Shown: positions 1-64,000 of the stretch, one piece after another
Layout of the letters: the number at the start of each line of letters is the position of its first letter
Numbering within the stretch: the first letter of the stretch is position 1
Source: a virus
IMG/VR virus record: IMGVR_UViG_3300006735_000001
Coordinates: 1-64,000 of that record
Direction: 5' to 3' (one strand)
Length of the DNA stretch: 64,000 nt
Translations under genes and position numbers: made by a program
The notes under the pieces: generated by a model
The model's input: the letters and a program-made list of their open reading frames with translations, nothing else
What the model was told of the DNA's origin: nothing
Databases searched by the model: none

Positions 1-2541
1 ATCCTTATCTTGTATTGATGAGGTAATATTTAAATTACTACTTGCATTGTCAAATTTAGCATACTCAGTTCCATTTACTTTTAATCTAATATCATCTCCA
101 CCTGCATCTAAAATTATATCTGAGCCACAATCTAAAATAATATCATCTGGTGCAGCAATAGTCATCAAACCACTACCACTTTCTGTAAAAGTAACAGCAT
201 TTGAACCATCTGCTGTAATTGATAGATATCCTGCATCTATAAATACTGAACCATCTACACTTAATTTTCTTGATGACATTCCAAGAGTCTCAAACTTTAA
301 TCTTGAATCACTAGTAATATTAGTATTACTAGACCAGAATGCAAGTCTATTCGTTGATCCAGTTCCATTTACACTACCAACTTGTGTGTTGTCAATTTTC
401 TGCCATGTATCTGTAGCTAAGTCAGATCTTACACACCAATCTCCTACAGCCCACTCACTTGGAGATGTACCTGATCCATTTGGTGTTGAACCACCAGCTG
501 TACTCACTATGTAATAACTACCTGGTACATGTGTTGAAGTTTGTCTTAAATCTGGTGAACCACCATTTAAACCTGAAGCATCCCATTCACTTACAAATTT
601 TAAAGCTCCTGTTGTAGCTGTATCAATAGCTGTTTGTATCTGTGCTCCAGTTGCTAAATTACTAGAAGTAGAACTTACTACACCTGTATTTGGTGTTAAT
701 GTTACAGCTGAAGTACCACTCTTAATTAATGTATTAGCATTACCAGTTGAAACACTTGTTACTGTACCTTGCGGCACACCTGCAACAGCAGCATCTACAT
801 AATCTTTTCTTGTTAAGTTAGCTGCAGAAGTAGGTGTTATACCATTTACTTGACCTGCAAAAGTTGCGTTGTTATTAGATGAATTTATTAGTAATGCTGT
901 TGAACCTTGAGCATTATTAAATATATAAAAATCTTCAGTTGATACACCTCTTAACCCTGTATACCATTTTAAACTCCCACCTGTTTTATATTCATAAGTT
1001 GCACCACTTGTATCATTAGCTCTATCAGCAATATAACCCGCACTACCCGCACTATCTAATATTATTGAAGTTCCAGTTGAAGTAATATTACCTGCAAAAG
1101 TTGCGTTACCTGATGTGTCTAAAATTAATTGGTCAGAACCTTCAGAATCTAGTGTTCCATTTTTAAATTTTAAATTAACACTATCTGTAAGTATGACCGC
1201 ATCATTAGTACCTGATTTATCAAAGAATAGAGTTGGCTGGCCTCCTCTTATTGTTATTTGACCGTTGTTAGTTGTATCCCCAACTACTAGTCCGGGTTTA
1301 TCAGTTGTAATAGCATCATCTCCTATGATAACTCTACCTGCAAAACTTGAAGCCGTGCCACTTACCTCAATACCTGTACTTGTAGTTTGGAATTTTTGTA
1401 CATTATCGTAATATAATTTTACTGTACTATCAGCTAAAAATTTAGCTATGTTTTCAGTATTTGCCGCATTATTAATTGAAACTGCATTTGAAAGAATAAC
1501 TAAATCTCCTGTCCCGTCATCTTTAATAAAACTATTACTACCATCGTGGTATATTTGTAAATCATTTCCTGCACCAAATATTGATTTAACACTGTCACCA
1601 TGTAATGTGTTACCAGTCATTGTACCACCAGCAAGTGGTAAGAATGTACCTGAACCTGCACCTCCTACAGCGGTATCAACATAAGCCTTGTTTGCTGCAT
1701 CAGTACTTGCAGATACAGTATCAACGCCTTGTATTCTACCAGTACCACTTAAAGTAATATCACCACCCGCAACAGTTAAATCACCACCTATTGTAGTAAG
1801 GTTTGAAGCGTAAGACACAGATATAGCTGTAACATCTATATTGTCATTGTATACTTCCCAGTTTTTATCTGAATCTTGTCCAACATAATAATTTCTTACA
1901 TTGTTTGTTTGAAAGTTTATATAGCTCCATCCTGTATCAGTACCTGTTTGATTAAGAGTAAGAATTCCGTCAGTTGGCCCACTTAATACTGCTGATTTAG
2001 CTGTAATAGATGAATCAAATGTTGTTGCTGTAGTTGACATTATCATCTCGTTTGAAGTACCAATTTTTATTACAAATTGATCACTTGTATCAAACAAGAT
2101 TCTTGCATAATTATTACTAACATTTTTAAGGAATATGTCAGGTGAACTTCCGCTATTTGCGTCCAGTGTTAAATCACCAGTTAATGTTCCTCCAGCTAGT
2201 GGTAAGAAAGGACCTACCTGGCTTGCACCTGCGGCTGTAATATTACCTGAAGCATCTGACTTAAGGTAACCTGCGCCGTAAGTATTAAATTTAATAGCTC
2301 CAGCATCTGTAATTGTCAATAAATCAGTTCCAGTAAAACTTACTCCACTTGTTATTCTAAATGAGCTGTGATTAAAAGTTAATACTCCTTCTGTATTTCC
2401 TGACCATAAACCTGTATAAGTTTCGTTTGTCTCATCATGTATAAATATGTAAGGATTTGATGTACCATCAATACTAAGTTTATCATCTAATCTTACTTCT
2501 CCTGTTACATTAAGACCATCTAAAAATTTTATATTTGCCAT
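1..2541 (-). CDS. Tail fibre/spike protein, partial (runs off the left edge; not in the ORF track)
   Basis: ATG at 2541 (MANIKFLDGLNVTGEVRLDDK...). The frame appears open to position 1. Gly/Thr/Ser-rich, with repeated FLPLAGGT(L/M)TG, DAANKAYVD and FGAGNDLQIYHDG fibre modules. Confidence 0.85.
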   Translation of the reverse strand, partial: MANIKFLDGLNVTGEVRLDDKLSIDGTSNPYIFIHDETNETYTGLWSGNTEGVLTFNHSSFRITSGVSFTGTDLLTITDAGAIKFNTYGAGYLKSDASGNITAAGASQVGPFLPLAGGTLTGDLTLDANSGSSPDIFLKNVSNNYARILFDTSDQFVIKIGTSNEMIMSTTATTFDSSITAKSAVLSGPTDGILTLNQTGTDTGWSYINFQTNNVRNYYVGQDSDKNWEVYNDNIDVTAISVSYASNLTTIGGDLTVAGGDITLSGTGRIQGVDTVSASTDAANKAYVDTAVGGAGSGTFLPLAGGTMTGNTLHGDSVKSIFGAGNDLQIYHDGSNSFIKDDGTGDLVILSNAVSINNAANTENIAKFLADSTVKLYYDNVQKFQTTSTGIEVSGTASSFAGRVIIGDDAITTDKPGLVVGDTTNNGQITIRGGQPTLFFDKSGTNDAVILTDSVNLKFKNGTLDSEGSDQLILDTSGNATFAGNITSTGTSIILDSAGSAGYIADRANDTSGATYEYKTGGSLKWYTGLRGVSTEDFYIFNNAQGSTALLINSSNNNATFAGQVNGITPTSAANLTRKDYVDAAVAGVPQGTVTSVSTGNANTLIKSGTSAVTLTPNTGVVSSTSSNLATGAQIQTAIDTATTGALKFVSEWDASGLNGGSPDLRQTSTHVPGSYYIVSTAGGSTPNGSGTSPSEWAVGDWCVRSDLATDTWQKIDNTQVGSVNGTGSTNRLAFWSSNTNITSDSRLKFETLGMSSRKLSVDGSVFIDAGYLSITADGSNAVTFTESGSGLMTIAAPDDIILDCGSDIILDAGGDDIRLKVNGTEYAKFDNASSNLNITSSIQDKD

Positions 2542-2559
2542 TTATCCTAGGTTTAATTT

Positions 2560-2567
2560 CAAAAATA
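2560..2567 (-). promoter_or_regulatory. Bacteroidetes-type -7 promoter element (TATTTTTG)
   Basis: Matches TAnnTTTG, about 20 nt upstream of the 2541 start codon. Confidence 0.5.
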
Positions 2568-2606
2568 CAAAAAATAAGTTTATTGTTTAAACTATCTTTT
2601 TTATAT

Positions 2607-5003
2607 TTATGCTAATGCTGTAACTAATACTCTCAAGCTATCTACTGATTGAGCAGCTGAACAATTAATAGTAACAGTATCAACATCTGTTCTAACAATA
2701 TCCGGATAAACATTTGCTCCCGTACTTTTATCAAATACTTGGACTAAAACATCTAAGGTATCTAAACTATGCGTAACAGTCCATGATGATACACTTGTAG
2801 CTGGATAATCACCTGCAAAACTTGTTACAGCTGGTAATTGTTTAGCTAAATTTTCAACAGTTACTCTTTTGTTAGTTGATGCTGATGTATCATATATAAG
2901 TAATGAATCACCTGATGCTGGTGAAGTATCTTGTGTTCTACCAATAATATCTAAACCAACTACAGCAGCTTGACCTTCGCCTGTTGCTCCTGATACATCT
3001 ATACCTAATCTATTATTACTTGAAGATTCTGCTACAGTAGCCGTATAGTTACCTGTTGTTTCTGTACCTAATATTACATTTGATACTTGTACCCAACCGT
3101 TTGCTGATACTGTAAAGTTTGCACTATCAAAACCAGCAACACCTTTTTGTGTATTACCATCTGTAGATCCTGCTCCTGCTATATTCTGATCTGCTATTAC
3201 AATTGTATAATCTGCTTTAGCAGGACTTGAACTGCCTGCAATATCATCATCTGCAAATATAAAATCACCTGGCTCCAGTTGTGTGCTAAAGAATGCATTA
3301 CCTGAAGTACTTACCACATAGAAATCACCTTTATTCATTGCAGTATTACTACCACCACTTAACGCTGGTGTGTTATTACTTGCATTATATCCTCCTTGGA
3401 ATGTACCTACACTTGATGATTCAGATATAACAAAAGCTTTAGAAGCTGCATCAGTTGAAGCACTTGGTGTTGTTGGAACTGTTACTTGACCCGCAAAACT
3501 TGATTGGCCTGTACCTGTTACTTTTAATACTCCAGACATATTTACTGCCTCTGCACCATTTGTAGAATCTATTTCTAAAATACCTGATTTACCTGAAGCA
3601 TCAAATGATAATGCAGAAGCATTGTTATCTATAATATCTATATCGGTTGCTGCAGCTGTTAAGTCAATATCACCTCCTTTAACAGTTAAATCACCTTTAA
3701 CTCTTACATCAAATGGTAACCCAATAGTAATAGTACCATTATTTCCTACAGATTCAGTAATTGCTATTTCACTTGTAGTACCTGCAATAGTAAGAGTACT
3801 ATCAGTACCTGAACTTGCATCAAGTGTTACTACTGCTGAATTTGCACCACCAGCTGAAACTGGTAATGTGTATGTTACTACACTAGAAGAAGTAATAAAT
3901 CCTGCATCATTATTAAATATACTTAACCCTATCTCTCCTGCTGCTTTTCTCTTCCCTTGATCTTTTCCTGTCTCAGAAACATCTAATACAAAGAATTCAT
4001 CACCTGTTAACATTGTTTGAGTCATATCAACTAACTCACTTGCATCAACATTTAATGTTATATTTGCTGCTGCTGTTGGGTTTGCAACTGAACTGTCTAT
4101 TAAATAACCATCTGTTACTGCAACTGAAGTTACTGTACCACCTGAAGTTGGTAATTGTGATATATTAATATATTTGTTATTACCGCTATCAGAAGTATCT
4201 GATATTAAAATTTTATCTCCTGTTGCTGCTGATCCTATACTTGTACCATCTGCAGCTGCTAAAATAATACTATCAGATCCCAAATAATCAACATTTACTG
4301 CACCTGATGTAATAGTTATACCATCACCTCCACCTACTGTTAAAGTTTGAACATGCGCTCCTGCTGTAGTATTTACTGATGTACCACTTAAACCATTACC
4401 TGCTGTAATATTAACCTGTGTTATATCTCCTTGCTGACCTGCTGACATTAAATCAGATACCGTAATATATTTATTACCAGGTGTAGAACCATCAAAAATT
4501 AATAGTCTATCACTAGTATCTGGTGTACCTGAAAGTTGTGTTTGACCTTGTATATCAAGACCTACTACTGGAATTGGTCCAGTACCAGATGCTACACTAA
4601 TACCTTTTAAAACTGCTGAAGTAGCTGCTTGTACTGCTGTAATATCACCATCAGTACCATCAATGGTAAAACCAGTGGCACTTGTTCTAGTTACAGATAC
4701 ACCACCACTTCCTGTCAATGTTATTGCATCAACAGAAGAATCAGAACCTGTTAAGGTAAGTTTTGGATTAGTATTAGACCCACTATTTTGTTCAACAGTT
4801 AAATCATATTTAGTATCAGCATCTGCTGTACTAATATTAACCCAACCAGTGTTATCTCTGAGCCTTAATTTATTTGTAGATGTATCATAGTATAGTTGAC
4901 CTACACCATATACGGTAGGTGCTGTACCTACAGGTTGTACAAGAAAGTTTTGAATCTGACTTCCTTGGAGACTTATTGAGTTTAAAAATTTTATTGCTGC
5001 CAT
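2607..5003 (-). CDS. Tail fibre protein
   Basis: 798 aa, G/S/T/A-rich. Four D-x-(L/I/F)-(L/F)-x-x-D...K knob repeats, a DAASKAFV motif and a C-terminal THSL beta-domain. Confidence 0.8.
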   Translation of the reverse strand: MAAIKFLNSISLQGSQIQNFLVQPVGTAPTVYGVGQLYYDTSTNKLRLRDNTGWVNISTADADTKYDLTVEQNSGSNTNPKLTLTGSDSSVDAITLTGSGGVSVTRTSATGFTIDGTDGDITAVQAATSAVLKGISVASGTGPIPVVGLDIQGQTQLSGTPDTSDRLLIFDGSTPGNKYITVSDLMSAGQQGDITQVNITAGNGLSGTSVNTTAGAHVQTLTVGGGDGITITSGAVNVDYLGSDSIILAAADGTSIGSAATGDKILISDTSDSGNNKYINISQLPTSGGTVTSVAVTDGYLIDSSVANPTAAANITLNVDASELVDMTQTMLTGDEFFVLDVSETGKDQGKRKAAGEIGLSIFNNDAGFITSSSVVTYTLPVSAGGANSAVVTLDASSGTDSTLTIAGTTSEIAITESVGNNGTITIGLPFDVRVKGDLTVKGGDIDLTAAATDIDIIDNNASALSFDASGKSGILEIDSTNGAEAVNMSGVLKVTGTGQSSFAGQVTVPTTPSASTDAASKAFVISESSSVGTFQGGYNASNNTPALSGGSNTAMNKGDFYVVSTSGNAFFSTQLEPGDFIFADDDIAGSSSPAKADYTIVIADQNIAGAGSTDGNTQKGVAGFDSANFTVSANGWVQVSNVILGTETTGNYTATVAESSSNNRLGIDVSGATGEGQAAVVGLDIIGRTQDTSPASGDSLLIYDTSASTNKRVTVENLAKQLPAVTSFAGDYPATSVSSWTVTHSLDTLDVLVQVFDKSTGANVYPDIVRTDVDTVTINCSAAQSVDSLRVLVTALA

Positions 5004-5023
5004 TTTATTTTATTTTATTTTAT

Positions 5024-5569
5024 TTAATTTAAGTATGCACACCCTGAAAATGCAGATGCAAATGTTATTTTTAATATATTTGAGTTAACATAGTCAACGT
5101 CACCTATTACTGTACTATTTCCACTATCTACAACTGTTACAGATGGAAACTTACCTAAATTGTGAGTAATAGTCCATACTGATAATGGTGCATCCTGACA
5201 TGAAACAAATGTACCTGTATCAGCTATAATTTCTTCTAAGTCTAATATAGTACATACACTACTTGGTGTATCTGGACAAGACATACTAGCTTTAATATTT
5301 ACTTTTGCTAGTGGTTCTACAAATGTCCCTGCTGTTCCTGTTGCAACAACAACTTTATTTGATGCTGCATTTTGCCAATCACATATTTCTTTATTTAATA
5401 CAGCATTAACATAATCATTGTAACAGCATGATGCTATACCAAACTTAATTGACTTAAAGTTAGCATATGCTTGAGTTGCAAAATTACGTTCAGTCTTAAT
5501 CCTTTTTAATAAAGCTAATTCTTTAACTTGATCAGAATTACTTGCTACTCTTACCGTTGATGATGCCAT
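5024..5569 (-). CDS. Structural protein (fibre/tail-hub associated)
   Basis: 181 aa, 7 Cys. The C-terminal WTITHNLGKFPSVTVVD domain resembles the C-terminus of the adjacent fibre. Confidence 0.6.
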   Translation of the reverse strand: MASSTVRVASNSDQVKELALLKRIKTERNFATQAYANFKSIKFGIASCCYNDYVNAVLNKEICDWQNAASNKVVVATGTAGTFVEPLAKVNIKASMSCPDTPSSVCTILDLEEIIADTGTFVSCQDAPLSVWTITHNLGKFPSVTVVDSGNSTVIGDVDYVNSNILKITFASAFSGCAYLN

Positions 5570-5570
5570 A

Positions 5571-5750
5571 TTATTTATCTCTTAAATCTTGTATCTGCTG
5601 TCTGGCTAATTCTAAGGATAGATCTCTAGATGTATCAACTTTAGCTAAAGCAATTGCTTTACATTGTTTACATACTATTACACCATTCCCTAAACTAGCT
5701 TTTTGGCATCCACAAGTAAATACTTTATTACAGTGTGCACAATTTGCCAT
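5571..5750 (-). CDS. Small Cys-rich (metal-binding-like) protein, not in the ORF track
   Basis: MANCAHCNKVFTCGCQKASLGNGVIVCKQCKAIALAKVDTSRDLSLELARQQIQDLRDK*, 59 aa. It fills the gap between co-oriented genes. Confidence 0.75.
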   Translation of the reverse strand: MANCAHCNKVFTCGCQKASLGNGVIVCKQCKAIALAKVDTSRDLSLELARQQIQDLRDK

Positions 5751-5762
5751 TTCTTTTGGTTT

Positions 5763-6338
5763 TTAATATAAATATTTTGAATTTGAACCACAATTTCCTG
5801 AAGGACATGATATCTTATTCAATCTTTCTTTTGCATAATTATAAAGCTGCATACCCTGTGCTGATGATTGACAATACTCTACATTTGCTACAGCTGCATC
5901 AATCATAGTTCTAATATAATTCATCTCTGCTAATAGCTGTGCCTTATCAGAAGCAGGTTGACAATCCTGTACATCTAAATCACATAATACTTCATAATAA
6001 GTAGTTAGTAATTTAGTTACTCTCAAATGATTATATTCTACATATACTTTAGAGTTAGGAGATACACTATATTTAATAATATATATTCCATCAGGTATAT
6101 TTGCTTGTTTAGTACCACAATCAGTTGTTTGTAATGCTAATGTGCATGCAGTTAGACACATATCAAAAGATTTATCTACTTTGACTAATACAGGAACACT
6201 ATAACCAGGTAATGTAATTAATAACTCTTCACAATCTACTGCCAGGTCTTTAGAGTATTGACTTGTATCTTTAATACATAATAAATCACAATTTGATACC
6301 GTTGGTATTTCTAAACTTAATATATGTCTGCTTGCCAT
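5763..6338 (-). CDS. Cys-rich structural protein (possible tail hub/collar)
   Basis: 191 aa, 11 Cys. Contains IPDGIYIIKYSV. Lies between the auxiliary capsid gene and the fibre genes. Confidence 0.55.
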   Translation of the reverse strand: MASRHILSLEIPTVSNCDLLCIKDTSQYSKDLAVDCEELLITLPGYSVPVLVKVDKSFDMCLTACTLALQTTDCGTKQANIPDGIYIIKYSVSPNSKVYVEYNHLRVTKLLTTYYEVLCDLDVQDCQPASDKAQLLAEMNYIRTMIDAAVANVEYCQSSAQGMQLYNYAKERLNKISCPSGNCGSNSKYLY

Positions 6339-6354
6339 TTTATCTTACTTTAAT

Positions 6355-6377
6355 ACACTATATAAATAATATACAAA
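6355..6377 (-). promoter_or_regulatory. Putative phage late promoter, consensus TTTGTATATT-N5-TATAG
   Basis: The 23-mer is identical to 56342-56364. Related copies at 8288, 13526, 24789 and 62181 all lie upstream of minus-strand genes. Confidence 0.7.
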
Positions 6378-6393
6378 AAAAACAAGAATATAT

Positions 6394-6429
6394 AAAATAA
6401 AAAGAGCAGGAGTTTTGGACCCCTGCTCT
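6394..6429 (-). terminator. Rho-independent terminator
   Basis: AGAGCAGG...CCTGCTCT stem followed by a T-run on the minus strand, downstream of 6454..8202. Confidence 0.75.
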
Positions 6430-6453
6430 AATTAAATTAAGATATATTATATA

Positions 6454-8202
6454 CTACCAGTATACATTTGATTCAATTGGCAAATCATTACCAGCTGCTT
6501 TAGCCCATGCCTGTATAGCTTCTAGTAAATCTTCAACGGCACCTTGACTTGCTGCGTCATCACATTTAACATAGATTTTATATTGGTATTGGTCATTATC
6601 AAATACTCCTGTAGGATTATTAAATCTTGGTACTGAATGCTGTACATAGTAAGCTCTATAAGTAGCCGTTCTGTCTACAGCAGCTAATAACTCATCAGAC
6701 ATTTCAATCTCTCTGATTCTAGCACTACTAGCATTACCTTGATTGTAAGGACTTTGTCTGTATCTTTCAGACATAATTAGTTCTCTAATTACTTCCTCAC
6801 CTTGTGTTTGTTGCATAGAACCTGGAGTTCTTGTAGCAACACCACAATCATTACATGGTTGACCAGTTTCGTCTAATTGAGAAACAATAATTTCAACTGG
6901 CTCAGCATTAAAGTGATCTCTTGTATCAAAAGAACAATTACCAAACACAGTATCAACATATGCTCCTACAAAACTAACTTTAGCTGATCTTTTTTCAACA
7001 CCATTTGGATCAGTTGATGGAACATAATTTCCAGCTCCTGCTTTTCCTAATGCTTGTGCAATTGAATAATATTCAGTTGTTACTTGTCCAGCAGCACTTG
7101 TAATAGTTACTTCTACTGATCCAGCAGAAACACTTGCCACTGTTAATACAGCATCAGAGTTACCACCTATTACAGTAGCAGTATCACCAACTGCAAAACC
7201 TGAACCTTCATTAAGAACCGTAACTGATTTAATTGCTCCGGTAGCAGCAATACTTGCAACAGTAAATTTAGCGTTTCCTCCACCACCTGTCACAGTAATT
7301 ACTTCACCAACTACATATCCTGCTCCACCAGAGTTACCAATAGCAACAGCTGTTACAGCACCAGAACCTGTAGTATTTACAGTTAATCCAGTACCTGCTC
7401 CAGCAGATGTAGTAGCAACATTGTTTGCAGCACTATAACCTGATCCTCCTGCTGTAATTGCACCTAAGCTAGCTGCAGCAGCAGTAATAGAATCAACTTT
7501 AACAGTAAGATCTTTTCCTAAACTTGGACTTACTGCAGTAACTGCTAATGCAGTAGATGCTACAGCATATCCTGTTCCAACACCTGCAGCAGCAATAGCA
7601 CCAAATGTTTTAACTCCGTCAGGATCTCCTTCTGCTACAAAAGGCTTAATTAATGGATCACTAAGAGCCATCTCAGCCATAGTAGCAATTACTAAAGTTG
7701 GATCAATGTATTCTTGTCCATCTACACAACATATGTTTGCTGAGTCAGCAATTGCATATGCATTGTGATTTAAAAATCTAAGTGCAGGTGAACCCTTCAC
7801 ATCAATTCTCATAAATTGAGTTTTACCACATGGCGCACAATCAGAAGCTAATGATAAGCTAGCTGTTGCTTGAGATGCAGTTAAACAATTTGCTTTCCAA
7901 AGTTTGTTAACATACCTAGGGTTAATTCCTTTGGATTTTACTGATTCTTTGTAACCCCCATGTCCTGGGTTGTTACCAATTGTATCTTTAGAATAAAAAG
8001 AACCTTGTACAATGTACGCTAGTTCTCCAGCTGTAAGCTGAGGTGGTACCCCTGCTCCACCTGGAGTAGCTACTGATTTCCAGTCACTACCACCTACTAA
8101 AGCTAATTGTCCTGCTGTTAAAGCAGATGAAGCTGTACCGGCTATGTTTTGAACAGAAGATACAACAAACGTTTTATTAAACGCATGATTAAAATAAGCC
8201 AT
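6454..8202 (-). CDS. Virion structural protein (likely auxiliary capsid protein) with an inserted Gly/Ala-rich domain
   Basis: 582 aa, has its own promoter and terminator, and sits after the ring gene in the crAss-like head module. The central insert carries GSGY/GAGY repeats. Confidence 0.6.
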   Translation of the reverse strand: MAYFNHAFNKTFVVSSVQNIAGTASSALTAGQLALVGGSDWKSVATPGGAGVPPQLTAGELAYIVQGSFYSKDTIGNNPGHGGYKESVKSKGINPRYVNKLWKANCLTASQATASLSLASDCAPCGKTQFMRIDVKGSPALRFLNHNAYAIADSANICCVDGQEYIDPTLVIATMAEMALSDPLIKPFVAEGDPDGVKTFGAIAAAGVGTGYAVASTALAVTAVSPSLGKDLTVKVDSITAAAASLGAITAGGSGYSAANNVATTSAGAGTGLTVNTTGSGAVTAVAIGNSGGAGYVVGEVITVTGGGGNAKFTVASIAATGAIKSVTVLNEGSGFAVGDTATVIGGNSDAVLTVASVSAGSVEVTITSAAGQVTTEYYSIAQALGKAGAGNYVPSTDPNGVEKRSAKVSFVGAYVDTVFGNCSFDTRDHFNAEPVEIIVSQLDETGQPCNDCGVATRTPGSMQQTQGEEVIRELIMSERYRQSPYNQGNASSARIREIEMSDELLAAVDRTATYRAYYVQHSVPRFNNPTGVFDNDQYQYKIYVKCDDAASQGAVEDLLEAIQAWAKAAGNDLPIESNVYW

Positions 8203-8287
8203 AATTTATTAATTTGTGAGAGGACCATTACCCTCTCTGGTTATAAAAAAAGATTTAAACAGTTTACTCTGGCGTAACAGTTTGTTA

Positions 8288-8307
8288 CTATAATAATAAT
8301 ATACAAA
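8288..8307 (-). promoter_or_regulatory. Putative late promoter
   Basis: TTTGTATATTATTATTATAG on the minus strand. Confidence 0.65.
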
Positions 8308-8328
8308 AATTTTTTATTATATTATATA

Positions 8329-9033
8329 TTAATTATTTCTTTCTCCTGCTTGTAAACCACGTTGTTGTTGATATATATTTTCTATATCACCAGCTATCAA
8401 TGCAGCAGTATCATCAAGCATAACTTCTACTAAGTCATCCTTAAATTCACAATTTACATTTGCAGTACTTTCTATTCCAGTATATGGATTAACACATCCG
8501 GGTACTTGAATAAGTATAGGTTTTCTATAATAAGTTAATATTGGATTTACAAGAGTAAAACTTGTATCTCTATATATTCTTATTGTATTATTTAACATTG
8601 TACAAAATGTTTCACCCCAATCAAAACTAGGATTCTTTAATGGATCTCTTAAAATTAAAGGAGCATTAGCTTCTTCTGCTAAATATACTGTCATAGACCT
8701 AGGTTCACAACAATCATCTTTAGCTTGAACACTTACTCTTTTAAATTCTAGATATGTTTCTATAGGAAAATTATTTGTTTCAAAATATGTATCAGTAGTT
8801 GTACCTGTTAAATTATACTCAATTAACAAAGGTTGTAAATCATCTATTCTTCTTTTAGATAGTTCATCACCCTCCTTATACATATTACCACCGTGTAAAT
8901 TTCTTCTACACCATTCTATTTGTGCTTTATTAAAGGCTTCAATAAATTGCCAGCATTGAATATTGTCATAATCATTACTATCTAACTTATTTAAACGTTG
9001 TTTAAGTTTAATAAAAAGGGTACTATTTTCCAT
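8329..9033 (-). CDS. Putative head-tail ring/adaptor protein
   Basis: 234 aa. KLDSNDY..FNKAQ and LTYYRKP motifs and gene position resemble crAss-like ring proteins. Confidence 0.6.
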   Translation of the reverse strand: MENSTLFIKLKQRLNKLDSNDYDNIQCWQFIEAFNKAQIEWCRRNLHGGNMYKEGDELSKRRIDDLQPLLIEYNLTGTTTDTYFETNNFPIETYLEFKRVSVQAKDDCCEPRSMTVYLAEEANAPLILRDPLKNPSFDWGETFCTMLNNTIRIYRDTSFTLVNPILTYYRKPILIQVPGCVNPYTGIESTANVNCEFKDDLVEVMLDDTAALIAGDIENIYQQQRGLQAGERNN

Positions 9034-9036
9034 TTT

Positions 9037-10056
9037 TTATGCGTTCCAATATGGTTCAACTTTGTCTAATAAAGATAACACTGTTTCTTCATTCTCAGGT
9101 TTCTTTAAAAACTCTAAACATTCTGCTGGTCTTTTACCTAATCTAACTCCACTATCTAATGGTTCAATCCAACCATTTGCTTTTGTAGTTAAAAACCTAT
9201 AATAAAGACCATCTTTAACTAATGCTCTTAGTTTTAATTCTTCCATATCTAAATTTACTACATCTAAAAAGTTCTGAGCCGCTCTTTTTTTGTTTGACTC
9301 ACCACCATTACCATTTATATAGTCATCCATATTTTCATACATAACATCATTAGGTGTTGATTTAGTATATTGTGCACTATCTATATCACATACTTTAGAT
9401 ACATATAATAACTTACTTATATTTGTATCATATAAATCTGTTAACTTTGATATAGCTCTATTCCTTAATTTAGTATATTCTGTTCTAGTTGTTAGAGTTT
9501 CCTGAACAGTATCTAAATAAAATTTTGGTTCTTTTTGTGCTTTCTTAGCATCTTTTAATGATTTAGCAACTATAGAAAAACCACCAGCTTTTATTGCATA
9601 TAATTTAATTTTATCATATGGATCAACTTCTGGATCAAGAAATACAGGATCGTTTCCACATCTTAGATCTATTCTATCCCAGAACTTAGAATTATCTGGC
9701 TTCATTACTGTAAGCTTATTCCAAAAATCTTTATCTTCTGGATCTACTACATTAGCAGCTAGTTCAGCTTCTAATTCAGAAACTACTTTTCTAATTTCTG
9801 CTATTTTTGCTTTCTTTTCTTTAGAGGGTAACATTTTTACTTCAGGAGCAAACTCATTAAGTCCTGTTACATATCTTTTTACCCCATTTAATTCTAAACA
9901 TGCTAAACTTTCATGATGTATTACTCCATCATGTAAAGCTAATCCATATTGTTCTAAGCCCATATTCTCTTTTTGAGCATTGAAGTAAGGTCTTATAGCT
10001 AGTGAGCTACTTTTTTTTGCATGTTGATACTTCTCAACAATAGTGTAATCTTCCAT
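9037..10056 (-). CDS. Conserved crAss-like head-module protein (downstream of MCP)
   Basis: 339 aa. Called mainly from synteny; contains a DFWNKL..FW...DPYD motif. Confidence 0.5.
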   Translation of the reverse strand: MEDYTIVEKYQHAKKSSSLAIRPYFNAQKENMGLEQYGLALHDGVIHHESLACLELNGVKRYVTGLNEFAPEVKMLPSKEKKAKIAEIRKVVSELEAELAANVVDPEDKDFWNKLTVMKPDNSKFWDRIDLRCGNDPVFLDPEVDPYDKIKLYAIKAGGFSIVAKSLKDAKKAQKEPKFYLDTVQETLTTRTEYTKLRNRAISKLTDLYDTNISKLLYVSKVCDIDSAQYTKSTPNDVMYENMDDYINGNGGESNKKRAAQNFLDVVNLDMEELKLRALVKDGLYYRFLTTKANGWIEPLDSGVRLGKRPAECLEFLKKPENEETVLSLLDKVEPYWNA

Positions 10057-10096
10057 ATCTTATTGGTTTTAATAATTAATAAATGTTATACATAGT

Positions 10097-10104
10097 CAAA
10101 AGTA
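10097..10104 (-). promoter_or_regulatory. Bacteroidetes-type -7 element (TACTTTTG)
   Basis: TAnnTTTG about 40 nt upstream of the 10056 start, just after an AGCAAGG/CCTTGCT hairpin. Confidence 0.5.
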
Positions 10105-10171
10105 CAATTATTTGTACAGTTATTATTAAATATTTCTAAAGCAAGGATTAAACCTTGCTATAGTTATTTGA

Positions 10172-10417
10172 CTAAGTCAATACAATGTGAATAGATGAAT
10201 CTCCATCTTTCAAATAAAGATCACCTTTTTCTAATCCGGCTGCTTTTGCAGCAGTTTCATCTGCATATGTATCAGAACCAGCAAGATCACGCAGCCAGCT
10301 AATTACTAGATTTACATGAAGTAACCTAGCATTACCCGTCTGAGCTCTTGTAACTCCTTCAAATGCAGGACTTTCAAACTGTTGACTCAATTTGTATACT
10401 TGCTTTGGTGCTCCCAT
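10172..10417 (-). CDS. Small virion protein (head fibre-like)
   Basis: 81 aa. The C-terminal YADETAAKAAGLEKGDLY motif resembles the ends of phage fibres. Immediately follows MCP. Confidence 0.5.
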   Translation of the reverse strand: MGAPKQVYKLSQQFESPAFEGVTRAQTGNARLLHVNLVISWLRDLAGSDTYADETAAKAAGLEKGDLYLKDGDSSIHIVLT

Positions 10418-10443
10418 GATTATTTTGTTTTAAAGATTAAAAT

Positions 10444-10473
10444 AAAAAGGAGGAGAATTAACTCCTCCCTTTT
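10444..10473 (-). terminator. Terminator after the major capsid gene
   Basis: GGAGGAG-AATTAA-CTCCTCC hairpin flanked by A and T runs. Confidence 0.75.
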
Positions 10474-10484
10474 GATTATTAGTT

Positions 10485-12104
10485 CTAGAATGATCCTCCT
10501 GTTATAGGGTTTCTCATTACAATTTTTAGAACTTTAGTTGGATCCTTAACCCAAATAGCTGGCATGGTCTGAGTCATATAAACTCTATATCCATTGAATT
10601 GTCCAGTAGAAGCAAAACCTTGAGTTCTTCCCATGTAGTCCATAGTACCATTTTGGTAGAACCACTTAAGTTGATTATCCCAAGAAAGTTTCAACAAGTG
10701 AATGTTGTCATTTCCTTCATCTGTTACATCAAAAATAATAAAGCTAAATGAACTTAGAGGTCTACCATCAATCAATGGATTCTCAATGTCATTAGTGTTT
10801 AAGTTATCAAATGCTGGATTTAATACAAACTTAACGTTAGCTAAGAATGGAATAGTAAAGCTTGTGTAAGCAAAACCAAAATCTAAATCCATACCAGAAC
10901 CTTGTACAGCTCCAATTTGTGATGCATTTTGAACTAAACCTGAACCATAAACTTCATCAGCAATTGCTTTGTTGATCAATTGCATACCACCAATACCTGT
11001 TTGTACAATTAATGATCTTTGTGGATCTGGCCCTTTAAACTCAACTTTACCTTGATAGAAGTTATAAAGTTCAGACTTAAACATATCAAGAGTAAATGAT
11101 GACTTGTTATATACTCTTTTGAAAGAGTTATCTAACTGTGACCATAAACCTACAGACAATCTAATATCATCTGGTCCGTCTTGTTTAATTCTACCACCTT
11201 TACCCCACATTAGGTAAGTTTCAATATCTGTTGCAATTTTAGATAAATGTGCTGCTTCCATATTTGTAATGAAAGTTCTTGTAAGAGTTCCATTTTCAAA
11301 TGCTTCTCTAGCACCAGCTTTACCCATTGTTGCTACTAACCCTTCAATACTAGGTACTGATGGATTGTTAGGATCATTATCAAAGTTTCTCCAAATCTCT
11401 GTAACAGGTACAGTTCCATCAGCATTCAATCCGCCTTTAATCATAAGATCAGCACGGCTTGAAATAGAATAGTGTACGTGTGCTTCAGCTCCTCCTACAA
11501 AATTGTAGAATTCTCTGAATCCAGAACCTGTTTCAATGTCAGAAAATCTTTCACCATATTCTCCTCTTGCAGAACCTTTTCTAAAGAACTTTGTTCCTTT
11601 AGCTAGATATTTATTATCTAAAGATGCTGCGTTGTTGTTATTTACTAATTGTACTTGATAAACATATCCATCACCTGCAGGAATAATATCATCTGCTGTA
11701 ATGTAAAGTTCAAGACCGTTATACTTGTCATAAGTGATAATATCACCGTGACCAAACGCTCTTTTGTTGATCTTAATCTTAAAGTAGGTTCCATCAATAC
11801 CTTTGCTAGCGTTAGCAGGTTCAATGTCAGCTACAATGTAAGGAAGATCTTGTGCAATAGGAGTCTGCCATTTGTACTCACCTCTAGCATTATCCACAAG
11901 TATTGTATTCTTTCCACCAAAGGAAGCCATTTGATATAAAGGCATTTCTACCTTTTGGGTCATTGCCCATAAATCAATTGGTCCCATATCCATAGGCTCA
12001 GGATTACCAAGCATTTGGGTAAGGTGATAAGAATCAACATGTGAACTAGCTTTGTAGCTTGTATCTCTTAGAAAGATCCCATTATTTAAAACCGGAGTTG
12101 CCAT
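10485..12104 (-). CDS. Major capsid protein (crAss-like)
   Basis: 539 aa in the order TerL-portal-scaffold-MCP. Contains LMWGKGG, GLWSQL and WVKDPTK motifs and is followed by a strong terminator. Confidence 0.85.
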   Translation of the reverse strand: MATPVLNNGIFLRDTSYKASSHVDSYHLTQMLGNPEPMDMGPIDLWAMTQKVEMPLYQMASFGGKNTILVDNARGEYKWQTPIAQDLPYIVADIEPANASKGIDGTYFKIKINKRAFGHGDIITYDKYNGLELYITADDIIPAGDGYVYQVQLVNNNNAASLDNKYLAKGTKFFRKGSARGEYGERFSDIETGSGFREFYNFVGGAEAHVHYSISSRADLMIKGGLNADGTVPVTEIWRNFDNDPNNPSVPSIEGLVATMGKAGAREAFENGTLTRTFITNMEAAHLSKIATDIETYLMWGKGGRIKQDGPDDIRLSVGLWSQLDNSFKRVYNKSSFTLDMFKSELYNFYQGKVEFKGPDPQRSLIVQTGIGGMQLINKAIADEVYGSGLVQNASQIGAVQGSGMDLDFGFAYTSFTIPFLANVKFVLNPAFDNLNTNDIENPLIDGRPLSSFSFIIFDVTDEGNDNIHLLKLSWDNQLKWFYQNGTMDYMGRTQGFASTGQFNGYRVYMTQTMPAIWVKDPTKVLKIVMRNPITGGSF

Positions 12105-12172
12105 AATTGTTCTTGTTTTTGATTGTTATTAATTAATTACTCTATTTATTAAATTACCTTAATTTAATTCTT

Positions 12173-13495
12173 TTAAATTCTTTTAAAAATGTTTTGTGGC
12201 CTACTTAACTTTCTTCCAGCTGACTTACTTTTCTTTTCTGCTTCAGCTTGACTAACTCCTAATGATGCTCCTCCTGCATTTGATTGTTCAGTCTTTAATT
12301 TTCTAACTGTTTTCTCAACGCTTTTTTGAGCACCTTTATCCATTATTTTTGCTTTATATCCTTCTGGATCTTGCAACAACCATAATGCCTCAGAAATTAA
12401 TCCATAATTAGGCTCAACAAATTGATACTTTTCAAGTAAGTGTCCTAATAAATTAGTATTGTTACCACTTACTGATGGATAATTAGGTTGAACTAAGCCA
12501 TTATATAACATAGCTTGTGTCTTTCTGTCTACTTTGACATCACCTAGCTTACCATCTTTTAATGTATCATATACATTTTTCATATATGCTTTTGATGCTT
12601 GTTCTTGTTGTTTCTTTTTAAGCTCTTGTTCTTGAAGCTTTTGTGCAACAACTTTTTCTTGCATCTTATCTAACTTAGGTTTAAACTTATTTGCTTGTTG
12701 TTCTAACTTACCTAAGTCTTTCCAAATTTCAATTTCTTCTTGAATCTCTTCTTGAGTACCATAACCAGTAGCTCCTAAGTATTCAGATATTATTTTTTCT
12801 TGGTCAGTTGCTTTCTTAACATTTAATTGTTTAGTACTCTCTACTTGTGATAGAGTAGCAAATAAACCTTTCATATCTTTACCCCCATCAGCAACATATC
12901 TAGCAGCTATTTGAAGTTCTTGAGGAAGACTTTGAAAAAATTGCTTTGGTGTTTCTTGTCTCACCTGATTTGCTCTTTCTTCTAAGTTAGCCTCTATAAG
13001 CTCTTCCCAATCTTTTGCAGAATAATCTGTTAAAGATTTATCATCATCAAAAGGAACAATTTTTTCATCCTTAATCAATTTGTCAAATACATCAGATATT
13101 CCTGATATTGGTTTTCTACCTCTTTTAGATTTAGCTTCTGTTACTTCTTCTTCCTCATTATCTATATCTAAAGATTCTATAATATCTTTTCCTTCTTCTG
13201 TAGATTCTTTAGTTTCTTTGGTTTCTTCTACCTCTGTTTTATCTTCAGGAGTATCTGTTACCTTTGTTTCTTCTACATTGTCATCTACCTTAGCAGTTAT
13301 ATCATCTGCATCATCAGAATCAGGATCTAAAAACTTCATATCTGATTTTTTATTTATACCAGAAAAAATGTTTTTAGGGGTAGAGTCATCTTGAATTATA
13401 TCCGCACCTGTTGGGGCTACATTAAATATTTCATCTAGATTTACATCTACTTGTTCTACTTTACTTTTTACAGTTTTTGTTTCCGTATCACTCAT
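12173..13495 (-). CDS. Putative capsid scaffolding protein
   Basis: 440 aa with a very acidic N-terminus, coiled-coil and basic C-terminus. Lies between portal and MCP. Confidence 0.7.
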   Translation of the reverse strand: MSDTETKTVKSKVEQVDVNLDEIFNVAPTGADIIQDDSTPKNIFSGINKKSDMKFLDPDSDDADDITAKVDDNVEETKVTDTPEDKTEVEETKETKESTEEGKDIIESLDIDNEEEEVTEAKSKRGRKPISGISDVFDKLIKDEKIVPFDDDKSLTDYSAKDWEELIEANLEERANQVRQETPKQFFQSLPQELQIAARYVADGGKDMKGLFATLSQVESTKQLNVKKATDQEKIISEYLGATGYGTQEEIQEEIEIWKDLGKLEQQANKFKPKLDKMQEKVVAQKLQEQELKKKQQEQASKAYMKNVYDTLKDGKLGDVKVDRKTQAMLYNGLVQPNYPSVSGNNTNLLGHLLEKYQFVEPNYGLISEALWLLQDPEGYKAKIMDKGAQKSVEKTVRKLKTEQSNAGGASLGVSQAEAEKKSKSAGRKLSRPQNIFKRI

Positions 13496-13525
13496 AATTA
13501 TGTTGGTTTTAAAAATTTATACTTC

Positions 13526-13545
13526 TTACATATATAATATAAGAA
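13526..13545 (-). promoter_or_regulatory. Putative late promoter (variant)
   Basis: TTCTTATATTATATATGTAA upstream of the scaffold-MCP operon. Confidence 0.55.
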
Positions 13546-13582
13546 ATGTTTTTAACTATAAACTTATAATATTTGGTTAATT

Positions 13583-13613
13583 TTAAAAATAATTTGCAGT
13601 ATATAGCTAACGT
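13583..13613 (-). promoter_or_regulatory. Recurrent intergenic motif ACGTTAGCTATATACTGC...TTATTTTTAA
   Basis: Near-identical copy at 28799-28830 (+) and a core copy at 26509-26522 (-). Confidence 0.6.
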
Positions 13614-16364
13614 CTATTTTTTATTGTCAGATTTAGGAGAATCATATTTATTTTTGTTTTCTCTTGCTATTTGAAGTTTAGTGTCAGCTATTTGTTTTTG
13701 TGAAGCAATTTTTTCTCTTTCAACTTCTAATCTACTATTTTCCAGCATAGACTTATTAGTGTTTTGTTGACGTTGAAGATTCATTTGTTCTCTATATTGA
13801 GTTTGTTGTCTAATATCTTTCATAGCATCCTGATAATCAGACTGTTTGTTTTGATTTATATCAACCATAGAACCATAACCAGCTGATCTTATTTCAGCAA
13901 GAAGGACATCATTTTTTCTATCCTTTTCATTTTCATTTATCTCAACTTGAAGTTTTTGTTGCTCTTCTTGAGCTTTAGCTTGTATTTGTTGCTCTTGCAT
14001 CTGGCGTTGTTGATCCATTTCTTGCTGTCTTTGAGCTTGCATTCTTGTTTCAGCATCTTTAAGTATATCTGATACCTCTGCAATTGAGTCAGCTTTTACA
14101 ATATTTCCTAGTTCATAAATACTTGCACCTGTAGTATTATTTGTAAGAGCCATTTGTTTTAAGTTTTCTAGTATAGCTCTGTGGTTAGTTTTAGTAGTTG
14201 CAAATACATTAAAATCTCTAAGTAATAAATCAGTGCCATTAATAGTAAAATTAACCTTCTCAGCCTCTGTAGAGATATATTGTAATCTTATACTTGGTGT
14301 ATTACTATAATAATATTGTGCTAAATCAGTTCTCATCTGGTGAACTCTTGGCATTAAATGATCTGAATGCTGTACAAAATACATTTCTGTTTGAGCATAA
14401 GATTGCTGCATAGCTTGTACTACACCTGTTGCTGTTTGAGCTGATACAGCTCCTCCTAGACGTTGTGGATTTACACCTATAGCATCAAAACATTGTTGTT
14501 TAAAATAATTAGCTAATTGTATTCTTGACATTAATCTATTAGTTTGCTCCATGTTTAGAGTTTGATAATGATTAAAGTTAGTAGCATTTTCAGTATTAGT
14601 AATAGATGTATCTAATGGTAACATTTGAAAGTCTTTCATTGCTACAAATGCTTTAGCATAATTATTTTTACCCCAATCCTCACCCATTGAATGACGAGGT
14701 AAAGCATTTTGATCAAACATAATAACTGTACCTAATTCATCTATTAAGATATCTGCAATCTGGTTATTAACCATATTGTAACCAACCTGATAAGCTTTCA
14801 TTAAATCTACTAATGAAGTTGATCTTGTATTTCTATCTGAAAATACTCTTCCTTCTACAGGAAGCTTACAACCATATAATGAATTATTTCCTTTAAATTG
14901 AAAAGGTAATCTACCAGGCTTAGTTCTATTGATACCAATATATATTGGATTAATATTATCACCCATAGTAGATCTCCACATTGCTGGTAAATTTGGTCCT
15001 AATTTTACACCTCCCCATACTTCATTAATCCAAATCCAATCAATATGTTCACCACCTATTAAATTATCTTTAGTTTTACTTTTAAAGATTGATGTATCAT
15101 ATACTGCCTTTTTAGTAATTCTAAATGTTTCATCAACTATCTCTTGAGTTATTTCACCATCTTCTTCTATCTTAGTTAGATGTCCAACTTTTCTTTGAGT
15201 TTTCCAATATATGGTAGAAACTCTCATCAAGTTACCTTCACCCCACATTTGTACATCTTCTCCTTCATTTAATATTTCACTTAAAATATCACCACCATTA
15301 GCAGGATCATTATGATAATTACTTACAAATTGTCTATATGGTAAACCAGGCATTTCAGTGTTCCATGCATGAGATCTTTTTGGATCATAGTATGAACCAT
15401 CATTTTGGTATCCGTTAACTTGATATTGAGCAGATCTTGCTGGATATATTTTTTGTAGTGAGGTAAGTTGTTTCTCATCCATTAAATATCCATATCTATC
15501 TACTACATCTGATACAGTCATTAAATCTACTTTACCTACATAATTTGAATCTGAGATATATCTTTGTTCTGGAGACTTTTGGTAAAAGCTTAATACTGGG
15601 TTCCATAATTCTATATCATAATCATCTTCTAACATTCGGAAATGCCAAAACTCTCTGTCTGCAATAAGCATATCTCTAAATCCTCTTTCTTCAAGCTCTT
15701 GCATTTTAAATCTTTCCTCATCTACATTTAATTGATGAGTAGCCCACTCTTCTATCATACTTCTATATGACTTGCTAAAAAAGTCTTCAATCTCAGGTAA
15801 TGTTTTTAAATTTTCTGGCTTTAGTTGTTGTACAGCTTGTTCTGAACCAGGATCCATTCCCATTGCAATCATTTTTTGAAGCATTTCTGCTTCAGCATCT
15901 GCAAGTAAGGATTCTTCAACCTGCATTTTCTTTTGTTCTAACATCTCATTATAAGATGTATCATCTACTGCTCTAAATTGTACTTTAGTATATCTTTTAG
16001 CAAACTCACCTGATAAAACATTTACTACATTTGGAATAATTGGATAAAATTTTAACTCAAGTGCAGAATCATTTTCTTGAGTAAGAGTTTCCATTAAATC
16101 TTTATAGTCATTATCAGGCTCTATAATATAATCTGACTTATCAATAATACCTTTTGCTAGCTTGTAATTTTTTAGTAAACGCCTAGCATTATTACGTAAA
16201 AACTCAATACCTTGTAGTTCAAGCCAGTCTAAATTCCATGCCGCCCAATCATCTGTTTTATCTTTATATGGTAAAAACTGAATAGGTTGTGTTAGACTTG
16301 AAAACGTTGGTCCATCCTCAGCTTTAGCACCATTTTTAAGTTGCATTGCATTTAATACTCTCAT
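13614..16364 (-). CDS. Portal protein
   Basis: 916 aa directly after TerL. Contains FYPIIPNVVNVLSGE, WINEVWGG, GVNPQRLG and a long Q-rich C-terminal coil, as in crAss-like portals. Confidence 0.85.
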   Translation of the reverse strand: MRVLNAMQLKNGAKAEDGPTFSSLTQPIQFLPYKDKTDDWAAWNLDWLELQGIEFLRNNARRLLKNYKLAKGIIDKSDYIIEPDNDYKDLMETLTQENDSALELKFYPIIPNVVNVLSGEFAKRYTKVQFRAVDDTSYNEMLEQKKMQVEESLLADAEAEMLQKMIAMGMDPGSEQAVQQLKPENLKTLPEIEDFFSKSYRSMIEEWATHQLNVDEERFKMQELEERGFRDMLIADREFWHFRMLEDDYDIELWNPVLSFYQKSPEQRYISDSNYVGKVDLMTVSDVVDRYGYLMDEKQLTSLQKIYPARSAQYQVNGYQNDGSYYDPKRSHAWNTEMPGLPYRQFVSNYHNDPANGGDILSEILNEGEDVQMWGEGNLMRVSTIYWKTQRKVGHLTKIEEDGEITQEIVDETFRITKKAVYDTSIFKSKTKDNLIGGEHIDWIWINEVWGGVKLGPNLPAMWRSTMGDNINPIYIGINRTKPGRLPFQFKGNNSLYGCKLPVEGRVFSDRNTRSTSLVDLMKAYQVGYNMVNNQIADILIDELGTVIMFDQNALPRHSMGEDWGKNNYAKAFVAMKDFQMLPLDTSITNTENATNFNHYQTLNMEQTNRLMSRIQLANYFKQQCFDAIGVNPQRLGGAVSAQTATGVVQAMQQSYAQTEMYFVQHSDHLMPRVHQMRTDLAQYYYSNTPSIRLQYISTEAEKVNFTINGTDLLLRDFNVFATTKTNHRAILENLKQMALTNNTTGASIYELGNIVKADSIAEVSDILKDAETRMQAQRQQEMDQQRQMQEQQIQAKAQEEQQKLQVEINENEKDRKNDVLLAEIRSAGYGSMVDINQNKQSDYQDAMKDIRQQTQYREQMNLQRQQNTNKSMLENSRLEVEREKIASQKQIADTKLQIARENKNKYDSPKSDNKK

Positions 16365-18551
16365 TTATCTAAAGTTTTTGAATCCAGATCTTCTTGTATT
16401 TGAATTTCTATTAGTTTTTTTACGCCCAATATTTTTGAACGGACTATACTTTAATTTAGTAATTTTTTGTGACTTAACCAAGGATTTCTCTTCAGTTTCA
16501 CGTCTTTTACTATATCCCCTGTTTGACTGTTGAATTTTAGAAAATGCCACCAATGCACAAAAAGAAACCATTCTATCCACATTCAAACCAGGATGATATG
16601 CCATCATTTCTTTAATTAACATTTGATCTGGTATACGTTCAATACCAAAAGTTTGTGAAATAACATTACCTTCAACATCTAACTCTTCATCTATAACCTC
16701 TCTTAAAAATTCTATACCATAAGATATTAAATGACTTTTAAATAAAGTACCTGTATTTTTCCAACCATACTCTTGATATACTGTTCTATTAGATCCTAGA
16801 TCTTTTAAAAATAATATCTGTTGTTTAGGTACTAAATATCTTTGTTTTTTTCTAGCAATCATATGTTGAATAAATAAAGAAATATTATTCTCCACTATTG
16901 TCCATGCATTATACCACTCTATGATATATTCTAATCTTTCATGTGTTTTATTAATATCATCATATCTACCACACCATGATGCTACTACTTTATCTTTTTC
17001 TATAAATTGTTCTATATCTCCCGCTTCATTAGTACGTGTTACTTCTGTAGCATTTTTATACACAAAGATACTACATAATGAATCTGACGTAGTAGTCTTT
17101 CCTTCTGACACAGGATCAATAGATGCATAGTATGCTCCAAATTGAGGATCTTTGATTGGACGTTCCCATACAACTATACTACCTGTTTTATCTTGTTGTC
17201 TTTTATTTACTGGAAATTCAGATATAGGTAATTTGGTTGTTCTTTTTGGGACAATACCTTTTTCATCCCTATCTAAAGTAATTAATTCATATGGATATGA
17301 TTTTTCTTCTATACGTTTTAATTGTCTACTTAATAGTCCCTGTGGAAAAATTGATTCTTTTCTATAAGCAAATGCTTCAGAAATATTTAATGGCTTCTGA
17401 GATATTCTAAGTTGAAACTGTTCAGAGTTTAATTCAACCTTCCATCTTTCTCTTTCTAATTTAATAGCTGCAATTGCTTCATCAATTAAACTATTACCGT
17501 ATTCATCAATGTATGGTGGCATAGACCATTGTTCAGGAATAAATAAACCTGCCATACCAATTGTTCCATCAGCATCTATTAAATTTGTTTCTACTGCATA
17601 TATATCATTTCCAACTGGATTAAGTATCATATCTTTAAGTGGATTACATTGTGATAAATCACCCACTGATCCTGCTGCAATAAACATACCTGTAGTTACC
17701 ATACCAGAAGACATAGCAGGACGTAAATACTCATAAGTTTCTGACATTTTAGGTGCTATACCTGCTTCCTCATGAAAAAAATATGTACATGGTCCACCTA
17801 CACCAGTAGTAGCATTTTTCTCAAATGAAGCACCTTGTATTTTAGATTTTAAACCTCTAGAAGTTTTTCTATTATTAATTTTAACTTCTATCTGTTGTTG
17901 CCATAATAATACTTTTTCTGGATTACTAGGTCTATACCAGGCAGTATGCTCATTTAAAAAAGTTTTATATTCTTCTAAAAATTTCCAAGAACCTTTATCA
18001 TTTATATAATCTTTTAATGAAGCCCCAATCTTACATATAGATCCTTCTTCAAACCAATACTGGTTAATTATTTTAGCCATATGAAAATATGAAGAAGCTA
18101 TTTGCCTTTTCTTTAATATGGCTGCATGTTGATTATTTAACTCAGCAATAATTTCATATAATGCCATATGATATTGTGCATCTCTTACTTTTGCAAAACC
18201 ATATTTTTTTTCTTCTTTATCAAAAATAGGTAAAAAGTTAAGCCACATATAGTAATCTCTGGTAAGATACCATTCATTATTACCTTCTTTATATATTACT
18301 CCTTCTCTACATTTAATCTTTTCAAATTCCCAATAAGCAGTAAAGTCTTTTGACCTAAAAGGTTTATTACAGTAATGTCCTTCTTCATTAAATATTTTAG
18401 CTTGTTCATTAAAAGACCAGGCAATCTTTGTAAAATTATATTCACCTGGTTCTTTAAATATACTTTCTAAGTATTCTCTAAAACTTAAATCACTTTCAAA
18501 TGTAGTAGTAGTCCATTTTTTATTTTCATATGTAGGTATGTTTCTACTCAT
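16365..18551 (-). CDS. terL: Terminase large subunit
   Basis: Degenerate Walker A (LKKRQIASS), Walker B (FFHEEAG), and nuclease motifs SIDPV, IVENN and NVDRMVS. Confidence 0.9.
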   Translation of the reverse strand: MSRNIPTYENKKWTTTTFESDLSFREYLESIFKEPGEYNFTKIAWSFNEQAKIFNEEGHYCNKPFRSKDFTAYWEFEKIKCREGVIYKEGNNEWYLTRDYYMWLNFLPIFDKEEKKYGFAKVRDAQYHMALYEIIAELNNQHAAILKKRQIASSYFHMAKIINQYWFEEGSICKIGASLKDYINDKGSWKFLEEYKTFLNEHTAWYRPSNPEKVLLWQQQIEVKINNRKTSRGLKSKIQGASFEKNATTGVGGPCTYFFHEEAGIAPKMSETYEYLRPAMSSGMVTTGMFIAAGSVGDLSQCNPLKDMILNPVGNDIYAVETNLIDADGTIGMAGLFIPEQWSMPPYIDEYGNSLIDEAIAAIKLERERWKVELNSEQFQLRISQKPLNISEAFAYRKESIFPQGLLSRQLKRIEEKSYPYELITLDRDEKGIVPKRTTKLPISEFPVNKRQQDKTGSIVVWERPIKDPQFGAYYASIDPVSEGKTTTSDSLCSIFVYKNATEVTRTNEAGDIEQFIEKDKVVASWCGRYDDINKTHERLEYIIEWYNAWTIVENNISLFIQHMIARKKQRYLVPKQQILFLKDLGSNRTVYQEYGWKNTGTLFKSHLISYGIEFLREVIDEELDVEGNVISQTFGIERIPDQMLIKEMMAYHPGLNVDRMVSFCALVAFSKIQQSNRGYSKRRETEEKSLVKSQKITKLKYSPFKNIGRKKTNRNSNTRRSGFKNFR

Positions 18552-18819
18552 CTCTAATTATAGCAAATACATCTCCTGCTTGAACTAGTAAATGTTCTTC
18601 ATTATCATGTTTCATTGGAGTTGGCATTGCATAATCTGCATACTGAACTATATCACCTACTTTAATTTCTTTTACTTCTTGTCCTACTCCTACTACTGTA
18701 CCTTTAAACTCCTTCTTTTGAGCTATTTCAGGAATGATTAATCCCCCTGCAGTTTTAGTTTCAACTTTCCACTTTTTTAATAATAATTTGCTACCTACTG
18801 GAATAATTTTTTGTGCCAT
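18544..18819 (-). CDS. groES: Co-chaperonin GroES (Cpn10)
   Basis: IIPVGSKLLL, mobile loop ETKTAGGLIIP, GTVVGVG, IKVGDIV, DVFAII. Confidence 0.92.
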   Translation of the reverse strand: MAQKIIPVGSKLLLKKWKVETKTAGGLIIPEIAQKKEFKGTVVGVGQEVKEIKVGDIVQYADYAMPTPMKHDNEEHLLVQAGDVFAIIRDE

Positions 18820-18831
18820 AATTGTTGATTT

Positions 18832-19350
18832 TTATAATTGGTCATAAGCTAAACCTGCACCACCACGTACAGAGCTTTCTTGTTCTTGTCTCATATCTGT
18901 AAATGCACCTTTGTATGATTGTCTTATAGACTCAAATTTTGCTGCTGCATTTACCATTGAATTAATATTTCCATCTCTACCATGTTCAATAGCAGTAACT
19001 TCCATGTATTTTGCTAATCTATCTAACATAGACTTGATACCTACATATGCTCTATAAGTTGGTGTCTGATACATTTTTTCACACATTGCTCTAGCATATC
19101 TTATTGGAGGATCTTCAGTTGATTCTTCCAATTTTATTTCCTCAATTACTATATCTTCTTTTTCATGTTCTGGTAAATTAAAAAATGGATTAAGATCAGG
19201 ATTAGGACATGTCATATAAAATAAATATTTATATATAGGCATGTGTGTATCAGGATATTCATCTTTTATCTTTTTTAGAAAGGGTAAAGTATAACAATGT
19301 TCTGTTAATACTACCTTATCATTTTGTATGTCAAATAATCTAACTATCAT
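18832..19350 (-). CDS. Conserved helical protein upstream of TerL (terminase small subunit candidate)
   Basis: 172 aa, C-terminal VRGG. Called from position only. Confidence 0.4.
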   Translation of the reverse strand: MIVRLFDIQNDKVVLTEHCYTLPFLKKIKDEYPDTHMPIYKYLFYMTCPNPDLNPFFNLPEHEKEDIVIEEIKLEESTEDPPIRYARAMCEKMYQTPTYRAYVGIKSMLDRLAKYMEVTAIEHGRDGNINSMVNAAAKFESIRQSYKGAFTDMRQEQESSVRGGAGLAYDQL

Positions 19351-19667
19351 GAGCCTCCATCATTACATAGATCTGTACAATCTATAGCGTCCATAAGTGT
19401 TTTAATTGTATTGTATGATTCTTTTACCTGTAGTACTATAGGTCCCAAAGCTATATTTCTACAATCTAAAAACTTTTGTGTTGCTGTATCATAGTATTCA
19501 TCTACAAAATCAATAGAATTTCTATTAATATATATTGGAGTTTCAACTAAGACAGGTGGCACTTGTTGATTATTAAGATCAAATTGAGTTGGTATAAGAG
19601 TTCTCACAATAACTCTAGTTAATGTAATATAATTTTTTTGATATACGGGAATTCTTAATGCTGGCAT
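19347..19667 (-). CDS. Hypothetical protein, FlbD/LytTR-like small beta domain
   Basis: IYINRNSIDFVDE...VKESYNTIK pattern. Likely paralog of the adjacent gene. Confidence 0.45.
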   Translation of the reverse strand: MPALRIPVYQKNYITLTRVIVRTLIPTQFDLNNQQVPPVLVETPIYINRNSIDFVDEYYDTATQKFLDCRNIALGPIVLQVKESYNTIKTLMDAIDCTDLCNDGGS

Positions 19668-19669
19668 AA

Positions 19670-19918
19670 TTATTTATTTAAAATGTTTTTTAATTCTTCA
19701 TATCCAATAACAAATATAATAGGTTTACTATTATCAGAAAACATAACTTCAGTATATGTTTCTTTAAACTTATCTGTACCTAGATGCCAATATTGTTTAA
19801 ACCAAATTATTTTGTCTAAATCTACAGATATTTTAGTCTCTTCAAATCTAAAGTCTGTAGGTACTTTTGATTTTAATGATTGTATTGCTACTGCAGCAGT
19901 AAATTCTATATATTTCAT
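19670..19918 (-). CDS. Hypothetical protein, paralog of 19347..19667
   Basis: ISVDLDKIIWFKQY...IGYEELK aligns with the neighbour. Confidence 0.5.
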   Translation of the reverse strand: MKYIEFTAAVAIQSLKSKVPTDFRFEETKISVDLDKIIWFKQYWHLGTDKFKETYTEVMFSDNSKPIIFVIGYEELKNILNK

Positions 19919-20727
19919 CTGTTATCTTTTAACCAAGTTATCAAAGAATGTACCTCATCTTTTAAATAAGGTAACTCATATATTTTAATGTCTTCTAATA
20001 CAGGTTCACCAGCTACATGTTCATTAATAGGATATCCATTTGCATCAGTACCTACTTGTTTAAATTTTACATGTTGTATTGTCAGTTTCCCTATTTTAAG
20101 TTTAGGATTATGTTTTTTAATAATATAAGCATAAATACTTAATTGTAAATTATAGTGATTTAAATTACAATCATCTAAATGACTTACAGGATTATACATT
20201 TTGTTAGTAATTCCTTCCCAATTTGTAAACCCTTTTTCTTTTATTTCTTTATTAGTTTTATAATCATTGATATTAATAACACCATCAACAACTTCAACTA
20301 CATCTGCTTGACCACATATACCTATAGACTTAAGATACACTAAATGTTCCGGATATACACCATTATCAAGTTTTTGATTAGGAGAAATTTTAATTCCTTC
20401 TCCATCTACCAATGGTTTAATGATAGGTACTTCAACACCATTACGTTCAATAGTTTTAAAGTCTAACATATCTGCTTCACGTTGATTATGATACCAATTA
20501 CCCAATGTAATTGCCCTATGAGATTCGGCATCCCATGCAGCTAAAATTTCTTTTGGTGTCTTACCATACCATTTAGATCTTTTGTTCTTAGAAGACTTCT
20601 TAGCCTGTCCATCACGATCAAACTTTGGTTTAAATTTACCAATAAATGATGTTACACCAGTCCACTGAATATTATCACCATCAGTGCTTTCATATATATG
20701 TCCTTCCTCTTTAAATACAATAGCCAT
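19915..20727 (-). CDS. PD-(D/E)XK exonuclease (lambda-exo/Cas4-like)
   Basis: GVTS, G(N)WYH, E, CGQAD, DYKT and YNLQLSIY motifs. Confidence 0.85.
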   Translation of the reverse strand: MAIVFKEEGHIYESTDGDNIQWTGVTSFIGKFKPKFDRDGQAKKSSKNKRSKWYGKTPKEILAAWDAESHRAITLGNWYHNQREADMLDFKTIERNGVEVPIIKPLVDGEGIKISPNQKLDNGVYPEHLVYLKSIGICGQADVVEVVDGVININDYKTNKEIKEKGFTNWEGITNKMYNPVSHLDDCNLNHYNLQLSIYAYIIKKHNPKLKIGKLTIQHVKFKQVGTDANGYPINEHVAGEPVLEDIKIYELPYLKDEVHSLITWLKDNR

Positions 20728-20792
20728 ATCAAATACCTATTGTTGTATACCACATACCATTTTGTTCATCTGCAGTAAAGTTAATTCCTGTA

Positions 20793-21131
20793 CTATAATT
20801 TATTATTATTTTCATTTTCTATTTGTTTGGTTATTTCTTCTTCTTGCTCTTCTGTTACTAGAGCATCCCAAAACCCTTTTGGGCATTCTGATGAAAGTGA
20901 ACGTACTTTAAAAGCTAAACTACAACCACAATCAGAACAACATGGTTGAGTTCCTGGTGCTAAACAGTTATCTCCTTTTGCATCAAACATTCCACATTTT
21001 ATGCAAATTTGAAATCTATCTGTTGCAACTGCTTCTACATGTTGTTTTTTAAATACACTATTTTTTATTCCTTCTGCAATTTTACTTACATTTTTAAATG
21101 CATCTAAATATTTATTCCACTTATTTGGCAC
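20793..21131 (-). CDS. Cys-rich metal-binding protein
   Basis: CIKC...C...CCSDCGC...CPKGFW. Confidence 0.65.
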   Translation of the reverse strand: MPNKWNKYLDAFKNVSKIAEGIKNSVFKKQHVEAVATDRFQICIKCGMFDAKGDNCLAPGTQPCCSDCGCSLAFKVRSLSSECPKGFWDALVTEEQEEEITKQIENENNNKL

Positions 21132-21477
21132 TTTTAAATTTTTTTTTATTTTTTATATCTTCTTCTATTTGATTTAATCCATTAGTCATTTGTAAAATAT
21201 TTTTTTGTATGTCTTCACTTTTTGCAAAACCTAAATATGTTCTTTTAGCTAAGTTGCCTAAAATACTTTTATTTTTTTTTATTGCTTTTTCTAGTTTACT
21301 TTTTCTTAAATAAAAAGTACCCAATCCATCTACATGAATTCTAGGATATTCTAAATTAGATAATGCACTTCTAACTTTAGCAAAATAAAAAGTAATAAAA
21401 TCATCTACAACTGATGGATGTACACCCACTTCTTCTGCAATTCCTTCTTTTAATACTTTATGACTCTTTGGTTTCAT
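21121..21477 (-). CDS. HU/IHF-like DNA-binding protein
   Basis: IAEEVGV...VDDFI...IHVDGLGTFYLR. IHF-like genes are typical of crAss-like capsid modules. Confidence 0.7.
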   Translation of the reverse strand: MKPKSHKVLKEGIAEEVGVHPSVVDDFITFYFAKVRSALSNLEYPRIHVDGLGTFYLRKSKLEKAIKKNKSILGNLAKRTYLGFAKSEDIQKNILQMTNGLNQIEEDIKNKKKFKSAK

Positions 21478-21829
21478 TACCTAAAATTTTATAATCTAAT
21501 AATACTAAACCACTATTCTGTACATTAATTTCAGGATTAATAGATATAGTTTTTTTATTACTACCTTTCTTAATTAACAAATTCTTTTTTTCTGCTTTAG
21601 TGATAGCATTCCTAGCTGACTGAGGACTTTTAAATATATTATTATTAACTAATAATAGACAAAACTTTGTTAATTCCATTTTATTATTTTTTGATAAATA
21701 CATTAAAAATTTTAAATCTGAATTGGTTATTAATATACCATTAAAAAAACAATAAGTAAGTATTTGATACATAATTGATGTATCAATATCTACTTTTAAT
21801 TTTAAATCTACTTTATTTACTAATGCCAT
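21458..21829 (-). CDS. Putative winged-HTH protein
   Basis: LTNSDLKFL...SPQSARNAITKAEKKNLLIK...SINP. Confidence 0.5.
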   Translation of the reverse strand: MALVNKVDLKLKVDIDTSIMYQILTYCFFNGILITNSDLKFLMYLSKNNKMELTKFCLLLVNNNIFKSPQSARNAITKAEKKNLLIKKGSNKKTISINPEINVQNSGLVLLDYKILGNETKES

Positions 21830-21830
21830 T

Positions 21831-22751
21831 TTATAAACTTAATATCATATCTACTAAATCAGGATGTGGATAACAATCTGATTTTCCTTTTCTAACATTA
21901 CCATGAACTAACAACCCTTTAACCTTACCATAAAATGCATCTTCTTGGAAGTCAAATGCTTTAGTTGGTCCATACTTCTGAATAAATTGTTTTAAACCCA
22001 ATCTAATATCAACACCATCTCTTTCACCTACATACTTAATCCACTTTTCAGTTTCTTTAATTTGTTCAGGTGAATAATCTTGCCAATATAAATATCCTTT
22101 AAATGCCTCATCAAGTTTTCTTACTTGTGAGTCTATACAAGTTGATTTAACATATGTCTTTTTATCATTTGTTAAATAACCCATATTACATATTTCAATA
22201 CCAACTGAATGACGGTTCATCCATCCTGATCCGGTTTTTCCTAAATGCCAACCTTGTGCACCTTCAGGAAATGCTTGAACCATAACCCCATCATGTTGAT
22301 CATCACCATTTCTGTGATTAATACCCCCTAAAACAAATTCAGTGGCAACACGCCCCCGTGTATCTCTACCCCAATGATCTATACAAGCATAAGGATTTGC
22401 ATTACCAGCAGTATGATGTAAAAATACATATTCATTTTCAATTGGTCCTTTAATATATTCTCCTTTAGGTAAATAATGCTTATGTATTATCTGATCATAT
22501 GTAGTTGTAAAATACTGTAATTGAGAATCAGTATCTTCATCTATTTCATCAGGTACTGCATATTCTAAATTTAAAAGTAAGCTCCACATATCATTATCTA
22601 CTATACCGGTTACTGGTAAATTTTTATCTAATTGAAATCTTTCAACTCTTTTTTCTGTTTTAGGTCCAAATATACCATCAGGTGATGTACCTAATTTACT
22701 TTGTAATGTTCTTACATCTGGTCCTCTACTACCAATTTTTAACTGTCTCAT
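21831..22751 (-). CDS. Endolysin: peptidoglycan-binding domain plus N-acetylmuramoyl-L-alanine amidase (Amidase_2)
   Basis: LKIGSRGPDVRTLQ..DGIFGPKT..FQ (PG_binding_1), LHHTAG, AQGWHLG, SVGIEIC, H..VRKGKSDCYP. Confidence 0.9.
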   Translation of the reverse strand: MRQLKIGSRGPDVRTLQSKLGTSPDGIFGPKTEKRVERFQLDKNLPVTGIVDNDMWSLLLNLEYAVPDEIDEDTDSQLQYFTTTYDQIIHKHYLPKGEYIKGPIENEYVFLHHTAGNANPYACIDHWGRDTRGRVATEFVLGGINHRNGDDQHDGVMVQAFPEGAQGWHLGKTGSGWMNRHSVGIEICNMGYLTNDKKTYVKSTCIDSQVRKLDEAFKGYLYWQDYSPEQIKETEKWIKYVGERDGVDIRLGLKQFIQKYGPTKAFDFQEDAFYGKVKGLLVHGNVRKGKSDCYPHPDLVDMILSL

Positions 22752-22752
22752 A

Positions 22753-23052
22753 TTATTTTACATTTTTTGCAGCATTTTCCATTGCTTGTTTAAATTTTTT
22801 TGCTTCTTCGGAATTAGGTTTAACTCCTTCATTTTGTTTTTGTGCCATAAACATTTGAGCTTGCATTCTCTTAGCTCTTGATTCTTCTATCTCACATAAC
22901 AATGCTTCATATTTTGCTTGAGTCTTTAAGTGAGGAATGTTATCTGTGTAGAATTTAGTAATCTCTTTTCTACGTTGAGTAAGTTCTTCTTGAGAAAGTT
23001 GCGGTTTCTTTTCATTCAAAGAATCAATTCTCTTCTTGGTTTTTTCAGTCAT
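22753..23052 (-). CDS. Hypothetical coiled-coil protein
   Basis: 99-aa ORF with a TATATTTG element upstream (23083-23090). Confidence 0.6.
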   Translation of the reverse strand: MTEKTKKRIDSLNEKKPQLSQEELTQRRKEITKFYTDNIPHLKTQAKYEALLCEIEESRAKRMQAQMFMAQKQNEGVKPNSEEAKKFKQAMENAAKNVK

Positions 23053-23129
23053 TATTATATATTTTAATTAAACATTAGTTAACAAATATATACAATAATA
23101 GTTTAAATCAAAAAAGTTTAGTACTTTTT

Positions 23130-23369
23130 TTAAATTATGTTGTTTGAAAGTATCTTTATTAAATCCTGAACATCAGATGATGTATATAGACGGACTATTG
23201 GATTTTGTGTATTTGGTAATATAAGATCTACATACCATTCGTTTTCACCTGTTTGATGATTACCTACAGAAATAAAATCAATACTGGCTACACTAAAAGA
23301 ATAATAATAGAATCCATTTTCAGTATATATTTTTTGAAAACATAATTCTTTTATTGCATCTTCTGTCAT
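23130..23369 (-). CDS. Hypothetical protein
   Basis: 79 aa, tightly packed in the operon. Confidence 0.6.
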   Translation of the reverse strand: MTEDAIKELCFQKIYTENGFYYYSFSVASIDFISVGNHQTGENEWYVDLILPNTQNPIVRLYTSSDVQDLIKILSNNII

Positions 23370-23372
23370 TTC

Positions 23373-23663
23373 TTACCATTTTACTTTGTCTGCCCAATAA
23401 GCAGCACTCATTTTACCTTTTGCTATATTTTTTCCGTGTCTTGCTTTAAAGCTTTTACGTCTAGCTTTTTGTTTTGCTGATTCACCAGCTTTAGGTTTAC
23501 CAGCAGTCTTCACGCCTTGTTGTCCAAAACGTATTGTCTTGATCTTATCTCCTTGTTTAGCAACTACTACATGTGATTTCTTAGGGTGACTAGGAGTTCT
23601 TTTAGGTTTATTATAACCTGAAACACCTGCTTTTACTAATCTTGAATCTTTTTTCTTTGCCAT
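23373..23663 (-). CDS. Small highly basic protein
   Basis: 96 aa, K/R-rich. Contains IRFGQQG, ARRKSFKARH and SAAYWADKVKW. Confidence 0.75.
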   Translation of the reverse strand: MAKKKDSRLVKAGVSGYNKPKRTPSHPKKSHVVVAKQGDKIKTIRFGQQGVKTAGKPKAGESAKQKARRKSFKARHGKNIAKGKMSAAYWADKVKW

Positions 23664-23666
23664 AAC

Positions 23667-23909
23667 TTATCTTTTCTTTCCTTTATGTAAGCCATGACTA
23701 GCATGTTGTTTACCTTTTTTAGTAGCAGCTCTTTTCTTTTTGTTCGCTGCAGCTAATTTTGCTCTACCTTTTTTTGTTCCCTTTAATTTAGCTATTGTTT
23801 TAGCAGGTGCGTATACCTCACCAGTTTTTGAAGACTTCTTACCACTAGGCGTTCTCCATTTCTGTTTAGTCCATCTTGTTAAACTTTTTTGCTGTTTAGT
23901 CTTAGCCAT
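23667..23909 (-). CDS. Small highly basic protein
   Basis: 80 aa, almost no acidic residues. QKSLTRWTKQKWRT. Confidence 0.75.
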   Translation of the reverse strand: MAKTKQQKSLTRWTKQKWRTPSGKKSSKTGEVYAPAKTIAKLKGTKKGRAKLAAANKKKRAATKKGKQHASHGLHKGKKR

Positions 23910-23920
23910 TACTTTCTCTT

Positions 23921-24100
23921 TTATCTTGTTGTAAATGTATGTAAACTAAATAATACCATGACAGAAAATAATACACCTAATACAGCATGATCATTTTGAG
24001 TTACTATAGGCCTATCTTTTCTTTCCCACGAAGGCTTTGAGGAGCCACAAGTAAATAATAACATACAACATAACGATATTAAGATTATATTTTTACGCAT
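23921..24100 (-). CDS. Small lipoprotein-like/membrane protein, not in the ORF track
   Basis: MRKNIILISLCCMLLFTCGSSKPSWEKKDRPIVTQNDHAVLGVLFSVMVLFSLHTFTTR*. Joined to the upstream ORF by a TAATG overlap. Confidence 0.6.
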   Translation of the reverse strand: MRKNIILISLCCMLLFTCGSSKPSWERKDRPIVTQNDHAVLGVLFSVMVLFSLHTFTTR

Positions 24101-24246
24101 TATTTTTTATGTACTTTTTGTATTGCAAAATTATGTGATAAACTTGCACCTTTGTGTGCAACAAACTTGCCACTATGCTTCATAAGCTTTGGTGCTCCTT
24201 TACCAGACTTCATCCAGTGATATCCTTTTGGTGCTTTTACTTTCAT
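24100..24246 (-). CDS. Small basic protein, not in the ORF track
   Basis: MKVKAPKGYHWMKSGKGAPKLMKHSGKFVAHKGASLSHNFAIQKVHKK*, 48 aa with no D/E. TAATG overlaps on both sides. Confidence 0.7.
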   Translation of the reverse strand: MKVKAPKGYHWMKSGKGAPKLMKHSGKFVAHKGASLSHNFAIQKVHKK

Positions 24247-24443
24247 TACTTTTTACTTTTATAACCTCCACCAGCTGCTTTATATCTTTTAGCTAGCATT
24301 TGTGCCTTACGTGCAGACCATTGTCCAGCACCACCACCTTTGCTCCCGGCTTTAATTGAATTAAACAATCTTTTACGCATTCCTGGTTTAGTATAGTTTC
24401 CAGAACTATTTACCGTACTTTTCTTTTTCTTTTTTACTGCCAT
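24246..24443 (-). CDS. Small highly basic protein
   Basis: 65 aa with no D/E. YTKPGMR...GQWSARKAQMLAKRYKAAGGGY. Confidence 0.75.
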   Translation of the reverse strand: MAVKKKKKSTVNSSGNYTKPGMRKRLFNSIKAGSKGGGAGQWSARKAQMLAKRYKAAGGGYKSKK

Positions 24444-24763
24444 TACGCTTCATATTTTTTTGGATACGTTTTATCAAGTATTGATTGCAGTTTAGCACAC
24501 CTTTCATACTCTTCCAACTCTATCCAATGTTCTATCATATTTTGTAATTCTTCTTCTTTCGGCCCATTCTCTGGATCAAATGCCATTATCATTTGTTCCT
24601 CGCTACCAAATGAATCACTTAAAAGCTCTTCAAAAGAAATTTGACCAGAAAGTATAATCCAGGCATTGTAATATGCCTTATCAAGTAATATCTTATCAAG
24701 TTCTGCCTGTGCAATGCTACTCATCACATCATCTTTGTCCTCTGAATAATTATTGTCAGCCAT
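24443..24763 (-). CDS. Acidic protein with a C-terminal UVR-like motif
   Basis: IELEEYERCAKLQSIL. First gene after the 24789 promoter motif. Confidence 0.6.
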   Translation of the reverse strand: MADNNYSEDKDDVMSSIAQAELDKILLDKAYYNAWIILSGQISFEELLSDSFGSEEQMIMAFDPENGPKEEELQNMIEHWIELEEYERCAKLQSILDKTYPKKYEA

Positions 24764-24788
24764 AATATTTTATCAATTTGAAACTCTT

Positions 24789-24808
24789 CTATAAAGACAA
24801 TATACTAA
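24789..24808 (-). promoter_or_regulatory. Putative late promoter
   Basis: TTAGTATATTGTCTTTATAG on the minus strand. Confidence 0.55.
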
Positions 24809-24904
24809 AAATTGCAACTTAATAAAAGTCCTTGGCTCAGAAATTTTACTTTTCCCCTATACAAATGTTGTGTGTTTGGCGTGAACAAGGGGTTTCTACA
24901 GTTT

Positions 24905-24923
24905 GCTCCCCAACTAAATTTTG
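24905..24923 (+). repeat. 19-bp motif GCTCCCMARCTAWRTWTTG, copy 1
   Basis: GCTCCCCAACTAAATTTTG. Other copies at 25146 and 26353. Confidence 0.6.
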
Positions 24924-25145
24924 TGGCGTGGGTACCCCCGTCATTGACTATACTGCTGATAACAGTTTTGCATAGTCAGGGTGGGGTATGTCTGTGGCTA
25001 AGGTATATAGTACATATGTAGGTAGGTGATAGCATCTATGTGTACTGTCTGCTGGGTGTTTGTTTGTTTGTCTACAAAGAAAGTAGGTCAGAGAAAGTCT
25101 CTGTGTAATAATTAGAATAGACAAATACTTTATCATTAGCCTTCG

Positions 25146-25164
25146 GCTCCCAAGCTATATATTG
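25146..25164 (+). repeat. 19-bp motif, copy 2 (candidate early promoter)
   Basis: GCTCCCAAGCTATATATTG, upstream of the first plus-strand gene. Confidence 0.6.
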
Positions 25165-25300
25165 TGTCATTGTTGTTGTGGCACATTAATAAATCAATTT
25201 CGGGATTGTAATAACAACTGCAATTCCATTAACTCAGGGTCTATATAGGCCCAACAAAACCGCAGCTTGTGCAGGGATTTGTACTGCATAGCAATTTATT

Positions 25301-25765
25301 ATGATTAATGTCATAACTGGTACTAAAGGTGCCAACAAGGGTAAAACTATCCAAGTAAGTAAAGACCCAAAGATAGGGTTTGTAACTGTTCAATCAGAGA
25401 CAGATGTCTTACGTAATGGCTGGTTTGATACCAAGAAGCTTACTACTAATGTACGTGGTCCAATTGAAAAGCTCCAAAAGATAGGAGACTGGCAAGATTA
25501 TGTGCAGGGTGGTAAGATTATTGTGGTGGAATCACTCACACCAATCAATAGCTCTGATAAGTCTCAAGGACTTAAATTAGCAGGGGAAACAGGAGTAGTG
25601 TGTATGAAAGACGGAAGTCCTATCTACAGACAAACTGAATTCACCAAAGAGCCAAGTGCTCACAACGTCTATATTCAACACACTAATATAGATGAAATAC
25701 GCAAAGCTAATGGCATTGAAACTAAAGCAGTAGCTTTAGAAGACTATGTAAAGCAACAAGCGTAA
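25301..25765 (+). CDS. Early protein, paralog of 29201..29782
   Basis: GKIIVVESLTP...LKLAGETGVVC..GSPIYRQTEF...IQH is shared with the paralog. Confidence 0.75.
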   Translation: MINVITGTKGANKGKTIQVSKDPKIGFVTVQSETDVLRNGWFDTKKLTTNVRGPIEKLQKIGDWQDYVQGGKIIVVESLTPINSSDKSQGLKLAGETGVVCMKDGSPIYRQTEFTKEPSAHNVYIQHTNIDEIRKANGIETKAVALEDYVKQQA

Positions 25766-25772
25766 TCTAATT

Positions 25773-25803
25773 AGGGAGAGTGTAACAGCTCTCCCTTTTT
25801 TTT
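25773..25803 (+). terminator. Rho-independent terminator
   Basis: AGGGAGAG-TGTAACAG-CTCTCCCT followed by a T-run. Confidence 0.85.
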
Positions 25804-25838
25804 AACTTAAAGCTGGAGAGCATCGTACTCACTATATT

Positions 25839-26123
25839 ATGGAGTATTTCAAAGGACATAGAAAAGTGCAAATGGATAAGCACTTGTATAAAATGCATCA
25901 CAAGATAAAACTAAAGCTTGATGCTATCTGCTTAGAGGCAGGAGATTTAAATGTAGAAGAGTTTATGCAAGTGTATGAATCTCTCAAACAAGATGTTTAT
26001 AGTTTTGTGGAGGAAAGAGATGACTTCTACAAAAAGAATCCAAACGTAGGTAAAATACCTCTAACAGGTATTAACCGTAACTTCCAAGAAGATATGATTA
26101 ATGATATGGATGTGGGATTATGA
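25839..26123 (+). CDS. Hypothetical early protein
   Basis: 94-aa ORF. Confidence 0.65.
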   Translation: MEYFKGHRKVQMDKHLYKMHHKIKLKLDAICLEAGDLNVEEFMQVYESLKQDVYSFVEERDDFYKKNPNVGKIPLTGINRNFQEDMINDMDVGL

Positions 26124-26245
26124 AACAGAAACCAATAGGAAAGGTACATCTAAAAGGTATCAATGATAAAGCATACGCTAAGTATAAAGCTAAGCAAGAT
26201 GCTAAACCAAAACATTCTAATAACCTATGGCTACATTTGTCATAG
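26120..26245 (+). CDS. Small basic protein, not in the ORF track
   Basis: MKQKPIGKVHLKGINDKAYAKYKAKQDAKPKHSNNLWLHLS*. ATGA overlap with the upstream gene. Confidence 0.5.
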   Translation: MKQKPIGKVHLKGINDKAYAKYKAKQDAKPKHSNNLWLHLS

Positions 26246-26253
26246 GTTTTTTT
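26222..26253 (+). terminator. Rho-independent terminator
   Basis: AACCTATGGC-TACATTT-GTCATAGGTT followed by a T-run. Confidence 0.65.
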
Positions 26254-26352
26254 TATTAAGCGGAATGTTACAGACCTTAACTAAATTCTACTGTTATCTC
26301 TGTTAGTTGTTGTGCATAGTACTGCATTTTAGTTAAAGTTTGCGTGCTGTCT

Positions 26353-26371
26353 GCTCCCCAGCTATGTTTTG
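26353..26371 (+). repeat. 19-bp motif, copy 3
   Basis: GCTCCCCAGCTATGTTTTG in a 500-bp ORF-free region. Confidence 0.6.
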
Positions 26372-26748
26372 CTACTATTATCTAGATAAATTGTTAATTG
26401 TTGTGGTAAATTGTTAATTATGCACGTGTGTGTGTCAATAGTACATCTCAAATCCCACATAATACCACCTTTTACCACTTGATAAAAATAATTACATCTT
26501 ATAATATTAATATAGCTAACATCAATAACTAGAGCAATGAGTCAAGCAATACCACTTACTATTCTGAAATAGTGTAAGCCATTGGACAACTAAGACATGA
26601 TACACATGTATAGTTAGTCAACACTTAGATCTAAGGGATCTACATTAAGATGGATAAGCACTCTAGTTATATGTTAGTCTCTTCCTCTATAGGATAAGAG
26701 CCATATTACCCGCAATATTGCAATCAACCACTAATATACTAAATCGTT

Positions 26749-26931
26749 ATGTCAAATAATATATCAGAATTACAAGTGCTTAAATCTAATGCAGGTTATT
26801 ACGTAGGTCGTACAGAGAATGGTATGCCTTATAGCCGTCAATCAGACTATTTTAGAGATAGAATAGATGCTGAAAAAGCATATACTATAATAGCCACCTT
26901 TGGCAAAAAAAATCCATTAATAAATTTTTAA
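26749..26931 (+). CDS. Hypothetical early protein
   Basis: VLKSNAGYYVG...PYSRQSDYF, a pattern seen in small phage proteins. Confidence 0.65.
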   Translation: MSNNISELQVLKSNAGYYVGRTENGMPYSRQSDYFRDRIDAEKAYTIIATFGKKNPLINF

Positions 26932-26946
26932 ATAAAGCTAATAAGT

Positions 26947-27231
26947 ATGAAAATAAAAGTAATTAAACCAGAACAATTCGTGACATGGGGTAATGCTATA
27001 GGCATTGTCTTATACAGTAGAGAACAAGATGCTACTGTAAACTTCTTCACAGCTGATATGGAATGCAGTCGTGTTAAAAGAGAAGAACTAGGTTCGCCAT
27101 CATTGGTTGAGCTTAAATTAGAATTACAAAGTAATAACTCGTTAAGATATATTGCTAAAGAAAACTATTTAATAACCGTAACTGAAGACATGGGGATAGA
27201 GTATCTCAAGTATGCTAACAGTTACAACTAA
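26947..27231 (+). CDS. Hypothetical protein
   Basis: 94-aa ORF. Confidence 0.6.
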   Translation: MKIKVIKPEQFVTWGNAIGIVLYSREQDATVNFFTADMECSRVKREELGSPSLVELKLELQSNNSLRYIAKENYLITVTEDMGIEYLKYANSYN

Positions 27232-27243
27232 ATTTAAACACTC

Positions 27244-27405
27244 ATGAAAAAAACAATTTATTTATTATTGGCTCTATTTCTTTTAGGGCCAATTCTTACA
27301 TCGTGTGGTTCAAGTAGAACCTGCAAGACAAAGAAATACAAGAAGAGCATGTACCAAAAGAAATGTTGGAGTGCTAAGAAACAACGTTATACAAGATGCA
27401 GATGA
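27244..27405 (+). CDS. Small basic lipoprotein, not in the ORF track
   Basis: MKKTIYLLLALFLLGPILTSCGSSRTCKTKKYKKSMYQKKCWSAKKQRYTRCR*. Signal peptide with lipobox LTSC. Confidence 0.7.
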   Translation: MKKTIYLLLALFLLGPILTSCGSSRTCKTKKYKKSMYQKKCWSAKKQRYTRCR

Positions 27406-27728
27406 AAGATATATTAAGAAAGTTCATAAAAGTCTTATATGTAGTCATTGTACCAATAATGGCTATATGGAGCGCATCGTGGTATTACATAGTAATGGGA
27501 CCTGATAGTCATGCATTTTTAGTTGTGTGTATGGTAGCTGTATTAGCATGTCTTAGTTCATTTCTATGCACAATTTATATGAATAAGGTAAAGGTACTAC
27601 CCAAAACAACATTTGAGTTTGTGCCTATGATAGGTTTTGCTATAGGGATTGATAATGTAAGCTATAAAAATAACTCTGTAGTTATATTATTACCTTTCAT
27701 ATTAATTGAATTTAAAAACCGTAAATAG
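27396..27728 (+). CDS. Membrane protein
   Basis: At least two strongly hydrophobic segments. Confidence 0.65.
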   Translation: MQMKDILRKFIKVLYVVIVPIMAIWSASWYYIVMGPDSHAFLVVCMVAVLACLSSFLCTIYMNKVKVLPKTTFEFVPMIGFAIGIDNVSYKNNSVVILLPFILIEFKNRK

Positions 27729-27854
27729 CCAACATATGAGCCACTAACAATACCAGTAATATTATATATATAATAACACTAGGTATTAAGGCTAGGAACC
27801 GTGAGTGGTTTGAGAAGAGAAGGTCTCTACCTTTTTATCATACTTGTTTAAGGT

Positions 27855-28409
27855 ATGAGACCTAACTCTTATAATAACAATTTTATAAAAATGAAGAAAA
27901 TAGAAATACCAAAGAAAGTAACAGCATCACTGTTAAGAGATTTAATAAGTGAAGCACCAATTAGAAACAAAGCAAATAGTAATTTAATATTTGATAAAAT
28001 ATTTAAAAGCCTTGATGAGTATCAGATATCAAGTATAATAACATTAATGTTATCAGAAGAACCTTATAAAGCTTTATCATTAAATGATTATGTAATAGTT
28101 AGACCACCAAATTATCACAAAGGAGATAAATATGAAGAAGATGTTCTAAAAGATATTGGATTACTTCATAAATCAGGTAAGGTATATGGTAATGTAATTG
28201 GAGATGGCTCTTGGAATGGTGATTTTGATCCACTATCTGCTAGAATTAAGGTACATCTGTTATATCATAATGCTGATAAAAAACTAGAAGTTTATGAAGA
28301 TAGTTATAGTCCTTTTGAACTAAAACGTGTTTCTAAAAATTCAATTAAATATTATAATCCTAAGAAAGATGCCAAAACTAACACAGGAGTTGATCAGATC
28401 ACATTATAA
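27855..28409 (+). CDS. Hypothetical protein (start probably 27891)
   Basis: 184-aa ORF. Confidence 0.65.
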   Translation: MRPNSYNNNFIKMKKIEIPKKVTASLLRDLISEAPIRNKANSNLIFDKIFKSLDEYQISSIITLMLSEEPYKALSLNDYVIVRPPNYHKGDKYEEDVLKDIGLLHKSGKVYGNVIGDGSWNGDFDPLSARIKVHLLYHNADKKLEVYEDSYSPFELKRVSKNSIKYYNPKKDAKTNTGVDQITL

Positions 28410-28563
28410 ATCATGGAAGAATAAAGAGTCTATTAAATCAAGCTTTGGCTATACTATGAATGAGATGTATAATCTTAATGACATAGAGTTAGCTAAAGAA
28501 AGAGATGATAACTTTGCATTTCTAAGATTATTAAGAGATCATGTCTACAAAAATGAAACTTGA
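28369..28563 (+). CDS. Hypothetical protein
   Basis: Track ORF 28327..28563; the ATG at 28369 (MPKLTQEL) is the likelier start. Confidence 0.55.
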   Translation: MPKLTQELIRSHYKSWKNKESIKSSFGYTMNEMYNLNDIELAKERDDNFAFLRLLRDHVYKNET

Positions 28564-28798
28564 TAGATTTGGAATAGTAAAGCATATAGTGCTTACTGAT
28601 CCAGAGATATCTATCCAAGCAAAGGGTTTGTATAGCGTATTATGTTGCTATGCAAATGCTAATAGAGTATGTTGGCCCTCATTAAGTACACTAGCTGATG
28701 TCACTGACACAAGTCAATCATCAATCAAAAGGTACTTATTAGAGCTAAAAACTCACAATATAATACATAGAGAAGGAAGAAAGCTAAGAATTATTTAA
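28541..28798 (+). CDS. Winged-HTH DNA-binding protein (HTH_36-like)
   Basis: ISIQAKGLYSVL...CWPSLSTLAD...SQSSIKRYLLELK..NII. Confidence 0.8.
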   Translation: MSTKMKLDRFGIVKHIVLTDPEISIQAKGLYSVLCCYANANRVCWPSLSTLADVTDTSQSSIKRYLLELKTHNIIHREGRKLRII

Positions 28799-28830
28799 AC
28801 GTTAGCTATATTACTGCTGTTTATTTTTAA
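28799..28830 (+). promoter_or_regulatory. Recurrent intergenic motif ACGTTAGCTATATTACTGC...TTATTTTTAA
   Basis: Near-identical to 13583-13613 (-). Confidence 0.6.
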
Positions 28831-28892
28831 TAAGGTCCATATATGAGCTATCTTGGATGAGTCAGAACGGATTGAATTGTTATCTTTACTAC

Positions 28893-29159
28893 ATGATAAT
28901 TCAACTTCCCAATGGTCGCATCATAGAATGCTCATTAGAACAGTATCTTTCTCTATCAGATGAAGAATACAAAGAGCTTAATGGCCTTAGCTCTGCTTAT
29001 ACAAAGGAAGTGGGTGACCCATTTTACAATAGATTTTCTAAAACACAAGTGATAGATGAAATAAAAAGCCTCAATATAGAGGAGAACGAACCAGCACTTG
29101 ATGAAATAGATTCTTTTGAAAAATTAGATGACCCGTATTTCCATTCAGATGATGTTTAA
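28893..29159 (+). CDS. Hypothetical acidic protein
   Basis: MIIQLPNGRII start is preferred over 28857. TATCTTTA lies just upstream. Confidence 0.65.
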   Translation: MIIQLPNGRIIECSLEQYLSLSDEEYKELNGLSSAYTKEVGDPFYNRFSKTQVIDEIKSLNIEENEPALDEIDSFEKLDDPYFHSDDV

Positions 29160-29200
29160 TCATCAATAATTATTTATTCACACTTTTAAAACTTAAAAAA

Positions 29201-29782
29201 ATGCAAAACAATAATGTAAACGTTGTGGCTGATGACATGAACAATGTTATCCGTCAATCACAGAACAATTCAGACTATGGTTTCATTAGATTGGAACAAC
29301 AAAGAACAGTATTTACTAATACAGGATGGGTAAAGGCAATGCCTATGTCTACTTTATTACATGGTACTATGGATTCTTTAGCTAGCTTAAACTTAAATGT
29401 TGATAGTGAACTACCAGGTAAAATCATTGTAAGAGAGTCATTAGAGCCATTTAGTAAGAATGATCCTGACAGAGATTTAAAGAAAGCCGGAGATACAGGG
29501 ATTATCTGTGCTGTACAAGGTCAACCTATTTATAGGAAAACATTTTTTGTAGCTGATGTAACAGCTCAAGATGTATTAGTTGCTCATGATAATGGAGATG
29601 CCATTAAAGAAGCTAATGGTACAACTAATAAAACTGTAAAAGCAACAGCAACACCAGCTGAAGCATTTGGATTACAAGATTCAGATGAAATAGAAGCTGA
29701 TAACACTCAAGAAGATGGTACTCCACCATTAGATGAAGTGGAAGAAGTAGTTGAAGAAACTGTTGAAAGTTTTGAACTATAA
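29201..29782 (+). CDS. Protein with an acidic tail (SSB-like candidate), paralog of 25301..25765
   Basis: Beta-rich core plus acidic tail ending ESFEL, followed by a terminator. Confidence 0.6.
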   Translation: MQNNNVNVVADDMNNVIRQSQNNSDYGFIRLEQQRTVFTNTGWVKAMPMSTLLHGTMDSLASLNLNVDSELPGKIIVRESLEPFSKNDPDRDLKKAGDTGIICAVQGQPIYRKTFFVADVTAQDVLVAHDNGDAIKEANGTTNKTVKATATPAEAFGLQDSDEIEADNTQEDGTPPLDEVEEVVEETVESFEL

Positions 29783-29805
29783 AGTTAAATCATGATCAAT
29801 GAATT

Positions 29806-29840
29806 AGGGATGGCTATGTAAAAATAGCTGTCCCTTTTTT
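29806..29840 (+). terminator. Rho-independent terminator
   Basis: AGGGATGGCTAT-GTAAAA-ATAGCTGTCCCT followed by a T-run. Confidence 0.8.
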
Positions 29841-29882
29841 ATTATATACACTCACTTATTACTAATATTAAATCAAACAAGT

Positions 29883-30422
29883 ATGTTATCAAAGAAACAA
29901 ATCCAAAAATTAGAACTCAGCAAAAAACAAGATCAATTAAGTAAGCGTAAAGAACGTTATGAATATCTAGGTATTCTAAATGAATATCAGTTACATCCAC
30001 CTTCTATAATAAATAACTTTGAGTATTGTAAACTAAATCCATATCAACATTTTTTGTTTAAACGTGTACTACATGGTTTAAGAGTTTATAAACCTGAAGA
30101 AGTTAAGAAACTACATTGGGATAAGAAAAGAAGAATTACTAAGGTATGGAAACGTGCTCAGAAAGAACTGAATGCATGGAAACAATATCTTTGTAATAAG
30201 AAAATAAATTTGTATCTTAGGAAGACTTTTAAATGTAGTCCTTTAGCCTTATATATAGCAAGTATACCAGCTGAAGAAACATTAGAAGATTATACTAACA
30301 CAATGACTTTCAAAGAATTAGGTATTACATATGAAGATATTGTACTAAAATTTATGTCATTGGGTTTATTACCTAAGAACTACTTTACTTTAGATCCTAA
30401 TGGCTATCAGAAAAGCATCTAA
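29883..30422 (+). CDS. Hypothetical basic protein
   Basis: 179-aa ORF. Confidence 0.65.
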   Translation: MLSKKQIQKLELSKKQDQLSKRKERYEYLGILNEYQLHPPSIINNFEYCKLNPYQHFLFKRVLHGLRVYKPEEVKKLHWDKKRRITKVWKRAQKELNAWKQYLCNKKINLYLRKTFKCSPLALYIASIPAEETLEDYTNTMTFKELGITYEDIVLKFMSLGLLPKNYFTLDPNGYQKSI

Positions 30423-30669
30423 AAAAATGGCTAAGGCTAACAATATGTACTCAAAACTACGTATTGAATATCTTAGTAATAATGGTATCTGTCATGCAAA
30501 GATACATCGTTGTACTTTGCATGCTACAGATATACATCATAAAAAAGGGCGTGGTGAGTATCATTTAGATACCTCAACATGGTTACCAGTATGCAGAAAT
30601 TGTCATATGTGGATAGAAGAAAATCCTTCTGATGCATATGAATTAGGTTTTTCACAATTAAGAAAATAA
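30400..30669 (+). CDS. HNH-like Zn-binding nuclease
   Basis: C..C...DIHHKKGR...WLPVCRNCH. Confidence 0.75.
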   Translation: MAIRKASKKMAKANNMYSKLRIEYLSNNGICHAKIHRCTLHATDIHHKKGRGEYHLDTSTWLPVCRNCHMWIEENPSDAYELGFSQLRK

Positions 30670-30670
30670 G

Positions 30671-30781
30671 ATGGATAATAATCATAAACATAAGTTATTT
30701 ACATGGAGTATAATAATACTAATAACAGTACTAATATGGTACACAATAATCAAAAACGTACTATGTCTGATAGAGACATAG
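30671..30781 (+). CDS. Micro membrane peptide, not in the ORF track
   Basis: MDNNHKHKLFTWSIIILITVLIWYTIIKNVLCLIET*. Confidence 0.45.
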   Translation: MDNNHKHKLFTWSIIILITVLIWYTIIKNVLCLIET

Positions 30782-31884
30782 TTCAAGCAGATGCATTGTC
30801 TATAGCAGTGCAACATAAAAGATGTGGTCTAGGTATATCAATGGGAGTTGGTAAAACTAGAATTGCAATAAATCATTTACTAAAGAACTTTAATCCATTT
30901 ATAAATGTTTTAGTAGCAGTACCAAAGAAATCTGTTATGAAGTCTTGGTATAATGAATTAGATAAGATGAATAATAATGTTTTAGCAGATGCAAATATAA
31001 CATTAGAAGATCATATTACTTTTACTACATACTTATCACTTAATAAATGTAATCCAAATGATTATGATATTGTTTATTTAGATGAATGTCATAGTTTAAA
31101 ATTATCTCATGAAGCTTTTTTATCAAATTTTAAGGGTAAAATCTTAGGCCTTACAGGTACACCACCAAAGAGAAAAGCATCTGAAAAATGGTTGATGGTA
31201 CAAAAGTATTGTCCTATTAAGTATACTTTTGATATAGATGAAGCAACTGATTCTAATATACTAAATGATTATAAAATTATAGTACATGAATTAGAACTAT
31301 CAAAACTACCAACATTAAAGAAAAAAAATAAAGCTGGTGGCTTTTGGTATACATCAGAAGAGAAAGATTATAACTATGTTTTATCTAGAGTAGCAGCAGC
31401 CTCAACACCAAAGCAACAACAGTTTGCATATATAATGAGAATGCGTGCTCTTATGGATTATACAAGTAAAGAAAGCTATGTCAAAAGTATATTAAAAAAT
31501 GTCAATGCTAAATGTATTGTATTTGCCAACACTCAAAAGCAATCAGATAGAATATGTAAGCATAGTTATCATTCTGGTAATCCTAAATCAGAAGAGAACT
31601 TAGAATTGTTCTCTGATGGTAGAATTGATCAGTTATCTTGCGTGTTACAATTATCAGAAGGTGTTACAATTCCTAAGCTTAAAGCAGGAATTATTATGCA
31701 TGCTTATGGTAATGAACGTAAAACAGCACAAAGAATAGGTAGATTATTAAGATTAAATCCTAATGAGACAGCTACCTGTCACATTTTGTGTTACAAAGGT
31801 ACACAAGATGAAAGATGGGTTGAACAGGCCTTAGATACATTTGATAATAATAAAATTAAATACTATAATCCACTAAAAAAATGA
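30763..31884 (+). CDS. Superfamily II helicase (UvsW/ResIII-like)
   Basis: MGVGKT, DECH, LTGTP, EGV and QRIGRLLR motifs. Start 30763 is preferred over 30703. Confidence 0.9.
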   Translation: MSDRDIVQADALSIAVQHKRCGLGISMGVGKTRIAINHLLKNFNPFINVLVAVPKKSVMKSWYNELDKMNNNVLADANITLEDHITFTTYLSLNKCNPNDYDIVYLDECHSLKLSHEAFLSNFKGKILGLTGTPPKRKASEKWLMVQKYCPIKYTFDIDEATDSNILNDYKIIVHELELSKLPTLKKKNKAGGFWYTSEEKDYNYVLSRVAAASTPKQQQFAYIMRMRALMDYTSKESYVKSILKNVNAKCIVFANTQKQSDRICKHSYHSGNPKSEENLELFSDGRIDQLSCVLQLSEGVTIPKLKAGIIMHAYGNERKTAQRIGRLLRLNPNETATCHILCYKGTQDERWVEQALDTFDNNKIKYYNPLKK

Positions 31885-31955
31885 AAATAATTCCAATGAT
31901 GTTTCTGTTAGCTTTATTAATGCTAACAATAAGCATAATAAACAAAAAAGAATAA
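31881..31955 (+). CDS. Micro membrane peptide, not in the ORF track
   Basis: MKIIPMMFLLALLMLTISIINKKE*. ATGA overlap with the helicase stop. Confidence 0.45.
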   Translation: MKIIPMMFLLALLMLTISIINKKE

Positions 31956-31957
31956 TT

Positions 31958-32209
31958 ATGGGTAGAATGAAAGAACTATTTATGGAACAACAGCAAAACT
32001 CTGAATATCGTGGAGCACATGATGCTATGATACACGGTCTTGCTAGAACATCAGTTGAAGAATTTATTCCTGATATTGAACATGTTTGTCCTAATTGCTA
32101 TGGTAAAAATAAATTACATAGTATGATTAGGAGTGAAACAGAAGCTGAATGTTTAGACTGCGGTCAAGAATTTATAATTATAGAAAAAAATACACTTAGA
32201 TTTAAATAA
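31958..32209 (+). CDS. Zinc-ribbon protein
   Basis: CPNC...CLDCG. Confidence 0.7.
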   Translation: MGRMKELFMEQQQNSEYRGAHDAMIHGLARTSVEEFIPDIEHVCPNCYGKNKLHSMIRSETEAECLDCGQEFIIIEKNTLRFK

Positions 32210-32349
32210 TGACAATAAAAGAAATGAGAAATCAAATGATAGGTGTTGCACTTAAAAGATCTAAAACTAAATTAGAAGCTGCAGAACTATTAGGAATAAC
32301 AGAAAAAACATTATATAACTATTTAAAAGAAATAAAAAATGGGAAGTAA
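32209..32349 (+). CDS. Stand-alone Fis-type HTH protein, not in the ORF track
   Basis: MTIKEMRNQMIGVALKRSKTKLEAAELLGITEKTLYNYLKEIKNGK*. AAELLGI..TLY is the HTH_8 signature. Confidence 0.75.
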   Translation: MTIKEMRNQMIGVALKRSKTKLEAAELLGITEKTLYNYLKEIKNGK

Positions 32350-32602
32350 AAAAAACGTAGTACCAATGAGTGTATTTGGTCATAAGATAGAAGTAGAATA
32401 TTACTATTATCCTGGAGAAGATGAAGTACATACAGAACCTAATGGAGATCCAGGAACTCCTGGTTCACCTCCATCAGCAGAGATTTGGAGAATGTGGTGT
32501 GAATTAGAAAATGATGAAGGTAGCACCAGTATAGTAGATATTTCAGATTTTGGATATCGTGATATGATAGCTGAAGAAATAATAGAAAAGTTCCATGATT
32601 AA
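32339..32602 (+). CDS. Hypothetical acidic protein
   Basis: 87 aa, NGDPGTPG motif. Confidence 0.65.
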   Translation: MGSKKNVVPMSVFGHKIEVEYYYYPGEDEVHTEPNGDPGTPGSPPSAEIWRMWCELENDEGSTSIVDISDFGYRDMIAEEIIEKFHD

Positions 32603-32780
32603 TAGTGGTATAGAATGGGCATGGATGGATGACAATTCTTCTGACACAAAGGTAATAAATGGAAAAACATATAAATTAATAAATAAAGAATGGGTACGCC
32701 AAAGACCTCATGGCATAGATGAGGTTGATCCACATGATCCAGATTATAGCTGGTTATGGGATGTAGATAGATCAAGATAA
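32595..32780 (+). CDS. Hypothetical protein
   Basis: 61 aa, overlaps the upstream stop. Confidence 0.55.
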   Translation: MINSGIEWAWMDDNSSDTKVINGKTYKLINKEWVRQRPHGIDEVDPHDPDYSWLWDVDRSR

Positions 32781-32781
32781 T

Positions 32782-32952
32782 ATGAAACACTGGTATAACG
32801 AAGGTAAAGAGTATTTAAGAAAAAAAGAAAACAAACATCCTTACTATGATAGTGATAGGAAAAAACATACTGAAGAATTTTCTTTAAGGGTAACTGCATT
32901 TTGTATTGTTGGTATGATAATAATATTAATTTTAGCAAAAATATTTCAATAA
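32782..32952 (+). CDS. Small protein with a C-terminal TM helix, not in the ORF track
   Basis: MKHWYNEGKEY...VTAFCIVGMIIILILAKIFQ*. Fills the gap between plus-strand genes. Confidence 0.55.
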   Translation: MKHWYNEGKEYLRKKENKHPYYDSDRKKHTEEFSLRVTAFCIVGMIIILILAKIFQ

Positions 32953-32956
32953 TCAT

Positions 32957-33340
32957 ATGAGAAATCAATTATTTGTACAAGCAACAATCAAGGAAGGTAA
33001 ATTACACTTTCCTGTAAAAGCTTTTGAGACTAAGTATAACAAGTTTATTTCTGAGCAACCTGATGGTGCACGTATAGAATTATTTATAGGTGTGCAAGAT
33101 GGTAAGGGTAGTAACCCACAATTGGCAAGAGTTCATGCTATGATAAGAGAGATAGCTAATGAAGTAGGTCACACCTTTGAAGAGATGAAGTTACAAGTTA
33201 AGCGTAAAGCTGGCCTATGTTTTAATAAGAACGGGGTAGAATTCTGTAAGTCTTTTGGTAAGTGTGATAAAGAAGAATTAAACCTGGCTATTCAAGCTTG
33301 TCTTGAGATAGGAGACTTTAGTGGAATGCAATTAAGATAA
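32957..33340 (+). CDS. NinB/YbcN-like recombination protein
   Basis: SNPQLARVHAMIREIANEVGHTFEEMK...KSFGKCDKEEL. Confidence 0.6.
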   Translation: MRNQLFVQATIKEGKLHFPVKAFETKYNKFISEQPDGARIELFIGVQDGKGSNPQLARVHAMIREIANEVGHTFEEMKLQVKRKAGLCFNKNGVEFCKSFGKCDKEELNLAIQACLEIGDFSGMQLR

Positions 33341-33784
33341 TTACTTAACAATTTTTAGTTTAGAACTCATCTCTTTTAATTTTTCAGTAACATCATTACC
33401 TTCAAAAGCTTCTTTAGCAAGCTGCTGGAACTCTGCTTTTGTTGTGGATGTTTCAGTTTGAATTTCTAAACCTTGCTCTTTTGCTTTAAATTTTAAGTAT
33501 TGTAATAAAGAATATAATGTATAAAGTTGAGACTCCCATTTATCTAATTCAGGTAAAGATTGTAGTTCTTCATCAGTTACACCTTCTTTATTTGCAGTTT
33601 TAACAATAGTATCAAATTTTTTGAATACTTCACCTATTGTTTCTACTTTATCTTCTGCCATTATTTTTTCACTAATAATAGTTTGTAGACCAGGAATATA
33701 TAATGATGATAATGTTATACCAGTTATTTCTTTTTTAAAGTCATAAGTGGTATATGTTTGCATTCTTTCTTTTTGATCAGCCAT
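33341..33784 (-). CDS. Hypothetical protein (isolated minus-strand gene)
   Basis: 147 aa, abuts the upstream stop and has TATATTTA upstream. Confidence 0.7.
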   Translation of the reverse strand: MADQKERMQTYTTYDFKKEITGITLSSLYIPGLQTIISEKIMAEDKVETIGEVFKKFDTIVKTANKEGVTDEELQSLPELDKWESQLYTLYSLLQYLKFKAKEQGLEIQTETSTTKAEFQQLAKEAFEGNDVTEKLKEMSSKLKIVK

Positions 33785-33820
33785 AGTATTTAATTTAAAA
33801 GGTAAATATAATAATAAATT

Positions 33821-34504
33821 ATGAATAATATAGATATAAATATAGTAAAATTAAGGGAAACTTTAAATGATAAACTGGTTGATTCTGGTTGGGAGCCTTT
33901 ATTGTCTCCATATGTAAATGGTTTAAACTTTGATTATGTAGTAAATGAATTAGTAAAGCAAGTAGCAGAAGGCAGAAGGTTTACACCTAAGTTTAAGAAT
34001 ATTTTTAATGCATTCTATGAATGTCCACGTGAAGATTTAAAAGTAGTTATAGTAGGTCAAGATCCATATCCACAGTTAGGAGTTGCTGATGGTATAGCAT
34101 TTAGTTGTAGTATTAAAGGTAAAGCAGAAAAATCCCTGCAGTATATAAATAAATCATTAGGTACAAATCACACAGATTTAAGATGTTGGTCTAATCAAGG
34201 TGTATTACTTATTAATACTGCATTGACTGTTGAAGTAAATAAGATTGGTTCTCACTATCATTTGTGGAAATCCTTTATAGAATATTTCTTTGAGGGTTTA
34301 AACCGGTGTTGTCCAGATACAATATTTATTATGATGGGTAAGAAAGCTGAAGAATGGCAAACTCTTATACCTAATTGTACAATTCTTAAATGTCCTCACC
34401 CAGCATCAGCTGCATATAGAGGTGGAGAATGGGACTCTAAAGATGTATTCAATAAAGCTAATTTAATTCTTGAAAAGCTAGGAAAAGATAGTATAACTTG
34501 GTAA
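33821..34504 (+). CDS. ung: Uracil-DNA glycosylase, family 1
   Basis: VVIVGQDPY, ADGIAFS, QGVLLINTALTV, H..LW and HP motifs. Confidence 0.93.
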   Translation: MNNIDINIVKLRETLNDKLVDSGWEPLLSPYVNGLNFDYVVNELVKQVAEGRRFTPKFKNIFNAFYECPREDLKVVIVGQDPYPQLGVADGIAFSCSIKGKAEKSLQYINKSLGTNHTDLRCWSNQGVLLINTALTVEVNKIGSHYHLWKSFIEYFFEGLNRCCPDTIFIMMGKKAEEWQTLIPNCTILKCPHPASAAYRGGEWDSKDVFNKANLILEKLGKDSITW

Positions 34505-34541
34505 CATTTTGTATCTTTATAAACTTTAAAACCAATAAGAT

Positions 34542-35132
34542 ATGTGGGAACTATTTCAAAAAATGTTGAAGAATAACCTTACACCCAATCAGGTAATAAC
34601 TTTGTTTGGGATGAGAGAGGGAGTATCTTTACCTATTACAACAGATGATGATAAAAAAGCATTAGTTGATAATAATTATATAGAACATACTGATGGTGTA
34701 TACAAGTTAACAAGACATGGTAAGCTTATCATTATAAATCTAGATAACTATTTTATAAAAGCTAAGAAGAAAACAGATATCCAGCTTATGGGTAAGAACT
34801 TTTTAGATAAGATTAATCAGTATAGAGAGATCTTTCCTGCTAAAAAATTACCAAGCGGTAAACTTGCTAGAAATAATGTAAAAGCTCTAGCAGACGCTTT
34901 TAGATGGTTTTTTGAGACTTATGACCATAAGTGGGAAGATGTAGTCAAAGCTACTAAAATGTACGTAAATGAGTACAGGAACTCTGATTATATGTATATG
35001 CAGACTAGTCAATACTTTATTTGCAAACAAGATAAACATAGAGTTAAACACTCTACACTAGCGGATTATTGTGATATGATACTAGAAGGTATTAATACAG
35101 AAGATGAACACTTTAAAGAAAACGTTGTATGA
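34542..35132 (+). CDS. Putative replication initiator/helicase partner
   Basis: N-terminal wHTH-like region, FPAKK motif, ATGA-coupled to dnaB. Confidence 0.45.
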   Translation: MWELFQKMLKNNLTPNQVITLFGMREGVSLPITTDDDKKALVDNNYIEHTDGVYKLTRHGKLIIINLDNYFIKAKKKTDIQLMGKNFLDKINQYREIFPAKKLPSGKLARNNVKALADAFRWFFETYDHKWEDVVKATKMYVNEYRNSDYMYMQTSQYFICKQDKHRVKHSTLADYCDMILEGINTEDEHFKENVV

Positions 35133-36085
35133 GTAAAACCAAAGATGCATGGCTTGGCCAGTACACAGCTTTTAATGAAGCACTTAAATACATGTACAAA
35201 AGATCTACCGGTGAGGAAAAATCTATATATACACCTTGGCCAAAGTTTAATGATGCAACTACAGATGGTTTAGAATGGAATACACTGACTGTAATTGGTG
35301 GTAGACCTGGCTCAGGTAAAACACTAATTAAAGACCAAATAATTAGAGAATCATTTACATTAAATCCTAATGATAAGTTTAGAGTATTAGAATTTCAGTT
35401 TGAGATGGTTGGTAGAACATCAGCTATTAGAGAATTTAGTTCTATTACAGGTAAAACTTATAAGGAATTGTGTAGTGCTGGTAGTGTATTGACCAAAGAC
35501 ACATTAAATACTTGTCATCAGTACGCTAAGGAAAGAGTAAAATACCCTGTTGATATTATCAGCACACCTATGACTGTCAATCAAATGCGTGAACAAATTG
35601 ATAGGTATATGAATCATCATAAGGGTACAAATACTATAGTAACATTAGATCATAGTATGTTAGTGAAGAGAGCACCATATCAAAATAGTACATTAGATAT
35701 GTTATTTGAGTTAGGTGAGTTCTTTACACAATGCAAACGAGATTATCCTTGTTTGTTTATTTGTTTATCACAACTTAACCGTAATATAGATAACCCAGAG
35801 CGGGCTATAGATGGTAAGTATGGTAATTATATTCTTGAGTCAGATATATTTGGATCAGATGCTATGTTACAGCATGCAGATACTTTAATAGGTATCAATA
35901 GGCCAGCTAAACAAAAGATTAGATTCTATGGGCCTGATAGATATATTATAGAAAATGATAGAACTTTAGTATTACATTTTCTAAAAGCTAGAAATGGTGA
36001 TGCACGCATGAGTTTCTTTAAAGCTAAGTTTGAACAAATGCAAATAGAAGAAATGGCAACACCAGGACAACAAGAACGTAGATGA
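35129..36085 (+). CDS. dnaB: DnaB-like replicative helicase (ATPase domain only)
   Basis: GGRPGSGKT, FEM, LDH, LSQLNR, SDAMLQHAD, KARNG. Confidence 0.9.
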   Translation: MSKTKDAWLGQYTAFNEALKYMYKRSTGEEKSIYTPWPKFNDATTDGLEWNTLTVIGGRPGSGKTLIKDQIIRESFTLNPNDKFRVLEFQFEMVGRTSAIREFSSITGKTYKELCSAGSVLTKDTLNTCHQYAKERVKYPVDIISTPMTVNQMREQIDRYMNHHKGTNTIVTLDHSMLVKRAPYQNSTLDMLFELGEFFTQCKRDYPCLFICLSQLNRNIDNPERAIDGKYGNYILESDIFGSDAMLQHADTLIGINRPAKQKIRFYGPDRYIIENDRTLVLHFLKARNGDARMSFFKAKFEQMQIEEMATPGQQERR

Positions 36086-36627
36086 TAAGTACAAAAAATA
36101 TAAATAATGAAAATATGGGTATAACACCTGCAGAAAGAAAAATCAAAGTAAATAAATTAAAAGAAGAGCATGAAGATTATTTCCAAACTATTGGTAATAT
36201 AAATGCACTATATATTCCTAAGATGGCTTACAGGCCAGCTGGTAAGGATGAATTATATATTAGCTTTTTTCCAAGTGAGTTAGAGAAAGAACAAGATATA
36301 TTTACAGAATTTGTATCTATAGAATATGATTCAGAAGATCCCAAAAGAACATTATATCTTTTAAGACACAATCCACATTGGAAAGATGAATATGAATTGA
36401 TAACTAGCAGTTCTGGTTTTCAAAGACATATGATTCCTGTAAGTGAATTAAAAGTAATTAATGATGTTACAAATAGAACTGGGAAAAAAGTTATAGATAA
36501 AAGTTTAGAATTTTTTAATATTGCTGACCCAGAAGCTACACCATCTTCAGAGTTAGTTAATAAACTAGAAGATATTAATCAAACACTAATAACATTAACT
36601 AAAGTAATCAATAAATTAATTAAATAA
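36082..36627 (+). CDS. Hypothetical protein
   Basis: 181 aa in the replication operon. Confidence 0.7.
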   Translation: MISTKNINNENMGITPAERKIKVNKLKEEHEDYFQTIGNINALYIPKMAYRPAGKDELYISFFPSELEKEQDIFTEFVSIEYDSEDPKRTLYLLRHNPHWKDEYELITSSSGFQRHMIPVSELKVINDVTNRTGKKVIDKSLEFFNIADPEATPSSELVNKLEDINQTLITLTKVINKLIK

Positions 36628-36629
36628 AC

Positions 36630-37313
36630 ATGGCACAAAGCGTATTAGTAATTGCTGATTCAGGTACAGGAAAGTCAACCTCAATCAGAACATTAAATCC
36701 TAAAGAGACTTTTATTATAAATATTGCAAATAAACCATTACCTTTCAAAGGGTATAAAAAGGATTATATACAAATAAGTAAAGAAAATCCTAATGGTAAT
36801 ATCACATCTGCATCTACAGCTGTAGGAATTATAAAAGCTATGAAGCATGTGAATGATAAGATGCCAAAAATCAAAACACTTGTTGTAGATGATTGGCAAT
36901 ATATGAGTTCTTTTGAATACTTTGATAGAGCTAATGAAAAAGGCTATGATAAGTTTACTCAGATTGCAGCTAACTTAGCTATGGTAGCTAAAATGCCTAA
37001 AGATATGAGAGATGACCTTACTATAATATTTCTAACACATTCAGAAGATTCTACTGATATAAATGGAAATAGAAAAGTTAAAGCTAAAACAATTGGTAAA
37101 ATGATTGATAATGCTTTAACATTAGAGGGTCTATTCTCTATTGTTTTATTTGGTAAAGTAAATAAAAATGATGATGGTGAACTTGAATATGGTTTTGAAA
37201 CTCAAAACAATGGAGAGAACACATGTAAATCACCAATGGGTATGTTTGAAGATAATTTTATCTCCAATGACCTAGCGTATGTAAAAGAATGCATACAGAA
37301 ATATGAAGAATAA
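36630..37313 (+). CDS. AAA_24/Sak4-like ATPase
   Basis: DSGTGKST, VVDDWQY, LTHSE, KTIGKMID, CKSPMGMF. Confidence 0.85.
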   Translation: MAQSVLVIADSGTGKSTSIRTLNPKETFIINIANKPLPFKGYKKDYIQISKENPNGNITSASTAVGIIKAMKHVNDKMPKIKTLVVDDWQYMSSFEYFDRANEKGYDKFTQIAANLAMVAKMPKDMRDDLTIIFLTHSEDSTDINGNRKVKAKTIGKMIDNALTLEGLFSIVLFGKVNKNDDGELEYGFETQNNGENTCKSPMGMFEDNFISNDLAYVKECIQKYEE

Positions 37314-37340
37314 TAATAAATTAATTAAAAAAAGAAAATT

Positions 37341-38015
37341 ATGTTAAGTACTAAAGACATGTCTGCAGGGTCAGGCAACATTAAACCAGTAGTAGGACCA
37401 GGCAACAATGTAATCAGAATTAATTCTGTATCATTTGATGTAACTCCGTATGATGCGGATGCATATAATATTGTATTGCATGTAGAAACGGAACCTGTTG
37501 CAGGAGAATTCAATGGCTTCCTAAAGGATATGAATAATCCTAATGGACCACGTTATGAAGGTCAGGTAGGTAGAGTTAGATTCTCACCATATCCATATAA
37601 AGATGCAACTTTACCAAGCGGGAGAGAGATAAGTAGAGATACTGAAGTTCTCAAGAGTATGGTATATCTTAGTGAAGTTTTAAATAAAAGAGCTGAGCTA
37701 GATAAGATAGAGGCCAATACTATTGAAGCATTTATGGTAGAGTGTAATAAACTATTTTCTAATAGCCCTTTCTTTAATGCATGTTTAGGTGCACGTGAAT
37801 GGGAAAATAAGGAAGGTTATATTAATAATGATTTATTCTTACCAAGAATGAGTAAAGATGGTATTCCATTAGAAGAATTAAATAAAGAAGGGTCAAGACT
37901 TCTAACATTTGATCCTAATAATAATCAACATCTTAGAAAAATAGAGAAGAAAGCAAGCGCTCAAGCAGCTAGCTTTGAACCTGCTAATGCTGCAGGAGAT
38001 GATTTTGATTTATAG
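37341..38015 (+). CDS. Putative single-stranded DNA-binding protein
   Basis: Follows the Sak4-like gene. Beta-rich with an acidic tail ending GDDFDL. Confidence 0.65.
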   Translation: MLSTKDMSAGSGNIKPVVGPGNNVIRINSVSFDVTPYDADAYNIVLHVETEPVAGEFNGFLKDMNNPNGPRYEGQVGRVRFSPYPYKDATLPSGREISRDTEVLKSMVYLSEVLNKRAELDKIEANTIEAFMVECNKLFSNSPFFNACLGAREWENKEGYINNDLFLPRMSKDGIPLEELNKEGSRLLTFDPNNNQHLRKIEKKASAQAASFEPANAAGDDFDL

Positions 38016-38032
38016 TTGAATCAAGTAATGAT

Positions 38033-38065
38033 AGGGGTAGACGTTGTGGTTGACTACTACCCCTT
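38033..38065 (+). terminator. Hairpin/possible terminator
   Basis: AGGGGTAG...CTACCCCT stem with a weak T tail. Confidence 0.5.
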
Positions 38066-38089
38066 GATTTATATTAATAATGGAATAAG

Positions 38090-39067
38090 ATGTTTAACAC
38101 AAAGAATTATGTATTAGAAGGTTCAGATGTTCCAAGCACATGGGTATTTCAATATTATTTAAACTTACCAGAAAGCCTAACAGGTCAAGATGTAAAGATT
38201 AAGTCTATATTTAATCCTACAGAAAAAACTCCTAGCTTTTGTATATATGTAGATAAGAACATTATGCAATATAAGTTTAAGGATTTTTCAACTGGTAAAA
38301 GTGGTAATAAAGTTGACTTAGTTAAATCTCTATTTAATATAGAGTTTAGTGATGCTATGAGTAAAATAGTATCAGACTATAATAATTATGTGAAGTCACC
38401 TGAATATAAAAACACAGAAATAAAACCTCAAGCAAAATGGAAAATAGATTATATAAAGAATAGAGGCTGGACTGTTGAAGATAAAGATTATTGGTTATCC
38501 TTTAGAATTGGTAAAACAATGCTAGATTTCTATAATGTAAAACCTATAGAATACTATAACTTAATAAAAGAAGAAGATACTGAGATAGAAAAATTAAAAA
38601 TTTCTAGTAAACATATGTATGGATACTTTGATAAAGATGGTAACGTATACAAGATCTATCAACCTCATAGTAAAAGACATAAGTTTCATAAAGTTAAACC
38701 TTATTTACAAGGCTTTGACCAGTTAAGGTTTGATCAACCATATTTAGTTATCTGTTCATCTCTTAAAGATGCAATGTGCCTAAAAGGTATGGGATATAAT
38801 TTAGAAGTACTAGCACCAGATAGTGAGAATACTATGATTAAACCCCATATAATTGAGCATCTTAAAAAGAAATATAAAAAGATAATAACTCTTTTTGATA
38901 ATGATGATGCAGGTAAAGCAGCTATTAATAAGTATAGTGAACTTTATAAATTAGATGGTATGGTTTGTCCATCAGCTAAAGATATATCTGATGCTATGAA
39001 AAATTCTGGTTTTAAAACAGTACACTTGATGATTCAACCAATATTAAAAAATATTTTAAATAAATAA
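38090..39067 (+). CDS. DNA primase (crAss-type DnaG/Toprim)
   Basis: EKTPSF..KDFSTG (degenerate Zn-binding domain), YKIYQP, ICSSLKD, FDNDDAG, KDISD. Confidence 0.85.
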   Translation: MFNTKNYVLEGSDVPSTWVFQYYLNLPESLTGQDVKIKSIFNPTEKTPSFCIYVDKNIMQYKFKDFSTGKSGNKVDLVKSLFNIEFSDAMSKIVSDYNNYVKSPEYKNTEIKPQAKWKIDYIKNRGWTVEDKDYWLSFRIGKTMLDFYNVKPIEYYNLIKEEDTEIEKLKISSKHMYGYFDKDGNVYKIYQPHSKRHKFHKVKPYLQGFDQLRFDQPYLVICSSLKDAMCLKGMGYNLEVLAPDSENTMIKPHIIEHLKKKYKKIITLFDNDDAGKAAINKYSELYKLDGMVCPSAKDISDAMKNSGFKTVHLMIQPILKNILNK

Positions 39068-39068
39068 T

Positions 39069-39461
39069 ATGAGAACAATTAGATGGTGGATACCAGGTAA
39101 TGTTCCTTCCAGTAAAAATGGTAGGCGCTGGACTGGTAAATATTTTATAGCTAGCAAGGCTGTAATGAACTATAGAAAAGCTACTAAACATATTTATCTT
39201 AAGTATACTGATGATTTTAAGAAAGAACTAGCAAAGCAAGAGCTTCCTGTTAAGATCAGATTTGAATTTATTAGAGGTAGCCGTCATAAGTTTGACTATA
39301 TAAATCCTGCACAAACAGTACAAGATGATATGGTTAAGTATGGATGGATTGAAGATGATAATGCAGAGTTTATAATTCCTGCATTTACTAAATACTCTTA
39401 TGATAAGAGAAATCCTGGTGTATGGATAGAGTTAATATTAGAAAATGAAGAAGAAATCTAA
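39069..39461 (+). CDS. RusA-like Holliday junction resolvase
   Basis: VPSSKN, FDYIN...VQD...IEDDN. Confidence 0.75.
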   Translation: MRTIRWWIPGNVPSSKNGRRWTGKYFIASKAVMNYRKATKHIYLKYTDDFKKELAKQELPVKIRFEFIRGSRHKFDYINPAQTVQDDMVKYGWIEDDNAEFIIPAFTKYSYDKRNPGVWIELILENEEEI

Positions 39462-39738
39462 GATAATATCAGCAGAAGAATTTTTCAGATTAAGAGAAAT
39501 GTTCATGGGCTTAGATGAAGATGCTGCAATTGCTGCAGAAATATATAAAAATAGTGATATTCATCAAAAAGAAATAATTGATATTTTGATGGCTAAAGCA
39601 TTGGTGTTTGAACCAAGAAAAAAGTTTTGTGATGCAATTAAGTTTTCAATTAATTTACCAACTCATAGAAAGATTTATGCTTTTATGAAAGAGTCACAAG
39701 CAGAGGAAATTTATTTTAATATTTTAAAGGACATATGA
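39445..39738 (+). CDS. Hypothetical protein
   Basis: 97 aa, overlaps both neighbours. Confidence 0.65.
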   Translation: MKKKSKIISAEEFFRLREMFMGLDEDAAIAAEIYKNSDIHQKEIIDILMAKALVFEPRKKFCDAIKFSINLPTHRKIYAFMKESQAEEIYFNILKDI

Positions 39739-40901
39739 TAAGTACAGTACAAGAGAATGTCTCTAGAGTTTCTAAGACATTAATATTTACAGAGCCCTTT
39801 TATGGGCTCTTTTTGATTGGTTTAAATAAAAAATATATAACAACTATACCTACAGCAGGTGTTAGTAAACAAGGTATAGGTATTCAATTATCTATTAATC
39901 CAGAATTCTATATGAATTTAACTGAGGATCATAGATATGGTTTAATTAAACATGAGCTATTGCATATTGCATTTGGCCATTTATTATTAAGAGATCTATA
40001 TTCTGATCACAAGTTATTTAATATAGCAGCTGACTTAGAAATCAATCAGTATATAGATTCACATAGACTTCCTGAAGGAGGATTATTATTATCTAGCTTT
40101 CCTGAACTAAAGTTGCCTACTAAGGCAGGCACTAAGGTATACTATGATTTATTACAAGAAGCAAAAGATGAAGGAACATGCCCTTCTTTAGATAGTCTTA
40201 TGAATACTATGGATGGTAATTCACCATATTGTCACGGAACATGGGATGAGTTTGATGAGTTATCTTCTGCAGATAAAAAGCTAGTTCAAAAACAAGTAGA
40301 GCATCAACTAAAAGAAGTTGCACAAGCTACAGAAAAGAGAGCTGGTAGTGTTCCTGGAGAATTACAAGATCTGATAGATAGGCTAACTCACATTGAGCCT
40401 CCTAAGTTTGATTGGAAAGGTTATCTAAAAAGGTTTGTAGGTAATTCTAGTATAGTATATACAAAAAAGCTGAGACGTAAGTATAATAAACGTTATGCAG
40501 CAAATCCAGGACTTAAGATTAAATTTAAGAATCATATTCTTGTTGGTGTTGACACAAGTGGATCTGTAAATAATGATGAGCTAAAAGAATTTTTTAGTGA
40601 GCTTACTCATATGCATAAAACGGGTCACAAGATTACAGTAGCACAATGTGATACTAAAATAAATAGTATAAAAGAATTCAATCCTAAAAAGGATTGGGAA
40701 ATACATGGTCGTGGTGGAACTAGTTTTCAACCAGTTATTGATCACTTTAATGAAAAGAAAGGGCAATACACCGCTCTAATATATTTAACAGATGGTGAGG
40801 CTTATGCTCCAGATAACTGTCCCAAGAACACACTTTGGGTTCACAGCAGTAACTGTAGTATAAATGAAGACTTACCAGGTAAATTAATCCAATTAAATTA
40901 A
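39735..40901 (+). CDS. Metallopeptidase-like + vWA domain protein (DUF2201-type)
   Basis: HELLH (HExxH), NIAADLEIN, MIDAS DTSGS, GRGGTSF, LTDG. Confidence 0.88.
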   Translation: MISTVQENVSRVSKTLIFTEPFYGLFLIGLNKKYITTIPTAGVSKQGIGIQLSINPEFYMNLTEDHRYGLIKHELLHIAFGHLLLRDLYSDHKLFNIAADLEINQYIDSHRLPEGGLLLSSFPELKLPTKAGTKVYYDLLQEAKDEGTCPSLDSLMNTMDGNSPYCHGTWDEFDELSSADKKLVQKQVEHQLKEVAQATEKRAGSVPGELQDLIDRLTHIEPPKFDWKGYLKRFVGNSSIVYTKKLRRKYNKRYAANPGLKIKFKNHILVGVDTSGSVNNDELKEFFSELTHMHKTGHKITVAQCDTKINSIKEFNPKKDWEIHGRGGTSFQPVIDHFNEKKGQYTALIYLTDGEAYAPDNCPKNTLWVHSSNCSINEDLPGKLIQLN

Positions 40902-40908
40902 TAGAAAG

Positions 40909-42177
40909 ATGCAAGTAAATTTAAACGTAACAGAGTTAAAAGGTTTTGTTAACCACATAATTAAGAATAATAGATTCCTTCAAGATAATGGAAAAGGTCC
41001 TGTATCAGTAGAAGTTGTAGGAGAATCAGGTATTGGTAAAACATCCACTATAGTAGAGCTAGCTACAGAAAACAAACTAAAATTTGTAAAACTAAACTTA
41101 GCTCAGATAGAAGAACTTGGTGATTTAGTTGGTTTTCCAGTACGTCAATTCCAGATGTATAAAGAAAAACAAGTAACAATACCAGGTAACAAAGATGTAT
41201 CTATGGTAACTGCAACACAAAGAGCTGCAGGTGCCAGTTTAGCTAATCTAAACACTAAAGTAACTAAGAAAGTTGGTATGTGGGTAGATGAACTTGCTGT
41301 ACAAGAGTATCTAAAGAATGGATACAAAATGACCGGTAAGAATAGAATGTCTTATTGTGCACCTGAATGGATTTCTGACGCTAAAGAAGGTGGTATCTTA
41401 TTATTAGATGACTGGAACCGTGCTGATACAAGATTTATTCAAGCAGTGATGGAATTAATAGATAGACAAACTTATATTTCATGGACATTACCAAAAGACT
41501 GGCACATAATTTTGACAGCAAACCCGGATAATGGAGATTATATGGTTAACAGTGTAGATAGTGCACAGAAGACCAGATATGTAACCGCTAATCTTAAGTT
41601 TGATGTTAATGTATGGGCACAATGGGCTGAGGGTGCAGGAATTGATACTAGATGTATTAACTTCCTGCTGCTCCATCCAGAGTTAGTAACACAAGAAACT
41701 AATGCAAGATCAATTACTACATTCTTTAATTCAATTTCAAGCTTTGAAAAGTTTGAGGATAATCTTAGTATGATTCAAATGATTGGTGAAGGTAGTGTTG
41801 GTGATGCTTTTGCTTCTATGTTTACAACCTTTATTAATAACAAGCTTGATAAGCTAGTATCACCTAAAGAATTATTGACTCATGATAATGAGCAATATAT
41901 TCTTGGTCAGCTTAAATCTTGTGTTGGTGAAGATGATACATACCGTGCAGATATAGCATCTACACTAGCTACCAGACTTGGTAACTATGCAGTAGTATAT
42001 TCTAAGGATAATACTATTACACAAAAAATTACTGATAGATTAAAAGCACTTTGTACTCTAGATTATTTTACAAATGATCTTAAGTATTTAATTGTGCGTA
42101 CAATCTTTAATGGTAATAAAAGTAAATTTAATAAACTAATGATGATCCCTGAGATTATCAAAATGACAATGAAGTAA
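40909..42177 (+). CDS. MoxR-like AAA+ ATPase
   Basis: GESGIGKT, GDLVGFP, LLLDDWNRA, TANP, DSAQKTR. Confidence 0.88.
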   Translation: MQVNLNVTELKGFVNHIIKNNRFLQDNGKGPVSVEVVGESGIGKTSTIVELATENKLKFVKLNLAQIEELGDLVGFPVRQFQMYKEKQVTIPGNKDVSMVTATQRAAGASLANLNTKVTKKVGMWVDELAVQEYLKNGYKMTGKNRMSYCAPEWISDAKEGGILLLDDWNRADTRFIQAVMELIDRQTYISWTLPKDWHIILTANPDNGDYMVNSVDSAQKTRYVTANLKFDVNVWAQWAEGAGIDTRCINFLLLHPELVTQETNARSITTFFNSISSFEKFEDNLSMIQMIGEGSVGDAFASMFTTFINNKLDKLVSPKELLTHDNEQYILGQLKSCVGEDDTYRADIASTLATRLGNYAVVYSKDNTITQKITDRLKALCTLDYFTNDLKYLIVRTIFNGNKSKFNKLMMIPEIIKMTMK

Positions 42178-42178
42178 A

Positions 42179-43228
42179 ATGGCAAGTAAATCAGTATTTC
42201 AGAAATATAATACTGATGCATTAGATCATTATGATTTGGCTAATGACCCTAAATACGGGGTCATAGCCGGATCTAATATTGAAGATGTATTAGTAACAGA
42301 AGATGAACTCACATATGAGACTATAAAAGGATTACTTTCTAATCCAACTGAGACAGATCAAACATTTGTAAATAAGAAGAAAGCTTTTATCTTACCGGGT
42401 TGTCCAGTAAGTAATGAAAGATTAAAACCTGCTTTAAAAGAGCATGGTATTACTGTAACAAATGATTATACATTAGCTGACTTGATAATAGGTCATGATG
42501 ATTTTCATGATAGGTTTGAAAATGGTGAGACAATAAAAACTACTATGCTTCTATATAAACTTTGGAATTATGAAACAACCAGTGGAGCCAATGTAGGCGG
42601 TGGAAGTATTGATAAACTAATAAAAGGTCACACAAATCATGTATTGGTTACGCCTAAAGTTACTAATCAAATTAGGTATTATGATCTTGATATAGAAGAT
42701 TCAGTTTATGATTCTTGGGTCATAACAGGATTAGCATTAAACATTGCTTGGGATATAGAACAAGGTAGTAAAAGTGTTGTTGATGTAGATACAGTTTTAC
42801 ATACTTCGGCATCTAAGCAAGATTTAACTCCTGAGTTATCTGATCAGATTATAGCTATGTGGAATGCGGGTGGAGATGATAGAGCAGTAGCTCAAGCATT
42901 GCTTCCTACACTAAAGTATGATGATAACTATCATTTGCTTTGGAATCTAACACAAAGACTAGGAACCGTACATTATAGTCACCATAATAAAGATCTCAAC
43001 TACTGGTTAAAACAATGTAACTGGGAAGGATTTTATAATCGTGATGCACAAAATATGGTGTTATGGTTAGAAGAAGAAGGGAAACTAAATTCTAAAAACT
43101 TTAGATATTTAGAGCCTATAGTACGTAGAGAGATAACCATACATAACAGAGATCTATACGTATTTCAAGTAGCAGTTAAAAAACAATATCGTAAATATTT
43201 AAAAAATGAAAAAGAGATATCTAATTGA
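42179..43228 (+). CDS. Hypothetical protein with a BRCT-like segment
   Basis: KKAFILPGCPVSNERLK..HGITVTNDYTLADLIIG. Confidence 0.55.
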   Translation: MASKSVFQKYNTDALDHYDLANDPKYGVIAGSNIEDVLVTEDELTYETIKGLLSNPTETDQTFVNKKKAFILPGCPVSNERLKPALKEHGITVTNDYTLADLIIGHDDFHDRFENGETIKTTMLLYKLWNYETTSGANVGGGSIDKLIKGHTNHVLVTPKVTNQIRYYDLDIEDSVYDSWVITGLALNIAWDIEQGSKSVVDVDTVLHTSASKQDLTPELSDQIIAMWNAGGDDRAVAQALLPTLKYDDNYHLLWNLTQRLGTVHYSHHNKDLNYWLKQCNWEGFYNRDAQNMVLWLEEEGKLNSKNFRYLEPIVRREITIHNRDLYVFQVAVKKQYRKYLKNEKEISN

Positions 43229-44363
43229 TGTAAAATACAGAGATGAAGACCTTCAAGATGGAGGATTATATAAAATTAAAGAAAGTGCCATTAGAATAGC
43301 AGAAAGTGGTATTTTCTTAGGTCATACTAGTAACTGGCAAGTTAATAAGAATGATTTAAAAACTCTTAACATTCATACTAAACCGCAGGATATAGATCTT
43401 ACTAATAAAAAAGTATATAGGTATCCTCATCTTACATTACCTAGACAAAAGGTAGATTTATTAAAAGAAAGGTTTGGTATGAAAATTATAAGAAATCCTG
43501 ATAAAGCAGATTATCATGTAATATCTAGTAAATTTATTGGTAAATTGATAAACTTAGATTGGAGTAATCATTTTACTTTTTCTGATATTTTTAATTTTTT
43601 CAAGGAACTAAAAGAGCTAGATACATTATCTCCATCAGGATTAGAGAAAGCAAGAGACTTTGTTAATCATGGTGATAGAGATGGAATATACTCTTTTATG
43701 AGTTCTTATTATTATGGTAGTGATAAAAAAGCTGATGCAGTAAGAAAAAATATAGAAAAAGCTAAAGTTAATTTATCAAAATCATCATTTGCTAATACAG
43801 CTACTAGAGCTTTTACTATAAATGAGAATGAAAAAATAGACACATATACTAATCTTGTAAATAATGCAGATAAAATTATTTATGATCTAGATCTTTTAGA
43901 TATTATTGATGAAGATCTTGCTGTGATAGATAATTCTGAATATGATAGGATAAAGCAAATGATATGTAGTTCTGATAGAGAAAATAGAACTCTTGCAATT
44001 GAGATGCTTGCTAATTGTAATATCAATAAGTCTTTTGATGTAGTATCAGGATTATATTATTGGCATTATGATTGGTTTAAAGATACAGCTAACTGGAATT
44101 CAGTTAATGTAAAATCTTTAAGAGAACAATTGAAGGCATATGAAGGATCAAAGCAAATATCTGCTTCATATCCATATAATCAGTTTCTAAATCTTTTGGC
44201 CAGTGATGGAAAATTAACTAAATTTGCAGTAGATAGGACTAGAAATAACTTAGTAAAGAATGTATTGAAAAACTATGTAAATGGTGATGGTAATGCATTC
44301 TCAGTAGCCACAGATAAAGTTATTTTAAATCCCAAATTAACAGAACAAATAATTGATGAATAG
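43206..44363 (+). CDS. Hypothetical protein with a BRCT-like segment, likely paralog of 42179..43228
   Basis: KKVYRYPHLTLPRQKVDLLKERFGMKIIRNPDKADYHVIS. Helical C-domain DRENRTLAIEMLAN vs GGDDRAVAQALL. Confidence 0.55.
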   Translation: MKKRYLIDVKYRDEDLQDGGLYKIKESAIRIAESGIFLGHTSNWQVNKNDLKTLNIHTKPQDIDLTNKKVYRYPHLTLPRQKVDLLKERFGMKIIRNPDKADYHVISSKFIGKLINLDWSNHFTFSDIFNFFKELKELDTLSPSGLEKARDFVNHGDRDGIYSFMSSYYYGSDKKADAVRKNIEKAKVNLSKSSFANTATRAFTINENEKIDTYTNLVNNADKIIYDLDLLDIIDEDLAVIDNSEYDRIKQMICSSDRENRTLAIEMLANCNINKSFDVVSGLYYWHYDWFKDTANWNSVNVKSLREQLKAYEGSKQISASYPYNQFLNLLASDGKLTKFAVDRTRNNLVKNVLKNYVNGDGNAFSVATDKVILNPKLTEQIIDE

Positions 44364-45342
44364 AAACTTAGAAAAAGAAGAAGAGTTTTATGCTAAGCCT
44401 TTTAGGTTTAGCTACTCTTCTCTTAATAAACTTTTATTTTCACCTTCCTTATTTTATAAGGACTATATATTACAAGAACGTGAGGTAAGAACTGATAAAC
44501 ATTTAGTAGAAGGTAAGCTTGTACATTGTTTAGTGTTTGAACCTGAGAACTTAAATAAAAAGTTTAACATAGTACCTGGTAAAGCGCCATCAGATAGTGT
44601 TAGAAAGGTATTAAAAGACATGTCACTGCATACAGATGTTGAAAAGCTATCAGAAGTAGATGATTTTATTATATTAGATTCACTAAAAGAAATGAATCTT
44701 TATCAGTCATTAAAAGCAGATGAGGCTCGTATTGCTAAAATCAGAACTCTTGATAATGAACCTTATTGGAAATTTTTATCTAATGATGCTGTTGATGTTA
44801 TTAATCAAGATACTTTGTTAGATTGCAAGGCAAAGTCTGAGGTTATAATTGCTAATGAAAAAGTCATGAATTTATTTAAAGATGAACAAACTGATTTTGA
44901 CTTAGACCCAATAAGTATATATGCAGAAAAGTATTTGTCTTCTGAACTTAAAAACGTTGACTTTGGATTACACGGTTATGTAGATTATTTAAAGATAGAT
45001 ACAGATAAAAAGATTGCAACAATATGTGATCTTAAAACAACTGGTAAAACAATTTCAGATTTTAAAGAAACTGTTGATTTCTATAATTATTGGTTACAGG
45101 CAGCTATTTATATGAAATTAGTTTATGATTTTATAGAAAAAGATGCAGATCAATATAAACTAGAATTTAAGTTTATTGTTATAGATAAGTATAATCAGGT
45201 ATATGTATTTGATGTTAGTGATGAAACCATAAATGCATGGACAAATGGTCTTGAAGGTGTTATAAACACTGCAAAATTCCATTATTCAGAGAAAAACTAC
45301 AGTTTACCATATGATTTCTTAGTTAATAACATTAAATTATAG
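44353..45342 (+). CDS. PD-(D/E)XK exonuclease (RecE/ExoVIII-like)
   Basis: FSYSSL, GKLVHCLVFEP, GYVD, DLKTT, YWLQAAIY. Confidence 0.85.
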   Translation: MMNRNLEKEEEFYAKPFRFSYSSLNKLLFSPSLFYKDYILQEREVRTDKHLVEGKLVHCLVFEPENLNKKFNIVPGKAPSDSVRKVLKDMSLHTDVEKLSEVDDFIILDSLKEMNLYQSLKADEARIAKIRTLDNEPYWKFLSNDAVDVINQDTLLDCKAKSEVIIANEKVMNLFKDEQTDFDLDPISIYAEKYLSSELKNVDFGLHGYVDYLKIDTDKKIATICDLKTTGKTISDFKETVDFYNYWLQAAIYMKLVYDFIEKDADQYKLEFKFIVIDKYNQVYVFDVSDETINAWTNGLEGVINTAKFHYSEKNYSLPYDFLVNNIKL

Positions 45343-45343
45343 T

Positions 45344-45922
45344 ATGAGTGAAGTGTATACAGATTATTTTCAAAAGAGTAAAATCTTTCTATATCCATTA
45401 CTAAAGATAAAGAAAGGATTAAATTTTGTTCCTAAGCAGACATATGTTTGCTGGGAACATGTTTACTCTGTTAATGATTTTAAGTTTTTATGTCAGTATA
45501 ATTATAAAAATAAGGAGAAATTCCAAAAATTTATAATGAAAACATTTAAAGATCATCCACTGTTTGATGATATTATAAAACTAAGTGACACATCAGCTTT
45601 AGTCATATTTGATTTTACAACATTAAAAAATGATTATAAAAGATTTATTGATGGGCAATATTCTAAGTTGTCTCTAGATACTAAAATCACTATAATAGAT
45701 TTTTTTGGACAGAATACTACTATACATGAATGTATACAAGGGTTTTTATCTCCAGAAGAAGTGCACGAACTATATGCAAAAAATTTACAAGTAGATATAA
45801 AATTGATAAAAGAAATATATGAAGTTTGTAGTAAGCCAAATCTAAAAAAAGAAACAATAGTAGATAATAATTATATTATTTACCAATTATTACAAAAAGA
45901 ATCAATATCTTTGATTAAATAA
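45344..45922 (+). CDS. Hypothetical protein
   Basis: 192 aa, FLYPLL and GQYSKLS motifs. Confidence 0.7.
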   Translation: MSEVYTDYFQKSKIFLYPLLKIKKGLNFVPKQTYVCWEHVYSVNDFKFLCQYNYKNKEKFQKFIMKTFKDHPLFDDIIKLSDTSALVIFDFTTLKNDYKRFIDGQYSKLSLDTKITIIDFFGQNTTIHECIQGFLSPEEVHELYAKNLQVDIKLIKEIYEVCSKPNLKKETIVDNNYIIYQLLQKESISLIK

Positions 45923-45935
45923 ATCAATTAATTTT

Positions 45936-46352
45936 ATGGCACAAATAGGACAAAACATGATGTTAGTACATTCTACATTTAGAAATGCTAAATCATTTAC
46001 ATTAATTCCAGTGAGTAATGACTCACCATACACAGAAGCTATGTTTGACCCTGCGTCAGGCATTTTAGCAGTCATCAGTAAAGTGATGAAACAATCTTAT
46101 CATATGGTTCCAAAGTTAGATGACAATGGAGAACCACAAAGATTAAAACATCCAAACCCACAAACAGGTAAAACTGTTAAAGAAGAGAGAAGGCTAGTGG
46201 ATACATTCTCTGAATTCTATTTAAATAATAAAAATGATATAGATGTATTTATTCATATGTTTGCGGTAAATGCTGAAACATTTGATTATAAATCATATAT
46301 GGTAGATGTTAATGAAACAAAACAATCTCCAATCATAATGTCAACTAAATAA
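45936..46352 (+). CDS. Hypothetical protein
   Basis: 138 aa. Confidence 0.7.
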   Translation: MAQIGQNMMLVHSTFRNAKSFTLIPVSNDSPYTEAMFDPASGILAVISKVMKQSYHMVPKLDDNGEPQRLKHPNPQTGKTVKEERRLVDTFSEFYLNNKNDIDVFIHMFAVNAETFDYKSYMVDVNETKQSPIIMSTK

Positions 46353-46395
46353 GGACTCAGTCCTATCCACTAATCTTAAGTCTATTATTTACTGA

Positions 46396-46431
46396 CACAA
46401 AGGAGACATACTATGTATGTCTTTTTTTGTG
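46396..46431 (+). terminator. Rho-independent terminator upstream of polB
   Basis: AAAGGAGACATAC-TAT-GTATGTCTTTTTT. Confidence 0.65.
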
Positions 46432-46452
46432 CAAAACTTTAATGATTACTAT

Positions 46453-48450
46453 ATGAAGAAACATTGGGTAATGGATTATGAAACCTTAGCTAATTGTTTT
46501 GTTGCTGTATTTGAAGATTATAAATCTCTTGAAACAAAAATATTTGTTGTACACGATCTACAAAATGATTTTGGTAAATTCATACTCTTTCTAAAAGATA
46601 ACATAAGAAAAAAAGAATGGCATATATCCTATAATGGATTAGCATTTGATGCGCAGGTCACTCACTATATATTAGAAAATCATACAAAATGGGATGCAGA
46701 CTTAAAAGGTTCTGAGATAGCTTGTGCTATATATAACTACGCACAAATTTGTATACAAAAGTCAAATAATAAAGAATGGGGTGATTACCCACAATGGAAA
46801 ATGGAAATAGGTCAGATAGATTTATTTAAATTACATCATTGGGATAATCCTGCTAAACGTTCAAGTCTTAAATGGATACAATATAGCATGGATTGGGAAA
46901 ACATTCTTGATATGCCTATTCATCATGAGACAGAAATTACTACTAAAGAAGAGTTAGATACTATTATTGGTTATTGTATAAATGATGTAAGATCCACAAA
47001 GGAAATATTTAAAAGATCTATATCACAAATTAAATTAAGGAAAGAACTAACCTCTACATATGGAATTAATCTTTTTAGTGCTTCAGAACCTAGAATAAGT
47101 AAAGAAATATTTGGTTACTATCTATCACGTAATCTTAATATACCAAAAAGAGATCTCAAGAAGATGAGAACTTATAGAGATGTATTAAAGATTAAAGATA
47201 TATTATTATCATACATTTCTTTTACATCACCAGAGTTTAAAGTATTACATGAAAGATTTAAGTCTCTTGATATAGATGCTAGCAAATTAAAAGGTAGCTT
47301 TAAGTATAGAGTTAATTATAAAGGTGTAAATACAGACTTTGGTTTAGGTGGTGTACACGGTGCTAGAAAGAAAGGAGTCTATGAATCTAATGATGATGTT
47401 GTTATAATATCTTCTGATGTTACCAGTTTCTATCCTAATCTAGCTATAAAGAATCAATGGTCTCCTGGACACTTCCCTAAAGAAGAGTTTTGTGATCAGT
47501 ATGAGTGGTTCTTTGAAGAGCGTAAGAAGATACCTAAGAGTAATCCAATGAACTATGTATATAAGATTATACTTAATTCAACTTTTGGTCTTAGTAATGA
47601 TGATAAAAGTTTCTTTTATGATCCAGAGCTTTGTGCTAGAATAACTATCAATGGACAGTTAACACTGATGATGTTATATGAACAGATAATGGAAAGAATT
47701 CCTGATGCAATTGCTTTAATACATAATACAGATGGTATAGAAACTATAATTCCTAGGAAAGATATGGATCTTTATATGGAAATATGTAAAGAATGGGAAG
47801 ATACAACCAATCTTAATCTTGAGCATGATGAATATCAGAAGCTTGTATTAGCTGATGTCAATAATTATATTGGTGTGAATAATTATATAGATGTTGACAT
47901 TACTAAGTGGAGAGAAGTTAAACAGAGTCAGCCTCATTATCTATTTAAGGTAGAGAATGACAAGTTTAGCTTTGCTCCTGTCAAGTTAAAAGGTCGTTTT
48001 GATTTCCATAATTTACAATTACACAAAAATAAATCAAAGCTTGTAATTCCTAAAGCTATATATCAATACTTTGTAAATAATGTTTTACCTGAAGAGTATT
48101 TAACTCAGAATAAAAATATTCTTGATTATTGTATTGGTGGAAAATCTAAAGGAGATTGGCAACAACAAGCTAGATTTATTAAAGATGGTGTATATACAGA
48201 AGAATCTTTACAAAAAATAAATAGATATTTTATATCTAACACGGGTGTAAAGATTGTCAAAGTTAATAAGAATGATAGACGTGAGATACAACTTGAATCT
48301 GGTAAATGGCAACAAACTATTTTTAATAAGATGGAAGTAAGACCTAAATGGGATAACTATGACCTTAATAAAGGTTATTATTTAGCTGCTATTGAAAAAG
48401 AGATCAATGATATCATATCTATTAGTACAAATCAACTTAAATTATTTTGA
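46453..48450 (+). CDS. polB: DNA polymerase, family B
   Basis: Exonuclease motifs DYE, YNGLAFD, YCIND. Polymerase motifs SDVTSFYP, KIILNSTFG, NTDG. The track start 46417 lies inside the terminator hairpin. Confidence 0.92.
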   Translation: MKKHWVMDYETLANCFVAVFEDYKSLETKIFVVHDLQNDFGKFILFLKDNIRKKEWHISYNGLAFDAQVTHYILENHTKWDADLKGSEIACAIYNYAQICIQKSNNKEWGDYPQWKMEIGQIDLFKLHHWDNPAKRSSLKWIQYSMDWENILDMPIHHETEITTKEELDTIIGYCINDVRSTKEIFKRSISQIKLRKELTSTYGINLFSASEPRISKEIFGYYLSRNLNIPKRDLKKMRTYRDVLKIKDILLSYISFTSPEFKVLHERFKSLDIDASKLKGSFKYRVNYKGVNTDFGLGGVHGARKKGVYESNDDVVIISSDVTSFYPNLAIKNQWSPGHFPKEEFCDQYEWFFEERKKIPKSNPMNYVYKIILNSTFGLSNDDKSFFYDPELCARITINGQLTLMMLYEQIMERIPDAIALIHNTDGIETIIPRKDMDLYMEICKEWEDTTNLNLEHDEYQKLVLADVNNYIGVNNYIDVDITKWREVKQSQPHYLFKVENDKFSFAPVKLKGRFDFHNLQLHKNKSKLVIPKAIYQYFVNNVLPEEYLTQNKNILDYCIGGKSKGDWQQQARFIKDGVYTEESLQKINRYFISNTGVKIVKVNKNDRREIQLESGKWQQTIFNKMEVRPKWDNYDLNKGYYLAAIEKEINDIISISTNQLKLF

Positions 48451-49280
48451 TTAAAGTCCAGAAGACTAAGACTCTAATTACTAAACCTAATAACAATAGT
48501 GCAAACTGCATAGCTCCCAATATTATCTACGGATGTTTTGGAGGCTGTGTAGACACTTATTGTTATATGTCTAGATATAATGGTAAAAGAGTTTTCGTCA
48601 ATAAAAACGTAGATGAAATTTTTGAGTCTGTTGTTGAATGGGAAAAATTCTTTAATAAAGAACCAGATCAGCAAGACCCTATATATACTATGGTAGATGT
48701 TGCATGTAACTCAGATTTAGTTCTAATGCAAAAGCATATGCCAGAGCCTTTAATTGATTACCTTAAGCGTTATGATAATCATCCTCAGTTAAATAGTACT
48801 ATGGCTACTAAGTATCCGGGGTTATTAAAGTTAGATGTAAATCACTTTAATAAACCACCACGGGTCCGTGTTAGTCTTATGCCTCAGAAGTATTCTAATA
48901 TATTAGAACCCAAGATGCAGCAAATTACAAAGCGCATTATGGATGTTGAACGTTTAAAAGACTTAGGATGGCAAGTTCATCTTAATTATAGTCCTTTAGT
49001 TTTTTATCCCGGATGGAAAGAAGAATATGATAGTTTATTTAAAGAGGTTAAAATTAATGCAGGTATAAATAAATGTGAGGTAATCGCATTAACTAATCAT
49101 AAAAAGCAAATGGCTAAAGCTTCATCAGAAGCCCAAGAATTGATGAGACGTTCTTATGAAGTTAAGAATCAGTCAGGAGTAATGAGATATCCTTTAGAGC
49201 ATAAAGGTAGATTACTTAAAGAATTCAAGAAAATATATAGTAGATATTTTCCATTAAATACAATAAGATATATATTTTAG
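48447..49280 (+). CDS. Spore photoproduct lyase-family radical SAM protein
   Basis: GCFGGCVDTYCYM (CX3CX4C), DVACNSD (matches the B. subtilis SplB AC141TSD region), ATKY, RVSLMP, VHLNYSP, MRY, IRYIF. TTG start overlaps the polB stop. Confidence 0.85.
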   Translation: MIKVQKTKTLITKPNNNSANCIAPNIIYGCFGGCVDTYCYMSRYNGKRVFVNKNVDEIFESVVEWEKFFNKEPDQQDPIYTMVDVACNSDLVLMQKHMPEPLIDYLKRYDNHPQLNSTMATKYPGLLKLDVNHFNKPPRVRVSLMPQKYSNILEPKMQQITKRIMDVERLKDLGWQVHLNYSPLVFYPGWKEEYDSLFKEVKINAGINKCEVIALTNHKKQMAKASSEAQELMRRSYEVKNQSGVMRYPLEHKGRLLKEFKKIYSRYFPLNTIRYIF

Positions 49281-49332
49281 TTTGCTGAGTCAAATTAATT
49301 TATTATATTTACACTTTAAAAGTTTATAAATT

Positions 49333-50265
49333 ATGGGATACAAAAAACCAATTGAAACAACCAGAAAATATCTGGAAAATGCACCCTTACCTCAACATGG
49401 TAAGAGTTATACAGTTATATCACATAAAGAAGTGATAGACAATACTTTATTTCTACTACAACATAGTGGATTTACTGTCAGTAAACAGCTATATAGATGT
49501 AATCATAATGCAAATGTAGCACAGGGAATATATTATATAGTTCCTAATAGTGTTGACTCAACCATTAATAATGAAAAAGAATTGGGTATGATGTTTGCTT
49601 GGACAAACTCATATGACAAGTCAACTAGATTTCAATGTGCTGTTGGAGCATATGTAAAAGTATGTTACAATGGTATGGTTGCTGGAGATATGTTAAATTT
49701 TAAAAGAAAACATACAGGGGCAGCACATTTTGATGTTAAGATGCAAATATCTAATCAGATTAAAAATGCAGAAAAGTATTACAAAAGAATACTTAATGAT
49801 AGAGATCTGATGAAGAGTATTACACTTAACTGCAGACAACAAGCAGAGTTAGCAGGTAGATTATTTATTGAAGAAGAAATTTTAGATACACAACAAATGA
49901 CATGTGTTAAATCTGAGATAGATACTCCTACGTATTCATATGATGAGTCTTTAGATTCTGCCTGGACATTCTACAATCATGTTACTCATGCTCTTAAGAA
50001 AGCACACCCAAGAGATTGGTTGGCTGACCAACAGAACTTTCATGATTTTATGACCGCACTATGTAATAGTTTTAATACTACTAATAGTAAGTATGAAAAA
50101 TGGTTAACTGATAATCCAGATTATACAATATCAGATAAAGTAGAAGAAATATCTGAAACAGCACCAACTACTGAAGATGCTGAAGAAATAATAGTAAATG
50201 ATTATGAGATAGAATTGGCGGATGTAGATTACACTAATGAATCTGAGTTCCTGCTGAATGATTAA
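49333..50265 (+). CDS. DUF932-like phage protein
   Basis: YTVISH, NSYDKS, VCYNGM, KRKHTG, AWTFYNHVTHALK. Confidence 0.7.
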   Translation: MGYKKPIETTRKYLENAPLPQHGKSYTVISHKEVIDNTLFLLQHSGFTVSKQLYRCNHNANVAQGIYYIVPNSVDSTINNEKELGMMFAWTNSYDKSTRFQCAVGAYVKVCYNGMVAGDMLNFKRKHTGAAHFDVKMQISNQIKNAEKYYKRILNDRDLMKSITLNCRQQAELAGRLFIEEEILDTQQMTCVKSEIDTPTYSYDESLDSAWTFYNHVTHALKKAHPRDWLADQQNFHDFMTALCNSFNTTNSKYEKWLTDNPDYTISDKVEEISETAPTTEDAEEIIVNDYEIELADVDYTNESEFLLND

Positions 50266-50338
50266 AACATTTATAATAGCATTTATAGTAGGATTTATTT
50301 GCTTTTATATGTGTTTAACTAATAAGTATAATAAATAA
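50258..50338 (+). CDS. Micro membrane peptide, not in the ORF track
   Basis: MIKTFIIAFIVGFICFYMCLTNKYNK*. Confidence 0.4.
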   Translation: MIKTFIIAFIVGFICFYMCLTNKYNK

Positions 50339-50341
50339 ACC

Positions 50342-50398
50342 GGAGAGAAAAACCAACAAGGGTCTAAGTTTTTGCATTCTTAGGCCCTCTCTCCTTTT
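50342..50398 (+). terminator. Bulged hairpin terminator
   Basis: GGAGAG...AGGGTCTAAG/CTTAGGCCCT-CTCTCC followed by TTTT. Confidence 0.6.
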
Positions 50399-50413
50399 AA
50401 AAAAGAATCACTT

Positions 50414-50803
50414 ATGATAACAGTAATAGAATGGAGAAGAAGACAACAGTTTGAATCAAAAAAATTAGCATCAGAGTATTTTAAAATACCTATTTGGCTC
50501 ATAAATAAAAGTATTGCAAATAATGAAGAGGTATCTTATAGAGTAGATGAAGTAAATACTCCATCACAAGTTAGAAAATATAAGTTCTCTCAAGCATATT
50601 TCCAAGGTGGTGCTACCAAAGAACTACCTATCCAAACAACTATACCCTTTGGAAAGTATAAAGGTAAAGAACCTAAAGAAGTTCCTCTTGGGTATCTTTT
50701 ATGGATGTATAAAAAAACAGACTGCCCTATGGTTGTTTTAAGAGCACTAAGAGAAGTTAATAAATTAATGAACGGTAAATATGAAAAAGGTAAGAAAATG
50801 TAA
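50414..50803 (+). CDS. Protein with an N-terminal NUMOD1-like helix motif and a C-terminal PFGKYKG (DUF3820-like) domain
   Basis: FESKKLASEYF and IPFGKYKGKEPKEVPLGYLLWM. Confidence 0.65.
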   Translation: MITVIEWRRRQQFESKKLASEYFKIPIWLINKSIANNEEVSYRVDEVNTPSQVRKYKFSQAYFQGGATKELPIQTTIPFGKYKGKEPKEVPLGYLLWMYKKTDCPMVVLRALREVNKLMNGKYEKGKKM

Positions 50804-51113
50804 TTCTTGTGGGACAAGTGTTTTTAAAATTGATAATCCCCCCTATGCTTATGAGTGTAAGGTATGTAAAAAAGAAAAATTTGCTTATGAGACATATAAT
50901 TTTATATCATTATTTAGCAAAGGCATAGTAATTATATTATTAGTGTTAGCCTGTAAACCACCTAAATATAATCCAGATACTGATCCTAATATATTAGATT
51001 GGTATGTAGACGGAAATGATACAGTAATCTATACAAAACAAGACTCTATTAAAGATGCTCGTGAAAGATGGGAATACATCAGAAGCATAGATAATGACAG
51101 CCTTTGGGAATGA
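50781..51113 (+). CDS. Zinc ribbon plus TM protein
   Basis: CNSC...CKVC followed by GIVIILLVLAC. Confidence 0.55.
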   Translation: MKKVRKCNSCGTSVFKIDNPPYAYECKVCKKEKFAYETYNFISLFSKGIVIILLVLACKPPKYNPDTDPNILDWYVDGNDTVIYTKQDSIKDARERWEYIRSIDNDSLWE

Positions 51114-53444
51114 TTAGAATGTGCTTAATGCTGCTCTTCTCCAGTTATTATCAGCATAACAGACATAAATATGATTAGCATCAAATTTAATCTGTCCAGC
51201 TGTACCAGCAGCAGTTGCGCTTGAAGGTACTGAATCAACATTACCCTCAAAAGTATTTACATCTTTCCATTCTAAGTCAATGCTGCCTGCTGATTTAAGC
51301 ATGGCCATACCAGTATTTCCTGCTGCTACTTTAGGTAGTCTCCAATATGTGTTAGCAATTGTTGAAGTTGATGCTGGTCCTGTTAGTTCTAACATACCAT
51401 TACCATATAATTTAAATAAAGTATCTGTTACTCTTGCATCACCATTAGCGGAATCTAAGTATTCATTTATAATTGCAAAATAAGTAGCATCATTTTGTGC
51501 TGATGTTACAGTACCTGGATTAAAGAACAATTCATTTTCTCTTGACCCTGCTGAATTATTATAAGCAAAAGCCATACCTTGAACATTAGTAGGATTTGCT
51601 GATGCTGTATTTCCACTAACATATAAGTATCCGTTTGCTCCAGATCCGCTTGTTGTTAGTGGTCCTTGCATATTAGCTGCACCTGTAACTGTAAGTCCTC
51701 CATTAACTGTAACATCTGTAGCTGTAAGATTTACTACATCAGTACTAGCTACAGCAAGCCTTAAAGTAGTAACACCTTTTACTACACCATTACCAGCTAG
51801 ATTTGCAAAACCATCATTGCCATTAGGACCTTCTACAGTTAAACCTCCATTTCTGACTGTTGCACCTGCTGTAACAGTTTGAAACTTTACAACATTATCA
51901 TGATATAGATTTACACCAGCATCTACATTAAAATCAGCATAAGTTTCACTTGCAATAGCATCTTTTACAAGTCTTATTTTATTTTGACCATGTATTAATA
52001 AATCACCTGTTCCAACATCTCCTATAATACTATTACCAGTAGTTGCACTATGATAAATAGATAAATCACTTGCATTTGGCCCACCATTTCCAGCACCAAA
52101 TCTTAAAATTGTATTATCTTCAAATCGAGCTGATCCTTTAAAGCTTATTATATTATTACTAGCTGCACCGTCATTTTCAAAAACTGATTGATTAGCATTT
52201 GTTGCTGATACATTTATTGCTCCAGCTATTGTTATAAGTGCTGTACTTTGAGTAGCTATTGAATCTCCTAATGTACTACCATCTGGTGTCCATAATGGAA
52301 TTTTATTTGCTGTTCCTGATCCAGTTACTCCATCAGCCCATATAACAGTATTACTTGCAGTTGATTTTAATACTCTACCAGCTGAACCAGCTAAACTACT
52401 AGCAGAATCTTTTATGGGCCCTTGTATATTTGTAGTAGCTTCAAGGGTTAACTCTTCGGAATCCGCTGATCCTATTGTTAGCCTTCCATTCCCAGCAGTA
52501 CTCCATACCATTGGTACGGGTGCACCATTTCCTATTACAGACCCACTGGCTGTAAACATTGCTACGTTAAGTGCAGTTCCTGTACCAGTTACTAAATCAA
52601 GACTGCTAATTAAGTCTCCAAGTTTAATTCTTTTGTTTTCACTAGCTGATTCATCAAGTATCATCAACTGATCAGTTATTACTGCATTGGTTGCAAGATC
52701 ATTTAGAGTAGATATGGTAGTACCAATCTCTATATTACTACCTATAGAGACTACGTTTGATCCAAGCAAATTACCAACAGCACTAGACACTATAGATTTA
52801 TAACCTACAGTTGTACCATCTGATATAATTAATTGACCGGCTGTTCCTGGAGGAAGAGGTTGTTGTATACCTTGAGCATTACCTACCCATATATTACCTT
52901 GTGGAAGAGCTACAACTGGATCATCATCTGACCATACAACTCTACCATCAGCTAAAGATCTTAATACTCTATTAGCAGCACCTGCTTCAGCACCAGCAGA
53001 ATCAAGAACTCGGTTAAATAATGATGTGCCATGTGTAGTATCTCCTGATGTACCTAACTCAATTTTTGTTTTTAGTACAGTATCTTTGTTAACAGTAAGT
53101 CCACCGTCAATAGTAATTTTAGTAAGACCAGAAGAAGTAGACTGACTTGCAATACTATCTTCTATAGAAGTATTTTGATTAACACAAGTTCCAGATACTG
53201 GAGCATACATGGGTAAAGTCTTTACTGTAGCAGTACCATTTTGAAGTACTACATTTTCTAAAATTTGACACTTTAAATCCCCAAGCTTTAGTATAAAGGG
53301 TTCTCCTTTTGGTTGATAACCAGGATTTCCAACACTAGCTTGAAAAACTCTTCCAAGTTCAATGTAGTCTCTTTTAAAGTCTGCTTTTGTTTGCTTCTTA
53401 TTTCGGTGTAGAAGTCCTAAAACCTCCTGTATAAATATGCTCAT
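51114..53444 (-). CDS. Fibre/spike-like virion protein
   Basis: 776 aa, G/T/A-rich. Contains SGTANKIPLWT and DLSIYH..GTGDL modules and a C-terminal VPSSATAAGTAGQIKFDANHIYVC..NNWRR cap. Confidence 0.8.
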   Translation of the reverse strand: MSIFIQEVLGLLHRNKKQTKADFKRDYIELGRVFQASVGNPGYQPKGEPFILKLGDLKCQILENVVLQNGTATVKTLPMYAPVSGTCVNQNTSIEDSIASQSTSSGLTKITIDGGLTVNKDTVLKTKIELGTSGDTTHGTSLFNRVLDSAGAEAGAANRVLRSLADGRVVWSDDDPVVALPQGNIWVGNAQGIQQPLPPGTAGQLIISDGTTVGYKSIVSSAVGNLLGSNVVSIGSNIEIGTTISTLNDLATNAVITDQLMILDESASENKRIKLGDLISSLDLVTGTGTALNVAMFTASGSVIGNGAPVPMVWSTAGNGRLTIGSADSEELTLEATTNIQGPIKDSASSLAGSAGRVLKSTASNTVIWADGVTGSGTANKIPLWTPDGSTLGDSIATQSTALITIAGAINVSATNANQSVFENDGAASNNIISFKGSARFEDNTILRFGAGNGGPNASDLSIYHSATTGNSIIGDVGTGDLLIHGQNKIRLVKDAIASETYADFNVDAGVNLYHDNVVKFQTVTAGATVRNGGLTVEGPNGNDGFANLAGNGVVKGVTTLRLAVASTDVVNLTATDVTVNGGLTVTGAANMQGPLTTSGSGANGYLYVSGNTASANPTNVQGMAFAYNNSAGSRENELFFNPGTVTSAQNDATYFAIINEYLDSANGDARVTDTLFKLYGNGMLELTGPASTSTIANTYWRLPKVAAGNTGMAMLKSAGSIDLEWKDVNTFEGNVDSVPSSATAAGTAGQIKFDANHIYVCYADNNWRRAALSTF

Positions 53445-53453
53445 GATTCAAGT

Positions 53454-53798
53454 TTATAGATATAGTGCAGCCACTTTAACTGATGCTGTAGCTGAACATG
53501 TTATTTTTATATTTCCTGCTGTATTATTAAATGCTCTAGTCTCAAAAGGGCCTAAAAAACCTTCTTTTGTTGCAGCTAAAGTTAATACTGCATTTTCTTT
53601 TACTAATTTACCCAATTGTGGATCAACTACAGTAGTTATTTCAGGCACTACAGTAGCAGTTATACTAGAACTACTGTCATTTCGTACATGAAAAAACTGT
53701 ACACCAGTATTAGTTACTTCATCTCCACCTGCTGCTGGAGTTACATAAGTTGGTAATAAACCAGATTGTGTTATCTGTTGTGCTGTTAACTTTGCCAT
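53454..53798 (-). CDS. Putative capsid decoration protein
   Basis: GLLPTY..AAGGD..FFHVRN..SITATV...GPF, an all-beta small virion-protein pattern. Confidence 0.5.
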   Translation of the reverse strand: MAKLTAQQITQSGLLPTYVTPAAGGDEVTNTGVQFFHVRNDSSSSITATVVPEITTVVDPQLGKLVKENAVLTLAATKEGFLGPFETRAFNNTAGNIKITCSATASVKVAALYL

Positions 53799-53808
53799 AA
53801 TTTAATTT

Positions 53809-54030
53809 TTAACTATTTCTGTATCCATTTTTAAAAGCTGCTGACTGAACTGGTTCTGCTGCTCTTGTGGATTTCATATCACATACAATACCAGCTTTAG
53901 CTAATCTTTGTCTTTTAGCAACTTTTTTTGCATTTCTTTTCTGTTGGGACTTCTGATATTGAGAAGTAGGGTTAAAGTACCCATTAGGTACATTACCGTC
54001 TCCCACCGGGAATGATATTTTTTTTGCCAT
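53809..54030 (-). CDS. Small basic protein
   Basis: 73 aa, K/R-rich. Confidence 0.65.
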   Translation of the reverse strand: MAKKISFPVGDGNVPNGYFNPTSQYQKSQQKRNAKKVAKRQRLAKAGIVCDMKSTRAAEPVQSAAFKNGYRNS

Positions 54031-54041
54031 AACTTTAATTT

Positions 54042-54350
54042 TTATTTTTTCATGTAAGCTTTACGTGCAGTCTTTCTGACCATACCTTTCTTAGTGCCTG
54101 CTTTCTTTTTTGAACCTCCTCTTTTATACTTTACTTTGCCACCATTAGTCATCATATCTAAAAGATCAGACTCCATACCTTGAAGACCTCCCATTTCACC
54201 TGCCATTTCCATAACTCTTTTACCAGCATTCATAATACCTTCACTAATGTAATCACCTTTTGATGATCCACTACCTGATGTAAGATTATTAGCCATACCC
54301 ATGCCACCCATGTTCATTTTTTTAGCTAACATTTTTTTCATATTTCCCAT
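54042..54350 (-). CDS. Met/Gly/Lys-rich low-complexity protein
   Basis: Repeated M-x-x-GG motifs and a basic tail. Confidence 0.65.
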   Translation of the reverse strand: MGNMKKMLAKKMNMGGMGMANNLTSGSGSSKGDYISEGIMNAGKRVMEMAGEMGGLQGMESDLLDMMTNGGKVKYKRGGSKKKAGTKKGMVRKTARKAYMKK

Positions 54351-54362
54351 AATTTCTAATTT

Positions 54363-54833
54363 TTAATTTTTGTTGTTACTTATTGTTTTAAATTTTTCTG
54401 CCCCTCTAGAACCAAAATATGCTACATAGACAGTTATTAAAAGTGACTTGAGTAAATCTACCCAGCCACCGTCAATACTAAAGTCTATATCAAAACCATC
54501 TAACAATATAAATATAACTAATGAAACAGTCAAAAATATTAACGTTAATGGTCTTGTATTTTTAGATAAGTATGAGTCAGACTTCATATCTGCCTGCCAT
54601 CTCTTACTTACTTCTTGCATCTCAATCATGTCTTGTTCAAGAAGCTTCAATGCTTTTTCTTTGTCTTCTGGTGGCAATACAATATCAGGCTCCTTTTGTA
54701 TAAGACCTTTAACAACACCCAATAGACCTGCATCAGGCAATGCATCACCAACTAAACCAACAATACTTGGAACTTTCTCTGTTAGGAATTTTCCAACCTT
54801 AGTTTCACTAAATCTTTTCTTTGGCTTACTCAT
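54363..54833 (-). CDS. Putative holin (3TM/GTA-type)
   Basis: RWQADMKSDSYLSKNTRPL followed by two TM helices and YFGSRGAEK. Confidence 0.75.
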   Translation of the reverse strand: MSKPKKRFSETKVGKFLTEKVPSIVGLVGDALPDAGLLGVVKGLIQKEPDIVLPPEDKEKALKLLEQDMIEMQEVSKRWQADMKSDSYLSKNTRPLTLIFLTVSLVIFILLDGFDIDFSIDGGWVDLLKSLLITVYVAYFGSRGAEKFKTISNNKN

Positions 54834-54843
54834 AATTTTTTGT

Positions 54844-55686
54844 TTATGGATATATTCTTATTTCTATTCCTGTTCTTAATAATTGATTGTCAGCAAGACT
54901 TCCATTTTCCTGCGTACTTAACTGAAAACTTGCAGTAGCACCACCAAATATATTAATCACTACTGTTTGATTTTTTAAATTACCTTGTGCAGGTGCAAAA
55001 AATACTTTGTCCAAATTAGCCAGAGCTGTTCCCCAAGTACCTCTATACATACCTGTGTTTGTACGTGTCCATACAATAGTATTACCGGTTGTATTTTCTA
55101 GTACTGTTGCAACTGGTGCATCGGTTCCAGATTGTGATAACAACGCAGTATAGCTTGTATACGGTCTCCCATCTGTGGAATTAATAGTAATCTCATTTGC
55201 GCTTTGTGCTAATGTTACATTTGTACCTCCTATTAAAGATCTAAAATTAAGTGTCTCACCTACTTTATCTTTCCATATTGCAAATCCAGTTCCTGCATTA
55301 GCAGCCGTATTAGGCTCACCTGTTGTAGTTATCTCTACATAATCATCATCATCAGAGTTGGCAAGAGTCAGGTTGCTACTCAAAGACTTTAAGGATCTGT
55401 AAAATACAGTACAAGTCTCAAGAACGTCATCAGATTCTGTTTTCTGATATACTTGACCAGTGCCAGCAGCTGGAGAAGCTGGAGAATTTGCATGTGCACA
55501 GTGTTCTGCAGCAACCTTAAAATCTCTCACCTTTATAACTTTAACACTCTTGTAAGGTATTGGTGAAGCAACACCTTCCATATCAGGCTGTTCATTAGTT
55601 CCTATTATAAGAACATCATTTAAACCAGCTTTCTTTGCATAAACTGATCTTTTTATTAAACTTAATACATCAGTTAAAATATTCAT
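54844..55686 (-). CDS. Structural/fibre-like protein
   Basis: LNFRSLIGGTNVTL module, C-terminal YTALLSQSGTDAPVATVLENT...IEIRIY domain. N-terminus resembles that of 51114..53444. Confidence 0.65.
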   Translation of the reverse strand: MNILTDVLSLIKRSVYAKKAGLNDVLIIGTNEQPDMEGVASPIPYKSVKVIKVRDFKVAAEHCAHANSPASPAAGTGQVYQKTESDDVLETCTVFYRSLKSLSSNLTLANSDDDDYVEITTTGEPNTAANAGTGFAIWKDKVGETLNFRSLIGGTNVTLAQSANEITINSTDGRPYTSYTALLSQSGTDAPVATVLENTTGNTIVWTRTNTGMYRGTWGTALANLDKVFFAPAQGNLKNQTVVINIFGGATASFQLSTQENGSLADNQLLRTGIEIRIYP

Positions 55687-55859
55687 TTCTTCTTCTGTTT
55701 TTTAGATGGGCCACTGTATGTATTATGGGTACCCCCCCCTAGTTTTTTCTTTCTCAAGTTTCTTTCAAAAGCAGAATGCATCATAATCTCACCACCTTTA
55801 GGTAATAACTTATCACCATTTTTAGGTTTCTTCTGTATTGGAAGTTTGTGAGTTCTCAT
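55683..55859 (-). CDS. Small basic protein, not in the ORF track
   Basis: MRTHKLPIQKKPKNGDKLLPKGG...SKKQKKK*. Overlaps both neighbours. Confidence 0.55.
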   Translation of the reverse strand: MRTHKLPIQKKPKNGDKLLPKGGEIMMHSAFERNLRKKKLGGGTHNTYSGPSKKQKKK

Positions 55860-55957
55860 TAATCTTTATTTTTTTTACAGCATACTTCTTTTCGGCAAGA
55901 TCCTAAACAAACTTTACCAAATGTAATCCACTGTATAAATACACATATATTTCTCAT
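55859..55957 (-). CDS. Cys-rich micro-protein, not in the ORF track
   Basis: MRNICVFIQWITFGKVCLGSCRKEVCCKKNKD*. ATGA and TAATG coupling. Confidence 0.5.
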   Translation of the reverse strand: MRNICVFIQWITFGKVCLGSCRKEVCCKKNKD

Positions 55958-56079
55958 CTTCCTTGACCTCTATATTTTTGTTTATATCCGCTTTGACCTC
56001 TAGAAGCATTCTTAGAATGAACCCCTGGTCTTTTTTTACCAGATACTTTTTTATAATTATTCGTAAGAATTCTAGCCAT
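55954..56079 (-). CDS. Small basic protein, not in the ORF track
   Basis: MARILTNNYKKVSGKKRPGVHSKNASRGQSGYKQKYRGQGR*, no D/E. Confidence 0.65.
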   Translation of the reverse strand: MARILTNNYKKVSGKKRPGVHSKNASRGQSGYKQKYRGQGR

Positions 56080-56324
56080 TACTTCTTTTTTCTACCTTTA
56101 CGGGCCTTGCCTGCTAATGCATCATCAATATCACCAAGTTGATTACCAACTTGTTTTATAGCTAATCCTACATCTGCTAGCTCAGCAGCAGTAAGTTTAT
56201 ATCTTTTCTTAATCTCTTTTAAAGTAGCAATTGCTTTCTCGTCTAGAGATGTTCTAGACCAAACAGCTCTCCAATAATCTTGAAGGCTATAAGTCCATAA
56301 TACATTTATAAATTTTTTAAACAT
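56079..56324 (-). CDS. Hypothetical basic protein (start probably MFKKFIN, not 56375)
   Basis: The track's N-terminal extension overlaps the promoter motif at 56342-56364. Confidence 0.6.
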   Translation of the reverse strand: MFKKFINVLWTYSLQDYWRAVWSRTSLDEKAIATLKEIKKRYKLTAAELADVGLAIKQVGNQLGDIDDALAGKARKGRKKK

Positions 56325-56341
56325 AATAATCTTTTTAATTG

Positions 56342-56364
56342 ACACTATATAAATAATATACAAA
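56342..56364 (-). promoter_or_regulatory. Putative late promoter
   Basis: 23-mer identical to 6355-6377. Confidence 0.7.
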
Positions 56365-56533
56365 TTTTGTCTCACTTAACCAACATTAAGAGTCAGATTA
56401 ATATTATATTTGTTTTTAAATAAAATTTACTAGATTAGTTTTTTGTGTATGATCTATTTTTCTTACATTGATAATATCTAGTAGCTGCACTTCTTTTTGA
56501 TGTGTGGCTTTTTAATCCTATATACCATATACT

Positions 56534-57514
56534 ATGCAACAAAACATATTTAATTCTAGGGTAAATATCCTACCTTATGAATATCCACAATTATTAAAAT
56601 ACAAAGACGCAATTAGACATTCTTACTGGATTGATACTGAGTTCAACTTTACAGAAGACATCCAAGATTTTAAAGTCAATATATCAAGTAATGAAAAAGA
56701 TGTAATTAAAAAAACCATGCTTGCTATTGCGCAAATAGAGGTTAATGTAAAAACTTTTTGGGGAGACTTATATAAACGCATGCCTATTACAGAGATAGGA
56801 GATGTAGGCTTTACTTTTGCTGAGTCAGAAGTTAGACATAAAGATGCTTATGCAAGGTTGCTTAGGATATTAGGATTAGAGAAAGAATTTCAATCAGTAG
56901 TTGAAGTTCCTGCAATAGAAGGTAGACTTAAGTACTTAAAGAAATACCTGGACGGTACACGCTCTAGAGATAATAAGATGTACACCAAGTCTGTATTACT
57001 GTTTTCACTATTTATAGAGCACGTAAGCCTGTTTAGTCAATTCTTAATTATGATGAGCTTTAACAAAGAAAAGAATGTACTTAAAGGTATATCTAATGTT
57101 GTTGAGGCTACTAGTAAAGAAGAGGAGATACATGGTAACTTTGGTGCTGAGATTATTAATATAATCAAAAGAGAAAATCCAGAATGGTTTGATCAAGAGT
57201 TTGAAGAATTAATTGATTCAGCTTGTAGAAAAGCTTATACAGCTGAGTGTGGAATACTTGATTGGATTTTTGAAAAAGGGGAACTTAGTTTCCTGCCACA
57301 GAATACAATACAACATTTTATAAAAAACAGATTTAATAACTCTTTAGATAAAATAGGTATGAAGCCCATCTTTGAAGTAGACCAAGAACTATTAAAGTCA
57401 GTAGAATGGTTTGATATAGAAATTACTGGTACTAAAGAAGGAGATTTCTTTTACAAGAAGAGTATTGACTATAATAAGAAAAGCAAGAGCATCACTGAAG
57501 ATGATCTATTTTAA
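56534..57514 (+). CDS. nrdB: Ribonucleotide reductase small (beta) subunit, class Id-like
   Basis: E69 (IAQIEVNVK, K73), E99xxH102, Y106, IEHVSLFSQF, EEEIHG, DFFYKKSIDY. Confidence 0.92.
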   Translation: MQQNIFNSRVNILPYEYPQLLKYKDAIRHSYWIDTEFNFTEDIQDFKVNISSNEKDVIKKTMLAIAQIEVNVKTFWGDLYKRMPITEIGDVGFTFAESEVRHKDAYARLLRILGLEKEFQSVVEVPAIEGRLKYLKKYLDGTRSRDNKMYTKSVLLFSLFIEHVSLFSQFLIMMSFNKEKNVLKGISNVVEATSKEEEIHGNFGAEIINIIKRENPEWFDQEFEELIDSACRKAYTAECGILDWIFEKGELSFLPQNTIQHFIKNRFNNSLDKIGMKPIFEVDQELLKSVEWFDIEITGTKEGDFFYKKSIDYNKKSKSITEDDLF

Positions 57515-57525
57515 ATAATAATATA

Positions 57526-57666
57526 ATGATAACAGAGCAAACTAATGGTAACACTCAAGTAAACACAGAGAGAGGAAACTTCAATCAAAGAGTTTCTAAA
57601 TTTAAGATGTTGGGTAAATCCAAGAAAGTCCAATGGGACGGTAAGAGAAGAAACAGAACAATTTAA
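57526..57666 (+). CDS. Small basic ORF between nrdB and nrdA, not in the ORF track
   Basis: MITEQTNGNTQVNTERGNFNQRVSKFKMLGKSKKVQWDGKRRNRTI*. Confidence 0.5.
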   Translation: MITEQTNGNTQVNTERGNFNQRVSKFKMLGKSKKVQWDGKRRNRTI

Positions 57667-57675
57667 ATAAAACCA

Positions 57676-59301
57676 ATGGAATATAATAAATACTACTGGC
57701 TTAATGAAGACAGCCGCACATTTTTATCAAGAGGATATATAACAGAAGAACCAGAACAAAGAATAAAAGACATAGCAAATACAGCAGAGAAATATCTACA
57801 CATGCCCGGTTTTGCTGAGAAGTTTGAAAAATACATGTCTAAAGGATTCTATAGTCTATCAACACCAGTATGGATTAATTTTGGAAAACAAAAAGGACTG
57901 CCTATAAGTTGTTATGGATCTAACATAGATGACAATCTAGATAGTATACTCAATGCAGGCCGTGAAATAGGTATGATGTCTAAATATGGCGGAGGTACAA
58001 GTTGTTATCTTGGTAATATAAGACCTAGAGGATCGGTTATATCAACAGGAGGACTAGCAGATGGTCCTGTGCACTATGCTAGAATATACGATACTGTGGT
58101 AGATGTATGTAAACAGTCTGAAGCAAGACGTGGTGCTTGTGCTGCTTATCTACCAATAGAGCATACAGACATTGAAGAGTTCCTAGATATTGGAACTGAG
58201 GGAAACTTAATACAAAATTTACAGTATGGTGTTACTGTAAGTAGTAGTTGGTTAGAACAAATGCGTGCTGGTGATAAAGCTAAACGTAAAATGTGGGCTA
58301 AAGTAATTCAAAGAAGGAGTGAGTTTGGTTATCCTTATATAATGTTTACGGACAACTCAAATAACAATAGCCCATATAAAGAAATAGGAATGAAGATCAC
58401 TGCATCTAATTTATGTTCTGAGATTCAGTTGCCTACTGATACATATAACTCATTTGTATGTTGTTTAGGTTCTATAAACTTATTGCACTGGGATGAAATT
58501 ATTAAAACAGACGCTATAGAAACATATGTGTTCTTTTTAAATGCTGTTATGGATGAATTCATTAAAAAGGCTGAAGTAAAAGCTGGCCTTAAAAGAGCAT
58601 ATAACTTTGCTAGCAAACATAGAGCTATTGGTTTAGGAGTATTGGGATACCATAGTTTATTTCAATCAAAACTAATAGAGTTTGAGTCACTAGCAGCTAA
58701 ACAATTAAACAATCATATATTTAAACATTTAAAAGAAACGTCAGATGAAGCATCAAGATGGTTATATCAACACAGAGGATACAGATCCTTACGTGAAGGA
58801 TATGCAAACACAACTCTTATGGCTATTGCTCCTACTAAATCAAGTTCATTTATCCACGGTGCTGTATCTATGGGTATTGAGCCAATAAAATCTAATTACT
58901 TTATTAAGGACCTTGCTAAGTCTAAGACTATATACAAAAATCCATTTCTTGTAGAAGAATTAAATAAGTATGGATTAAACACAAAGAAGACCTGGGCAAG
59001 TATACTTAAGAAAGATGGATCCGTACAACACTTGGACTTTCCAACTAAAGCTGTATTCAAATCGTTTGTTGAGATAACACCTAAAGAGTTAGTTTTGCAA
59101 GCTGCACAAAGACAGAAGTATATTGATCAATCACAATCTTTAAATCTTATGATACATCCATCTGTATCTGCTAAAGATATAAATGCATTATATTTATATG
59201 CACATGATGAGGGCGTGAAAACTTTATACTATCAGTTTAGTCAAAGCTCTGCTCAAGACTTTGCTAGAAATATATTAGAGTGTTCTAGCTGTGAAGGTTA
59301 G
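57676..59301 (+). CDS. nrdA: Ribonucleotide reductase large (alpha) subunit, no ATP cone
   Basis: ISC, GGGT, SNLCSEI, VCCLGS, APTKSSS, DQSQS, TLYY, C-terminal CSSCEG. Confidence 0.95.
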   Translation: MEYNKYYWLNEDSRTFLSRGYITEEPEQRIKDIANTAEKYLHMPGFAEKFEKYMSKGFYSLSTPVWINFGKQKGLPISCYGSNIDDNLDSILNAGREIGMMSKYGGGTSCYLGNIRPRGSVISTGGLADGPVHYARIYDTVVDVCKQSEARRGACAAYLPIEHTDIEEFLDIGTEGNLIQNLQYGVTVSSSWLEQMRAGDKAKRKMWAKVIQRRSEFGYPYIMFTDNSNNNSPYKEIGMKITASNLCSEIQLPTDTYNSFVCCLGSINLLHWDEIIKTDAIETYVFFLNAVMDEFIKKAEVKAGLKRAYNFASKHRAIGLGVLGYHSLFQSKLIEFESLAAKQLNNHIFKHLKETSDEASRWLYQHRGYRSLREGYANTTLMAIAPTKSSSFIHGAVSMGIEPIKSNYFIKDLAKSKTIYKNPFLVEELNKYGLNTKKTWASILKKDGSVQHLDFPTKAVFKSFVEITPKELVLQAAQRQKYIDQSQSLNLMIHPSVSAKDINALYLYAHDEGVKTLYYQFSQSSAQDFARNILECSSCEG

Positions 59302-59804
59302 TCTCTTCTAGGAATTCCTTTACTTTTTACTACACTAGGAACCCGTGGTTTTGAGTTTGTATTATTTCGCTGTACATTAATAGTAGATCTTGTATTATTT
59401 ATATTGTTATTCCAACTTTGTATATTTATATTTGATCTACTGTTGACAGGCGGGACTACAATATTATTACTAGTTCTTGGGCCATTTATTCTAACTCTTG
59501 GTTTCTCAACCTTATCCGGCTTAATATATAGATCTCTAAAATACCATGTCTGTGGTCTATATATTTGATACCCAAAGTTATAGGGCTGGTTCCAATAGTA
59601 GTTATTCCAATTATTGAATCTATAGTTATCAAATACATTTACATAATTATACTTCTGGAATTCTTTTATAGGTATAGCAACTGTATCGCCTGCAGATGTT
59701 ATAGTTAAGACTTTAGTAATTTTTAATTTAGGTGTAGTCTCTAAGTTATAAACTCCACAACTCAAAATACTATGCAAGCATAATAGTAATATTAATTTTT
59801 TCAT
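59298..59804 (-). CDS. Lipoprotein with aromatic-rich middle and disordered Asn/Arg-rich tail
   Basis: MKKLILLLCLHSILSC lipobox. Confidence 0.7.
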   Translation of the reverse strand: MKKLILLLCLHSILSCGVYNLETTPKLKITKVLTITSAGDTVAIPIKEFQKYNYVNVFDNYRFNNWNNYYWNQPYNFGYQIYRPQTWYFRDLYIKPDKVEKPRVRINGPRTSNNIVVPPVNSRSNINIQSWNNNINNTRSTINVQRNNTNSKPRVPSVVKSKGIPRRD

Positions 59805-60205
59805 AAGCCTCGTTTATTGGTGTTAAGTGTTTTTTTCTTACCCCCGTCATAGACATATGCATGCCCTTCTTCTATTAAAGTTTTACAGACATCAATCTGC
59901 AAGCCTTGTTCATTCTTTATAAATACTTCTGCAAGAACCCTGCCGTACTTTCCAGTACCGTATGAGCGTATTCGGAAGAAACTCTTATCACACGTCTGTT
60001 CTGTCAGCATTTCTTTAGTTCGTGCCTTAGCCGCAAGTCCTTTTTCTTTCTCTTCTAAATCCTTCGTTCTGCACTCCCAAGTATCTAAACCGTAAAATCT
60101 AATTCTCTTTTTGACCCAGGTATCAAAACCTAAATCAATCATTGCGTCCACAGTATCTCCGTCAACTACTCGTAATAGTCTAGCTTTATATATATATTTT
60201 TCCAT
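59801..60205 (-). CDS. Thermonuclease (SNase) family protein
   Basis: RVVDGDT, RIRFYGLDTWE, GKYGRVLA, LIEEGHA. Confidence 0.9.
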   Translation of the reverse strand: MEKYIYKARLLRVVDGDTVDAMIDLGFDTWVKKRIRFYGLDTWECRTKDLEEKEKGLAAKARTKEMLTEQTCDKSFFRIRSYGTGKYGRVLAEVFIKNEQGLQIDVCKTLIEEGHAYVYDGGKKKTLNTNKRGL

Positions 60206-60209
60206 AATA

Positions 60210-60608
60210 TTAAAATTGACTTGCCTCAGATAAGTCGTTTATATCAGACTGTAACTTATCTAGATCTACAGGACACTCAAGATCTAATCCGGCTTTATAT
60301 GTAAATTCTTTGAAACCCTCTTTAAATATTATAAGTGTGGGGGCCATGCGTATTCTATATTTTTTCTTTGAATCTGGTGAGTCAGCTATATTACATCTAT
60401 AGTATTTAACTCCTGTAAGTTTTTCCCAGTCTTGAAAAGCATTGTCTTTATTAAAGTCTGCATAAAACTCAATTACAACTATCTCATAATCTTCTTCAAA
60501 AGCATTGTTACCTGAAATGGCACTATCAAACTCTTTATCTGTTACCCAGTCTTGGGCCACTACTTGTGTCCCTACTAGCAGTAATAATAATGTTAGTAAG
60601 TACCTCAT
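60210..60608 (-). CDS. Exported thioredoxin-fold protein lacking CxxC
   Basis: Signal peptide, VVIEFYADFN in place of WCxxC, KYRIRMAPTLIIFKEG. Confidence 0.75.
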   Translation of the reverse strand: MRYLLTLLLLLVGTQVVAQDWVTDKEFDSAISGNNAFEEDYEIVVIEFYADFNKDNAFQDWEKLTGVKYYRCNIADSPDSKKKYRIRMAPTLIIFKEGFKEFTYKAGLDLECPVDLDKLQSDINDLSEASQF

Positions 60609-60611
60609 AGC

Positions 60612-60902
60612 TTATTTTTTGGTTAGATCATAGATTCTCTCTTCCATCTTCTCAAACTTTTCTAGCAGCATCTCTACATCTTCTTGAGTTTCCATTATAG
60701 TCTGTCTGACAAGTTCATCTTTAAGATCATACTCAACTCTATTTATTGGTGGTTCAGGCATTTCCATTGCATGAGCTATATCAGCTTGAAGTGTAAACCA
60801 CATTGTTGCTAATGTAATTGTAAACCCTACAATCATACCTATTGTTTTTAAATCTAAAGTTACTTTAGTTTCTTCTCCTATCTGTGGTGCCTGTTGTGCC
60901 AT
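60612..60902 (-). CDS. Single-TM protein with a coiled-coil
   Basis: IGMIVGFTITLATMWFTL followed by PEPP and heptads. Confidence 0.7.
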   Translation of the reverse strand: MAQQAPQIGEETKVTLDLKTIGMIVGFTITLATMWFTLQADIAHAMEMPEPPINRVEYDLKDELVRQTIMETQEDVEMLLEKFEKMEERIYDLTKK

Positions 60903-60908
60903 TATTTA

Positions 60909-62144
60909 TTATTTAAATGAAAAGTTTAAACCTATACTACTTTGGTATAACTCACTATCCCAGAATTTACCATATTCTCCTTCTATAAAGACACCAAAGT
61001 TTTTACTTAATTTCCATCCTAGATTGATACCTAGATTGTAATCTTCCCATTGTTCATGCTGTGAGTCTTCTATTAGTCCGCCTTTACCCCAGTTGTTTCT
61101 ATTTAAATAACTAAAGTCCTCATCCCCAGTAATATATGTGTGATTGGGTAATATATAATTAGCATAAGCATGTAACCAAAATTTACTCTTATAATGATAG
61201 AAGTCAAAACCTACTATAGGTGCTATCTCTCCAAATTCACTAATAAGGTCCCATTGTTCATTATTATATCTATTAATAAGATCTCTAAATACTGAATTTC
61301 TAAAATCTAAATCTGAGTATGCCACTATATTTCCGTCTGCATCTTTCCAAATCCAGTCTTGTCTTTCTTCACCTGTGGTCACATCCGTGTAAGTTGTATA
61401 ATGATCTGTGTATCCATATTCAAAACCTAAAGAATACCATGGATTAATAGGGTACTCAACAACTTCACCTTCAGGTGTTGTAAATGTTTCTGTTTCATTC
61501 AACCATATTTCAATGGGGTTATATCCGTAAGCACGCTCATGAGTACGGTAGATAGCACCAGCTGAAATACTAAACTTTTTTCCAATAGGCAAGCGTAGTC
61601 TGGCCTCAGCAGACTTATAGTTTAGGTTAATACTTCCTACTTCTCTTGATTCAGCTTTAATTATATGATATTTACCTGTATGCTTAACAAATATTCTATG
61701 ATTATTGAATTCTTCTCCACGGAGTCTTTCTTTTTCTATGTGAAACTGATACTCTAATCCTGCTAGAGCAGAGGTTGGTGCAGTAAATGCCAGTTGTTGT
61801 TCTGTACCATCATACCAATTTCTTGGTTTTCTTTCATAGCTAAATCTGGCCAGCTTTCTGATTCCAAATCCTATTCTATAATCAAAGTCATAGTACTCTG
61901 TTACATCTACTACACGGGGTATACCATAAAGATCTCCTTCATCAGGTCTCTCTACAAAAAAGTCTTGTCTGCTTGTCTGATAGGAATTACGTGCATCACC
62001 TGCTGCATATACAGTTCCATACTGTAAAAAGTCTTGGTATAATGCCTTGAAGAACTTACCTTTTTCTTTTACTTCTTGTGAGTGAGAAGCATTAGGTAAA
62101 AACAAAAGTAGTATAAAAACCAACAGACTTAAATAGTTTTTCAT
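60909..62144 (-). CDS. Putative outer-membrane beta-barrel protein
   Basis: Signal peptide, alternating amphipathic Y/F/G-rich strands, and a C-terminal SIGLNFSFK beta-signal-like end. Confidence 0.7.
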   Translation of the reverse strand: MKNYLSLLVFILLLFLPNASHSQEVKEKGKFFKALYQDFLQYGTVYAAGDARNSYQTSRQDFFVERPDEGDLYGIPRVVDVTEYYDFDYRIGFGIRKLARFSYERKPRNWYDGTEQQLAFTAPTSALAGLEYQFHIEKERLRGEEFNNHRIFVKHTGKYHIIKAESREVGSINLNYKSAEARLRLPIGKKFSISAGAIYRTHERAYGYNPIEIWLNETETFTTPEGEVVEYPINPWYSLGFEYGYTDHYTTYTDVTTGEERQDWIWKDADGNIVAYSDLDFRNSVFRDLINRYNNEQWDLISEFGEIAPIVGFDFYHYKSKFWLHAYANYILPNHTYITGDEDFSYLNRNNWGKGGLIEDSQHEQWEDYNLGINLGWKLSKNFGVFIEGEYGKFWDSELYQSSIGLNFSFK

Positions 62145-62180
62145 ATTTAAAGTTTAATATTAATCTAGTTTAATGTTGGT

Positions 62181-62200
62181 CTATAAATATAATATACAGA
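62181..62200 (-). promoter_or_regulatory. Putative late promoter
   Basis: TCTGTATATTATATTTATAG upstream of the beta-barrel gene. Confidence 0.6.
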
Positions 62201-62241
62201 TAAAAGTTTAAATTTCTAAATATTAAACCTGCAAATTTGTC

Positions 62242-64000
62242 TTATTTAATAAAGAAATCTTCCATAGTGGAGTAACTACGCCATTTATTAAACGTATGTA
62301 ATATTGGTAATGCATCTCCCCAGTTTTTCCATAATTTTAATTTACCTTTTCTTTTTCCTTGTTGATAGTATACATCTTTGTTAGCTTTAACATCTAAGTC
62401 ACTTTGTACCATATAGTAAAAAGGTGTTTCTAAAGTCATCCATAGTGCCTCTGATAATTCTCCCATTGTTCTTGTTGAAGCAATAGGTGATTTAACCATT
62501 TGCATTTGTTGAGTACCACCAGCTATAGGAAGGAACATTACTAATTCAAATAAAGTTCTATCTGCTTGATATTTTACAACATTTTTCAAACGTTTAACTG
62601 TTTCACTATCATCATCATCACCAGATAAAATAGAGCTAAAGATTATTGAAGTTATTAATACACTCATCATAATACCTATCTCACCCATAGTTCTATAAAA
62701 ACCTTGAAGTTTATTCATAGCTCTTTGGTCTTTGTTACCACCCTCTCCAGTATACCCATAGTCTGCTAAAAAACCATCTTTATAGTTAGTTCTGATTTCT
62801 CCTTTTTTAACCTGCTCAAATACATAACTTAAAAACTTCATAAAGGATACATATCTACCTTCCATAAATCCTAAGTTTTCATCAAAGTATTCTGTTTGAT
62901 ATCTTGCTCTAATTGCAGGAGCAACCCACTTATGAAATTGTGCAGCCAATTTACCAACAGTAATAGATTGCATAACCATTCTATCTTCTTTAGCATAGTT
63001 ACCATGAATCTGTTTATTGACTTCTCTTATTTCATTTCTAATATCATATCTTATTTTATTATACCATTTTTCAAAAGAAACATTACCTTCAGGATTAAAT
63101 GTATCTGACTTACCATTTATTCTAATAATAGTATCAAATCCAGGTCTTAATTCATTTTTATGTGTTTCTGGATTATAATCAAAGGCATCATAAAATGAAA
63201 TTTGTTCCTCAGTCTTACTATTTTTTACTTGCGTATCAATCAAAATAGCCATACCATTTTTTGTTTGTACATTATATTCTGCCGCATCCTGTAGTATATA
63301 ACCCCACTCAGCTGCACGTGCAAACCAACTCTTATTATTTGATGTTGACTCTGTCTGTTCACGCAATTGAGACATGGGGTCCATCATTCTAAAAGAATCT
63401 ACAAAAGCTTCATATTTACTATTAGGCTTAGTAGAATCATATGAGCTAACATTTGCTCCTGGTATTAAGCCTACAGTAATTAAGTTTCCAAAATCTTTAG
63501 CACCTGTATGAGAAGTTCTATAAATTAAATCAGGAATTGCTCTTTTGTTAAATATCATTTCAGCTCTAACGTAAGCTGATCTGCTATAGAATCTACCCCC
63601 TAATGCTTCAATAGCATTATTTATTCTACCAATAACATAGTTATTAAAGTTACCAAATGGATTAAATGCTACATATGCTAATGAAGATATTTGTATAAGT
63701 CCATCTGCAATTTTATCCCAAGCACCCTTACTTACATTTTCGTTATCATAGTAAACCATGCTCATAAACTTTTTAGCACGTCTGACTATGTTTGCTTCTA
63801 CTTGTGTTTCAGATTGTTTCTTACCAATTTTTTTAAATACTCCATTAATTACCTTACCTAAGTCTAAAGAAGGATCAGAATCCCCATATTCTCTTTGTCC
63901 AATCACCTGCAGATAGGCTCTTAACGTATCTTCTATTTCACCCATAACAGAATAATTTTCTGCCATTGCTGTAAAAGCTAAAATACTTTCTCCTAAATCT
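62242..64000 (-). CDS. C-terminal part of a giant virion (ejection/cargo) protein, partial
   Basis: The frame stays open upstream of 63966 to the window edge (DLGESILAFTAM). Helical, with IHGNY and AQFHKW motifs and a TM-like IGIMMSVLITSIIFSSIL segment, as in crAss-like internal proteins. Confidence 0.7.
   Translation of the reverse strand, partial: DLGESILAFTAMAENYSVMGEIEDTLRAYLQVIGQREYGDSDPSLDLGKVINGVFKKIGKKQSETQVEANIVRRAKKFMSMVYYDNENVSKGAWDKIADGLIQISSLAYVAFNPFGNFNNYVIGRINNAIEALGGRFYSRSAYVRAEMIFNKRAIPDLIYRTSHTGAKDFGNLITVGLIPGANVSSYDSTKPNSKYEAFVDSFRMMDPMSQLREQTESTSNNKSWFARAAEWGYILQDAAEYNVQTKNGMAILIDTQVKNSKTEEQISFYDAFDYNPETHKNELRPGFDTIIRINGKSDTFNPEGNVSFEKWYNKIRYDIRNEIREVNKQIHGNYAKEDRMVMQSITVGKLAAQFHKWVAPAIRARYQTEYFDENLGFMEGRYVSFMKFLSYVFEQVKKGEIRTNYKDGFLADYGYTGEGGNKDQRAMNKLQGFYRTMGEIGIMMSVLITSIIFSSILSGDDDDSETVKRLKNVVKYQADRTLFELVMFLPIAGGTQQMQMVKSPIASTRTMGELSEALWMTLETPFYYMVQSDLDVKANKDVYYQQGKRKGKLKLWKNWGDALPILHTFNKWRSYSTMEDFFIK

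Follow-up and report, generated by a model that had tools for sequence, protein, structure and literature searches.

A shortened gene of the spore photoproduct lyase family in a marine phage genome and its predicted role in light-independent DNA repair

The 64,000-nucleotide window analyzed here (positions 1 to 64,000 of IMG/VR record IMGVR_UViG_3300006735_000001) carries a gene of the spore photoproduct (SP) lyase (SPL) family which, on balance, appears to encode a radical SAM DNA-repair enzyme that is functional and self-sufficient and belongs to a shortened branch derived from TIGR03886 proteins, with light-independent reversal of an SP-like lesion as its predicted activity. Since the phage, an abundant and uncultured one of the ocean, possesses a shortened but strongly conserved SPL relative, its DNA is probably repaired by its own enzyme with no need of light, and light-independent repair after infection, as had been proposed earlier, is supported as the most likely role, the lesion being, as we infer, of the thymine-dimer type. 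The original prediction, in which the gene formed part of a spore-like UV-protection system, was borne out in part: a functional SPL-family enzyme and light-independent repair were upheld, whereas coupling to PolB, SASP-like partners and orthology with SplB were not.

The gene is located at 48447..49280 on the plus strand and was identified from the ORF list, Pfam, NCBIfam, the PDB match and an AF2 model as a short-form SPL-family radical SAM gene of 277 aa with a TTG start. It is a genuine gene belonging to the SPL family at the Pfam level, and the predicted overlap with the end of polB was found, the TTG start sharing the letters TTGA with the TGA stop. The protein passed the Pfam profile PF20903 (SPL) with 61 bits (E = 1.2e-16, cut-off 27), residues 7-209 being matched to profile positions 65-258. 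The best-scoring curated model was TIGR03886 (137.5 bits, residues 5-277 against profile positions 61-346), although its equivalog cut-off of 437.55 bits was not reached, while the SplB model TIGR04070 gave 61.9 bits against a cut-off of 400, the range for bona fide SplB of Bacillota genomes being 413-544 bits. Geobacillus SPL (4fhc) was matched both by the sequence in the PDB (E = 2e-9) and, as the closest fold, by the AF2 model (pLDDT 95.5; E = 6.8e-16, TMq 0.77); SPL was the top solved match in both comparisons by a wide margin. The lyase had no family in PHROGs and no cultured-phage homologue by tblastn; more than 1,200 homologues were present in metagenome protein sets.

In the phylogenetic analysis, the phage lyase was placed within a clade of 49 short forms (about 280 aa; support 99%) beside TIGR03886-type proteins of Bacteroidota, with 13 SplB sequences as the outgroup (a quick tree with SH-aLRT support only). 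This clade is nested among the uncharacterized 'SPL family' (TIGR03886) proteins that non-sporulating bacteria encode, and the phage lyase represents the TIGR03886-type branch and is no SplB orthologue. The SplB-family membership claimed earlier was thus retained for the SPL family, in agreement with the Pfam result, and abandoned for SplB proper, given the TIGR04070 score and a position in the tree away from SplB. The TIGR03886 proteins (Cytophagales, Myxococcus, Methylobacterium and Actinomycetota) resemble the phage enzyme in the Thr at the position of Geobacillus R273, which is universal among them, in the [IV]-R-Y motif and in being encoded by stand-alone genes with no conserved partner, whereas their length (343-376 aa), full N-terminal domain and canonical CX3CX2C motif distinguish them from it. 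This family is commonly encountered among bacteria that withstand UV and desiccation. Short SPL-family genes (about 291 aa) on the chromosomes of Legionella sp. D16C41, Odyssella, Lewinella/Neolewinella and Cesiribacter share with the phage lyase the truncated architecture, the insertion variant CxGGCxx[ST]YCY and the 99%-supported clade, at 35-38% identity; however, they are cellular genes in an ordinary chromosomal context and encode a longer hairpin with an aromatic residue. A location of these bacterial short forms in prophages was rejected, their neighbours being housekeeping-type genes. Around 78 bacterial homologues no conserved neighbour was detected, the top neighbour family occurring in 14 loci and resembling lineage-specific synteny, and two more distant short forms (P0123 and P0133), each used as a single protein to scan viral contigs, yielded no matches. 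No report of a biochemically characterized TIGR03886-type or short-form member was found in the literature, which was counted against the lyase reading; nor was a report of activity found for TIGR03886, the sole functional hint being the UV induction of a TIGR03886-type gene in Curtobacterium (PMC12029717). SplB-like genes have been tied to SOS repair operons (PMC3765255).

Comparison with Geobacillus SPL, for which residue roles were taken from PMC3467042, revealed that S79, C90, C94, C97, Y96, Y98, C140, D143, K174, R193, S195, E268 and Y339 were all retained in the phage lyase. According to the 4fhc alignment, the [4Fe-4S] cluster motif C30-FGG-C34-VDTY-C39-Y40 (48534..48566, plus strand), including Tyr38 and Tyr40, reads CFGGCVDTYCY (CX3CX4C) and has two residues inserted relative to CMGHC--HYCY, with all three Cys kept. 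The pattern CxGGC[VI]x[TS]YCY was retained in all 120 close homologues, and 15 of 61 diverse members of the family contain the two-residue insertion. It should be noted that this insertion was absent from the earlier description of the motif and that the non-canonical spacing was counted against the lyase reading. The putative hydrogen-donor Cys lies in the alignment within D84-VAC87NS-D90 (48696..48716, plus strand) and corresponds to Geobacillus Cys140; D[VI]ACN[ST]D was likewise retained in 120 of 120 close homologues, while the Cys was present in 37 of the 61 diverse members and replaced in about 40%. Both features claimed earlier, the Tyr that follows the cluster Cys and the Cys of DVACNSD, were thus present, the HMMER alignment to 4fhc equating Y40 with Y98 and C87 with C140; Y38 was aligned to Y96, so that both relay residues, Tyr96 and Tyr98, are kept. 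K122 and S143 stand at the positions of the SAM ligands K174 and S195, and R141, E211 and Y275 at those of R193, E268 and Y339, which bind the dihydrothymine. By alignment, Tyr275 (49269..49271, plus strand) is the equivalent of Tyr339, which contacts O4/N3 of the 5'-dihydrothymine (PMC3467042). Consequently, the likeness to SplB (Geobacillus thermodenitrificans SPL, PDB 4FHC/4FHD/4FHF; Bacillus subtilis SplB; TIGR04070) extends to the radical SAM partial TIM-barrel fold, the three cluster Cys with the flanking Tyr-Cys-Tyr, a hydrogen-donor Cys placed as in the Bacillus-type enzymes, the Lys and Ser ligands of SAM, the Arg/Glu/Tyr triad for the 5'-dihydrothymine and the Ser loop for the 3'-thymine.

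Given these residues, the following course of reaction may be proposed. A [4Fe-4S] cluster on C30, C34 and C39, reduced by host flavodoxin or ferredoxin, would act on SAM held by K122 and S143 to give the 5'-deoxyadenosyl radical, which would attack a dihydrothymine-type lesion, flipped out and gripped by R141, E211, Y275 and the S18 loop, and remove a hydrogen. The thymine-thymine bridge would then be cleaved, C87 would give a hydrogen atom back, and Y38 and Y40 would pass the radical back. The predicted outcome is direct, light-independent reversal of an SP-like lesion in phage DNA after injection or during replication. Expression early or in mid-infection is probable from the location on the plus strand in the replication module.

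The phage enzyme differs from SplB in its length of 277 aa against about 340 aa with a full N-terminal alpha/beta domain, in CX3CX4C against CX3CX2C, in Thr and Val at the positions of R273 and K309, in a short hairpin in place of a long aromatic-tipped one, and in its viral, aerobic setting, which lacks sporulation and SASP. Its residue 1 aligned at about Geobacillus residue 61, so about 60 N-terminal residues are absent, and all that remains of the N-terminal part is the beta3'-beta4' loop region, in which S18 corresponds to S79. The loss of the intra-lesion phosphate ligands (R273 to T216 and K309 to V245) was counted against the lyase reading, as was the shortened beta-hairpin region (residues 236-253; 49152..49205, plus strand; alignment and AF2), which is about six residues shorter than in SplB (KNQS-G-VMRY) and in which the alignment is less certain. 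The aligned hairpin tip has no aromatic residue (Y305 in SplB) and hence no aromatic wedge. The hairpin region contains R247-Y248 and K253, all invariant in the 17-sequence alignment (A2), and R247 is suggested as a candidate substitute for the lost phosphate ligands.

With the phosphate ligands replaced, the hairpin shortened and the N-terminal domain truncated, substrate recognition is presumably unlike that of SplB, and it was considered whether the SPL fold serves a different DNA chemistry, namely, repair of another lesion (methylene-bridged or dihydropyrimidine), a preference for ssDNA or fork DNA, or modification of thymine in undamaged DNA. The replacement of the donor Cys in about two-fifths of the diverse members hints at varied chemistry in the family, and a phage radical SAM enzyme with an SPL-like predicted fold can modify DNA: gp53 of Pseudomonas phage M6 is the radical SAM isomerase of thymidine hypermodification (PMC8989533). 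However, gp53, although also phage-encoded and DNA-acting, has 480 aa, no detectable similarity to the phage lyase (BLASTP E = 1.8) and no Pfam SPL match, and it works inside a 5-hmdU cluster (thymidylate-synthase homologue, kinase and PLP enzyme), whereas no conserved neighbours were found to accompany the phage lyase. No ThyA/ThyX homologue (PF00303, PF02511) that could make 5-hmdU was found in the 113.6-kb genome, and modification of the gp53 type was rejected on these grounds. As the lyase retains the triad that binds thymine as well as the Cys/Tyr relay and moves alone, with no conserved modification genes found beside it, a different chemistry is considered rather unlikely, and repair of an SP-like lesion remains the preferred reading.

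The lyase is under strong purifying selection (dN/dS 0.07-0.16, with synonymous sites near-saturated). Of 27 large related phage records, 24 contain it, as do 16 of the 18 relatives with a completeness of at least 90%, and on all 18 contigs carrying both genes it was 5-13 points more conserved than PolB. These values, together with the catalytic motifs invariant in 120 homologues, make it extremely improbable that the gene is a mere passenger from a bacterium, in decay or without function, despite its location in a variable island, the unusual spacing of the cluster motif and the in-frame stops found in the lyase gene of three relatives.

The gene had also been described as coupled to PolB. 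The DNA polymerase gene (phrog_1252 in PHROGs; 46417..48450, plus strand) is the upstream neighbour here and is no conserved partner: in the related-locus search, for which the 17-member alignment was used, it lay directly upstream of the lyase in only 8 of 77 loci, by which translational coupling to PolB as a conserved feature was ruled out. Since the position of the lyase also varies between the variable island and other parts of the genome, the coupling seen here is incidental. Downstream of the lyase, the most frequent neighbour (33 of 75 loci) was the DUF932 gene at the far edge of the variable island (49333..50265, plus strand; Pfam and loci survey). No fixed neighbour was found across the phage loci, and its absence in both phages and bacteria is expected of a stand-alone enzyme.

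The replication module also contains, 14 kb from the lyase, a gene of the uracil-DNA glycosylase superfamily (33821..34504, plus strand), so the predicted presence of Ung alongside the lyase was confirmed. No photolyase, T4 endonuclease V homologue or other radical SAM gene was found in the phage. No tRNA genes were detected in the 64-kb window, and the segment at 24.4-27.4 kb gave no match in Rfam. An aerobic host is indicated by the class I RNR gene of the phage. Radical SAM enzymes are oxygen-labile, and this combination of host and enzyme class was counted against the lyase reading. The view of the phage lyase as a functional SPL-family radical SAM enzyme in a non-sporulating aerobic host was, on the whole of the evidence, sustained.

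To date, SPL has been known from spores alone, where it acts on one lesion of SASP-bound, dehydrated DNA, and SP is not known to form in hydrated B-form DNA, a point counted against the lyase reading. The decay of phage infectivity in sunlit water is largely UV-driven. That most phages of this abundant marine group keep a shortened lyase under strong selection suggests that SP, or a lesion like it, is of consequence for viral DNA packaged in particles in such water. It is possible, if doubtful, that sunlit particles of this ocean group accumulate an SP-type thymine lesion in their densely packed DNA and that their own radical SAM lyase, a near-core function, reverses it on infection independently of light. 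If so, SP would be ecologically relevant outside spores, and the enzyme would be the first virus-encoded one of its kind. For mechanistic work, the phage lyase further offers a compact, naturally minimized SPL scaffold whose CX3CX4C cluster loop is unusual, and it gives a handle on the function of the uncharacterized TIGR03886 family.

Finally, nine very basic small ORFs had been proposed as SASP-like partners of the lyase. The first cluster (23373..24443, minus strand) encodes proteins of 96, 80, 48 and 65 aa (pI 10.7-11.9; phrog_7595, phrog_14910 and phrog_17747), and the second set (53809..56375, minus strand), located among tail-type genes, encodes proteins of 73, 102, 58, 41 and 98 aa (pI 10.0-11.5; no family). 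All nine exist, with lengths of 41-102 aa, pI 10.0-11.9 and a net charge of +11 to +27, whereas the description 'nearly acid-free' holds for four of them (D+E 0-1) and not for the rest (3-9 acidic residues). They lie in minus-strand blocks with endolysin and tail genes, and no word of nine or more letters was common to the regions upstream of the two blocks, for which late-type promoters had been proposed. An integrated system, in which these proteins coat packaged DNA in the manner of SASP and steer UV photochemistry to SP that the lyase then repairs, would accord with nine such ORFs in late-strand blocks and with the similarity of the 96-aa protein to part of phrog_220 (annotated 'minor head protein and DNA pilot'; E = 1.1e-6), which is compatible with a location inside the virion. 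However, neither the nine proteins nor the six-frame genome search gave a match to the SASP profile PF00269 at E up to 1. Three of the mini-proteins belong to phage families known from cultured phages without an SPL match, and homologues of the 96-aa and 65-aa proteins, 62-90% identical, occur in cultured roseophages, cyanophages, pelagiphages and others, while the lyase was matched by no cultured phage record. Co-occurrence with the lyase was not observed for the two proteins tested among the 27 large relatives: of the 24 records with the lyase, 10 encode the 80-aa protein and 11 the 65-aa protein, and each of the two is encoded in 1 of the 3 records without the lyase. The 80-aa protein was missing from 11 of the 16 lyase-bearing records at least 90% complete. 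The annotation of Synechococcus phage S-CBS2, where the homologue is labelled 'hypothetical' and a gene beside it 'structural', was also counted against the integrated system. Because SASP likeness and co-occurrence are lacking and three of the mini-proteins belong to families of cultured phages, the spore-like system is not supported and is very improbable; both sets were judged to lie outside the function of the lyase, and it would be wrong to regard these proteins as analogues of SASP.

The gene under study, a plus-strand ORF at positions 48447-49280 encoding a protein of 277 aa, was confirmed as real, its TTG start and the polymerase's TGA stop overlapping as TTGA. The product (hereafter, the lyase) matched the Pfam profile of spore photoproduct lyase (SPL) with 61 bits (cut-off 27), and it scored 137.5 bits with NCBIfam TIGR03886 ("spore photoproduct lyase family protein") and 61.9 bits with TIGR04070 (true SplB), both far under the equivalog cut-offs. 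The only solved sequence relatives were Geobacillus SPL entries (4fhc, E = 2e-9). SPL was also the top structural match (E = 6.8e-16, TMq 0.77) of a confident AlphaFold2 model (mean pLDDT 95.5) derived from 61 family members, ahead of every other radical SAM enzyme by eleven orders of magnitude. Both motifs named in the original prediction were present, with the Tyr after the third cluster Cys aligning to Tyr98 and the Cys of DVACNSD to Cys140; it had overlooked that the cluster motif CFGGCVDTYCY is of the CX3CX4C type, with a two-residue insertion relative to CMGHC--HYCY.

Phylogenetic analysis included 13 bona fide Bacillota SplB genes (TIGR04070 scores from 453 bits up) as the outgroup, homologues found in bacterial genomes, both long and short, and representatives of a library of 1.84 billion proteins (quick tree search, SH-aLRT support only). 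The lyase fell within a clade of 49 short proteins (~277-300 aa, 99% support), which grouped with longer proteins of the TIGR03886 type (343-376 aa) from Cytophagales, Sphingobacteriales, Myxococcus, Methylobacterium and others. This clade took in chromosomal genes of Legionella sp. D16C41, Odyssella, Lewinella and Cesiribacter, which had ordinary cellular neighbours and shared the CxGGCxx[ST]YCY variant with the phage protein. The placement of the short forms among TIGR03886-type proteins indicates a member of the SPL family that is not an SplB orthologue. On the whole, what the original prediction observed was confirmed, and its interpretation is supported in part. The lyase is a phage-borne, truncated, CX3CX4C-type SPL-family enzyme, a variant within a known family; no description of an SPL-family gene in marine phages, or of spore photoproduct (SP) in phage particles, was found in full-text open-licence papers and preprints. 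It should be added that in Candidatus Odyssella thessalonicensis, a single case, the short SPL-family gene (locus L010, 5986-6861) lay ~540 bp downstream of the S-adenosylmethionine synthetase gene metK (4249-5445) on the same strand.

Residues were compared with those of Geobacillus SPL, whose roles are taken from the structure paper (PMC3467042), the numbering being mapped through a Geobacillus-type SplB (L178). The cluster cysteines C90/C94/C97 (lyase C30/C34/C39), Y96/Y98 (Y38/Y40), C140 (C87), D143 (D90) and the SAM ligands K174 and S195 (K122, S143) were all kept, as were S79 of the loop holding the 3'-thymine (S18) and the 5'-dihydrothymine ligands R193, E268 and Y339 (R141, E211, Y275). 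In contrast, both ligands of the intra-lesion phosphate, R273 and K309, were replaced (T216, V245), and the beta-hairpin was about six residues shorter than that of SplB, without the aromatic tip residue. All TIGR03886-type proteins shared the R273-to-Thr change; in the returning strand, they and the short forms carry instead an Arg-Tyr pair (lyase R247-Y248), invariant in the 17-sequence family alignment.

Since the machinery that generates the radical, the Cys/Tyr path that returns the hydrogen and the triad that recognises thymine are all kept, the lyase most likely performs SPL-type chemistry on a thymine-dimer-type lesion. Repair of an SP-type lesion is, in our estimation, moderately probable; given the changes in the phosphate ligands, the hairpin and the N-terminus, its exact substrate may be something other than classical SP in duplex DNA. 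The lyase is the only recognisable direct-reversal repair gene of the phage, in which no photolyase, T4 endonuclease V homologue or other radical SAM gene was found. In the non-sporulating Curtobacterium aetherium, UV induces a TIGR03886-type gene (PMC12029717), and SplB-like genes have been tied to SOS repair systems through their gene neighbourhood (PMC3765255). A different DNA chemistry, which we regard as rather unlikely, has a precedent in M6 gp53, a phage radical SAM isomerase that takes part in thymidine hypermodification and whose predicted fold is SPL-like (PMC8989533); however, gp53 has no Pfam SPL match and no similarity to the lyase (E = 1.8), no ThyA or ThyX homologue as a possible source of 5-hmdU was found in the phage, and no modification genes lie alongside the lyase.

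A set of 5.8 billion proteins yielded more than 1,200 homologues of the lyase. The 120 best were 80-100% identical to it and nearly all 277 aa long; they came from marine metagenomes, Tara among them, on contigs of up to 125 kb, and every one of them kept CxGGC[VI]x[TS]YCY and D[VI]ACN[ST]D. Values of dN/dS were 0.07-0.16 in the eight scorable of ten relatives compared, the other two being saturated at synonymous sites, and conservation of the lyase exceeded that of the polymerase by 5-13 percentage points in all 18 contigs where both were recovered. The gene was present in 24 of 27 large related records and in 16 of the 18 that were at least 90% complete. In-frame stops occurred in the lyase genes of relatives G071 (L104, two TAG), G088 (L214, one TAG) and G081 (L147, one TAA), which could be pseudogenes or cases of stop-codon recoding. 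Contigs of this phage group (L003, L002, P0023) were binned into metagenome-assembled genomes labelled Clostridium sp., Flavobacteriales and Pseudomonadales; the "Clostridium" bin had its own true SplB on a contig other than the 100-kb phage-like one (L003, NZ_JBNMNU010000001.1), which looks like a mis-binned phage.

The complete virus record is 113,577 bp long, with direct terminal repeats, and AT-rich (~30% G+C), the window being its first 64 kb. A plus-strand replication module at 25-51 kb contains UDG (33821-34504), SNF2-type and DnaB-like helicases, an AAA_24 ATPase, a primase, a DUF2201/VWA protein, an AAA ATPase, a PD-(D/E)XK nuclease, a DNA polymerase and a DUF932 protein. The polymerase (46417-48450, +) was identified via phrog_1252 (E = 1.9e-129), without a match to Pfam DNA_pol_B, and was 33% identical to the polymerases of Nitrincola phage 1M3-16 and Cellulophaga phage phi14:2; by eye, it has the family-B-like motifs DVTSFYPN and KIILNSTFG, with NTDG replacing the usual DTDS. 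The module is followed by a class I ribonucleotide reductase (56.5-59.3 kb), which suggests that the host is aerobic.

The presumed coupling of the lyase to polB was not borne out in relatives, since polB lay directly upstream in only 8 of 77 lyase loci. In 80 polymerase-centred loci (L179-L258), the polB-DUF932 gap ranged from 85 to 4,984 bp, with varying small genes inside; the lyase occupied it in 28 of 70 loci, and in other genomes it was many kilobases from polB (~17 kb in relative G064). DUF932 followed the lyase directly in 33 of 75 loci, the flanking genes of the 77 lyase loci belonged to 65 families, and no conserved neighbour of the bacterial homologues was found. The gene thus moves alone, and a self-sufficient enzyme is the best reading of its product. 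Among other ORFs of the polB-DUF932 gap, a variable island, GroEL-like, PhoH-like, MazG-like and SET-domain-like ones were tentatively recognised by eye from N-terminal sequences in different relatives. Downstream of DUF932, an ORF of 129 aa (50414-50803, +) matched Pfam QSregVF_b (E = 1.2e-6), and a related ORF occurs in the island of some relatives.

The nine basic mini-ORFs of the original prediction, in two minus-strand sets (23373-24443 and 53809-56375), were confirmed (41-102 aa, pI 10.0-11.9, net charge +11 to +27). Three of them were assigned to phage families (PHROGs) of unknown function, namely, the 96-aa (23373-23663, phrog_7595, E = 1.8e-42), 80-aa (23667-23909, phrog_14910) and 65-aa (24246-24443, phrog_17747) ORFs. 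The first also matched positions 514-604 of phrog_220, "minor head protein and DNA pilot" (E = 1.1e-6); among the matches listed, its product was 70-78% identical to roseophage proteins, and Synechococcus phage S-CBS2 was among the best. The 65-aa protein shared 62-90% identity with its counterparts in pelagiphages, Puniceispirillum phage HMO-2011, Methylophilales phages and roseophages. A lyase paired with an analogue of SASP, the small DNA-coating proteins of spores, is not supported, because none of the nine proteins resembled SASP, homologues of the 96-aa and 65-aa ones occur in cultured phages, in whose records no lyase match was found, and co-occurrence was lacking: among 27 relatives, the 80-aa protein was found in 10 of 24 lyase-bearing and one of three lyase-free records, and the 65-aa protein in 11 of 24 and one of three, respectively. 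A putative virion-internal or DNA-binding role of the mini-proteins is possible. The relatives of the 96-aa and 65-aa proteins, also present in Roseobacter CRP phages, Lentibacter ICBM2 and Celeribacter P12053L, are hypothetical proteins from cultured marine phages of unrelated hosts, and it is unusual for proteins to be conserved in this way across host phyla. The 80-aa ORF matched positions 49-110 of the 116-position DUF5872 profile (E = 5.6e-4), and the nearest Pfam-bearing Atlas cluster of the 65-aa ORF was likewise DUF5872 (score 0.89); the two may represent one DUF5872-type gene split in two.

Follow-up and report, generated by a model that had tools for sequence, protein, structure and literature searches.

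The window analysed here, a stretch of 64,000 nt covering positions 1 to 64,000 of IMG/VR record IMGVR_UViG_3300006735_000001, comes from an uncultured marine crAss-like phage with a probable host in Bacteroidota. Its minus strand carries five open reading frames (ORFs) of 411, 96, 132, 134 and 168 aa, all recovered at the coordinates listed in Table 1. From the first to the last, they encode a predicted outer-membrane (OM) beta-barrel, a small protein with one transmembrane (TM) segment termed TMcc, an exported thioredoxin-fold protein termed TRX, an SNase-fold protein and a lipoprotein, and they are spaced by 6, 3, 4 and -4 nt. An ORF of 1969 aa (62242-68151), itself preceded by one of 4769 aa, adjoins the barrel gene upstream; both are putative ejection-protein genes. 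An initial interpretation of the DNA, made from the letters alone and referred to as the sequence-only reading, described five tight co-directional genes with a late-type promoter, and the ORFs, their spacings and the promoter-like motif were all confirmed. It also placed export or membrane signals on four of the products and none on the SNase, in agreement with inspection of the sequences and a Kyte-Doolittle scan.

Table 1. Positions of the features discussed in the text, in window coordinates.
Feature	Position	Strand	Basis or remarks
Late promoter-like motif TGTATATTATATTTATA	62182..62198	-	38-54 nt upstream of the barrel start codon, in the 97-nt gap
Predicted OM beta-barrel, 411 aa	60909..62144	-	Sec signal peptide, AF2 model, fold searches
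TMcc, 96 aa	60612..60902	-	Conserved N-terminal tail, one TM segment, acidic helical C-terminal domain (alignment, hydropathy)
TRX, exported thioredoxin-fold protein without CxxC, 132 aa	60210..60608	-	Pfam PF00085, family profile
SNase-fold protein, 134 aa, variable accessory	59801..60205	-	PF00565 2.2e-7, phrog_452 1e-38
Lipoprotein, 168 aa, variable accessory	59298..59804	-	Lipobox ILS then C; Y/W/N/P-rich basic tail
Holin candidate, 156 aa	54363..54833	-	phrog_3427 3.6e-17; next late transcription unit downstream of barrel, TMcc and TRX
Endolysin candidate, 306 aa	21831..22751	-	Amidase_2 PF01510 7.9e-12; PHROG endolysin/amidase families down to 1e-13

The predicted signal peptide of the 411-aa protein, read from the sequence as MKNYLSLLVFILLLFLPNASHS, is followed by Q at +1, and its C-terminus forms an alternating strand (GLNFSFK), with distant members ending in the canonical ...Y-x-I-F. 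Two AF2 models (pLDDT 67 and 84.3; pTM 0.73 for the better one) point to an architecture of 12 or perhaps more long strands, with an N-terminal helix and an insert of ~100 residues (203-303) that is modelled with confidence. In three fold searches with these models (Foldseek, VIA-align), every top match was an OM beta-barrel; VIA-align related the first model to 12-stranded barrels (Z 13.6) and the better one to TamA/BamA-type barrels (Z 11.5). A Sec signal peptide, a closed barrel fold and a C-terminal beta-signal strand, by which OM beta-barrel proteins are recognised, are thus combined in the modelled protein, and the earlier assignment as an OM barrel agrees with structure prediction and fold searches. 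The protein matches no Pfam family, and its 2469 homologues, some found on more than 50 contigs each and including Tara Oceans samples, all lack a name. No cellular homologue was found among 400 sampled Bacteroidia genomes, and in the same loci the barrel is 57-86% identical versus about 40% for RNR. Together, this higher conservation and the missing Bacteroidia homologue argue for a generic envelope target rather than for a metabolic gene taken from the host or a receptor mask specific to one strain.

TMcc contains a single moderately hydrophobic, G/T/S-rich segment at about residues 21-38 (Kyte-Doolittle 17-mer mean 1.66), and the alignment presents its C-terminal half as charged and helix-prone. 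Distant members carry long N-terminal extensions ahead of the TM segment, which fit an N-in topology, and the predicted periplasmic part of only ~55 residues is short for spanning the periplasm. The predicted signal peptide of TRX ends in ...GTQVVA, again followed by Q at +1. TRX matches the Pfam Thioredoxin family PF00085 (6e-6, 26.7 bits against a cut-off of 23.5), and its family profile matches PDB thioredoxins at 6e-13 to 1e-5. The CxxC motif is absent from all 31 aligned members, in which this position reads A-x-F-N-x-x-N, and from the distant lineage as well, so that the proposed exported thioredoxin without a redox site stands. In the same alignment, Q19 and the cis-Pro (P90) never vary, and the C-terminal F hardly does. 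The +1 Q is invariant in TRX and present in at least 90% of the barrels, which fits the Q-rule for signal peptides of Bacteroidetes (PMC5837995); both proteins thus seem adapted to export in hosts of this kind. Barrel, TMcc and TRX are all acidic, with net charges of -15, -9 and -9, respectively.

A search seeded with the barrel returned 85 loci with all three of these genes, and an independent search seeded with TRX found barrel and TMcc wherever the locus extended far enough. The results were pooled into 77 distinct loci, each flanked by at least 3.5 kb in both directions, in which the barrel accompanies TRX in 77/77 and TMcc lies directly upstream of TRX in 74/77; as these loci come from related phages, the counts do not represent independent events. 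Two gene orders occur, barrel-TMcc-TRX and TMcc-TRX-barrel, and the linkage is kept at barrel identities of about 30% (30-35%) and in contigs of up to 213 kb. Barrel, TMcc and TRX are an obligate, phage-only trio. The sequence-only reading had regarded all five genes as one cassette, and here synteny in relatives supports only part of the claim: the trio is conserved, whereas the SNase, present near it in only 9/77 distinct loci, and the 168-aa lipoprotein are not. The SNase matches PF00565 (31.7 bits, cut-off 21), with the Ca-binding and catalytic residues DGDTV, R-x4-D-T-x-E and KYGR retained in an alignment to 2sob, and the Kyte-Doolittle scan detected no hydrophobic N-terminus or signal peptide. 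The lipoprotein belongs to no Pfam or PHROG family; its own family is found in 13 of the first 84 loci, where its place relative to the trio varies, and in other loci one of two further lipoprotein families, unrelated to it, takes its place, the three ranging from 107 to 240 aa. SNase and lipoprotein are lineage-specific additions to a hot spot, outside the machine.

The promoter-like motif upstream of the barrel conforms to the pattern TGTATATTATNNNTATA, which occurs four times in the window versus 0.5 expected, a number reached in 0/100 shuffles. Genome-wide, six copies are present, all intergenic, on the minus strand and 26-101 nt upstream of late or structural genes. A related motif is kept upstream of the barrel in relatives, including one locus (L005) with a different upstream gene. 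On the basis of these motifs, it is proposed that the trio is expressed late from a promoter type common to structural genes.

Lysis genes are frequent neighbors of the trio. A Peptidase_M15_3 endolysin (phrog_894, 1.6e-31) or an Amidase_2 enzyme in the same slot lies within 4 kb in 39/77 loci, and in four loci the M15 slot is filled by an unrelated Amidase_2 endolysin (phrog_822, 4e-58). In the permuted and distant lineages, a holin of the phrog_3427 family is found 0.4-1.1 kb away. At least one lysis marker, counting endolysin, holin and c31, a small protein with two TM segments, occurs near the trio in 60/77 loci, and 17/77 have no recognised lysis gene nearby. In the genome of the window itself the lysis genes are scattered, with the holin candidate 5.4 kb downstream of the trio and the endolysin candidate, whose N-terminus appears PG-binding-like by eye, at a distance of 38 kb. 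RNR genes are found at up to 4 kb from the trio in 53/77 loci, which makes them about as frequent as lysis markers. They are, however, mostly convergent to it and absent in the permuted and distant lineages, where endolysin and holin stay beside the trio, and the RNR link appears to reflect synteny within a clade at the border of a module.

Of the three roles offered by the sequence-only reading, this gene context favours the unusual lysis. Judged by its gene context, and with a chance that we rate as not quite even, the trio is a late-expressed trans-envelope module acting in lysis, probably on the OM. Its topology, a contact among the three proteins and any lytic activity are inferred. The barrel would be exported by Sec and then inserted in the OM, and TMcc would serve as an inner-membrane (IM) anchor with its acidic helical domain facing the periplasm. 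The redox-dead TRX may act as a periplasmic adaptor that binds a partner through the surface formed by the former active site and the cis-Pro. After firing of the holin and removal of peptidoglycan by the endolysin, the trio would break or destabilise the OM and thereby do the job of spanins or disruptin in other phages.

Several other functions were weighed against this OM-breaking role. The trio could regulate lysis, with TMcc partnering the holin or acting as an antiholin in the IM, TRX serving in the periplasm as sensor or antiholin and the barrel giving the OM input, together tuning the timing of lysis, for example by lysis inhibition on superinfection; in T4, RI is the antiholin for holin T. 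Adjacency to lysis genes is equal evidence for such a regulator, which would also suit a small TMcc with one weakly hydrophobic G/T/S-rich segment and constant coupling to a periplasmic protein, and the long cytoplasmic N-terminal extension in some relatives and the H-NOX sensor gene directly upstream of TMcc in locus L093 suggest signalling. We nonetheless consider regulation unlikely, as lysis regulators are usually dispensable and patchy, whereas the trio occurs throughout the phage group and is highly conserved; furthermore, Pfam and PHROG reveal no homology to known antiholins, and a beta-barrel would be a costly part for a timing device. Somewhat more doubtful is a remodelling of the cell surface through superinfection exclusion or through masking or destruction of receptors that spares the progeny from debris, as T5 Llp does on the receptor FhuA, with the variable lipoproteins as receptor-specific parts. 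Here, barrel identities stay at 57-86%, large predicted loop domain included, while other genes are far more diverged, which is unlike receptor-specific masks, and the barrel is conserved across phages of very different genome size. Exclusion genes are also typically early, and a lipoprotein gene is lacking from half of the loci, although all products are envelope-targeted, three unrelated lipoprotein families swap beside the trio as expected for host-specific blockers, and late expression beside lysis genes would fit protection of the progeny at burst. The earlier suggestion of a receptor decoy plus nuclease found no specific support. Neither did its proposal of nutrient or nucleotide uptake beside RNR, according to which the barrel would be a phage uptake channel (e.g. 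for nucleosides, Tsx-like) feeding nucleotide metabolism, with TMcc and TRX as helpers. This we regard as very improbable: apart from the proximity of RNR, it draws on Tsx, KdgM and NanC among the structural matches of the first, weaker model (Z 11.9-13.5), but unrelated barrels match at least as well, and with the better model Omp85-type barrels rank above NanC and KdgM (Z 8.8-8.9). The barrel matches no Pfam family, its lack of a detected host homologue is unlike typical auxiliary metabolic genes, the promoter motif is of the late type, and the mostly convergent RNR lies in another transcription unit and is missing in some lineages.

It could further be argued that TMcc pairs with the 168-aa lipoprotein as an ordinary two-component spanin, with barrel and TRX as unrelated passengers. 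TMcc does have an i-spanin-like layout, with an N-terminal TM segment before a helical periplasmic part; some lipoprotein family is encoded within 1 kb of the trio in 43/85 loci, and contigs of 150-213 kb carry a TMcc paralogue beside a lipoprotein gene. In the remaining half of the loci, to which five of the closest relatives belong, no embedded or adjacent lipoprotein ORF was found, and an all-frame lipobox scan detected none embedded in or adjoining TMcc in 45/74 loci. The lipoproteins, from three unrelated families and in varying positions, are much longer than typical o-spanins, and in the window two genes separate the lipoprotein from TMcc. None of the five proteins matches a Pfam or PHROG spanin family, and beyond its lipobox the 168-aa lipoprotein lacks any hydrophobic segment, and hence a C-terminal TM segment as in unimolecular spanins. 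With TMcc tied to TRX and the barrel never missing, the spanin pair is unsupported and the least probable of these alternatives. Close to the endolysin candidate, a 59-aa ORF (23921-24100), present in this genome and in 1/5 relatives, encodes a lipobox and a C-terminal helix; judged by these features, it could be a small unimolecular spanin, which would make the trio unnecessary for the OM step. In a published survey, only unimolecular spanins, and these occasionally, were reported for phages of Bacteroidetes (PMC12596118), and spanins are absent from about 15% of phages (10.1101/515445).

As an OM-breaking module, the trio would resemble two-component spanins such as lambda Rz/Rz1 in its place next to endolysin and holin in relatives and in a trans-envelope layout that pairs an IM subunit (N-terminal TM segment, helical periplasmic domain) with an OM subunit. 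It differs in that its OM partner is a beta-barrel of ~400 aa instead of a short lipoprotein, in the obligatory third protein with a periplasmic thioredoxin fold and in the shortness of the periplasmic part of TMcc; membrane fusion is not implied, and there is no sequence relation to spanin families. A non-spanin OM step of lysis is represented by disruptin, gp28 of the spanin-less phage phiKT (10.1101/515445). Disruptin is a single small cationic peptide, in contrast to three acidic exported or membrane proteins. Like the barrel, lambdoid Lom, Bor and porin Lc and T5 Llp are phage products exported to the host OM. These are single dispensable genes, often prophage- or early-expressed and with host homologues, whereas the barrel is late and restricted to phages, and its gene is firmly tied to those of two partners. 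Redox-independent use of thioredoxin is known from the processivity factor of T7 DNA polymerase and from f1 assembly, where the fold serves as a structural partner rather than a reductase, as proposed for TRX. Both borrow the redox-competent cytoplasmic thioredoxin of the host, while TRX is phage-encoded and exported, and its whole family is without CxxC.

No published description of such a trio was found in the literature, and the statement that no system of this composition has been described holds. To our knowledge, the passage of Bacteroidota phages through the OM at the end of infection is largely undescribed, and a fixed phage-only trio beside lysis genes in many related marine phages may be an undescribed OM-breaking route of such phages. 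Somewhat more tentatively than its action in lysis, we suggest that the trio is a new class of phage lysis machinery, in which a redox-dead thioredoxin couples a phage-only barrel to an IM anchor. As such, it would be the standard means of breaching the OM for a very large group of Bacteroidota phages, marine ones and possibly others, and a third kind of OM disruptor beside spanins and disruptin. If true, the trio would be the first machine of a phage to be built around an OM barrel of its own, and its dead thioredoxin would represent a new structural role for this fold. The module is found in thousands of marine phage contigs, and Flavobacteriia are major degraders of algal bloom material; if lytic, the trio would affect carbon release from these bacteria.

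The conserved element of the locus is a trio of genes, coding for the 411-aa barrel protein, a 96-aa transmembrane protein (TMcc) and a 132-aa thioredoxin lacking the CxxC motif (TRX). In 76 IMG/VR loci fetched by means of the barrel, TMcc and TRX accompany it almost everywhere, whereas the SNase and 168-aa lipoprotein genes that complete the run of five do not. One sub-lineage is ordered TMcc-TRX-barrel, and insertions can separate the barrel from TMcc but almost never split the TMcc-TRX pair. Even where barrels are just 30-35% identical and belong to other phage backbones, TMcc and TRX still adjoin. A separate search seeded with TRX gave 80 loci, some on contigs of 150-213 kb, and both other genes were there in every locus that extended far enough. 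After pooling, de-duplication by TRX sequence and a requirement for 3.5 kb or more of DNA on each side, 77 loci were retained: the barrel occurs in all 77 and TMcc lies directly 5' of TRX in 74, while SNase is found in nine, and 42 have a lipoprotein belonging to one or another of three unrelated families. The five-gene envelope cassette proposed in the sequence-only reading thus stands for barrel, TMcc and TRX and has to be given up for SNase and lipoprotein; the tight packing of its five ORFs is real (gaps of 6, 3, 4 and -4 nt).

The barrel carries a signal peptide (...PNASHS/Q), an aromatic content of 18% and a C-terminal strand GLNFSFK, which in distant relatives (...GINYLIF, ...GLNYLIY) is a canonical beta-signal. 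AF2 models reached a pLDDT of 67 with 36 sequences and of 84.3 (pTM 0.73) with 72 sequences, and all top Foldseek matches are outer-membrane barrels. The same holds for VIA-align on the Foldseek list (Z 13.6; EstA, KdgM, NalP, NanC, Tsx, OMPLA) and for a Foldseek-independent scan (Z 11.5; TamA, BamA, PelB, BcsC, CdiB), so that the outer-membrane barrel first suggested for this protein is upheld at the level of predicted structure. DSSP assigns the model 12 long strands, although the best matches of the better model are 16-stranded barrels. A helix lies near the N-terminus (30-40), followed by an extended conserved turn (98-128) and, at 203-303, by an insert of ~100 residues predicted with confidence. 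None of the 2469 homologues is named, and many lie on 105-125 kb contigs and in Tara samples. Cultured phages gave no match to the cassette, the barrel or the upstream 500-aa gene (blastn, tblastn), and a profile HMM built from 28 diverse barrels had no credible hit among 400 sampled Bacteroidia genomes. A scan of GTDB genomes returned only seven hits, on phage-like MAG contigs (Maricaulis, Woesearchaeota, Flavobacteriaceae), which, given their inconsistent taxonomy, are read as mis-binned phage contigs. Neighbours in the ESM Atlas are viral 'hypothetical protein' clusters throughout, the nearest named clusters being, at lead level only, outer-membrane barrel families. Across these searches the barrel family is phage-only.

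TMcc begins with a conserved tail, followed by a single hydrophobic segment rich in G, T and S and by a C-terminal half that is acidic and helical. The membrane segment (residues ~21-38), in which A is abundant as well, is only moderately hydrophobic (KD mean 1.66) and appears to resemble signal-arrest-release domains able to exit the membrane. In one distant lineage TMcc reaches 139-222 aa through an N-terminal extension preceding this segment; an MshEN/T2SSE_N domain considered for the extension was dropped after Pfam gave no match. Paralogues of ~107-111 aa share the N-terminal motif and membrane segment but have a different periplasmic part, and often lie beside a lipoprotein gene. TRX is a thioredoxin by Pfam and by profile comparison with the PDB (6e-13), with A-x-F-N-x-x-N replacing W-C-x-x-C family-wide and an invariant cis-Pro. 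Nearly all members end in Phe (...ASQF, ...ESKF, ...GDVF in the family alignment A4), an ending that can be likened to the C-terminal signal of outer-membrane proteins. Complex prediction with alignments of TMcc 40-96 and TRX 19-132 scored 0.02, below the mark, and speaks neither for nor against binding.

The two remaining genes behave as extras. SNase (134 aa) keeps the Ca-binding and catalytic residues and is without a signal peptide, and would be an intact-looking cytoplasmic nuclease of the Ca-dependent type. Its placement within the region varies, it is confined to few lineages and it is sometimes directly 3' of the endolysin; it is treated as an accessory gene. The 168-aa lipoprotein, with a lipobox and a basic tail rich in Y, W, N and P, matched no protein family and represents one of three unrelated lipoprotein families that come and go at this hot spot. 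It may serve as a facultative partner in the outer membrane or block receptors in the manner of Llp.

The virus record, of which the window covers bases 1-64000, measures 113,577 bp with direct terminal repeats. Its portal shares 22-33% identity with those of crAss-like phages from Bacteroides, Flavobacterium or Cellulophaga and with that of one Leptolyngbya phage; the latter, Lbo-JY46, is the top cultured-phage match (33%), above the crAss-like phages (~23%). A late minus-strand block with ORFs of 2132, 2185, 848, 842, 1116, 4769 and 1969 aa spans the record ends, and the five genes form its end. The stop codons of the lipoprotein and RNR alpha genes share 4 nt (59298-59301), and no terminator-like hairpin is present between these two genes. 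The site upstream of the barrel gene, TGTATATTATATTTATA, follows a pattern found at six intergenic sites genome-wide, each 5' of minus-strand late genes. In the form TGTATATTAT-N3-TATA the motif occurs four times in the window, where 0.5 copies are expected, at distances of 26-101 nt from the minus-strand late genes that follow it, and related versions precede the barrel genes of relatives; a sigma-70 scan showed no enrichment (35 sites, 33 expected). Two sequencing runs contain small shares of the locus, as contigs only: a marine metatranscriptome with pieces ~93% alike over barrel and TMcc, and another library, of uncertain kind, with 313 nt of the SNase gene. They show neither transcription nor transcript ends.

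Coordinates of the trio locus, lysis and late genes, motif copies and features of related loci
Feature	Position	Strand	Remark
Barrel	60909-62144	minus	411 aa
TMcc	60612-60902	minus	96 aa
TRX	60210-60608	minus	132 aa
SNase	59801-60205	minus	134 aa
Lipoprotein	59298-59804	minus	168 aa
RNR beta and alpha	56534-59301	plus	convergent with five-gene run
Holin	54363-54833		next late unit, past inverted RNR pair; unit starts with own motif copy 56346-56362
Endolysin candidate	21831-22751	minus	306 aa; Amidase_2 and PG-binding-like N-terminus read by eye
59-aa ORF	23921-24100	minus	lipobox LFT/C and C-terminal hydrophobic helix; 1.2 kb upstream of endolysin
Large terminase	16365-18551	minus	
Portal	13614-16364	minus	
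Major head protein	10485-12104	minus	
TGTATATTAT-N3-TATA	6359-6375, 8289-8305, 56346-56362, 62182-62198	minus	in window
TGTATATTAT-N3-TATA	near 90989, 110495		rest of genome
TMcc paralogues	L117:7789-8121, L130:7217-7546, L182:7392-7727, L153:2338-2661		related loci; contigs up to 180 kb, normal trio also present
H-NOX	L093:7413-7964		related locus; PF07700 2.3e-45
PAP2 superfamily	L055:10480-11034		related locus; PF01569 8.6e-9

Lysis genes recur around the trio in its relatives. In the largest clade a 153-aa Peptidase_M15_3 endolysin (PF08291 1e-13; phrog_894 1.6e-31) lies 150-1900 nt 3' of TRX. In the permuted clade (TMcc-TRX-barrel) the position directly 3' of the barrel is taken by this same M15 enzyme or, alternatively, by an Amidase_2 endolysin unrelated to it (phrog_822 4e-58), with a phrog_3427 holin two genes beyond the endolysin. 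Two distant loci show the order TMcc-TRX-barrel-M15 endolysin-holin, and in two loci an endolysin is directly 5' of the barrel. Since non-orthologous endolysins occupy one slot, and the same neighbours recur across otherwise dissimilar lineages, a functional link is likelier than inherited synteny alone. Other neighbours include c31, a family of small two-TM holin-like proteins without family annotation (~75-90 aa; L117, L128, L141, L184 and others), which adjoins the trio in 16 of 77 loci. In five loci, L055 among them, a gene of the PAP2 superfamily (lipid phosphatase-like) occurs a few genes 3' of the trio, and an H-NOX gene, coding for a haem-NO-binding gas-sensor domain unexpected in a phage lysis region, lies between the lipoprotein gene and the long TMcc of a distant relative.

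The genome studied here is itself a weak case for such adjacency, which is absent: the endolysin candidate is 38 kb from the trio and distant from the holin, so its lysis genes are dispersed. Other peptidoglycan hydrolases (PF00959, PF13539, PF01520) had no match in this genome, and SLT occurs only within the 2185-aa giant protein; PF00182 had no match either, but its control was also silent, which makes that result uninformative. Of five related complete genomes, one conserves the 59-aa ORF (66% identity, E 2e-19), which might be a miniature unimolecular spanin.

Taken together, the trio is tentatively proposed, at a little under an even chance, to be a late trans-envelope module acting in the outer-membrane step of lysis. 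A lysis-timing device, a less probable rival, would share the link to endolysins and holins. Surface remodelling or superinfection exclusion, the latter raised in the sequence-only reading, is likewise less probable; the promoter-like motif upstream of the barrel, however, is of a late type, unlike that of exclusion genes, and conservation is stronger in the barrel than in RNR, which suits a generic envelope target with several fixed partners and not a receptor-specific mask. An uptake channel feeding RNR is an unlikely rival: RNR is as frequent a neighbour as the lysis genes (53 of 77 loci), but it is mostly convergent, as part of a replication block abutting the late block, and is absent from the permuted and distant lineages. 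No homologue turned up in the sampled host genomes, whereas metabolic hitch-hiker genes typically have one, and this is counted as supporting the lysis reading. An ordinary spanin pair with the other genes as passengers is also unlikely; no regular pair is present, and the trio parts are homologous neither to spanins nor to disruptin.

For phages of Bacteroidetes, such a missing spanin pair is a gap already on record (PMC12596118; 10.1101/515445; PMC10136315). Glutamine at +1 in the signal peptides of both barrel and TRX matches the Bacteroidetes Q-rule (PMC5837995) and thereby supports assignment to such a host. Full-text literature searches turned up no account of a phage module combining a barrel, a TM protein and a dead thioredoxin. 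In the proposed lysis module the barrel would sit in the outer membrane and TMcc would be anchored in the inner one, with TRX acting as a periplasmic adaptor via the conserved surface at its former redox site.
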